Shown here: one piece after another, positions 1 through 19,822 of the stretch | Numbering within the stretch: position 1 is the first letter of the stretch | How the letters are laid out: every line of letters starts with the position of its first letter | Assembly: GCA_029838215.1 (NCBI GenBank) | Contig: JALGVI010000054.1 | Coordinates: forward strand, 1 to 19,822 | DNA length: 19,822 nucleotides | Source: Candidatus Helarchaeota archaeon | GTDB lineage: Archaea; Asgardarchaeota; Lokiarchaeia; Helarchaeales; RDOG01 | Direction of reading: 5' to 3' | Position numbers and translations under genes: made by a program | Notes under the pieces: generated by a model | Told to the model about the DNA's origin: nothing | Database searches by the model: none | What the model saw: the letters and a program-made list of their open reading frames with translations, nothing else

Positions 1-118
1 AAATAGCTCACCAGCTACACAAAGGCAAATTCTTTTTTGAGAAATAAAAGATCAATACTCACCATAAGAGATTGTTGAAAATTCTTAATTAATTCTCCAT
101 GTCGAGGTTGATTTGGTC

Positions 119-1165
119 ATGACTCATTGGGATGTCATAATTGTTGGCGGTGGACCTGCAGGATCCATGGCGGCAAAATACTTGGCTGCTGGAAATAAGC
201 GTGTTCTGATAATTGAACGAATGCAACCACCGCGAGATAAGGTATGTTCAGGTATAATTTCCACGGAAGCGGTTCGGATCTTGAAGAAAGAATTCGGAAG
301 CGGTCTTCCTTCTGTTCTTTGTGTTGATCCCCCAAAGGGTATTGGAATTCGACTTAAAATGCCCCAAAAAGATGATTTCATCACTCAGCCATACGAATTT
401 TTCAACGTGTGGCGGCGCACTTTTGATTATTGGTTGCTCCTAAAGGCTTCTGAAGAAGGTGCAGAAATTCAAACCCGCACCGAAATGGTCGATCTAAAGC
501 AGGAAGAGAATGCCGTGACACTTACCGTGAAAGCGAAGGATTTCAAGTCAAATACATATAAAAAATACCAAATTAGTGCAGATGCTGTCATTGCTGCAGA
601 TGGTGGTTCCAGTCGTATTCGCAAGATTCTCTATCCTGAAATGAAATCCATCCATGCACACGCATATCAAGAATACTGGACTTATGATAACGTGAATCTT
701 GACATGGATTACTTCCATGCATTCGTGACTGAAGATTCTCCCATCTATGAAAGCGTTTGGATAAAAGATGGGATGCTCATCATCACGACCGGAGCAACTT
801 CAGGAAGAGAAGTCCTTGCCAATCAAGAGCGTTTCATTCATTACTTGCAAGATAATTTTAACTTGAAGCTAAAGAAGAAAATTCGTGCGGAATCAATCTA
901 TCAAGACATAGGATCCTTTTCAGAATGTAATTTCATTTTTGGAAAGGATCGGGTGCTATTAGTCGGCGAAGCAGCTCGGCTGATGGATATTTTTGGGCAG
1001 GGAATTCCCGCAGCACTCCAGAGCGGAAAAGGTGCGGCACTTGCCATACTTGATACAGACTCGGAAATGCCTCTTATCGACCGTTATCAAAATCGTTTGA
1101 GGAAGTACGTGAAATCACTTAAACGGAATTGGAAGGTCCTACGACAAATGGGACAGATTTTTTGA
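119..1165 (+). CDS. Geranylgeranyl reductase-family NAD(P)/FAD-dependent oxidoreductase
   Basis: N-terminal Rossmann motif DVIIVGGGPAGS, GGR-type PRDKVCSG motif, IAADG, and C-terminal LLVGEAA...GQGI (canonical VGDAA...GEGI). I chose the ATG at 119 over the TTG at 113 because GAGGTTGA, an SD-like element, lies just upstream. Confidence 0.8.
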   Translation: MTHWDVIIVGGGPAGSMAAKYLAAGNKRVLIIERMQPPRDKVCSGIISTEAVRILKKEFGSGLPSVLCVDPPKGIGIRLKMPQKDDFITQPYEFFNVWRRTFDYWLLLKASEEGAEIQTRTEMVDLKQEENAVTLTVKAKDFKSNTYKKYQISADAVIAADGGSSRIRKILYPEMKSIHAHAYQEYWTYDNVNLDMDYFHAFVTEDSPIYESVWIKDGMLIITTGATSGREVLANQERFIHYLQDNFNLKLKKKIRAESIYQDIGSFSECNFIFGKDRVLLVGEAARLMDIFGQGIPAALQSGKGAALAILDTDSEMPLIDRYQNRLRKYVKSLKRNWKVLRQMGQIF

Positions 1166-1173
1166 ATGAGTGA

Positions 1174-1713
1174 ATGATGATGAGTGAAGACACCACGAAA
1201 TTTGTTGCATCCGATATAATTAAGCGAGATTCGTTTAAATCTCTATATAAAAAGACACTAGACTACTTGGTTTTCCAATTATACAGCCATTCAAAATTCA
1301 TCTATGAGAAATACGGAATGGAGGCTCTTGAAGAATCATACCTTGATAACCAACAGCATTTTTTTGACATAAAAATGAGTAAAGGAATGAAAGTCTTTGA
1401 AGGAATCATAAAAAAACTTCCAAAAGGTCTGAAAATCAAGGAGGGCTTGAAATATTTCATTGATGAAATGCAATTCATGGAATCGCCTTCAAACATAGTC
1501 ATACATGAGCGAAGCTCAACTCACGGTGTTTTTGAAATCACGAGATGCACGATACGTAGAATTTTCAACAAGTATGCAAAAAAGGATAAAAAGGATGAGT
1601 TAATAGATAAATGCTGCGTTTGGTGTCAGCTCAGCACGTCGATGTCCGATGGATATGGATTGAAGTTCACCATCGAATTGACCAAAAAAGGCTGCATGAA
1701 TTATTTAGAATGA
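1174..1713 (+). CDS. Hypothetical protein, possibly L-2-amino-thiazoline-4-carboxylate hydrolase/V4R-like small-ligand-binding fold
   Basis: 179 aa ORF starting 8 nt after the previous stop. The Cys pattern FEITRC...DKCCVWC...ELTKKGC and the helical N-terminus resemble ATC-hydrolase/V4R-like proteins. The start is ambiguous among ATGs at 1174, 1177 and 1180. Confidence 0.5.
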   Translation: MMMSEDTTKFVASDIIKRDSFKSLYKKTLDYLVFQLYSHSKFIYEKYGMEALEESYLDNQQHFFDIKMSKGMKVFEGIIKKLPKGLKIKEGLKYFIDEMQFMESPSNIVIHERSSTHGVFEITRCTIRRIFNKYAKKDKKDELIDKCCVWCQLSTSMSDGYGLKFTIELTKKGCMNYLE

Positions 1714-1839
1714 TTTTGTGAAAAAAAAAAGATTTACAATTTAGATGGTGAAAACGATTTTATTAGATGCTTGCCCAAATTTTTAATCATCTTTAATTCA
1801 AATCGATCAAGTTTTTTCTTTAATTAATGGTGTTTTATC

Positions 1840-3234
1840 ATGAATCAATCTGGATTTGACGCATTAATTGTCGGTGGAGGCGTTGGCGGTACTGCCATCG
1901 GAGCTCTACTTGCAAGTAGTGGTAAAAAAGTTGCACTTTTTGAAAAGAATAAAATCATTGGAGGACGGTGCCTGAGTTATGAACATCAAGGATTTTTGGT
2001 AGATCTCGGGGTTCATTTATTCGGGGTCGGAGATAAGGGATATATTGGTGATGTTCTCCGAAAGATCAACCGTCCAACGGCTTTAGAGTGGGTCATTTCG
2101 AAGGATCCTCGTCCGACGATGTTCTACAACGGTAAAATGGAAGTTTATAGTCGCAAGAACATGAGTGCGGCAATGGGGACCAGCAAAGAAGATTTCGAAT
2201 TAGCAATGAAATTCTTTACAGATTGTCTCTCCATGCGTAAAAAACAAATCAAGGAACTTTATTACACGGGATTGACAGATTTTATAAACAAGTATTCAAC
2301 AAACCCAACCCTTCACGTGTTTGTCGCCATGATTGCTGCTCAATATTTCTGCACGGATCCCCGAGTCACTTCAGCAGGGGAATTCATACGGTGTTTTCGC
2401 CAAGTCGTGAATTCGAAATCTTCTGCCTACCCTAAAGGTGCTTGCATCGCCATTCCCAAAGCATTCCAACAAGCCATCGAAGATAACGGGGGCAAAATCC
2501 ATCTTGATACAACTGTGAAAAAAATCATCGTTGAGAATGGACGGGCAATAGGAATTGAACTCAAGGATGGGACAACTCTAAATGCAAAAATAATTATAAG
2601 TAACGCAGATATTCAAAATACGGTTCAGAACTTGGTCGGGGAAGAGCACTTTCCAGAAGATTACGTTAAACGCGTGAAGAACTTAACATACGCAACACAT
2701 TGCTTGGCACTTAAAGTAGGGCTGGATGAAAAAGTAACCGATCAAAAACTAATCATGTACGTTAGAGAATCATTAAGCGACCCTGCCGCCATTCAAGAAA
2801 CCACGACTATAGACATGAAATCCGTGCGGGGAGGAATGATCACTTCGCCAACGAATTATGATGAAAAATTGGCACCCGCAGGAAATCAATTGATCTTTTT
2901 CGGTACTGCATGTCCAGGTGGTCGACCTGAAGAAGAATACAAAAAATTTGGTGAGAAATGCTATGAGGCTCTCCTTCAAGTCATACCCACAATTGAAGAC
3001 CATGTCTTATGGAAAAAAGTAGATTCTCCTAACTTGATAGAAGCATATGCTGGAGAATATGGCAATATTATTGGCGTTGGGCAGACAATTGATCAAATTG
3101 CGGAAAGACGACCATCCCAAAAATCACCCATTGAGGGTCTCTATATTGTCGGCGCAGAGGCGGGAGGACACGGTATCGGGGCTGAACTTGCGGCAAATTC
3201 CGCCATGGAACTATTCGAAATGCTTCAAAAATAA
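1840..3234 (+). CDS. Phytoene dehydrogenase-like (COG1233) FAD-dependent oxidoreductase
   Basis: ALIVGGGVGG Rossmann motif, EKNKIIGGRC, DLGVHLF, YPKGAC..IPKAF, V.KIIVENGRAIGIEL, IISNAD and a C-terminal PIEGLYIVG..AGGHG. All are typical of the CrtI/all-trans-retinol saturase-like family. Confidence 0.85.
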   Translation: MNQSGFDALIVGGGVGGTAIGALLASSGKKVALFEKNKIIGGRCLSYEHQGFLVDLGVHLFGVGDKGYIGDVLRKINRPTALEWVISKDPRPTMFYNGKMEVYSRKNMSAAMGTSKEDFELAMKFFTDCLSMRKKQIKELYYTGLTDFINKYSTNPTLHVFVAMIAAQYFCTDPRVTSAGEFIRCFRQVVNSKSSAYPKGACIAIPKAFQQAIEDNGGKIHLDTTVKKIIVENGRAIGIELKDGTTLNAKIIISNADIQNTVQNLVGEEHFPEDYVKRVKNLTYATHCLALKVGLDEKVTDQKLIMYVRESLSDPAAIQETTTIDMKSVRGGMITSPTNYDEKLAPAGNQLIFFGTACPGGRPEEEYKKFGEKCYEALLQVIPTIEDHVLWKKVDSPNLIEAYAGEYGNIIGVGQTIDQIAERRPSQKSPIEGLYIVGAEAGGHGIGAELAANSAMELFEMLQK

Positions 3235-3289
3235 CTTCCAAAACCATTTCATTTGATGTAGAAATCGATCATTCCTTGAAACGAGTAGG

Positions 3290-3460
3290 ATGAACATGAC
3301 GAAATTAGAAAATGACATTCTTGAAGAAATGATCAGGATTGTTGGCGAAAGAAACGTGTCCAACGACCCCGTGATAACTCAGGCATATGCTTATAATTGG
3401 TGTAATGAACTCGTTAATATAAGGCGGGGAAAAGAACCGAGCATAATTGGTGATGGATAA
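3290..3460 (+). pseudogene. Truncated N-terminal remnant of an FAD-linked oxidase (GlcD/D-lactate dehydrogenase-like, FAD_binding_4)
   Basis: Not in the ORF track. My translation is MNMTKLENDILEEMIRIVGERNVSNDPVITQAYAYNWCNELVNIRRGKEPSIIGDG*. The IVGERNVS.DP....AY segment is the characteristic start of FAD-linked oxidases. All three forward frames close within about 20 nt of position 3440, so there is no frameshifted continuation. Confidence 0.6.
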
Positions 3461-3553
3461 CTATCTCGAATAATTCTCATCGAACTCAGGATCTTTCCGT
3501 GAAATTTTATCCAATAATTATCTTCCAAATTCTGTCGTTTCCCCCTAGATGCA

Positions 3554-3563
3554 TTTATATGAA
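3554..3563 (+). promoter_or_regulatory. Candidate archaeal TATA box (TTTATATGAA) for the longin-roadblock gene
   Basis: Fits the TTTAWA consensus 68 nt upstream of the ATG at 3622. An identical 10-mer sits 66 nt upstream of the Rab-like gene start at 12799. Confidence 0.5.
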
Positions 3564-3621
3564 TATTCAGATATGATTTTTTGAATATTACATCTTTTGA
3601 TGAAAAAGGACGCATTCGCTA

Positions 3622-4377
3622 ATGATCTACGATTTCTATATTCTCGAACGGTCTGGAACGTGCATTTTTCACCAAGCATTTTCTGCACTTGATCGAAAGC
3701 AAGTCGAAGCTGATTTGATTTCGGGGTTTTTTTCTGCCATGTGTTTATTTTCGCGTGAAATTGCTGACAAGCATTTGGAAATCTTAGAATTGGAAGACGT
3801 TCGATTGGTCTTTACTGAAGATAAACTTGATAATCAAGAATACATATTTGTTGCTTTTGTCGATGAAAATGAAAGTGTCTTGCAAATTCAGGACATATTA
3901 AAGAAAATTTCGAAAAAATTCTTTCAAAACTACAAGCATATCTTGAAAAATTGGAATAGAGATACCGAGATTTTTACCGATTTCCAAAAACAAATCGAAC
4001 TGATCATCATCAAGGCAGATATTGACCGATTCATGTTAATAGAAAAATTGGAAGAGATAGTCAAGATTGAACAGCAAACACACCTTGAAGGACTTTCCAT
4101 ATATACTAGCAAAGGAGACCTCATGATTTCGAATATAGAGTTACCATCACCTCTTAAAAAATTCATTTCAAGAACCATTGAGTGTCAATTCAAGACATCC
4201 GTAAAAATTGATGAATTATTTTTCAAGTACGAGACGAAGTACATACTGATTAGACCAATAACCAATTCCCTAGTGGGCGTTTTTCTCACAGCACCGAAGA
4301 CACCCTTCAAACTTGGAATTTCACTTGCTGACAACTTGGTTAAAATCCTCAAGGAAAAAATTCAAGTCGCTCAATAA
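3622..4377 (+). CDS. Longin-like domain fused to a C-terminal roadblock/profilin-like domain (Asgard eukaryotic signature protein)
   Basis: Residues ~1-130 (MIYDFYILERSGTCIFHQAF...DLISGFFSAM..F..EI....LEILELEDVRLVF....YIFVAFVD) follow the longin/sigma-adaptin-like pattern. Residues ~138-250 (LEGLSIYTSKGDLMISNI...LFFKYETKYILIRPI...LVGVFLT....KLGISL) follow the roadblock/LAMTOR-like pattern. Confidence 0.7.
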   Translation: MIYDFYILERSGTCIFHQAFSALDRKQVEADLISGFFSAMCLFSREIADKHLEILELEDVRLVFTEDKLDNQEYIFVAFVDENESVLQIQDILKKISKKFFQNYKHILKNWNRDTEIFTDFQKQIELIIIKADIDRFMLIEKLEEIVKIEQQTHLEGLSIYTSKGDLMISNIELPSPLKKFISRTIECQFKTSVKIDELFFKYETKYILIRPITNSLVGVFLTAPKTPFKLGISLADNLVKILKEKIQVAQ

Positions 4378-4385
4378 AAGATTTT

Positions 4386-5339
4386 TTAGAAGCTCCGTTC
4401 ATTTCGGATTAATAGCAGTCTTGAGTGAAAAGCACAAATATTCGCTCCAACCTCAACCTTCCAAAATCGAGCTAATGGTTCGCATTTAGCCCTGAACACA
4501 TATAGGATCGGAATTTTTATCCCTTTTTCATCCCGATAATAGGCGAAGGTCTCAAAATTATTCTGTCCTTTGGAGATTACTAAGTCCGCTTCATCTAATG
4601 CCTTCAAAAATTCAGGGGAAGGGTTATTTTTCGTGAATCCGAGACAGAATCTTGCGGTTGGTATTATCGTAGAATTAGGAACTTCATCAAGATTGACTTG
4701 TCGGGCATCAACAACCGTGCAGTCATTGGAATACGGCGCATCCTTCACGACCAAAAATATTTCATTTCCCAACGATACCAAAAATTCAATGAGAATCTTA
4801 TCGAAGGCCACTTCACCAGCATTATCCAAGCAATAAAGGATTCTCTTTTTCCCGTCTTTCATGAGGTCAAATAATTGCGCGGTGTCGTCCAGATCTAGTC
4901 CGTGTTCCTTTATTTTTTTAAATTCCGTGAATAATGCTTCTGAATCTAATTCTACTTCGTGATCTCCCGTTGCAAAATCAATGATATTACCAATGATGCT
5001 TGCGAAAATGGCATCCCTAAGATGCTCTTCGGTCTTTCCCGATGATATGACTTTCCGTATCCGTGCTGCTACTTGGGTGCCGATCTCATTGCTTTGCTTT
5101 TTTTCTTCGATGAATGGATCGGGGCATCCCGTTTTATCTTCAATGATCTCCAACATTTCATTTGCAAGCTCAACGGTGAGAGTTTTGCTTGAAATGTCCT
5201 GCAACTTGCCATACATTTCTCGAACTAATTCTCGCTTTAAATCTTCGTCTTCCGTTGATCTCTGGATCATGTCTAAAGCTATTTTCGTCAAACAACTGGC
5301 ACAGCCAGGTCTCGTCCAGAGCTTCTTGTCCTTGTCCAT
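4386..5339 (-). CDS. DUF89/ARMT1-like damage-control metal-dependent phosphatase
   Basis: N-terminal PGCASC, DPFIEEKKQSN, GNIIDF, LDNAGEVAFD, VKDAPYSND, ISKGQNNFET and RAKC are the family motifs. Confidence 0.9.
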   Translation of the reverse strand: MDKDKKLWTRPGCASCLTKIALDMIQRSTEDEDLKRELVREMYGKLQDISSKTLTVELANEMLEIIEDKTGCPDPFIEEKKQSNEIGTQVAARIRKVISSGKTEEHLRDAIFASIIGNIIDFATGDHEVELDSEALFTEFKKIKEHGLDLDDTAQLFDLMKDGKKRILYCLDNAGEVAFDKILIEFLVSLGNEIFLVVKDAPYSNDCTVVDARQVNLDEVPNSTIIPTARFCLGFTKNNPSPEFLKALDEADLVISKGQNNFETFAYYRDEKGIKIPILYVFRAKCEPLARFWKVEVGANICAFHSRLLLIRNERSF

Positions 5340-5504
5340 TGTATTTCAAAGAACTGATGCTTTTTCTCTTTATGAATTTTTGTAGAATGATTGTGAGCGG
5401 GTAAGCCTGTCCGCAATGATCAAGCACGATCCCATCTTCTTGTAATATCTACATGATACTCTGATAATTAAGTCAAGAATTAAGAGATGCTTTTGGTGAA
5501 TGTC

Positions 5505-5864
5505 ATGAAAAAAGGTGACGTGGAAACCAAGATGACCATTTTGCATCACAAGATGAACGTACATCACCTGATTAAAGGTTCAATCCTTTGTAGGGACGAT
5601 GGAGTGCATGTATCTTCCAATATTCCCACGGATCTGGATGAAGGCAGAAAACTTGCAGCATATATTACCCATGCTTTCCGTTTGATAAATAAAATCAATA
5701 AAACTAATGAAGCAACGTTGAAATTCAATAACGGAATGCAGTTTTTCGTCAAGCACATTCCTGATAGAAAATTAATTTTAACGGCACTGACCGATAGGGC
5801 CGATTCTCCCCGGCTTTCCAAGTTAATGAACCATTTCTCAAACGAGTTTCAAAAAGCACTTTAA
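5505..5864 (+). CDS. Roadblock/LC7 (MglB/LAMTOR-like) domain protein
   Basis: IKGSILCRDDGVHVSSNIP..LD...KLAA...followed by a beta-hairpin (TLKFNNGMQFFVKHI...LILTALT) and a C-terminal helix. I chose the ATG at 5505 for the GGTGA SD at 5495. The ORF extends upstream to 5487. Confidence 0.65.
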   Translation: MKKGDVETKMTILHHKMNVHHLIKGSILCRDDGVHVSSNIPTDLDEGRKLAAYITHAFRLINKINKTNEATLKFNNGMQFFVKHIPDRKLILTALTDRADSPRLSKLMNHFSNEFQKAL

Positions 5865-5868
5865 TAAA

Positions 5869-5882
5869 TTTTTATTATTTTT
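5869..5882 (+). terminator. Candidate archaeal oligo-T terminator
   Basis: T-rich tract TTTTTATTATTTTT immediately after the stop at 5864. Confidence 0.3.
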
Positions 5883-5926
5883 CTCATTAAATGAATGCTA
5901 AGATGCGGAATTTTGAGGCTTTTTCC

Positions 5927-6661
5927 ATGTTAACATCAGACTTGGTTAAAAAACGCGCGAAAGAAATAGGTGCTGATTTAGTCGGTATTTCTTCTACTGA
6001 AAAAATTAATGAAAAAAGTCGCAAGGGTCATAAGGCTGAAGAATGGCTCCCGAATTCGAAGAGTGCGGTCGTATTTGCTCTTAAGTTGCTGGACGCTCCG
6101 CTTAATGGATTGCCATTTACCAGAAGTGCTTATGATTGGAATAAGGTTTATCTTGATGAAAAAATCACGAAAATCAGCATGGAACTTTGTCGCTTCTTTG
6201 AGAATGAAGATTTTCTTGCGTTGCCGATTACTTTTGAGCCACAATTATTCAATCCTGTTGTTGGTGACATTTCTGTCAAAGATGTTGCGGTTGAAGCTGG
6301 TTTAGGACACATTGGCTTATCTGGTCTCCTCCTGACTCCTGAATTTGGACCGCGAGTTCGTCTCGGGCTGGTGCTCACGACCGCAGAACTGACTCCCGAT
6401 ACTCCATTGCAGAAAAAAATCTGTCCATTAGACATAAACAAGTGCCGAAAGTGCATTGATGCTTGTCCTCCTAAAGCAATGTACATAAAAAAATCAAAAG
6501 TAAAAACCAAATGGGACCTATGCGCGTTGTACATGTATGAAGATTTGACAGCACTTCCTGTCACCATTAATGGACAAAACTTCATCAATCGATCAACAAG
6601 CTGGCATGCTTTTCATTGCGGGCTTTGCGTGAGCTCTTGTCCAATCGGTCGGAAGAAATGA
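5927..6661 (+). CDS. Epoxyqueuosine reductase (QueG)-like cobalamin/2x[4Fe-4S] protein
   Basis: AKEIGADLVGI, ISVKDVAVEAGLGHIGLSGLLLTPEFGPRVRLGLVLT, CP...CRKCIDACPPKA, WDLC and CGLCVSSCPIG. I chose the ATG at 5927 for the GAGG at about 5915. The ORF extends upstream to 5891. Substrate unknown. Confidence 0.75.
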   Translation: MLTSDLVKKRAKEIGADLVGISSTEKINEKSRKGHKAEEWLPNSKSAVVFALKLLDAPLNGLPFTRSAYDWNKVYLDEKITKISMELCRFFENEDFLALPITFEPQLFNPVVGDISVKDVAVEAGLGHIGLSGLLLTPEFGPRVRLGLVLTTAELTPDTPLQKKICPLDINKCRKCIDACPPKAMYIKKSKVKTKWDLCALYMYEDLTALPVTINGQNFINRSTSWHAFHCGLCVSSCPIGRKK

Positions 6662-6673
6662 AACCTCATTAAA

Positions 6674-6681
6674 TTTTTTTT
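6674..6681 (+). terminator. Candidate archaeal oligo-T terminator
   Basis: T8 run 12 nt after the stop at 6661. Confidence 0.3.
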
Positions 6682-6773
6682 ACTGCATTTTAGAAATCAA
6701 GTAACGAATTTTTATTTCAAGAAGATCAAAAAGCATCACGTATTTAATGACAAGTTTAATCGTTGTGAGGAAA

Positions 6774-7874
6774 ATGGTAGATTTTGGAATCGAGTTATTT
6801 TATTCTCATTCTTATGATTTCGTGCGAAAGAAACTTTTAACTGCTAATAAGGAGAATTGGGATTCTATCTGGCTTCCCGATCATTTAAGCGGGATTCCGG
6901 GTGGTGCAATAGATGATTTCTTGTGTCTATGGCCCATGTTTGGTTCATTTGCGGAATTGGCAAGTGGTAAAACCTTGGGATCAAGCGTGACTGATCCTCA
7001 CAGGCTTCATCCTGCTGCCCTTGCCCAGATGGCGACGACAATTAACCACATTACTGGTGGCAAGTTCATTCTTGGGATCGGTGCAGGAGAGGGCATGAAC
7101 CTGAAGGCTTATAACATTCCACACGATCATGCCGTTTCTAGGATGAAGGAATCCATCGAACTCATGAAAATGTTTTGGAAAAAAGGAAAACGCGTCACGT
7201 ATAAAGGCAAGTATTATCAAACAAAAAAAGCCGTGCTTCTCCCTAAACCCGTTTCGGAAATTCCTGTTTGGGTTGCGGGAAACGGTCCTTATAGTAGGCG
7301 AGTCACGGGGGAAGTGGCTGACGGTTGGATGCCAATTGGCTTATTTTTTAAGACGTTTGAAAACGGTAAGAATGAAATCGTCGAGATCATGAAAGAACAA
7401 GGACGAGATTTGTCCAAATTCACATTCTCGGTATTTCAACGAATTTACATTAACGATGATGAGAAGAAACTACAAGAACAAGCCCAGATGAACACGCTAA
7501 GTCTATCAATGCAACCAAGTGCAATGAAAGATTTGGGATATTGGAAAGAAGAATTTGATCAATTATTCAAGGAAGCCACCGGGATCGAGCCCCAAAAAAT
7601 GAGCCTGTTGAAAATCGATCGAGAAGACATCGTTAAGTTTGACATGAAGAAGCTGGAAACCATTGCTGGCGTTCTTCCTGAAAATCTAATTAGAGAAAAT
7701 TCTATGATTGGGACAACTGAAGAAATAATTCAAAAAATCAAGAAATACCTTGAAGCCGGTGCTCAGTATTTCATTTTTGAGATCGTTAACGGTGCTTCAA
7801 GCAAAAATGCACCATTTACCTATTGGGACGTTGCTCGTATTATCAGTGAAGAAATCATCCCGCAGTTCAAGTGA
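6774..7874 (+). CDS. Luciferase-like (LLM) class, probably F420-dependent, oxidoreductase
   Basis: WDSIWLPDH, LGSSVTDPHRLHPAALAQMATT...GKFILGIGAGE..N, YKGKYY, IPVWVAGNGP, GEVADGW, IGTTEEIIQKIKKYLEAG. This pattern fits the Mer/FGD-like LLM family. I chose the ATG at 6774 for the GTGAGG SD. Confidence 0.85.
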   Translation: MVDFGIELFYSHSYDFVRKKLLTANKENWDSIWLPDHLSGIPGGAIDDFLCLWPMFGSFAELASGKTLGSSVTDPHRLHPAALAQMATTINHITGGKFILGIGAGEGMNLKAYNIPHDHAVSRMKESIELMKMFWKKGKRVTYKGKYYQTKKAVLLPKPVSEIPVWVAGNGPYSRRVTGEVADGWMPIGLFFKTFENGKNEIVEIMKEQGRDLSKFTFSVFQRIYINDDEKKLQEQAQMNTLSLSMQPSAMKDLGYWKEEFDQLFKEATGIEPQKMSLLKIDREDIVKFDMKKLETIAGVLPENLIRENSMIGTTEEIIQKIKKYLEAGAQYFIFEIVNGASSKNAPFTYWDVARIISEEIIPQFK

Positions 7875-7907
7875 TTAAAAACAAAACATGATGTAAGAAG
7901 TGGTCAA

Positions 7908-8141
7908 ATGAAACCTCCGATTTGTTGCATTTGTGATAAAGATTTCCGAAATAGCGATGAAGGCGGTCTGATATATTTCAAAAGGCGACCGAGTGATGAA
8001 GAATGGGAAAGGATGATGGAAGAAAAAGGAATGGTGGGGCATCCTCCATATGCATGCTGGTTCTGTGGTCAACACTTTGAGAGGGCAAAATCTCTAGAGC
8101 ATTTAACTATTGATGAAGCCATGAAAATTCTCAAGAAATGA
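7908..8141 (+). CDS. Small hypothetical protein with a probable zinc-binding site (CxxC...H...CxxH)
   Basis: 77 aa with CCICD near the N-terminus and GHPP..CWFCGQH near the C-terminus. It fills the gap between two plus-strand genes and has GTGG upstream. Confidence 0.65.
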   Translation: MKPPICCICDKDFRNSDEGGLIYFKRRPSDEEWERMMEEKGMVGHPPYACWFCGQHFERAKSLEHLTIDEAMKILKK

Positions 8142-8232
8142 AGATATCTTTTTATTTCTTCAACTCTTGCAAAAGATGTTAAATATGATTTTCAAGTTTT
8201 AAACTAGATTAATTTTTCAAGCAGGTTTTGTC

Positions 8233-9642
8233 ATGAATGAACTGGATGTTTTTTTCAATCCCCGTTCCGTAGCCATAATTGGCGCAACGGAAATACCAAA
8301 ATTTGGTTATTATCAATCTAAATATTTACTTGAAAGAGCCGATCGAGAGCCCGATTTCAAGGCTTATCCCATAAATTTTAAAAAATCCACGATTTTTGGT
8401 AAAAAATCCTACAAAAGCATTCTGGATGTTCCTGAGCCGGTAGATCTTGCTTTAGTTTTAGTAAACACCCGGCAAGTGTTAAAGGTCTTCGAAGAGAGCA
8501 TTCAAAAAGGCGTGAAGGCAGTTGTTTTGGAATCTTCCGGATTTGCAGAAACAGGAGACCCCGAATTGATTCACGTTCAGGAAAAATTGAAGGAATTGAT
8601 CCGCGAGAAAAAAGGAAGTTTAAGGGTGATCGGTCCAAATTGCGTTGGCATAACCAATTTCGATAATCAATTCACGACTACTGACACGATTTTTGGCAGG
8701 CTCAAAGTCGGTGGTATTTCTATCATTTCCCAAAGCGGTGTTCTGGGGAACATAATAATAGATCTGGCAAGAAGTCAAGGATTGCGTTTCAATAAAGTCA
8801 TTTCAATGGGAAACAAAATTGATGTTAATGAGAATGATCTAATGGATTACTTGCTTGAAGATGAAGGAACGAAAGTCGTGGCACTTTATTTGGAAGGAGT
8901 TACTCGAGGGGATCGTCGTTTTATCGAGACCGTGAAACGATTTACTGCAAGGAAGCCTTTAGTAATCGTGAAGAACGGTAGAACCGAGGTAGGTGCTCGT
9001 GCAGCTTATTCCCATACTGCTTCAATAGCTGGTAATGATGCCATTTATAATGGTGTCTTCAAACAGACTGGTGTAATTAGAGCTCGAAACTTCTATGAAC
9101 TTTTTGCCTATTCAAAAGTTCTTGCTTCTCAACCCCTTCCTAAGGGAAACCGTGTTGGTCTTATTACTGCAAGTGGAAGCCTGGGCATACTTGCTTGTGA
9201 TGAAATGGCAACCAATGGACTCGAACTTGCAGAATTGGCTCCAGAAACCATTGCACGAATGAAGGAAAAAGCACCACACTTTGTTTCTTTAAAAAACCCC
9301 GTGGATCTCGGTCCCGCTCAAATGGAAATGTACATGACCTGTCAAAAGGCACTTTTCGAAGATCCAAATGTTGACATGTTTCTTCAAATCTTTTGCATCC
9401 CTGAAGAAGTCTTTAAAATTCTTGGAAGTGATTTTGAAAACCGCATTAAAAAAATGCACCGCTTGAGCATTCAGAATAAGAAACCCTGCGTTGTCGTGGC
9501 ATTCTCTCCACCTTGGATGGTTCAGAAATTCACGGATGAAGGATTGGAACATGATGTTCCGGTTTTATCCGAAGTGCAATTAGCCGTTCGATGTTTAGCA
9601 GTTCTTTTTCAATATAAAAAGTACTTGGAGTCGCAAGAATGA
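8233..9642 (+). CDS. acdA: ADP-forming acyl/acetate-CoA ligase alpha subunit (CoA-binding domain protein)
   Basis: FFNPRSVAIIGAT, YKSILDVPEPVDLA, SGFAETG, RVIGPNCVG, ISQSGVLG, SMGNKID, LYLEG, the phospho-His motif AAYSHTASIAG, and NPVDLG. Confidence 0.85.
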   Translation: MNELDVFFNPRSVAIIGATEIPKFGYYQSKYLLERADREPDFKAYPINFKKSTIFGKKSYKSILDVPEPVDLALVLVNTRQVLKVFEESIQKGVKAVVLESSGFAETGDPELIHVQEKLKELIREKKGSLRVIGPNCVGITNFDNQFTTTDTIFGRLKVGGISIISQSGVLGNIIIDLARSQGLRFNKVISMGNKIDVNENDLMDYLLEDEGTKVVALYLEGVTRGDRRFIETVKRFTARKPLVIVKNGRTEVGARAAYSHTASIAGNDAIYNGVFKQTGVIRARNFYELFAYSKVLASQPLPKGNRVGLITASGSLGILACDEMATNGLELAELAPETIARMKEKAPHFVSLKNPVDLGPAQMEMYMTCQKALFEDPNVDMFLQIFCIPEEVFKILGSDFENRIKKMHRLSIQNKKPCVVVAFSPPWMVQKFTDEGLEHDVPVLSEVQLAVRCLAVLFQYKKYLESQE

Positions 9643-10994
9643 ATCATTTCAAGCGGGTACTGTATATAATCATCGACGACGTTAGAAATGACCATCTACA
9701 CCAATTAATGAATGATGGAACGCTTCCTACACTACAGAAACTCTCTGAAAATGCCGCCGACGTGGAGCATTGCATTACGACCTTTCCTTCCGTCACGGTC
9801 CCTGCACACGTTTCCTTGCTAACAGGTGCATATGTCGATTCATTTCACATACCGAACATTAAATTCTATCAAAGAGAAAACGCCAAATACGTTAATTTTG
9901 CAGATAGCATTCAAGGATGGATGGCCCTGGATGAAATGATCCCTCCTGATGTAAAGACTATCTATGAATTGTTTGAAAACGAAGATTCTTTGGTAGTTTA
10001 TGAAGGCGTGTCAAGAGGGGCGACATTTCATTATGGATTTCAGGATGCCACGAATCTGTTTCGCCCAATCTCTAAAATTTTAAAAAAACACGTCCAAGAA
10101 CATGAGAACTCACTCCCCACGGTTTCCGTGCTTTGGTATTATCAAACAGATCCTGCAGTTCATACTCATGGTGCCCATTCCCGAACCTATCTACGGGAAA
10201 TTAAAAAGGTGGACCGAGATCTGGGCAAGATCATCGACCTGTTAAAAGAAATACGCCAATACGATGATACCCTTATTGTCATCACGTCAGATCACGGTAA
10301 TTATGCGGCACGAGAAAAATTAGACGTTGGTCAACTATTACAAAAATATGGATTAGAGCGTGATGTCGATTTTTTCGTGGATTTCGGTTCCGTTGGTCTA
10401 TTTTGGTTCACGACCGGTCCTGATCCAAGTCGCCCTCTTCGTCTTGCCGAGTTAAGAAAAAATGGCTCTAATAGTATAGATTTAATCAAAATCATCGGTT
10501 CGTTGAAGGGAATCGAACGGCTTTTTTACTATGATGAGAAAACAGGATTAATACACGGCTTTTTTGATGGAAAGGAAGGAACGATTGCCTGGAAGAATGG
10601 CAAAACGAGCATTGCAGGCGATGACATTTTCGAATATTCCGAAGATTCGCTGGCGAGTGGAATTAAAAAAGGAATTTTTTATGATTCTGATGAATGGCTA
10701 AAATACACCTACAAGTCCAAATTACCTCTTCTACCCGATCACTTGGCACGGCTCTTTCATAATAGGAATCGTCCCGACATCATAGCATGTACCGATCGGA
10801 AAACCGTATACCATCACTTATATTCTCATGACACGTACACGCAAGAATCAATGAACGTGCCGTTATTGCTTGCGGGGTCAAAGATGGTACCAAAGAAATT
10901 AAAGCATGCTCGAACCGTGGATGTTTTGCCCACGATCCTGCATTTATTGGGACGCGATGTTCCTGCTAACATGATCGGAAAGCCATTATTATAA
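9639..10994 (+). CDS. Alkaline phosphatase-superfamily nucleotide pyrophosphatase/phosphodiesterase (NPP type I)
   Basis: IIIDDVR metal Asp, TTFPSVTVPAHVSLLTG Thr nucleophile, TDPAVHTHG, ITSDHG, YSHD and RTVDVLPTILHLLG. It overlaps the previous stop through ATGA. Confidence 0.85.
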   Translation: MNHFKRVLYIIIDDVRNDHLHQLMNDGTLPTLQKLSENAADVEHCITTFPSVTVPAHVSLLTGAYVDSFHIPNIKFYQRENAKYVNFADSIQGWMALDEMIPPDVKTIYELFENEDSLVVYEGVSRGATFHYGFQDATNLFRPISKILKKHVQEHENSLPTVSVLWYYQTDPAVHTHGAHSRTYLREIKKVDRDLGKIIDLLKEIRQYDDTLIVITSDHGNYAAREKLDVGQLLQKYGLERDVDFFVDFGSVGLFWFTTGPDPSRPLRLAELRKNGSNSIDLIKIIGSLKGIERLFYYDEKTGLIHGFFDGKEGTIAWKNGKTSIAGDDIFEYSEDSLASGIKKGIFYDSDEWLKYTYKSKLPLLPDHLARLFHNRNRPDIIACTDRKTVYHHLYSHDTYTQESMNVPLLLAGSKMVPKKLKHARTVDVLPTILHLLGRDVPANMIGKPLL

Positions 10995-12155
10995 TAAGCC
11001 TAGCATCCCACTAATTCCCGCACGTGGCGTTTCAATGGCACCTTGTGGACAGCCCTCGGCACAACACAGACAATTGATGCAAGTTTGTCGATGAATTTTT
11101 GGATATTTATTGATGTCGAATGAAATGCTTTCTGTAGGACAAATTTTTATGCAATGACCGCATTTAATGCATTTATTCTGGCGGACTCGCGGGACGCGCT
11201 TTAACATTCGGTTGCCAATCGGCTGAAAAATCCCCAATGCCGACATCACTCTTGTCCCTGGAAAATTGATTTTCTGTTTGGGAATTATATTTTCGATTTT
11301 TTCTCCCAATATGTTTATCTGCTGCAAGTTTCCGATGCCCAATCCGCGGTCATGACATTCCCTGATAAATTTTATGTCCTCAAGTGGATTTAGACCGCCT
11401 ATTTTAACTGCAACGGCATCCAAGGCAACCATATCCCGAGAAGCAAGGATCAGTCCCAAGTTTATCATGCTTCCAAAGCTCGGGCCACCAGTTCCGTGCA
11501 TGGCTTGAATTGCATCCATTATGACAAGATTGTCCTTTTTTAAAACATCATGAACATAGCTAAATAAATCTGTTAGAACAATTGCAAACTTATTGGGGGT
11601 CGGACCATAAAGATGGCTCTTGCTCTTTGTCGTGCCTACTTGAATCCCCCAAAAATTCTTTACTGCTCCAGTGAATCGCGTGAGAAAGTGCGTCTTCCAC
11701 TTGCAAGCATTTATCACAAAATCTGCATCAACAAAGGCACGAGCGATCGCCGTTTTTTCGAGAAGCTTGAAATTTGGATTATCATCCTTCGTCACCAATA
11801 CAGGATTTTCATTAAAGTTTATCCATTTAACATCAGGCGCAAGCTCCGAGATAATATCGTAACCCGTTTGTCCTCCATCATACCTGACTTTTTCATATAT
11901 CTCCTTACTTGTTTTTCCTCCAGACATGGGTGAGTCTCCTATTATAGGTTGTCCTCCGTATTCAACGACAAGCCGTGCAATACTGCCGATCACTGAAGCA
12001 TCGGTAACGGCATTCCGATCGGCATTTAGGTTGTTCGGCTTGATCAAGACTTGCTTATTTTTTAAATCAACATCACCCAACAAGGTCACGGCTTTTCTGA
12101 TGGCTTCAAAAACGGATTCTTCCGCCCCTTTTTTTACAATAGAAACTGACGGCAA
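10989..12155 (-). CDS. DUF362 family protein with C-terminal 2x[4Fe-4S] ferredoxin domain
   Basis: VLIKPN, IIGDSP, VINACKWKTH..T.FTGAVKNFWG, VIMDAI.AM.G.GGP, ASRDMVALDAV, then CIKCGHCIKICP and CINCLCCAEGCP. Confidence 0.9.
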   Translation of the reverse strand: MPSVSIVKKGAEESVFEAIRKAVTLLGDVDLKNKQVLIKPNNLNADRNAVTDASVIGSIARLVVEYGGQPIIGDSPMSGGKTSKEIYEKVRYDGGQTGYDIISELAPDVKWINFNENPVLVTKDDNPNFKLLEKTAIARAFVDADFVINACKWKTHFLTRFTGAVKNFWGIQVGTTKSKSHLYGPTPNKFAIVLTDLFSYVHDVLKKDNLVIMDAIQAMHGTGGPSFGSMINLGLILASRDMVALDAVAVKIGGLNPLEDIKFIRECHDRGLGIGNLQQINILGEKIENIIPKQKINFPGTRVMSALGIFQPIGNRMLKRVPRVRQNKCIKCGHCIKICPTESISFDINKYPKIHRQTCINCLCCAEGCPQGAIETPRAGISGMLGLL

Positions 12156-12244
12156 TTAATTCATCTCAAATTCTTATTTTTATGTTTAAATTAAAATGAA
12201 CGATTATTCATAAACATGCCGTCTGAGTTTAGATTAATACTAAA

Positions 12245-12260
12245 TTCATCATTTGATGAA
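12245..12260. promoter_or_regulatory. Perfect inverted repeat TTCATCA-TT-TGATGAA, a candidate transcription-factor site
   Basis: 7-bp arms with a 2-bp spacer in the intergenic region upstream of the DUF362 gene. A 14/16 copy is at 3589-3604. Confidence 0.35.
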
Positions 12261-12325
12261 GAAGGATGAAAAAAATCAAAATTCAGGACGAAAATAAAGC
12301 CGTGCAAAATAAAATAGTAAAAAAA

Positions 12326-12574
12326 TTACCTGAACTTCAAATACAGATTCAAAGCCTCTTTTCTCATGACGTTCAGGTCAGCGTCATCGTTGGAAACAAA
12401 CAACTCCTTACGACCGTTTCTTTTCAGATCAAATGGTGCTTTTAGGGTATATTGAAAACTATTTGTTAAAAACGTGATTGCATTAAAAGAGATCTTCCTG
12501 TTCAATAATCTCTTGTAAAGCAAGTCGTAAATTTCCGGTACATCTTCCTTGATGATAACGCGCCTTTTCACCAT
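12326..12574 (-). CDS. Small hypothetical protein (82 aa)
   Basis: The only ORF over 60 aa in a 640-nt gap. ATG at 12574 with GAAGGA upstream, and protein-like composition (MVKRRVIIKEDVPEIYDLLYKRLL...). No recognisable family. Confidence 0.55.
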   Translation of the reverse strand: MVKRRVIIKEDVPEIYDLLYKRLLNRKISFNAITFLTNSFQYTLKAPFDLKRNGRKELFVSNDDADLNVMRKEALNLYLKFR

Positions 12575-12732
12575 CAATTCCTTCGTGAAGTGCTAAATTA
12601 ACCGATACAAGAACTTGCATTTTAACATATAATAAAAATCGTAATACTGAGATATTATCGGTAAGATTTTAAGAAATGGAATTATAAATTTTCTAGTGGC
12701 AAATAAATATTAGGATAGGACCGAGAGTATCT

Positions 12733-12742
12733 TTTATATGAA
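12733..12742 (+). promoter_or_regulatory. Candidate TATA box (TTTATATGAA) for the GTPase-chaperonin operon
   Basis: 66 nt upstream of the ATG at 12799 and identical to the element at 3554-3563. Confidence 0.5.
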
Positions 12743-12798
12743 ATTAACTAAAAGGTGAAGGGATATCGGTCTGAAGATATGGCAGGACTTGATATTTG

Positions 12799-13704
12799 AT
12801 GAGCTTTTATGATGATTACGATTATCTCCTTAAAATCATCGTTGTAGGAGACGGTGCAGTAGGGAAAACAGCACTATCCGTGAGATTCACACAAGGGAAG
12901 TTTCAAGACGATTATAAGATGACAATCGGTGTTGATTTTGCTGTTAAGATGATGGATGTCGATGGAAAACGTATAAAATGTCAGATCTGGGATACGGGTG
13001 GTCAAGAACGCTTTTCGTATCTTCGTCCTCTTTATTATAGTGGCGCGGTAGGTGGACTTGTAGTTTTTGACAAGACGTATCGTCCGTCTTTCAACAATAT
13101 CCCAAAGTGGTTCCAAGAGGTACGTGATAATCGGGGTCCTGATATTCCTTTGGTTTTATGCGGTAATAAAGTTGATCTCCCAGATTGGCAAGTCGATACG
13201 CAAGAGGCCGTCAACTTAGGTCGTTCTTACAAGGCACCTTATCATGATGTTTCAGCAAAGTCAGGTCAATCCGTAGATGATGCATTTGTAACATTGGTGA
13301 AGATGGTCATAGATCCGGGTGTTGCGAGGACGATACTCGAGGAAAAGACGACCCGTGATGTAGCAGAACAATCGATTGTAATGTCAGAAAGTTACAATAA
13401 GTATAATAGTTTTGCAAATCAAGCAACGGCTTATCTTGAGGCAGGAAATGTTATAGAGGCTTTGAATTCACTCAAGAAGTCTCTTTATTGGGCTCGCGAT
13501 GTTCAATTTGAACCAGGCATTAAATGGTGTGAGGACCAGATTGCTTACATTCAGAAGTTTTTAAAGCAGGAGAAAGAGGCACAGCAGGTTCAACGAGTAA
13601 GTGAGTTTATTTACAGATGTCCCGGTTGCAACGTTTATTTTAAGGTCAATCAAGTGGGTCAATATACGTGTCCCGATTGTGGAAGTGTCTTAGAACGAAT
13701 ATGA
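12799..13704 (+). CDS. Rab-like small GTPase with C-terminal TPR-like helical hairpin and C4 zinc ribbon
   Basis: G1 GDGAVGKT, G2 MTIG, G3 WDTGGQ, G4 NKVD, G5 DVSAK. RabF-like IGVDF, KCQIW, RFSYL, YYSGA, LVVFDKT. ANQATAYLEAGNVIEALNSLKKSL is TPR-like. CPGC-x13-CPDC forms the zinc ribbon. Confidence 0.9.
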   Translation: MSFYDDYDYLLKIIVVGDGAVGKTALSVRFTQGKFQDDYKMTIGVDFAVKMMDVDGKRIKCQIWDTGGQERFSYLRPLYYSGAVGGLVVFDKTYRPSFNNIPKWFQEVRDNRGPDIPLVLCGNKVDLPDWQVDTQEAVNLGRSYKAPYHDVSAKSGQSVDDAFVTLVKMVIDPGVARTILEEKTTRDVAEQSIVMSESYNKYNSFANQATAYLEAGNVIEALNSLKKSLYWARDVQFEPGIKWCEDQIAYIQKFLKQEKEAQQVQRVSEFIYRCPGCNVYFKVNQVGQYTCPDCGSVLERI

Positions 13705-13761
13705 GTTCCTCTAGGTCGCCAACTAACAGATTTAACCTTGCCTTACCTTGAGGAGAGTATC

Positions 13762-14784
13762 ATGGAACTTTCTTCAGTCCTTAAGGGTGTTGTTTATTCA
13801 CAATTTGGAGAAATGGGACCTGAGGCTTATATTTGGTTTCCTCAGGATGGTACACTTGATTCTGCGATATTGGGCTTAGTAAGCTTGAAATCGATAACAA
13901 TTCTACAGGGTGAAGAAGGGCAAGTTCCGGAAGATGTTGCTGTTGTTCCTTTTCCTAAATATAGGATGAATTCTATCGTGAGTTTTTTTTCGCTTCCCGA
14001 TACTGAAGCTCGTGGCGGAGAGCGAGATGCGACGCTTTGTATTTTATTTTCGGACAAATTTTCAAGCATTATTTACAAGCATTTAGAATTATTCAAGGAA
14101 CAGATGAACACGATCTCAAAAGAAATAGTCAAACGAGAGATGGAAGGAGATTTGGCAGGAAGCACAGCATTAATTCAAGAATTCCATGCATCCTTATTGG
14201 AGAATTTGCGGAGCTTGCAAGAGGCTGAAGTAGAAGAACCAAAGAAAGCTGATTTCAAATATAAAGTGATCGTTGTTGGAGACCCTGCAGTTGGTAAGAC
14301 GACTTTACTCTTGAGATACGTGGATAATTGTTTTAAAGAAATCTACATTCCGACTGTCGGAGTTAATGTTAGTACGAAACAAGTTGATGTTGGAACTTCG
14401 AAAGGACAAAACATTAACGTGACATTAAATCTCTGGGATTTAGCAGGTCAAAAGAGTTTTCTGCACTTGCGAAGAATGTATCTTGAGGGCGCAAATGCCG
14501 CTATCATAGTATATGATAGCACGAGGTCTGAAACATTTCAAAACATAAAATCTTGGTTTGAGGAAGTGAATTCAGTCAATCCAAAGATTTTAGGATACAT
14601 AATTGGGAACAAGATCGACTTGTTGAAACAACGAAAGGTTTCAACGAAGCAAGGCAAGACTGTTGCAGATGATTTGGGTTTTAAATTTCTCGAAACAAGT
14701 GCTAAAACAGGAAAAAACATTCCCACTCTTTTCAAAGATATTTCACGATCGATTTTAACTAAATACAAAGCAATTGGTACTTGA
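13762..14784 (+). CDS. uDENN/longin-like domain fused to a C-terminal Rab-like small GTPase
   Basis: N-terminal VVYSQF.EMGP...WFP...FFSLPDTEARGGERDATLCILF. GTPase G1 GDPAVGKT, G2 IPTVG, G3 WDLAGQ, G4 NKID, G5 ETSAK. I chose the ATG at 13762 for the AGGAG SD at 13751. Confidence 0.8.
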   Translation: MELSSVLKGVVYSQFGEMGPEAYIWFPQDGTLDSAILGLVSLKSITILQGEEGQVPEDVAVVPFPKYRMNSIVSFFSLPDTEARGGERDATLCILFSDKFSSIIYKHLELFKEQMNTISKEIVKREMEGDLAGSTALIQEFHASLLENLRSLQEAEVEEPKKADFKYKVIVVGDPAVGKTTLLLRYVDNCFKEIYIPTVGVNVSTKQVDVGTSKGQNINVTLNLWDLAGQKSFLHLRRMYLEGANAAIIVYDSTRSETFQNIKSWFEEVNSVNPKILGYIIGNKIDLLKQRKVSTKQGKTVADDLGFKFLETSAKTGKNIPTLFKDISRSILTKYKAIGT

Positions 14785-14788
14785 TAAA

Positions 14789-16519
14789 ATGGAGTTGACT
14801 GGAAAACCATTCTTGATCATGAAAAAAACGACACGGCGGATGGTTGGTTCTGCAGCACAACGTTTTAACATATTAACGGCTTGCGTTATTGCAGAATTGA
14901 TTCGCACGACGCTGGGTCCATTTGGTTTTGATAAATTAATTATAGATCCCGTAAATGAGATTATCATCTCCAATGATGGCTCCACGATAATGAAAAATTT
15001 TGAAGTCCGTCATCCGATGGCTAGAATTCTCGATAAATTGGTTCGTTCAATGGACGATACTGTTGGAGATGGTTCAAAAACAGCCTTAATTCTTGTCGGT
15101 GAACTTTTAAAAAAGGCACAGATTCAACTCATGGATGAAGGCGTGCATCCTTCAAGCATAATTGATGGTTTTGAGAAAGTTCTTGAATTTTTCATTGAAG
15201 AATCAGAAAAAATTGGGATGACCATCAATCCAAATGACGATGTTCTACTAAAAAAAGTTGCATTAACATCCATTGGTGGACGATTCGGACCAAAGGTCGA
15301 AGAGAAACTCGCAAGCATTGCGCTTCAGGCAATCCGCTATATCTCCGAAGAAAAAGACGGACAACTTCGCATTGATGTTAAAAACAACATCAACATCGTT
15401 GCGGTACGCGGCAAAAGCTTGAGTGAATCAGAAGTTATTGACGGAATGGCGATTGTTAAAGAACTGGTATCTCCCGAGTTACCGAAAAGAATCGTGGATG
15501 CTCGGATTGCTTTAATTGAACCGTCAATTGAGCATAAATTGTTTAAAATAGCCGATTCAAAGAATGTTCACTTGAAAATGACGGGTATTGCCGAGCAAAG
15601 ACAATTTAGGGACGAAGAATATCGAATATTAAAGGAAAAAGTCGAAAAAATCATTCAATCTGGTGCTAACGTGGTTTTTGCCCGACGAGAACTCCATGAA
15701 AAAATTCGTCCTTACTTGCGAAAAGCCAATATCTTGGCAGCAAGTTGGGTTCGGGGTTGGGATATGGAGAAAATTGCGCGGGCAACAGGTGCCAAGATCA
15801 TCAAGAACCTCGATTATTTAACACCTGAAGCATTAGGACACGCAGAAATCGTGGAAGAACGCGAACTAGCGCATAAAAATATCATTTTTATTCGCGGATG
15901 CAAGAATCCAAAGGCTGTTACCATTTTGCTTAGGGCAGGAATCGAACACGTGCTTTACGAAAGTGAACGTCGCTTGTACGATGCCATGTATGCAATTCGG
16001 GACGTGCTTTTGAAGGGAAAAATCGTTGGTGGAGGAGGTGCTTTTGAAATGGCACTTTCTAAAAGAATCCTCGAATACTCCCGGCAATTCTCGGGACGTG
16101 AACAGCTCGCCATTCAGACTTTTGCTCGTTGCTTGGAAATCATACCATTTACTCTCGCAGAAAGTGCAGGTCTCAATCCATTGGATGTGATAACTCGGCT
16201 GCGCCAAATTCATACTTCTGATAACGAAAACGCTCAATGGTATGGCGTGGATTTGGAAAACACCCTGCCTAAAAACATGTTAGAAGCTGGAATATACGAT
16301 CCGCTTTCTGTCAAGATCCAAGCAATTGGTGCAGCAACTGAAGTTGCTCTCATCATTCTTAGCATTGATGATGTCTTACATGCAAAACCTGCGGAGTACG
16401 AAAAAACCATTGAAGAAGAAGAATATGAAGAGGAAATGAAACAAAAAATGGCAGACATCAAGGAGCAAATACTCAGATCTCGCTCACCAACGAGAAGATT
16501 TACCTCTCCTCGCAAGTAG
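14789..16519 (+). CDS. Divergent group II chaperonin (thermosome/CCT-like) subunit
   Basis: AQRFNI...IRTTLGPFGFDK, SNDGSTI, HPMAR, VGDGSKTA, VIDGMAI, DARIALI, IARATGA, GCKNPKAVTILLRAG, ERRLYDA, VGGGGAFE, LAESAGLNP, GIYDPLSVK.QAI..ATEVA..ILSIDD. The ATG at 14789 lies 4 nt after the previous stop. Confidence 0.9.
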   Translation: MELTGKPFLIMKKTTRRMVGSAAQRFNILTACVIAELIRTTLGPFGFDKLIIDPVNEIIISNDGSTIMKNFEVRHPMARILDKLVRSMDDTVGDGSKTALILVGELLKKAQIQLMDEGVHPSSIIDGFEKVLEFFIEESEKIGMTINPNDDVLLKKVALTSIGGRFGPKVEEKLASIALQAIRYISEEKDGQLRIDVKNNINIVAVRGKSLSESEVIDGMAIVKELVSPELPKRIVDARIALIEPSIEHKLFKIADSKNVHLKMTGIAEQRQFRDEEYRILKEKVEKIIQSGANVVFARRELHEKIRPYLRKANILAASWVRGWDMEKIARATGAKIIKNLDYLTPEALGHAEIVEERELAHKNIIFIRGCKNPKAVTILLRAGIEHVLYESERRLYDAMYAIRDVLLKGKIVGGGGAFEMALSKRILEYSRQFSGREQLAIQTFARCLEIIPFTLAESAGLNPLDVITRLRQIHTSDNENAQWYGVDLENTLPKNMLEAGIYDPLSVKIQAIGAATEVALIILSIDDVLHAKPAEYEKTIEEEEYEEEMKQKMADIKEQILRSRSPTRRFTSPRK

Positions 16520-16530
16520 GTGTGTCTTTA

Positions 16531-17370
16531 ATGAAATATGCAATTAGTAATTGGATATACGGTTCTGAACCGCTTAGTAAGTCAATTGAACGGTTAATCC
16601 GGTATGATTATGATGGAATCGAAATTAAAGGAACCCCAGAGGAATATGACCTAAACCAAGTAAAGGATTTATTGTCCACGACAAAACTAAAAGTATCTTC
16701 GGTTTGTGGCATGTGGCCGTGGGATGCAAATAATCACATGAATAGTCATGACCTTGCAAATCCCGATCCAAAAGTCCGTGATCACGCCTTGGAATATGTT
16801 GAAAGATGTCTGGAATTCGGTAATAGCTTGGGTGCAAAATGCATGGTCGTAGTAGTAGGTGGTTGTGGCAAGACGATGCAATTACATGAGAAAGAGTGGG
16901 AATACGGCGTTGAAAACGTGAAAAAAGCGGCAAAAAAAGCACGAGATACAGGAGTGACGATAGCTATCGAACCGATCAACCGCTATGAGCTCTTCCTAAT
17001 GAATAATGTCGAACAAGGCTTGAGATTCGTCCAAGAGGTAAATGCAGAATCGGTGAAATTAATGCTTGATACCTTTCACATGAATATTGAAGAGGCGGAT
17101 CTTCCTGCGGCAATCCGGAAGGCGTCATCATCTCTCGTGCATCTACACGTGGCAGATAGCAACCGGCAGTCTGTTGGGCGGGGACATATTGACTTTAAAG
17201 GAATAATGCGGTCCTTGAAAGAAATCGAATTCTCCGGATATTTAGCGATGGAACCCTTACCTCCAACTTCAGCAAATGTATACGATCTTTCGCAATTAAA
17301 TCCTCACCTTCTCGATCAATATGCCGAAGAATGCATCGCTCAACTCAGGTTTTTTGAGAAAACTATTTAA
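16531..17370 (+). CDS. Sugar phosphate isomerase/epimerase, D-psicose/D-tagatose 3-epimerase-like (TIM barrel)
   Basis: YDGIEI, AIEPINRYE, MLDTFHMNIEE, HLHVADSNR...GRGHIDF and YLAME, with the metal ligands E, D, H, E present. I chose the ATG at 16531 for the AGGTG SD overlapping the previous stop. Confidence 0.9.
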   Translation: MKYAISNWIYGSEPLSKSIERLIRYDYDGIEIKGTPEEYDLNQVKDLLSTTKLKVSSVCGMWPWDANNHMNSHDLANPDPKVRDHALEYVERCLEFGNSLGAKCMVVVVGGCGKTMQLHEKEWEYGVENVKKAAKKARDTGVTIAIEPINRYELFLMNNVEQGLRFVQEVNAESVKLMLDTFHMNIEEADLPAAIRKASSSLVHLHVADSNRQSVGRGHIDFKGIMRSLKEIEFSGYLAMEPLPPTSANVYDLSQLNPHLLDQYAEECIAQLRFFEKTI

Positions 17371-17380
17371 TTTTTATTTT
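17371..17380 (+). terminator. Candidate oligo-T terminator ending the GTPase-chaperonin-epimerase unit
   Basis: TTTTTATTTT directly after the TAA at 17370. Confidence 0.3.
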
Positions 17381-17507
17381 GATCGAATTTTTACATGAAA
17401 ATTAACTTCTCCCATCATCTCCAATTCATTTCTTCTTTAATAACCTGAGACATCGCTGTAAATTACAAGATAATTGAAAATGAAAGAAATAATCGGTCAT
17501 TGATCAA

Positions 17508-18965
17508 ATGGAAGAATACAAAAAGTTATATGGTTTTGCAGTCAAGGAATACAAGGAAAAGAAGCCAAAGAACATTCAAGGTTATATGATCAAGAAAAGA
17601 AGTATTTTTTCGAAGGGTTTTTCGCCTTCTTTTCAATTACAATCCCAATTAACCCTTCAGATTTCATATTTAATCATCGTGAACTATGGCTCTACCGTTC
17701 GCGTGTATTATTTTTCTTCCGAATTACTTCAATTAGGGGCAAAAAATCTGAATTCTAAAGAATTCATGAAGATGATGAAAAAAATCAAAAAATCTGTTAA
17801 AAAAATCTTCGAAGTCCCGCATAAGACGAAAGAACAATTGATAGAGGAAAAACGCACGGCATATTCTAAGATAATTTCCCATCTAAAGCATCTACGTTTG
17901 GACTTCAAGGAATTGCAGGAAAAATTCGATCGAGAACATAAGGCGATTCGAAAAAAAACAGGCTTGAAAGGAAAATTGAAAACGGTCACTCTTACAGACA
18001 AAAAATTAACGAATATAAAACGATTTGGAGTAATGATAAAGGAAAGTTACCTATATATATCACTTTATTGTTTGAATTCGAAATATCTCAATATTATAGT
18101 CTTTCGAGAAATAATTCTCTCATTACTACCAGGCTGGATCGATGATTCGTTAAAAATTGACCTTGCATTTTTAGGCACCTGCTGCCTGATATCAGCTACT
18201 GAACGTGATTTGCTCCTTGAAAAATGGTCGCCACCGGGTGATCCAAATTTGATCCGTATGCTTGATGGAGAAAAACTCGTTCCAATAATTGGCTTTCTTG
18301 CATATCTCAATAAATATATTGACATACCATCACTTACTGAAGAAGAAACCAAAATATTATTTAGATTAATGCTTGAGGAACATTCTCGTGGACACGCATG
18401 GATGGCAGAACGCTTTTTTTCTAATCTCGTCCCAGATAATGAAATAACTCGCGATATCTTTATTGCAAAGCGGCTGCTTTTTAGATTTTTAAGTGGAGAA
18501 CATGTAGAAGCAAATCAAATTAAATTTGGGACTTTCAGCAAGCCGTGTCTATCCTTAGCCACGCGAAAATTATTCGATTTTTATGAAACCTATCAAAGAT
18601 TAGAAAAGATTCCAAGAGGGTTGAATCATCTCATCCAAGACGTGTTGAAAAAGATAAATCCTGTCCAAATAACTAGGAATTTCACTCGAAAAGACAAATC
18701 GTGGATAGAATTATCAATTATAATTTCAAATAATTCCGACTTGATTCTTGCTCCAAAAAAAATTAGAGATTCAAGCTATTCAGGACTTGACGTCAAGGGA
18801 GATTTAAATTTCAAAAAACTCTATCCCGAATCAGTCATGGAGTTAAAAATTCAAGTAAATTTACCAGAAGGGCAAAGTTTTACTCTTTCCCCAATTCAAC
18901 TAACATTGATTGATGATTTTAAAAATGAATATCACGTCAAGGTTCCATCCATGATGATTCATTAA
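17508..18965 (+). CDS. Hypothetical multidomain protein: basic N-terminal region, helical core, C-terminal Ig-like beta-sandwich
   Basis: 485 aa uninterrupted ORF. The last ~98 aa (ITRNF...IELSIIISNNSD...KIRD...KKLYPESVMELKIQV...FTLSPIQLTLIDDFKNEY) have the alternating pattern of DUF11/CARDB/TRAP-beta-like Ig folds. No signal peptide or TM helix is evident. Confidence 0.65.
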   Translation: MEEYKKLYGFAVKEYKEKKPKNIQGYMIKKRSIFSKGFSPSFQLQSQLTLQISYLIIVNYGSTVRVYYFSSELLQLGAKNLNSKEFMKMMKKIKKSVKKIFEVPHKTKEQLIEEKRTAYSKIISHLKHLRLDFKELQEKFDREHKAIRKKTGLKGKLKTVTLTDKKLTNIKRFGVMIKESYLYISLYCLNSKYLNIIVFREIILSLLPGWIDDSLKIDLAFLGTCCLISATERDLLLEKWSPPGDPNLIRMLDGEKLVPIIGFLAYLNKYIDIPSLTEEETKILFRLMLEEHSRGHAWMAERFFSNLVPDNEITRDIFIAKRLLFRFLSGEHVEANQIKFGTFSKPCLSLATRKLFDFYETYQRLEKIPRGLNHLIQDVLKKINPVQITRNFTRKDKSWIELSIIISNNSDLILAPKKIRDSSYSGLDVKGDLNFKKLYPESVMELKIQVNLPEGQSFTLSPIQLTLIDDFKNEYHVKVPSMMIH

Positions 18966-18997
18966 ATACCTTGACCGGTTTGAAAATCATAAAAGGA

Positions 18998-19822
18998 TCA
19001 TGCCGTGATCTTCGGTTTCGTTCTATAACCGCCTTTTTGCCATAAGAATTTGTAAACGTGGTCTTTTCTGTGTTCCACCAAGAAGCAGCAAAGCACGATG
19101 GCAGGAATGGAAAAGAGACTAACGGCGAAGAAGCCAAACTGAAAGTTTTCAAATGAAATGAATAGGAACAAACCTGCCAAGATGGGTCCAATAGTCCCCC
19201 CTATTGAAAAACCTGCATTTAATATCCCCATGCCCTTTGCACGATCCTCGGGAATGGTTACATCTATGACATAGGCATTGCAACCACTGATGATGGCAGA
19301 CCACGAAATTGCCATGGTGACTTGAAAAGGAATGATTTGCAAGGATGTTACAGAAACACCATAACCGATGGAGGTTATCATCGTTCCAATTACGCCCATT
19401 AAAATGACATTCCGCCGTCCAATCTTGTCCACCAACATTCCAATCGGTATCATTAAAAATACTTGTAAAAACGAATTTAAAGAGAAGATAAAGCCGCGTT
19501 CAAAGCCCGTTATGTTTAACCGCAAGCCCAAATAGTTTGGAAGTAACGAAATCACGCTACCTTGACTCGTTAGGTGCCGAAATATGATTATCATGGCAAC
19601 AAATAATAAAAATGGCTTGGCAATTCGGAAATGAGATTCCATTTTTTCCTTTTTAAGCGGATCTTCTTTTTTCTTGCTAATAGAATGCGGTTCTTTGACG
19701 AAAATGAGAATTACTGCCGAGATTAAAGGAAAACATCCGAACAATATGTATATGTAATTTAACATGAACATGGATAAAGTCTCTCCAAGTAAAACACCAC
19801 TGGCCCATCCTAGAGAATTAAA
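18998..19822 (-). CDS. MFS transporter (partial: 5' end lies beyond the window edge)
   Basis: Multiple TM helices, MFS motif A GMLVDKIGRR, and EDRAKGMGILNAGFSIGGTIGPILAG. The frame stays open from 19771 to the window end (FNSLGWASGVLLGETLS), so the track's ATG at 19771 is internal. Confidence 0.9.
   Translation of the reverse strand, partial: FNSLGWASGVLLGETLSMFMLNYIYILFGCFPLISAVILIFVKEPHSISKKKEDPLKKEKMESHFRIAKPFLLFVAMIIIFRHLTSQGSVISLLPNYLGLRLNITGFERGFIFSLNSFLQVFLMIPIGMLVDKIGRRNVILMGVIGTMITSIGYGVSVTSLQIIPFQVTMAISWSAIISGCNAYVIDVTIPEDRAKGMGILNAGFSIGGTIGPILAGLFLFISFENFQFGFFAVSLFSIPAIVLCCFLVEHRKDHVYKFLWQKGGYRTKPKITA

Follow-up and report, generated by a model that had tools for sequence, protein, structure and literature searches.

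The window, by which we mean the whole 19,822-nucleotide stretch of DNA analysed here, contains four co-oriented open reading frames on the + strand between positions 12799 and 17370, separated by gaps of 57, 4 and 11 nt when counted from ATG starts: g1 (12799-13704), encoding a Rab-like small GTPase; g2 (13762-14784), encoding a longin domain joined to a Rab-like GTPase; g3 (14789-16519), encoding a divergent group II chaperonin; and g4 (16531-17370), encoding a TIM-barrel isomerase/epimerase. The frames of g2, g3 and g4 open further upstream, at TTG 13738, TTG 14774 and GTG 16522, respectively; for g2, alignment with 17 paralogs favours the ATG at 13762 over the TTG. SD-like sites precede g2 (GAGGAG, 6 nt upstream of the ATG) and g4 (AGGTG, 9 nt upstream of the ATG), and inspection of the sequence ahead of g3 found none. 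Upstream of g1 lies an AT-rich, divergent intergenic region (12578-12798) that is a putative promoter region, with the word TTTATAT about 60 nt ahead of g1 in surroundings of 34.5% G+C, where such words are common; when the region was aligned with that of a related locus, L073, it proved poorly conserved and contained no convincing conserved promoter. The T-rich stretch following the g4 stop codon (17371-17400, + strand) may be an archaeal terminator. An earlier note on this DNA had listed the same four-gene layout and gaps, SD-like sites at genes 2 and 4, an upstream TATA-like box and a T-tract behind the last gene, and each of these was recovered. Co-orientation and short gaps suggest that the genes of the cluster may be co-transcribed; a search of public sequencing runs for 12600-17500 listed none, RNA included, that contains this sequence. 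On the far side of the putative promoter region and divergent from g1 is a small 83-aa ORF without a family match (12326-12577, − strand), followed by a gene transcribed away from the cluster (10989-12155, − strand) that Pfam identifies as encoding a DUF362 and 4Fe-4S protein.

The g1 product belongs to the Ras family (PF00071, 183.9 bits, Pfam) and finds its best PDB matches in Sec4, Rab8A and Rab1A (E about 1e-40), in agreement with its earlier description as a Rab-like GTPase. Its GTPase domain (residues 12-170) is followed by a conserved three-helix module and a CxxC...CxxC zinc ribbon (13612-13701, + strand), and its orthologs are 67-83% identical. The motifs GxxxxGKT, T, DxxGQ, NKxD and SAK are visible in alignments of both g1 and the C-terminal domain of g2. 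Neither g1, in which the zinc ribbon is followed by ...VLERI, nor g2, which ends in ...KAIGT, carries a terminal Cys prenylation motif (CC, CXC and CAAX were looked for). The lack of such a motif is expected for archaea. Assignment of the three-helix module as a TPR or MIT domain was rejected, the fold matches reaching only Z 10-11, below the informative level for helical matches. Metagenome contigs scanned with the g1 ortholog alignment yielded only one unrelated GTPase (29% identity), and a word-indexed protein search with the g1 tail, which returned 3 clusters and missed the known orthologs at loci L079 and L081, says little on distribution.

The N-terminal part of g2 (13762-14229, + strand) is a longin domain of the folliculin/SMCR8 type, as judged by PF11704, fold and motifs. 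The Folliculin-N profile (PF11704) scores 25.4-26.2 bits against a cut-off of 23.3 and matches 14 of 18 g2-type paralogs, while the AF2 model of the domain (pLDDT 85.9) displays the order strand-strand-helix-strand-strand-strand-helix-helix, which is the longin order. Paralog alignment defines a GP motif (13816-13821, + strand) in the loop between strands 1 and 2, with G27 invariant and P28 kept in 90% or more of the 18 paralogs, and a conserved Arg in the ARGG loop between strands 4 and 5 (14011-14013, + strand); this residue, R92, is found in 16 of the 18 and is a candidate equivalent of the folliculin Arg finger. A GAP-like role has been proposed for previously described Asgard longins that combine a GP motif with an Arg finger (PMC12290439), and from its motifs the g2 longin may likewise have GAP activity. 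The remainder of the protein is a Rab-like GTPase domain (14263-14784, + strand) with intact G1-G5 motifs, the switch II Gln included; it scores 166.2 bits with Ras PF00071 versus 57 with Arf and 24.5 with Gtr1/RagA, its best PDB matches are Rab21 and Rab1A (E about 1e-34), and its fold matches are Rab structures (Z 22-24). The earlier note had called g2 a DENN-like/GTPase fusion. The fusion itself holds, in the form of a folliculin-related longin and a Rab-like GTPase, but the longin helices run to residue ~164 and the GTPase begins at residue 173, with no DENN or dDENN core; the label was overstated, because only the longin (uDENN-like) part is present. Proteins of this kind are numerous: full-length g2 matches occur in all 41 class-level genomes searched, the longin profile matches about 246 representative clusters, most of 336-360 aa, and the 3.6 Mb of the window genome include about 50 Ras-like loci, with the g2-type longin domain present 5 times.

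The g3 product matches Cpn60_TCP1 (PF00118, 476.5 bits) over its full length (profile positions 1-490) and exceeds the cut-off of the thermosome alpha model NF041082 (533 bits vs 450), whereas CCT subunit models give at most 365 bits, well under the thermosome score (NCBIfam). It is the most divergent of the four group II chaperonins in its genome, and the earlier note was right to call it atypical: its P-loop (15065-15082) reads GDGSKT in place of the canonical GDGTT[T/S], its C-terminal tail is acidic and then basic where the canonical copies have a Gly/Met-rich tail, and its lid region has diverged, residues 241-270 sharing 13% identity with the canonical consensus. The NDG motif, the hydrolysis Asp (YDAM) and GGGGAFE are retained. 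The altered loop, GDG[S/T]KT, extends throughout a clade of 25 chaperonin sequences that includes g3 (support 99). The other three, canonical chaperonin genes of the same genome have no Ras-like match within 12 kb.

Comparison with relatives revealed that the order Rab, longin-GTPase(s), chaperonin is present in all seven flanked contigs of two sister chaperonin sub-clades (2 and 5 contigs, SH-aLRT 95 for the sister relationship), across which the chaperonins are 53-75% identical. Between the two lineages, identity is 53-55% for the chaperonin, 49% for the DUF362 protein and about 40% for g2. Six of the seven contigs leave 1-4 nt between the longin-GTPase and chaperonin genes: the window, L079 and L081 each have 4 nt, while L119 and the ERZ23498365 contig have 1-4 nt. 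The exception is L073, with 70 nt. Rearrangement breakpoints fall directly after the chaperonin gene and upstream of DUF362, and never inside the trio. The distance from the Rab gene to the longin-GTPase is 57 nt in the window and 200-245 nt in L073 and the sister lineage. In the sister lineage this gap contains a conserved promoter-like 21-mer, absent from the window, so that the Rab gene there probably has a transcript of its own; the position of this element makes it likely that the co-transcribed core in that lineage comprises the longin-GTPase and the chaperonin rather than all of the genes. The DUF362 gene is likewise upstream in L073, L079, L081, L119 and the ERZ23498365 contig (identity 49-68%), and a counterpart of the 83-aa ORF (81-87 aa) occupies the same position in both lineages, with 59% identity in L073 and 30-34% in L079 and L081. 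Within a third sub-clade, one contig, L074, carries four genes for longin-GTPases no more than 7 kb from its chaperonin gene. The closest of the four falls into one group with the sister-lineage copies that adjoin a chaperonin (SH-aLRT 99) and, with weak support (86-89), joins g2; orthology of g2 to those sister-lineage copies has the same weak support (86-89).

The chaperonins of the sister sub-clade (P0009-P0013) are substituted at the Asp of NDG, at the second Gly of GDG and at the hydrolysis Asp, and from these changes they appear unable to hydrolyse ATP. The gene is still an intact ORF of 554-556 aa, which speaks for a function different from general folding powered by ATP. This observation bears on the notion that the locus is a stress or growth-state regulon, responding for example to heat or nutrients, in which a common promoter region would serve GTPases acting as signalling switches and g3 acting as a stress thermosome subunit, with no direct contact between them. 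Thermosome paralogs of archaea often differ in expression according to temperature, the genes are co-oriented with short gaps, and the putative promoter region that the cluster shares with the divergent small ORF and DUF362 gene keeps its place between lineages, all of which would suit such a regulon; however, a chaperonin that has apparently lost ATP hydrolysis is a poor fit for a stress foldase, and the block contains no heat-shock or regulator gene. We consider this explanation quite improbable.

The earlier note had looked to adjacency of these genes across Asgard genomes, and this expectation is borne out by the seven contigs of the two sister sub-clades but not more widely: searches of five to six further Helarchaeales species genomes (G001-G006) and of the third sub-clade did not turn up the three-gene adjacency. 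No such neighbours accompany the chaperonin relatives of families f2 and f3, the class-level third paralogs or the Rab-zinc-ribbon homologs of G001-G006. Several apparent additional cases were set aside on inspection. The 324-aa gene upstream of the L075 chaperonin encodes a leucine-rich-repeat protein instead of a GTPase, L120 ends in a truncated ORF of 214 aa that is no longin-GTPase and resembles a transposase of the TnpB/OrfB type, and the longin-GTPase 4.4 kb from a chaperonin gene in G005 is on the opposite strand with a GH31 glycosidase and a nitroreductase between, and was treated as coincidence.

How much conserved order can say about function depends on the background, and here the background is high. 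About 10 of 18 adjacencies at the L081 locus (~55%) are kept in the window genome, including a block of 6-7 genes of unrelated functions, and metabolic neighbours stay linked as well, namely DUF362 and, further out, a phosphodiesterase. Conserved order alone is therefore weak evidence of function, and the two kept adjacencies could reflect simple inheritance. Moreover, the arrangement likely arose once, so that the seven contigs are not independent. These considerations define an alternative in which the synteny is inherited and carries no specific functional link: g3 would be a fourth thermosome subunit in a general hetero-oligomeric chaperonin, co-transcription would reflect genome compaction only, and, as part of the same account, it would be by chance that the genes ahead of g3 come from the small-GTPase family, which is very large in Asgard archaea. 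The abundance of Ras-like loci, about 50 in each genome, and of longin-GTPase paralogs throughout the class is in keeping with this alternative, as are the failure to find the adjacency in G001-G006 and the third sub-clade, the extent of the P-loop variant clade, which reaches far beyond the clade that has GTPase neighbours, and the thermosome-alpha score of g3 with its catalytic Asp residues kept. In strain MK-D1, as Tran et al. (2024, PMC10933270) note, the genes for small GTPases and those for their regulators do not as a rule share operons. Against it, longin-GTPase and chaperonin genes are still 1-4 nt apart where the chaperonins are down to about 53% identity, the breakpoints flank the trio without splitting it, and the sister chaperonin, without its hydrolysis residues, is nonetheless intact and linked. 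On balance we regard inherited synteny as quite possible, if somewhat on the improbable side.

The product of g4 is a xylose-isomerase-like TIM barrel (AP_endonuc_2, PF01261, 145 bits); with its best equivalog model, an IolO-type epimerase, it reaches 182 bits, short of the 300 required. It stands behind the chaperonin only in the window and L073 and is absent from the sister-lineage loci; the epimerase, which had been counted as a member of the cluster, is from this distribution likely a passenger gene. Its inclusion was part of a broader proposal for a proto-trafficking system, in which a Rab switch, a DENN-type GEF/GAP and a chaperonin resembling BBS6/10/12 would together build a GTPase-regulated coat-like complex, with the epimerase in the operon. 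Rab-like domains and a folliculin-type longin are indeed present, the ATP motif of the chaperonin is altered, and assembly of the eukaryotic BBSome is chaperonin-assisted, through the chaperonin-like proteins BBS6/10/12 (PMC3370246). However, g2 has no DENN core domain, the epimerase is not conserved, and g3 scores as a thermosome well above any CCT model. The conserved block, whose other members are DUF362 and the small ORF, contained nothing recognisable as a coat-like, BBS-like or membrane-binding gene, leaving the analogy with BBSome or coat assembly unsupported. We find a proto-trafficking system of this composition very doubtful.

The reading that we tentatively favour, at somewhat less than an even chance, is that the cluster is a lineage-specific GTPase-chaperonin module of one Helarchaeales sub-group. 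According to this model, g1, a Rab-like GTPase with a helical and zinc-ribbon tail, would adjoin a co-transcribed g2-g3 pair; the longin of g2, with its GP motif and conserved Arg, would provide a built-in platform for dimerisation and GAP-type activity, directed at a Rab-like G domain, whether the one within g2 or the one in g1; and g3, with its altered ATP P-loop, would be an effector under the GTPase switch or a dedicated folding/assembly factor for multi-domain GTPases, g4 being a passenger. The close spacing, the order kept in seven contigs, the breakpoints outside the trio, the longin-GTPases of L074 and the altered chaperonin all favour a lineage-specific module, as do the same-genome control provided by the canonical chaperonins, the precedent of eukaryotic Rab/Rag-CCT links and the Asgard longins with GP motif and Arg finger. 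It is weakened by the background synteny, the retention of other neighbours, the probable single origin, the absence from the relatives searched, the likely separate Rab promoter and the weak g2 orthology. On this model the two GTPases and the chaperonin would be coupled, physically or through regulation. The more specific proposal that this is a dedicated module, in which a specialised thermosome paralog is the effector or assembly partner of Rab-like longin-GTPases, with one lineage unable to hydrolyse ATP, strikes us as rather unlikely. If true, it would be an archaeal counterpart of the eukaryotic Rab/Rag-CCT and BBS chaperonin-like links and an example of chaperonin subunit specialisation of the kind leading to CCT.

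Asgard archaea have dozens of small GTPases and longin/roadblock regulators, and Tran et al. note that the layout of their genomes seldom places these beside partners or effectors (PMC10933270); a conserved, tight longin-GTPase and chaperonin pairing would give one concrete, cheaply testable pair. The locus also documents the divergence of a thermosome paralog, with its ATP loop changed, its tail charged and catalytic residues lost in one lineage, and this divergence bears on the origin of the eight-subunit CCT and the chaperonin-like BBS proteins. Were the arrangement only inherited synteny, the locus would still be a useful annotated example of known Asgard protein families.

The earlier note knew of no described archaeal system with this combination, a statement that stands for the cluster, since no paper describing a GTPase-chaperonin cluster in Asgard archaea was found in the literature, but not for its parts: Asgard longin-GTPase fusions have already been published (PMC10933270, 10.1101/2020.10.19.343400). 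Like g2, these have an N-terminal longin and a small GTPase, with many paralogs per genome; the published ones are mainly Rag- or Arf-like, whereas the G domain of g2 is Ras/Rab. No published link between such fusions and a chaperonin gene was found. With the longin GAP domains of folliculin, SMCR8 and NPRL2 (PMC12290439), g2 shares the Folliculin-N match, the GP motif loop and a conserved Arg loop, and it differs from them in having no DENN/dDENN, no separate partner subunit evident and a longin fused in cis to the GTPase. The closest solved structure to the g2 N-domain is the Lokiarchaeota Roadblock-Longin protein 8yqg (Z 19.0, rmsd 2.5 A over 145 residues; profile E 2e-14), with which it has the GPEP motif in common; in 8yqg, however, the longin follows a roadblock domain, there is no GTPase, and the aligned loop is without the ARGG Arg. 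With the archaeal thermosome and CCT, g3 shares a full-length Cpn60_TCP1 domain and the thermosome-alpha equivalog, and its place as one of four paralogs recalls subunit diversification; its GDGSKT P-loop, charged tail, diverged lid and GTPase gene neighbours set it apart, and no CCT subunit is a nearer match to it than the thermosomes are. As for the pairing itself, trypanosome CCT has been reported as a Rab2B effector (10.1101/2024.11.27.625582) and Drosophila Rag GTPases associate with CCT (PMC12332402). These links and that of BBS6/10/12 come from experiments between unlinked genes, whereas the candidate link in this archaeon is one of gene adjacency; what they would share is functional coupling of a group II chaperonin to a small GTPase or to a complex under GTPase control.

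The window is contig C143 of a genome that spans 3.6 Mb and is 94% complete; among named proteins, the nearest relatives carry the label Candidatus Helarchaeota. Its four genes between 12799 and 17370 all lie on the + strand and encode a Rab-like GTPase (g1, 12799-13704), a longin-GTPase (g2, 13762-14784), a chaperonin (g3, 14789-16519) and a TIM-barrel isomerase/epimerase (g4, 16531-17370). Taking ATG starts, they are separated by 57, 4 and 11 nt; for g2, ATG 13762 is favoured by alignment with 17 paralogs. SD-like words precede g2 (GAGGAG) and g4 (AGGTG), inspection of the sequence upstream of g3 revealed no such site, T-runs lie downstream of g4, and a TATA-like word lies ~60 nt upstream of g1, in a spacer so rich in AT that words of this kind are common. 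The layout described in an earlier note was confirmed in each of its particulars: co-orientation, gaps, both SD-like sites, TATA-like word and T-runs. A 485-aa ORF 3' of the epimerase gene (17508-18965, + strand; no Pfam or NCBIfam match) is placed outside the conserved block because the related contig L073 carries a CDP-alcohol phosphatidyltransferase gene at that position. Elsewhere in the window, a flavin amine-oxidase-like protein of 464 aa (1840-3234, + strand) weakly matches the Rab GDP-dissociation-inhibitor family PF00996 (26.0 bits; cut-off 23), probably through the common FAD-binding fold only, and a 251-aa ORF (3622-4377, + strand) has no Pfam match.

The g1 product (301 aa) carries a Ras-family domain (183.9 bits), most similar among solved structures to Sec4, Rab8A and Rab1A (E ~1e-40), followed by ~100 conserved residues, modelled as three helices, and a CxxC...CxxC zinc ribbon. 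Matches of the helical part to TPR or MIT bundles reach only Z 10-11, a level that is uninformative for helices, and no TPR or MIT identity is assigned to it. The tail is present in six of seven Helarchaeales species genomes, in 0 of 31 for family f4 and as one marginal match in family f5 (E 7e-4); on these searches, it was found only in the order, that marginal match apart.

The g2 product (340 aa counted from the ATG) joins an N-domain of ~160 aa to a Rab-like GTPase domain (166 bits; closest to Rab21 and Rab1A, E ~1e-34). The N-domain had been taken for a DENN-like regulator; however, a DENN core is absent from g2, and the domain is a longin. It scores above the cut-off for the Pfam family Folliculin-N, a result shared by 14 of 18 paralogs, and its AF2 model (pLDDT 85.9) has strands and helices in longin order, the best non-GTPase structural match being the longin of the Lokiarchaeota Roadblock-Longin protein 8yqg (Z 19.0, rmsd 2.5 Å over 145 residues; profile E 2e-14). 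Among the 18 paralogs G27 is invariant, P28 is nearly so, and 16 keep the Arg in the ARGG loop that connects strands 4 and 5; such motifs have been reported for GAP longins of folliculin, SMCR8 and NPRL2 and for Asgard proteins that resemble them (PMC12290439). The family is large, with full-length matches in 41/41 class-level genomes searched and 246 representative clusters, mostly 336-360 aa, matching the longin profile. Many 280-290 aa proteins with a C-terminal longin were also recovered by this profile search; the solved 8yqg is itself a Roadblock-Longin protein.

The g3 product (576 aa) is a full-length group II chaperonin (476.5 bits; thermosome alpha score 533, cut-off 450) and the most divergent of the four chaperonin paralogs of its genome. 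The P-loop reads GDGSKT rather than GDGTT[T/S]; the NDG Asp, the hydrolysis Asp and GGGGAFE are retained. Its lid region (residues 241-270) is 13% identical to the canonical consensus, and the tail is acidic, then basic, without Gly/Met-richness. In a quick maximum-likelihood tree with SH-aLRT support, g3 and its homolog P0002 (75% identical) are sister to homologs P0009-P0013 (support 95) and join P0003-P0008 in a 13-sequence clade (100), nested in a 25-sequence clade (99) in which the P-loop has Lys instead of its second Thr and usually reads GDG[S/T]KT. P0009-P0013, the sub-clade B proteins, lie on a long branch and are substituted at further sites: at the Asp of NDG, which is now N or H; at the second Gly of GDG; and at the hydrolysis Asp, where HDAL has become NNAL. 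Since these catalytic residues are replaced while the ORFs stay intact (554-556 aa in five assemblies; gene 8001-9665/9671 in L079, L080, L081 and L119), P0009-P0013 may be pseudo-ATPase chaperonins.

Sub-clade A (the window and L073) has the order Rab, longin-GTPase, chaperonin, epimerase. In sub-clade B (L079, L080, L081, L119 and one ENA contig) the order is DUF362(-), small ORF(-), Rab, longin-GTPase A, longin-GTPase B, chaperonin in 5/5 contigs, with 1-4 nt between the last longin-GTPase gene and the chaperonin gene. The g4 product, a xylose-isomerase-like TIM barrel with no equivalog assigned, had been counted in the unit; its gene is present in sub-clade A but absent from all five sub-clade B contigs. 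In sub-clade C, the chaperonin gene is preceded by a divergent winged-helix gene and by genes for the alpha and beta subunits of the proteasome; in L074, four longin-GTPase genes also lie no more than 7 kb from it, and the neighbours include a leucine-rich-repeat gene in L075 and a transposase-like ORF in L120. No GTPase neighbours were found for the chaperonins of families f2 and f3 or the third paralogs of class-level genomes, and no chaperonin neighbours for the Rab-zinc-ribbon homologs of other Helarchaeales species genomes (G001-G006). The adjacency sought in Asgard genomes was thus found in sub-clades A and B but not in sub-clade C or these more distant sets, and the trio g1-g3 is a derived feature common to A and B that probably arose once. 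The support that places g2 and its L073 ortholog with the nearest L074 copy and with the sub-clade B copy next to the chaperonin gene is weak (86-89).

Further features of these loci were recorded. A four-gene longin-GTPase array is common to L070 (G001:C1:26000-40000) and L074:907-5520, with one-to-one orthology in mirrored orientation (SH-aLRT support of 98, 100 and 93 for three pairs; the fourth pair is unresolved), and is a second conserved GTPase cluster of the order. Methyl/alkyl-coenzyme M reductase alpha, beta and gamma genes lie 4-8 kb from the sub-clade C chaperonin gene (L074:17680-17701; L120:6789-10802), which fits alkane-oxidising Helarchaeota. In L075 (1-6319; GCA_019058355.1), one called gene is 12,788 residues long, matches no Pfam family and stops ~1.7 kb upstream of the chaperonin gene.

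The main rival explanation, to which we give real weight at somewhat below an even chance, is that the synteny was inherited and g3 is an ordinary fourth thermosome subunit. Between sub-clades A and B, chaperonin identity is 53-55%, DUF362 49% and g1 67%, and ~10 of 18 adjacencies at the L081 locus are kept in the window genome, including a block of unrelated functions (ribosomal protein S26e to aminotransferase); against such a background, two kept adjacencies are unsurprising alone. Three observations favour something beyond inheritance: the longin-GTPase/chaperonin junction stays at 1-4 nt, breakpoints fall just outside the block, and linkage outlasts the loss of catalytic residues in the sub-clade B chaperonin. 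At the same locus, a TFIIB homolog is 91.6% identical between L081:10530-11465 and G000:C90:14175-15071, most neighbour proteins being 27-62% identical (exception DUF169, 82%); either exceptional conservation or recent exchange would account for this.

The 240-nt Rab/longin-GTPase spacer of sub-clade B is poorly conserved except for a perfectly conserved AT-rich 21-mer, ACATAAATTTTTTAAATTTTG, ~60-85 nt before the first longin-GTPase gene (L079:5676-5693, L080:52-69, L081:5706-5723, L119:5774-5791) and followed by an SD-like GGAG. This element resembles an archaeal TATA/BRE promoter; the window, with a corresponding spacer of only 57 nt, lacks it. Because it separates Rab from longin-GTPase, the predicted sub-clade B transcription unit likely comprises the longin-GTPase(s) and chaperonin, the Rab gene being a neighbour.

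The reading we prefer, tentatively and with about the same weight as inherited synteny, is that the longin-GTPase shares a transcript with the chaperonin paralog and is coupled to it in function. Its longin domain would provide a platform for dimerisation and GAP-type action on Rab-like G domains, and the chaperonin would act as an effector or else as a dedicated folding and assembly factor. Coupling of GTPases to CCT has precedents in eukaryotes (10.1101/2024.11.27.625582; PMC12332402). A shared stress regulon is improbable by comparison with this reading and with inherited synteny, and the BBSome-like coat-assembly model of the earlier note is very unlikely beside both. Every component is of a known kind, and the longin-GTPase fusion is an established Asgard architecture (PMC10933270; 10.1101/2020.10.19.343400). 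No paper was found in the literature that connects small GTPases of Asgard archaea with a thermosome paralog, and GTPase genes of strain MK-D1 are generally outside operons with regulators (Tran et al., PMC10933270); for these reasons two things appear to be undescribed: the conserved linkage of GTPase and chaperonin genes, and the chaperonin clade with a Lys-type P-loop, including its catalytically degenerate branch.

What the first reader, a model, noticed from the sequence alone, without database searches (positions are those of the whole stretch)
13762..14784. Folliculin/SMCR8-type uDENN signature fused in cis to a Rab-like GTPase
Seen: FFSLPDTEARGGERDATLCILF (DTEARGGER at 13999-14025), and an N-terminal strand followed by GP (YSQFGEMGP). 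Recalled: this matches the uDENN/longin motif of FLCN (IKDSLARGFQRWYSI) and SMCR8 (LYDLEARGFVRPFCM), where the Arg after ARG is the catalytic arginine finger of these GAPs. The equivalent Arg is present here (ARGGER). Inference: a self-contained GTPase-GAP module, or a GAP acting on the neighbouring Rab-like protein. DENN-like domains are reported in Asgard archaea, but an apparently intact arginine finger next to two candidate substrates is directly testable.
Basis: partly seen in the sequence, partly recalled or inferred. Interest (0 to 1): 0.75.

Follow-up and report, generated by a model that had tools for sequence, protein, structure and literature searches.

The report
Folliculin-type longin domain fused to Rab-like GTPase
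This Asgard archaeal gene joins, in one 340-residue protein, a regulatory domain of the kind that switches off small GTPases in eukaryotic nutrient sensing (folliculin, NPRL2, SMCR8) and a Rab-like GTPase; it belongs to a large family whose parts are already described, and the fusion hints at which GTPase this domain acts on.

Summary
Window 13762-14784 (+) encodes a 340-aa protein with a GP motif (G19-P20) and the motif ARGGER (R84, R88; DTEARGGER at 13999-14025), followed by a complete Rab-like GTPase.

The homology claim holds:
- Pfam Folliculin scores above its cut-off.
- AlphaFold2 gives a confident longin fold (pLDDT 94).
- After an Asgard longin (8YQG), the best solved matches are FLCN/FNIP, GATOR1 and C9orf72-SMCR8.

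One correction is needed. Across 111 family representatives the near-invariant arginine is R84, the R of "ARG" (103 of 110 aligned residues). R88 is not conserved (11 of 115). GP and R84 are lost together (Fisher p 4e-7), as expected for a single functional site.

The family is common in the genome's class (43 of 43 genomes, several copies each). Most members are fused to Rab-like GTPases; a sister clade is fused to Rag-like GTPases.

None of this is new in kind:
- Asgard longin-GTPase fusions have been reported since 2016.
- Asgard FLCN-type longins with a GP motif and an arginine finger were published in 2025, with the partner GTPase left open.

GAP activity, and whether it acts in cis, across a dimer, or on the neighbouring Rab-like gene, remains inferred. 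The one complex prediction gave no verdict. The scan had noted this only on this same stretch, not on other DNA.

The parts
13762..14784 (+). Whole gene: 340-aa longin-GTPase fusion protein (stop codon included)
   Evidence: ORF list, translation, exact 340-aa database record. A GAGGAGAG stretch at 13750-13757 precedes the ATG.
13762..14235 (+). FLCN/NPRL2/SMCR8-type longin domain, residues 1-158 (strand-strand-helix-strand-strand-strand-helix-helix)
   Evidence: AlphaFold2 pLDDT 94.4, pTM 0.90. Foldseek and VIA-align best matches: 8YQG, then FLCN, Lst4, GATOR1 and C9orf72/SMCR8. Pfam Folliculin 25.4 bits.
13816..13821 (+). GP motif (G19-P20) at the turn between strands 1 and 2
   Evidence: G in 106 and P in 103 of 115 aligned rows. 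The family profile aligns this stretch to SMCR8 58-80, which holds the published G68-P69 (PMC12290439).
14011..14016 (+). R84-G85, candidate arginine finger in the loop between strands 4 and 5
   Evidence: R in 103 and G in 100 of 115 rows. At least 90% conserved in alignment A1. Loop position from the model. Lost together with GP.
14023..14025 (+). R88, the second Arg of ARGGER; not conserved
   Evidence: R in only 11 of 115 rows.
14254..14766 (+). Rab-like GTPase domain, residues 165-335
   Evidence: Pfam Ras E 5.5e-49. Best solved relatives are Rab21, Rab1A and Thorarchaeota Rab at E about 1e-34. No C-terminal cysteine.
14278..14301 (+). P-loop GDPAVGKT (residues 173-180)
14437..14451 (+). 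Switch II DLAGQ (residues 226-230) with the catalytic Gln
14608..14619 (+). NKID guanine-specificity motif (residues 283-286)
12796..13704 (+). Upstream neighbour: Rab-like GTPase with a helical and zinc-ribbon tail; a candidate alternative substrate
   Evidence: Pfam Ras E 2.2e-54 plus zinc-ribbon families. The same neighbour is present next to the 58%-identical ortholog.
14789..16519 (+). Downstream neighbour, 4 nt after the stop: thermosome/CCT-family chaperonin paralog
   Evidence: Pfam Cpn60_TCP1 E 1.2e-142. Exact 576-aa record starting at 14789. Same order in locus L012.

Best explanation
The gene encodes a two-domain protein of an Asgard (Promethearchaeota) archaeon. Residues 1-158 form a longin domain of the folliculin/NPRL2/SMCR8 'GAP-longin' kind. 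It carries both hallmarks of that kind: a GP motif at the turn between strands 1 and 2, and a near-invariant Arg-Gly (R84-G85) in the loop between strands 4 and 5. After two long helices and a short linker, residues 165-335 form a complete Rab-like GTPase (P-loop, switch I Thr, DLAGQ, NKID, SAK). Shown here: the homology, the fold, the motif conservation, the fusion, and that the family is common. Inferred: the longin domain is a built-in GTPase-activating module, and R84 reaches into a GTPase active site beside the catalytic Gln. The most probable substrate is the fused GTPase itself, either within the chain or, as longin GAPs work in pairs, across a longin-mediated dimer. That would make a self-timing switch, comparable in logic to the built-in arginine of G-alpha subunits. 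The upstream Rab-like protein is the second candidate substrate.
For: Homology and fold:
- Pfam Folliculin is above its cut-off in this protein and in two paralogs.
- AlphaFold2 gives a longin fold with pLDDT 94.4.
- Foldseek: 8YQG at E 1.7e-9, then GATOR1, the SEA complex, FLCN, SMCR8/C9orf72 and Lst4 ahead of DENND1, MglB and TRAPP.
- VIA-align: FLCN 8dhb_J Z 13.7 (rmsd 2.7 over 139 residues), Lst4 14.0, C9orf72 12.9, GATOR1 11-12.7. DENND1B scores 11.4, SNARE longins about 10, TRAPP about 9.5.
- The profile's second-best hit in the whole PDB is the strand 1-GP-strand 2 stretch of SMCR8.

Motif conservation:
- G19, P20, P27 and R84 are near-invariant in 111 representatives.
- R84 and GP are lost together: 6 of 7 members without R also lack GP, against 3 of 98 members that keep R (Fisher p 3.6e-7). 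The losses fall in a few clades, so there are few independent events.

Link to GTPases:
- 65 of 111 representatives carry a P-loop GTPase after this longin. 58 are Rab-like and 7 are Rag/Arf-like with Pfam Gtr1_RagA at E about 1e-24.
- The Rag-fused members form one clade with 99% support. FLCN and NPRL2 are the GAPs of Rag GTPases in eukaryotes.
- The full-length model has pTM 0.84, so the two domains are placed in a defined arrangement.
- The GTPase keeps its catalytic Gln and all G motifs.

Literature: PMC12290439 reports the same GP and arginine-finger arrangement in Asgard longins.
Against: No biochemical or structural test of GAP activity was possible. No coordinates were available, so the distance from R84 to the nucleotide site could not be measured, either in cis or in a dimer. 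Residue-level equivalence of R84 with FLCN R164, NPRL2 R78 and SMCR8 R147 rests on the Pfam match, the loop position and my memory of the human sequences, not on a superposition made here. Loss of R84 does not go with loss of the switch II Gln in the fused GTPase, so sequence shows no coupling between the two domains. The solved Asgard longin 8YQG keeps GP but lacks the Arg, so GP alone does not mark a GAP. Longin domains more often act as exchange factors or platforms than as GAPs.
Confidence: 0.5

Rival explanations
1. The longin domain is only a dimerisation and docking platform, like the C-terminal roadblock domain of Rag GTPases. R84-G85 and GP are conserved for folding or for binding some other partner. 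The protein is a Rab-like switch with an ordinary intrinsic GTPase rate.
For: Longin and roadblock domains are mostly platforms (PMC3747258, PMC10933270). 8YQG, the closest solved structure, is a dimer and lacks the Arg. Family members without the Arg keep an intact GTPase.
Against: A surface-loop Arg kept in 103 of 110 aligned residues, and lost together with the neighbouring GP motif, is not typical of a purely structural residue. The same two motifs define the GAP longins and are absent from non-GAP longins (PMC12290439).
Confidence: 0.25
2. The longin domain is a GAP for a different GTPase, first of all the Rab-like protein encoded 57 nt upstream. The fused GTPase controls or localises that GAP activity, as in a GTPase cascade.
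For: The upstream Rab-like gene, this gene, the chaperonin and the TIM-barrel gene lie on the same strand, 2-57 nt apart. The same order is kept next to the 58%-identical ortholog. A Ras-like gene also adjoins the Hodarchaeota homolog. The genome holds about 67 small-GTPase ORFs.
Against: Other homologs have no such neighbour or sit in arrays of fusions. Fusion is the stronger and far more widespread link.
Confidence: 0.15
3. The longin domain acts as a nucleotide exchange factor or a nucleotide-state sensor, as in DENN, Mon1-Ccz1 or TRAPP.
For: DENND1-Rab35 complexes are among the structural matches (Z 11.4). FLCN was once proposed to be a Rab35 exchange factor (PMC3438538).
Against: There is no DENN or d-DENN module. 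The exchange-factor longins rank below the GAP longins in both aligners. They lack the GP and Arg pair (PMC12290439).
Confidence: 0.07

Closest known systems
Asgard 'Folliculin/SMCR8 longin domain-containing' proteins with a GP motif and an arginine finger (Traffic 2025, PMC12290439)
   Same: Same domain kind, same two motifs in the same places, same phylum. This gene is a member of that class.
   Different: That paper treats the proteins as longins and leaves the partner GTPase open (Arf-related or Rag were suggested). Here the domain is covalently joined to a Rab-like GTPase. In the family survey, 65 of 111 representatives are such fusions.
Eukaryotic longin GAP complexes: FLCN-FNIP2 (RagC/D), GATOR1 NPRL2-NPRL3 (RagA/B), C9orf72-SMCR8 (Arf, Rab8/11)
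   Same: Longin fold, GP motif, an Arg in the loop between strands 4 and 5, and top structural matches (Z 11-14).
   Different: The eukaryotic proteins have the longin followed by DENN or other domains, act as heterodimers on a separate GTPase, and sit at the lysosome. Here there is no DENN module, the GTPase is in the same chain, and it is Rab-like. Sequence identity is only 7-16%.
Asgard longin- or roadblock-GTPase fusions (Lokiarchaeum, Klinger 2016 as cited in PMC4917890; MK-D1, PMC10933270; Liu 2020 preprint 10.1101/2020.10.19.343400)
   Same: Same architecture class: a small GTPase fused to a longin/roadblock-superfamily domain.
   Different: The passages I read in these papers do not connect the fused longin with the FLCN-type arginine finger. 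They describe the longin fusions chiefly for Arf- or Rag-like GTPases.
PDB 8YQG, longin domain of a Lokiarchaeota roadblock-longin protein
   Same: Closest solved structure (Z 19.4, TM 0.73, profile E 1.4e-17). It keeps the GP motif.
   Different: It has no Arg-Gly in the loop between strands 4 and 5, and it is fused to a roadblock domain, not to a GTPase.
GTPases with a built-in arginine (G-alpha helical domain) and MglA-MglB
   Same: A regulatory element for hydrolysis is supplied in the same chain (G-alpha) or by a roadblock dimer (MglB).
   Different: Unrelated domains (G-alpha). MglB uses no arginine finger.

Membership tests
FLCN/NPRL2/SMCR8-type GAP longin domain | Longin fold (strand-strand-helix-strand-strand-strand-helix-helix) | tested here: met
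   AlphaFold2 model with pLDDT 94.4 and pTM 0.90, secondary-structure elements in that order.
FLCN/NPRL2/SMCR8-type GAP longin domain | Closer in structure to GAP-complex longins than to SNARE, TRAPP, AP or roadblock domains | tested here: met
   VIA-align Z 14.0-11.2 for Lst4, FLCN, C9orf72 and GATOR1, against about 10 for Ykt6/VAMP7 and about 9.5 for TRAPP/AP sigma. Foldseek gives the same order. The margin is moderate.
FLCN/NPRL2/SMCR8-type GAP longin domain | Sequence-profile match to the folliculin family | tested here: met
   PF11704 scores 25.4 bits against a cut-off of 23.3, covering residues 72-128. Paralogs score 24.1 and 23.8 bits, and 0 of 14 control genomes pass the cut-off.
FLCN/NPRL2/SMCR8-type GAP longin domain | GP motif before or at the start of strand 2 | tested here: met
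   G19-P20 are kept in 103-106 of 115 rows. This stretch aligns to the G68-P69 stretch of SMCR8.
FLCN/NPRL2/SMCR8-type GAP longin domain | Conserved arginine finger, equivalent to FLCN R164, NPRL2 R78 and SMCR8 R147 | tested here: inconclusive
   R84 is near-invariant and lies in the loop between strands 4 and 5, inside the Pfam match. No residue-level superposition could be made. The equivalence rests partly on my memory of the human sequences.
FLCN/NPRL2/SMCR8-type GAP longin domain | Arg-dependent GAP activity on a small GTPase | not testable with these tools
   Needs biochemistry.
FLCN/NPRL2/SMCR8-type GAP longin domain | Works as a pair of longins, only one of which carries the Arg | not tested
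   Hints only. A tandem gene pair on contig C52 has one partner that lacks the Arg. Double-longin proteins have the Arg only in the second domain.
FLCN or SMCR8 proteins (longin plus DENN module, 'uDENN') | DENN and d-DENN domains after the longin | tested here: not met
   The longin is followed by a Rab-like GTPase. No DENN family appears in the Pfam scan.
Rab-like small GTPase | Complete G1-G5 motifs with a switch II Gln | tested here: met
   GDPAVGKT, T198, DLAGQ, NKID and SAK are present.
Rab-like small GTPase | Best sequence matches are Rab proteins | tested here: met
   Rab21, Rab1A/B, Thorarchaeota Rab, Rab8 and Rab35 at E 1e-35 to 1e-31. Pfam Ras scores 166 bits against Arf 57 and Gtr1_RagA 25.
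Rab-like small GTPase | C-terminal cysteine prenylation motif | tested here: not met
   The protein ends in KYKAIGT, with no Cys in the tail. PMC4917890 (Table 1) lists CAAX motifs and prenyltransferases as not found in Lokiarchaeum.
Rag GTPase architecture | Gtr1/RagA-type G domain followed by a roadblock dimerisation domain | tested here: not met
   The domain order is reversed and the G domain is Rab-like. Gtr1_RagA gives only a partial match at E 1.9e-5. A sister clade of the family (P0093, P0099) does carry a Rag-type G domain.

The most novel reading that the evidence does not exclude
The fusions name the native substrates of the ancestral folliculin/NPRL2-type longin GAP. In Asgard archaea, the GAP domain and its GTPase (Rab-like here, Rag-like in a sister clade) would form single-chain or dimeric self-regulating switches. 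The eukaryotic pairs FLCN:RagC, NPRL2:RagA and SMCR8:Arf/Rab would then descend from such fusions by gene fission. The tandem and double-longin forms in which only one domain keeps the Arg would be precursors of the asymmetric FLCN-FNIP type of heterodimer.
Probability: 0.2. Interest if true: 0.75.

Novelty: new member of a known kind. Interest (0 to 1): 0.45.

Why it matters
Longin-domain GAP complexes control Rag, Arf and Rab GTPases at the eukaryotic lysosome, and their origin is an open question. The 2025 survey that found GP and arginine-finger longins in Asgard archaea asked which GTPase they act on. This gene and its family give a genomic answer that can be tested directly. Most of these longins are covalently fused to a GTPase, Rab-like or Rag-like. 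A single soluble 340-residue protein with an R84A control could therefore show whether arginine-finger longin GAP chemistry predates eukaryotes. The gene itself is one of several copies per genome in its class and is not unusual there.

Tried and rejected
- **Complex prediction.** Longin domain plus its own GTPase domain with GTP and Mg scored 0.00. The tool's verdict is 'no answer', so it counts neither for nor against binding.
- **Word-indexed homolog search** with the N-terminal 160 residues found only the protein itself. The exhaustive search was needed.
- **The search for related loci in genome contigs.** The single-protein query gave no confirmed relative.
- **Sequence searches of the PDB.** The single protein and the family profiles did not reach FLCN or NPRL2. 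Only 8YQG and, weakly, the GP stretch of SMCR8 were found. Coiled-coil hits to the long helices were ignored.
- **Loss of R84 versus loss of the switch II Gln.** No link was found.
- **Pro at the third P-loop position (GDP..GKT).** It is not special to the fused GTPases; stand-alone Rab-like ORFs of the same genome have it too.
- **Supplementary sequences of PMC12290439** are not held. I could not check whether its 15 Asgard longins include fusions.
- **ESM Atlas look-alikes** scored under 0.9. They are unnamed Promethearchaeota clusters, one with NPR2 on 19% of members. This is a lead only.
- **The sigma-70 promoter scan** does not apply to an archaeon and was not used.
- **The family tree** is the quick version, not the finished careful search. 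Only starred branches were used.

Full report
**What is there.** The ORF at window 13762-14784 (+) encodes 340 residues. A database record of exactly this length exists. A GAGGAGAG stretch lies 5 nt upstream of the ATG. Pfam finds a Ras-family GTPase at residues 168-332 (E 5.5e-49). It also finds Folliculin (PF11704) at residues 72-128 with 25.4 bits, above the curated cut-off of 23.3. In the whole genome, three loci pass that cut-off. None of 14 control genomes does.

**Fold.** An exhaustive HMMER search with residues 1-160 found 113 cluster representatives. With an 85-sequence alignment (A1), AlphaFold2 gives a confident model with pLDDT 94.4 and pTM 0.90. The order of elements is strand-strand-helix-strand-strand-strand-helix-helix, which is a longin domain. 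GP sits at the turn between strands 1 and 2. R84 sits in the loop between strands 4 and 5.
- Foldseek against the PDB puts the Lokiarchaeota longin 8YQG first (E 1.7e-9, TM 0.73). GATOR1, SEA-complex, FLCN, SMCR8/C9orf72 and Lst4 chains follow, ahead of DENND1, MglB and TRAPP.
- VIA-align gives 8YQG Z 19.4, Lst4 14.0, FLCN 13.7 (rmsd 2.7 over 139 residues), C9orf72 12.9 and GATOR1 11-12.7. DENND1B scores 11.4, SNARE longins about 10, and TRAPP or AP sigma about 9.5.
- A profile of the family core has, as its second-best hit in the whole PDB, the strand 1-GP-strand 2 stretch of SMCR8 (residues 58-80, E 0.6). That stretch holds the published G68-P69 motif (PMC12290439).

**Which arginine.** In the HMM alignment of all family domains, R84 is R in 103 of 115 rows, with 5 gaps. 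G85 is G in 100 rows, G19 in 106, P20 in 103 and P27 in 105. R88 is R in only 11 rows. The conserved arginine is therefore the R of 'ARG', not the later one. The invariance reported for alignment A5 follows from how I selected its rows and is not used as evidence. By my own recollection of the human sequences, FLCN R164 and NPRL2 R78 are the arginines at this position. I could not make a residue-level superposition. Members without R84 have nearly always lost GP as well: 6 of 7, against 3 of 98 members that keep R (Fisher p 3.6e-7). These losses fall in a few clades, so the number of independent events is small.

**The GTPase half.** All G motifs are present, including the switch II Gln. The best solved relatives are Rab21, Rab1, the Thorarchaeota Rab, Rab8 and Rab35 at E about 1e-34. 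There is no C-terminal cysteine. The full-length model, built with a 47-sequence alignment, has pLDDT 93.0 and pTM 0.84. This suggests a defined arrangement of the two domains, but no coordinates were available to inspect it.

**The family.**
- Of 111 representatives, 58 have a Rab-like P-loop domain after the longin, 7 have a Rag/Arf-type one (GLDxxGK), and 46 have none.
- The members of about 470 residues match Pfam Gtr1_RagA at E about 1e-24 and also match Folliculin weakly. They form one clade with 99% support.
- Other forms include stand-alone longins, longin plus coiled coil plus a lysine-rich tail, double longins, longin-Rab-TIR and longin-TrmB.
- Named homologs come from Hodarchaeota and Helarchaeota genome bins, and NCBI calls them 'Rab family GTPase'.
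- In a sample of 201 genomes of the phylum, 98 have a match. Within the window's class the count is 43 of 43, with 2-6 copies each.
- The window's own genome has five copies, four of them fused to Rab-like GTPases, among about 67 small-GTPase ORFs.

**Context.** Four genes lie on the same strand, 2-57 nt apart: a Rab-like GTPase with a zinc-ribbon tail, this gene, a thermosome/CCT paralog and a xylose-isomerase-like TIM-barrel gene. The same order is found next to the 58%-identical ortholog. More distant homologs show other contexts: an adjacent Ras-like gene, an array of four fusions near a chaperonin gene, or no such neighbours.

**Mechanism.** Shown: homology to the GAP-type longins, conservation and joint loss of the two motifs that line their catalytic pocket, and repeated covalent linkage to small GTPases, including the Rag type on which FLCN and NPRL2 act in eukaryotes. 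Inferred: R84 is an arginine finger and the fused GTPase is its substrate, in cis or across a longin dimer. I put about 0.5 on this reading. The alternatives are about 0.25 for a pure platform role, 0.15 for action on another GTPase such as the upstream one, and under 0.1 for an exchange-factor role. Loss of R84 does not go with loss of the switch II Gln, so sequence gives no sign of coupling between the two domains.

**What is known already.**
- Lokiarchaeal longins fused to GTPases were reported in 2016 (as cited in PMC4917890).
- NPRL2-like and FLCN-like longins were described as abundant in Asgard archaea in 2020 (preprint 10.1101/2020.10.19.343400).
- Longin-GTPase architectures of MK-D1 were modelled in 2024 (PMC10933270).

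This gene is therefore a new member of a known kind. The modest addition is that the arginine-bearing longin is, in most family members, fused to a GTPase, Rab-like here. That points to the substrate and offers a simple test protein.

**Earlier notes of this scan.** These concern this same stretch only. The family had not been noted on other DNA.

Noticed in passing
Own genome contig C52, about 4228-6440 (loci L008 1480-2523 and L009; outside the window): Two longin-Rab-like fusion genes lie in tandem. The first keeps GP and the Arg (KRGG). The second keeps GP but reads AISG where the Arg-Gly should be, and its P-loop is GDVAVGKT instead of GDP. This looks like an asymmetric pair in the manner of FLCN-FNIP or NPRL2-NPRL3.
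   Followed up: partly
Own genome contig C74 (locus L003 610-1917, minus strand; outside the window): A 435-aa paralog has the same GP and ARG longin but no GTPase. Instead it has a long helical region and a C-terminal tail made almost wholly of lysines, possibly for binding membrane or nucleic acid.
   Followed up: no
Family members P0093, P0097, P0099, P0116 (about 470 aa; other genomes): The same arginine-bearing longin is fused to a Gtr1/RagA-type GTPase (Pfam E about 1e-24). That puts a FLCN/NPRL2-like domain and a Rag-like GTPase in one chain.
   Followed up: partly
Family members P0053, P0062, P0081 (other genomes): These are double-longin proteins. In P0062 and P0081 the first longin lacks the Arg (A or Q in its place) and the second carries ARG. 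They resemble a single-chain version of an asymmetric longin heterodimer.
   Followed up: partly
Family member P0017 (525 aa; other genome): Longin plus Rab-like GTPase plus a C-terminal TIR domain (Pfam TIR_2, E 7e-19).
   Followed up: no
window 12796-17370 and locus L012 3880-8687: Four genes are tightly spaced on one strand: a Rab-like GTPase with a zinc ribbon, the longin-GTPase fusion, a thermosome/CCT paralog and an AP_endonuc_2 TIM barrel. The order is kept next to a 58%-identical ortholog. In this window and in the contexts of three homologs (L012, L013, L015), a CoA-ligase-type gene (Succ_CoA_lig family in the homologs) and a phosphodiesterase/sulfatase-family gene lie nearby.
   Followed up: partly
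window 3622-4377 (+): This 251-aa ORF was flagged elsewhere in the scan as a longin-roadblock fusion. It has no sequence match in the PDB at E 0.01, and it does not match 8YQG, which comes from a roadblock-longin protein.
   Followed up: partly
Own genome, whole (G000): About 67 ORFs match a Rab-like GTPase profile. Several have N-terminal extensions of 125-180 residues that the FLCN-type longin profile does not recognise. These may be fusions to other longin or roadblock types.
   Followed up: no
Locus L002 3-1142 (own genome contig C86; outside the window): The gene just upstream of the third longin-GTPase paralog looks by eye like an ArsA/Get3-type ATPase. This was not checked with any tool.
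   Followed up: no

Follow-up and report, generated by a model that had tools for sequence, protein, structure and literature searches.

The DNA analysed here (the window) is a 19,822-nucleotide stretch from a Candidatus Helarchaeota archaeon (GCA_029838215.1), covering positions 1–19,822 of contig JALGVI010000054.1 on the forward strand. At positions 14,789–16,519 of the same strand the window encodes a divergent group II chaperonin of 576 amino acids (P0001), assigned with Pfam Cpn60_TCP1 and an AF2 model, which we refer to as a K-type thermosome paralog. The open reading frame is intact and its ATG at 14,789 agrees with the N-termini of orthologs. The protein matches Cpn60_TCP1 (PF00118) over its full length (476.5 bits, profile positions 1–490) and passes the NCBIfam thermosome_alpha profile NF041082 (533 bits, cut-off 450), and it fails the subfamily threshold of TIGR02339 (thermosome_arch; 503 bits, cut-off 671), against which the three canonical paralogs of the genome score 674–767 bits. 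The genome holds four Cpn60_TCP1 genes, of which P0001 is the fourth paralog; the other three (563–622 bits) carry the P-loop GDGTT[TS] and lie elsewhere in the genome. A preliminary description of the window, made from sequence alone, had judged this chaperonin probably not the main thermosome and proposed counting the canonical copies, and the three paralogs found in the rest of the genome bear that judgement out.

The chaperonin gene stands behind two GTPase genes on the forward strand. The first (positions 12,796–13,704; Pfam Ras, Zn_Ribbon_TF) encodes a Rab-like GTPase that carries a zinc ribbon at its C-terminus. The second (positions 13,738–14,784; Pfam Ras, Folliculin) combines a folliculin-type longin domain with a Ras/Rab-like GTPase in one fusion protein and stops 4 nt short of the chaperonin ATG. 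On the reverse strand, a divergent DUF362/4Fe-4S gene and an 83-amino-acid open reading frame (positions 10,989–12,577) bound a block that Pfam and synteny comparisons show to be conserved, with the order DUF362, small open reading frame, Rab-like GTPase, longin-GTPase(s) and chaperonin kept in four contigs. The longin-GTPase has orthologs at the equivalent position in the three other loci (L035, L038 and L040), and the spacer to the chaperonin measures 70 nt in L035 and 4 nt in each of the remaining three loci. Chaperonins from the four syntenic contigs are only 52–75% identical, and the syntenic orthologs of the first GTPase are 67–81% identical, above the conservation of the chaperonin itself. 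Downstream, a xylose-isomerase-like TIM barrel gene (Pfam AP_endonuc_2; positions 16,522–17,370, forward strand) recurs only in the closest relative, with other genes in its place in L038 and L040. The 3.6 Mb genome contains only about 52 Ras-family genes. A complex prediction for the chaperonin (residues 14–536) and the longin-GTPase, each supplied as an alignment, returned a score of 0.00, which speaks neither for nor against binding.

Nucleotide pocket, apical surface and tail

The nucleotide pocket combines retained catalytic residues with clade-specific substitutions, all encoded on the forward strand. In place of the canonical P-loop GDGTT[TS], sequence and alignment give GDGSKT (residues 93–98, positions 15,065–15,082), with Lys97 replacing the middle threonine that corresponds to GroEL Thr90. 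Nucleotide loop A reads GPFGFDK (residues 43–49, positions 14,915–14,935), where alignment shows Gly-Pro kept and phenylalanine standing for both the canonical Lys/Arg and the methionine; none of the 19 Helarchaeota-clade members with a readable loop carries Lys/Arg in GPxG. An arginine occupies the canonical lysine position of the nucleotide-sensing loop. The alignment identifies NDGSTI (positions 14,972–14,989) as the site of the first catalytic aspartate, Asp63 (GroEL D52, CCT5 D73), and RRLYDA (positions 15,968–15,985) as the site of the second, Asp398 (GroEL D398, Mm-cpn D386), so that the catalytic pair D63 and D398 and the Mg-binding D94 are all present, together with the nucleotide-binding glycine motif GGGGA (positions 16,028–16,042). 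The sequence HPMAR lies at positions 15,011–15,025. These readings agree with the preliminary description, which had named GDGSKT, GPFGFDK and HPMAR at these positions and the retention of the RRLYDA aspartate and GGGA.

Retention of the chaperonin fold and of the Mg-ATP-binding residues suggests that nucleotide would still be bound. In GroEL, Thr90 bonds ATP weakly and the strong bonds come from Thr89 and Thr91 (PMC3053311), which fits retained nucleotide binding in a protein altered at the middle position. The pocket changes, namely Lys97, loss of the GPxG Lys/Arg and the sensing-loop arginine, may leave hydrolysis by this subunit attenuated or not needed. Judged from its residues, the protein could also be a fully active ATPase, because all catalytic residues are present.

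The predicted fold is that of a canonical thermosome subunit. The best Foldseek match of the AF2 model (pLDDT 86.5) is the Thermococcus KS-1 thermosome alpha subunit (1q3s_A; TM 0.95, rmsd 2.5 Å over 525 columns), and the model shares its three domains and built-in helical lid. By alignment, the helical-protrusion (lid) tip EHKLFKIADSKNVHLKMTG (positions 15,530–15,586, forward strand) carries a 4-residue insertion relative to canonical thermosomes, confirming the earlier impression of a slightly extended protrusion; the insertion is common to P0001, P0002 and P0009–P0013, and model residues 252–263 have pLDDT below 50. Helix 11 is part of the substrate site of CCT, and here the strand end and apical helix 11 read RRELHEKIRPYLRKA (positions 15,683–15,727, forward strand; model helix 304–312) in place of the canonical QKGIDDLAQHYLAK. 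The RRELH and SWV that had been pointed out in the region of canonical QKGID and RRV are present at residues 299–303, where canonical thermosomes carry CQKGIDD, and at residues 319–321. The latter belongs to a clade-specific Trp-rich motif (W-x-R-G-W), recognised by alignment and conservation, in which SWVRGWD (positions 15,743–15,763, forward strand) replaces RRVKKSD and V321, G323 and W324 are nearly invariant across the clade. The "remodelled" apical domain of the preliminary description thus holds for the surface residues and not for the fold, which is canonical. The canonical paralogs have Gly/Met/Pro-rich tails, whereas K-type proteins end in a clade-specific tail (positions 16,388–16,516, forward strand), defined by conservation and the model, with a conserved PAEYE..EEEE followed by a charged helix (P534, E536, E538 and E542–E544 invariant or nearly so; model helix 541–564). 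With its new helix-11 surface, Trp-rich motif and acidic tail, the protein may work as a specialised, client-selective chaperonin.

Conservation, recurrence and phylogenetic position

Searching 300 Asgard genomes placed the K-type clade in three, the three of this order, with one copy each. Across 20 clade members, with identities as low as 44%, K97 and T98 never vary; D94, residues of the D63 region and many clade-specific residues are also conserved, and about 100 canonical thermosomes from the same search all read GDGTT[TS]. Because K97, T98 and many clade-specific residues are invariant across these members, we conclude that the gene, although it evolves fast, is under constraint; the concern that GDGSKT might be single-genome drift or a sequencing error is thereby dispelled. 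Changes in helix 11, the W-x-R-G-W motif and the acidic tail are shared clade-wide. Linkage to GTPase genes is confined to the subclade of P0001, P0002 and P0009–P0013; adjacency does not extend to the whole clade, being absent from L037, L045 and L049, and deeper members neighbour genes for an LRR protein, a DnaJ-like zinc-finger protein or a nitroreductase. Within the linked subclade, the sister group P0009–P0013 holds the same operon position and has a P-loop of GD[TS]TKT, with loss of the P-loop glycine, N[NH]G for NDG (asparagine or histidine at the Asp63 position) and asparagine for Asp398. Because this syntenic sister group lacks both catalytic aspartates and the P-loop glycine, its sequences suggest that ATP hydrolysis by the K-type subunit is not needed for its retention. 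The altered pocket and the loss of both aspartates in the sister group support the original description of a specialised paralog.

The Thr-to-Lys change at the middle P-loop column has at least seven independent origins among divergent group II chaperonins. Across 158 rows of such proteins, the non-threonine residues at this column are lysine (43), isoleucine (10), alanine (4) and valine (3), making lysine by far the commonest alternative. Tandem-fused double chaperonins carry the same change, and two other Lys-type groups belong, by their cluster names, to Freyarchaeota and Hodarchaeota. In raw counts, a catalytic aspartate is lost in 20 of 43 Lys rows versus 21 of the 94 rows set against them, an association for which phylogenetically independent support was not found in the same rows. 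Lys/Arg is likewise missing from GPxG in 26 of 43 Lys rows versus 30 of 94, again as raw counts, with independent-pair tests lacking power. Coupling of the Lys97 gain to the GPxG loss as a charge swap was retained only as a minor idea, given those powerless tests and the 17 of 43 Lys-type rows that keep the GPxG Lys/Arg; exceptions to the swap include P0124, L012 and L016. A literature search returned no paper linking GDGAKT, GDGTKT or GDGSKT to a chaperonin, and nothing relevant came up on thermosome paralogs of Asgard archaea or on GDGTT in BBS10.

A careful maximum-likelihood tree, which sampled CCT through two of its eight subunit families (epsilon and delta) and BBS proteins not at all, recovers the K-type clade with 100/100 support. 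A branch with 100% support separates the clade from every canonical archaeal thermosome sampled, and the backbone that bears on its origin among thermosomes has 63/93 support. CCT epsilon and delta group with other archaeal sequences (P0131), apart from the clade. The preliminary description had called for a phylogeny with CCT1–8 and the BBS proteins; for these two CCT families, forcing them together with the clade is 24.7 lnL worse with p-AU 0.068, which is disfavoured and not formally rejected. Quick-search trees and AU tests that favoured joining the clade to CCT were discarded as artefacts of incomplete searching, because the careful search gained 35 lnL over the quick tree. Profile scores point the same way as the careful tree. 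The best CCT profile for P0001 is CCT eta (365 bits, cut-off 669), genuine CCT epsilon and delta sequences reach 902–908 bits, and CCT and thermosome scores drop together, from 509 and 808 bits in a canonical paralog to 365 and 533 bits in P0001. The suggestion that this protein prefigures BBS or CCT chaperonins is accordingly unsupported, with the clade found in one Asgard order, CCT epsilon and delta elsewhere in the tree and lysine arising at least seven times.

Interpretation and rival explanations

We consider it probable that P0001 is a fourth thermosome paralog restricted to the Helarchaeota order, changed in its nucleotide pocket and specialised, with hydrolysis attenuated or unneeded and a merely convergent likeness to BBS10. 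Its place in an operon-like run of genes, after the two Rab-like GTPase genes, indicates that the protein is probably a specialised subunit or a private helper. The preliminary description had likewise suggested a specialised chaperonin, possibly ATPase-impaired or restricted to hetero-oligomers. A K-type subunit might enter rings of the three canonical paralogs as a minority member or form a private assembly, and in its own subclade it may be co-expressed with the Rab-like GTPase and the longin-GTPase fusion as possible clients. A bolder version, which we hold to be rather unlikely, makes the K-type chaperonin a dedicated partner of the co-encoded GTPases and an independently evolved archaeal counterpart of the eukaryotic assembly factors (BBS6, BBS10 and BBS12 with CCT) behind small-GTPase-linked trafficking complexes. 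The P-loop lysine would then lock the nucleotide state or retune it, and the subunit would hold clients without cycling.

A fully active chaperonin, in which the charge of Lys97 replaces K+, hydrolysis is K+-independent or retuned and the GPxG loss is a compensating charge shift, is quite unlikely in our estimate. Such a protein would keep every catalytic and Mg/ATP-binding residue, as P0001 does, and precedent exists: GroEL and Mm-cpn depend on K+, the cation being bound between the alpha and gamma phosphates, and other NTPases use Lys or Arg fingers in place of K+ (PMC6310460). It would also account for the recurrence of lysine, rather than a random residue, at the P-loop column and for the absence of a GPxG Lys/Arg from every readable Helarchaeota-clade member. 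The swap is imperfect, however, since P0124 and the other Lys-type rows counted above keep the GPxG residue and some Thr-type proteins lack it, and a catalytic aspartate is gone from about half of the Lys-type proteins, the syntenic sister subclade among them, a pattern more in keeping with relaxed than with tuned catalysis. Still less probable, and argued by analogy, is a ringless monomer or small-complex scaffold or assembly factor that would serve the co-encoded GTPases as BBS6, BBS10 and BBS12 serve BBSome assembly. The conserved GTPase operon with its tight final spacer, a sister subclade whose sequences predict catalytic death, the altered apical surface and the new tail all suit this explanation, and BBS chaperonin-like proteins reportedly do not assemble into oligomers of the CCT kind (PMC5534436); yet the model predicts a whole thermosome-like equatorial domain with the terminal strands that make ring contacts, BBS-type insertions are absent and deeper clade members have no GTPase linkage.

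We assign very low probability to P0001 being an ancient Asgard paralog that survives only in Helarchaeota and is specifically related to the lineage from which eukaryotic CCT, and hence the BBS proteins, arose. The AU test stops short of rejecting this kinship and the clade does branch outside the sampled canonical thermosomes, but the careful tree places its CCT epsilon and delta sequences with P0131 and the constrained alternative is 24.7 lnL worse, a single order holds every clade member found, lysine arose repeatedly and CCT scores fall in step with thermosome scores. Any pull between the clade and CCT is further suspect because both are long branches. That the gene is a duplicate in decay, or an error of sequencing or assembly, can be practically dismissed: the family-profile scores of P0001 do fall below those of its paralogs, but the reading frame is intact, the same motif occurs in independent assemblies, the fold is confidently predicted and 90 columns are invariant across the 20 clade sequences, a level of conservation that refutes decay.

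Relation to thermosomes, CCT and BBS chaperonins

The function of eukaryotic CCT rests on eight paralogs that differ in ATP use and substrate surface. As read from sequence, the preferred account of a specialised fourth paralog turns one Asgard lineage into a natural series of stages bearing on how such division of labour starts: three canonical subunits, a fourth with a P-loop change and a new helix 11, and apparent loss of catalysis in a sister lineage. Recurrence of Thr-to-Lys in many independent divergent chaperonins implies that specialising subunits tend to take this route, and the change is a simple mutation that can be tested in Mm-cpn or Thermococcus thermosomes. The Rab-like and longin GTPases encoded in the operon are candidate clients among the many small GTPases of Asgard archaea.

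P0001 aligns as a full-length Cpn60_TCP1 protein with archaeal thermosomes (1Q3S, Mm-cpn 3RUS and T. acidophilum 1A6D), at 43% identity, and shares their equatorial, intermediate and apical domains and helical lid, along with the Gly-Pro loop, Asp63, Asp94, Asp398, and the GGG and IDD motifs. It departs from them in the P-loop lysine, GPFGFDK for GPKGMDK, the altered helix 11, WVRGW, four extra lid-tip residues and an acidic tail in place of a Gly/Met tail, and it is encoded alongside GTPase genes where thermosome subunits are encoded with other subunits. The likeness to CCT/TRiC is that a single genome carries several paralogs whose nucleotide pockets and apical helix-11 substrate surfaces have grown apart, and unequal ATP use among CCT/TRiC subunits follows the same logic of subunit specialisation (PMC5473854). 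P0001 is nevertheless not a CCT, scoring far below the CCT cut-off, falling outside the CCT epsilon/delta clade and belonging to a single Asgard order.

BBS proteins are eukaryote-specific derivatives of CCT, and BBS6, BBS10 and BBS12 resemble P0001 in being divergent group II chaperonin-like paralogs. The phosphate-binding positions of BBS10 carry unusual substitutions (PMC2846930), and the literature treats its hydrolysis motif as a conserved one (PMC5534436). The preliminary description had proposed GDGAKT and HPIAR as the human BBS10 counterparts of GDGSKT and HPMAR. BBS proteins have a functional tie to small-GTPase-related trafficking, to which the genomic tie of P0001 may correspond by analogy. 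P0001 lacks the large BBS10-type insertions in the intermediate and equatorial domains and aligns end to end with thermosomes, the 4-residue lid insertion aside. By the rule that the preliminary description set for its own refutation, the BBS10 resemblance is convergent at most, and convergence rather than ancestry is its most likely source.

Sequence, fold and clade of the Helarchaeota chaperonin

The open reading frame at 14789-16519 on the forward strand encodes a 576-aa protein, P0001, and the ATG at 14789 agrees with the N-termini of aligned orthologs. Each motif listed in the preliminary description is present, including GPFGFDK (14915-14935, +), HPMAR (15011-15025, +), the P-loop GDGSKT (15065-15082, +; residues 93-98), RRELH (residues 299-303) and SWV (residues 319-321) at the positions of canonical QKGID and RRV, RRLYDA containing Asp398, GGGGA, and the lid-tip segment EHKLFKIADSKNVHLKMTG, which has four residues more than in canonical thermosomes. 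The Pfam Cpn60_TCP1 profile is covered entirely (476 bits) and the top NCBIfam matches are thermosome alpha (533 bits) and thermosome beta (524 bits), with a thermosome subfamily score of 503 bits under the cut-off of 671 and a best CCT score of 365 bits, far under every CCT cut-off. Among solved structures the nearest, at ~43% identity, are those of Thermococcus KS-1 thermosome alpha and further archaeal thermosomes. Because an AlphaFold2 model of P0001 (88 input sequences, pLDDT 86.5) matches 1q3s_A at TM 0.95 and an rmsd of 2.5 Å, the fold is predicted to be canonical, apical domain included. The earlier view of a remodelled apical domain holds for surface residues and a short, low-confidence lid-tip insertion, and not for the fold as modelled.

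Four group II chaperonin genes are encoded in the source genome (3.6 Mb, 94% complete), which the named origins of its nearest homologs assign to a Helarchaeota (Asgard) archaeon, the window gene being the fourth. The other three paralogs, a tandem pair on contig C115 and a single gene on C112, each have GP(K/R)G and a GDGTTT or GDGTTS P-loop and reach 674-767 bits against the thermosome subfamily model, bearing out the proposal that P0001 is not the main thermosome. The tandem genes (C115:16151-19298) lie on one strand with ~200 nt between them as an alpha/beta-like pair, and contig C172 of G297, a second genome of the order, carries a pair arranged in the same way. G297 also encodes a fifth, very divergent paralog on a very long branch (P0124; L047:1378-3087, −; 377 bits) with the P-loop GDGTKS, an intact GPKGLNK and Ser in place of the catalytic Asp.

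Relatives P0002-P0020 and P0034, most of them labelled Helarchaeota and 44-75% identical to P0001, all carry GDG[ST]KT or GD[ST]TKT, and ~100 canonical thermosomes from the same homolog search carry GDGTT[TS]. G93, D94, K97 and T98 are invariant in the alignment of 20 clade members, ruling out GDGSKT as drift or error in a single genome. This Lys-type clade has 100/100 support in the trees and occurs in 3 of 300 Asgard species genomes, the three that belong to the source order, at one copy per genome. Members share the equatorial-domain motifs IIDPV, VRHP and LVR, GPxG lacking the Lys/Arg, RR(E/D) with an altered helix 11 (canonical QKGIDD-LAQHYLAK), a Trp-rich WV(R/K)GW(D/E) (canonical RRVKKSD), LYE-ERR (canonical VDE-ERA) and a conserved C-terminal tail, PAEYE..EEEE. 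Since helix 11 is changed, and helix 11 (helix 10 in CCT5) with the proximal loop forms the apical substrate site of CCT (PMC5473854), the clade appears to have its own version of the client-contact surface.

Neighboring GTPases and catalytic residues

Two GTPase genes lie upstream of the chaperonin gene: the first (12796-13704) encodes a Rab-like GTPase that bears a zinc ribbon, and the second (13738-14784), for a fusion of a folliculin-type longin domain and a Rab-like GTPase, ends 4 nt before the chaperonin start. The same string, a DUF362/Fe-S gene (−), a small ORF (−), a GTPase, one or more longin-GTPases and the chaperonin, recurs on the contigs of P0002, P0009 and P0013, with a last spacer of 4 nt in the window, L038 and L040 and of 70 nt in L035. 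The genes for P0013 (L038:7001-8671) and P0009 (L040:7001-8665) are conserved behind three GTPase genes. Across these four loci the first GTPase is 67-81% identical and the chaperonin 52-75%. Chance is an unlikely source of two Ras-family genes directly upstream, because the source genome has only ~52 such genes in 3.6 Mb; the four loci are related and so are not independent observations. Deeper members of the Lys-type clade have different neighbors, and the GTPase linkage is therefore a property of the P0001 subclade and not of Lys-type chaperonins in general.

Several other neighboring genes were recorded. At locus L037, a leucine-rich-repeat protein gene lies directly upstream of the P0006 chaperonin gene, and ~1.7 kb upstream of it is a called gene (L037:1-5319, −) for a 12,788-residue product without a recorded Pfam match. 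In genome G240 the gene directly upstream of the Lys-type chaperonin (L045:3-908, +) resembles the DnaJ CXXCXGXG zinc finger weakly, at a score below threshold, and may encode a co-chaperone-like neighbor. Downstream of a TIM-barrel gene in the window is a 485-aa ORF (17508-18965, +) with no Pfam match.

P0001 retains the Gly-Pro loop, Asp63, Asp94, Asp398, GGG and IDD. In the sister subclade P0009-P0013, which is 52-54% identical to P0001 and holds the identical position in the gene string, the P-loop reads GD[TS]TKT, the NDG Asp is Asn or His and Asp398 is Asn. Judged by these residues, P0009 and P0013 are putative natural pseudo-ATPase orthologs of P0001, and conservation of an ortholog that has lost both catalytic aspartates argues that the gene is retained for something other than ATP hydrolysis by this subunit. 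K97 occupies the position equivalent to GroEL Thr90. Nucleotide binding would likely survive the Thr-to-Lys change, because simulations of GroEL show strong phosphate bonds from the first and third P-loop Thr and only a weak one from the middle Thr90 (PMC3053311). P0001 represents a variant thermosome paralog that is conserved and specific to its order, marked by the invariant P-loop Lys and by a helix-11 surface and a tail of its own. The protein probably binds nucleotide without depending on hydrolysis and would fill a specialized role, in this lineage possibly tied to the co-encoded GTPases.

Recurrence of the P-loop lysine and relation to CCT and BBS10

We searched 1.84 billion representative proteins with the clade profile and kept the best 150 matches. 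In the alignment, the P-loop column (n = 158 rows) holds Lys in 43, Thr in 94, Ile in 10, Ala in 4 and Val in 3, in a sample skewed to Lys-type sequences by a query profile that is itself Lys-type. On the trees the Lys state requires 13-17 changes, at least 7 of them forced by well-supported branches, and despite the sample bias divergent paralogs have clearly undergone the Thr-to-Lys change more than once. One Lys-type protein is a Hodarchaeota thermosome paralog, and tandem-fused double chaperonins of 1047-1057 aa, one from Freyarchaeota, carry Lys in both halves. Of these fusions, P0125 has 1057 aa and is Freyarchaeota by NCBI name, and P0128 has 1047 aa. Both contain two complete Cpn60_TCP1 units per polypeptide, with P-loop pairs GDGTKT/GDGTKA and GDGSKS/GDGAKT; their second halves lack the catalytic Asp, and first and second halves fall in separate regions of the tree.

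Three representatives are true CCT, two epsilon (902-905 bits) and one delta (908 bits). A careful maximum-likelihood tree (IQ-TREE, PMSF with LG+C20+F+G4, 40 rows), with CCT represented by the epsilon and delta families only and without BBS proteins, joins CCT to archaeal P0131 (support 88/44) and sets the Helarchaeota Lys-type clade apart on a poorly resolved backbone (63/93). Constraining the clade to unite with CCT, both being long branches, gives a tree 24.7 log-likelihood units worse (p-AU 0.068), so that this union is disfavored though not formally rejected. Quick-tree tests favoring the union were an artefact of a search that had missed better trees. Relative to the canonical paralogs, P0001 scores on CCT and thermosome profiles fall in step, and P0001 therefore shows no special affinity to CCT. 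Seven archaeal metagenome proteins (P0131, P0134, P0143, P0159, P0182, P0201 and P0263), several of them Lys-type, group with CCT epsilon/delta at 96% in a 70-row quick tree and may be Heimdall-group thermosome paralogs.

The preliminary description had likened P0001 to BBS10 and raised a parallel with, or precursor of, the CCT-derived BBS chaperonins. BBS10 is reported to carry unusual substitutions at phosphate-binding positions (PMC2846930) and to have a hydrolysis motif that is considered conserved (PMC5534436). With the Lys recurrent and CCT placed elsewhere in the careful tree, a link to BBS10 or to CCT origin is unsupported beyond convergence, and convergence is what any BBS10 likeness of P0001 is expected to reflect, because the P-loop Lys arose repeatedly in divergent paralogs.
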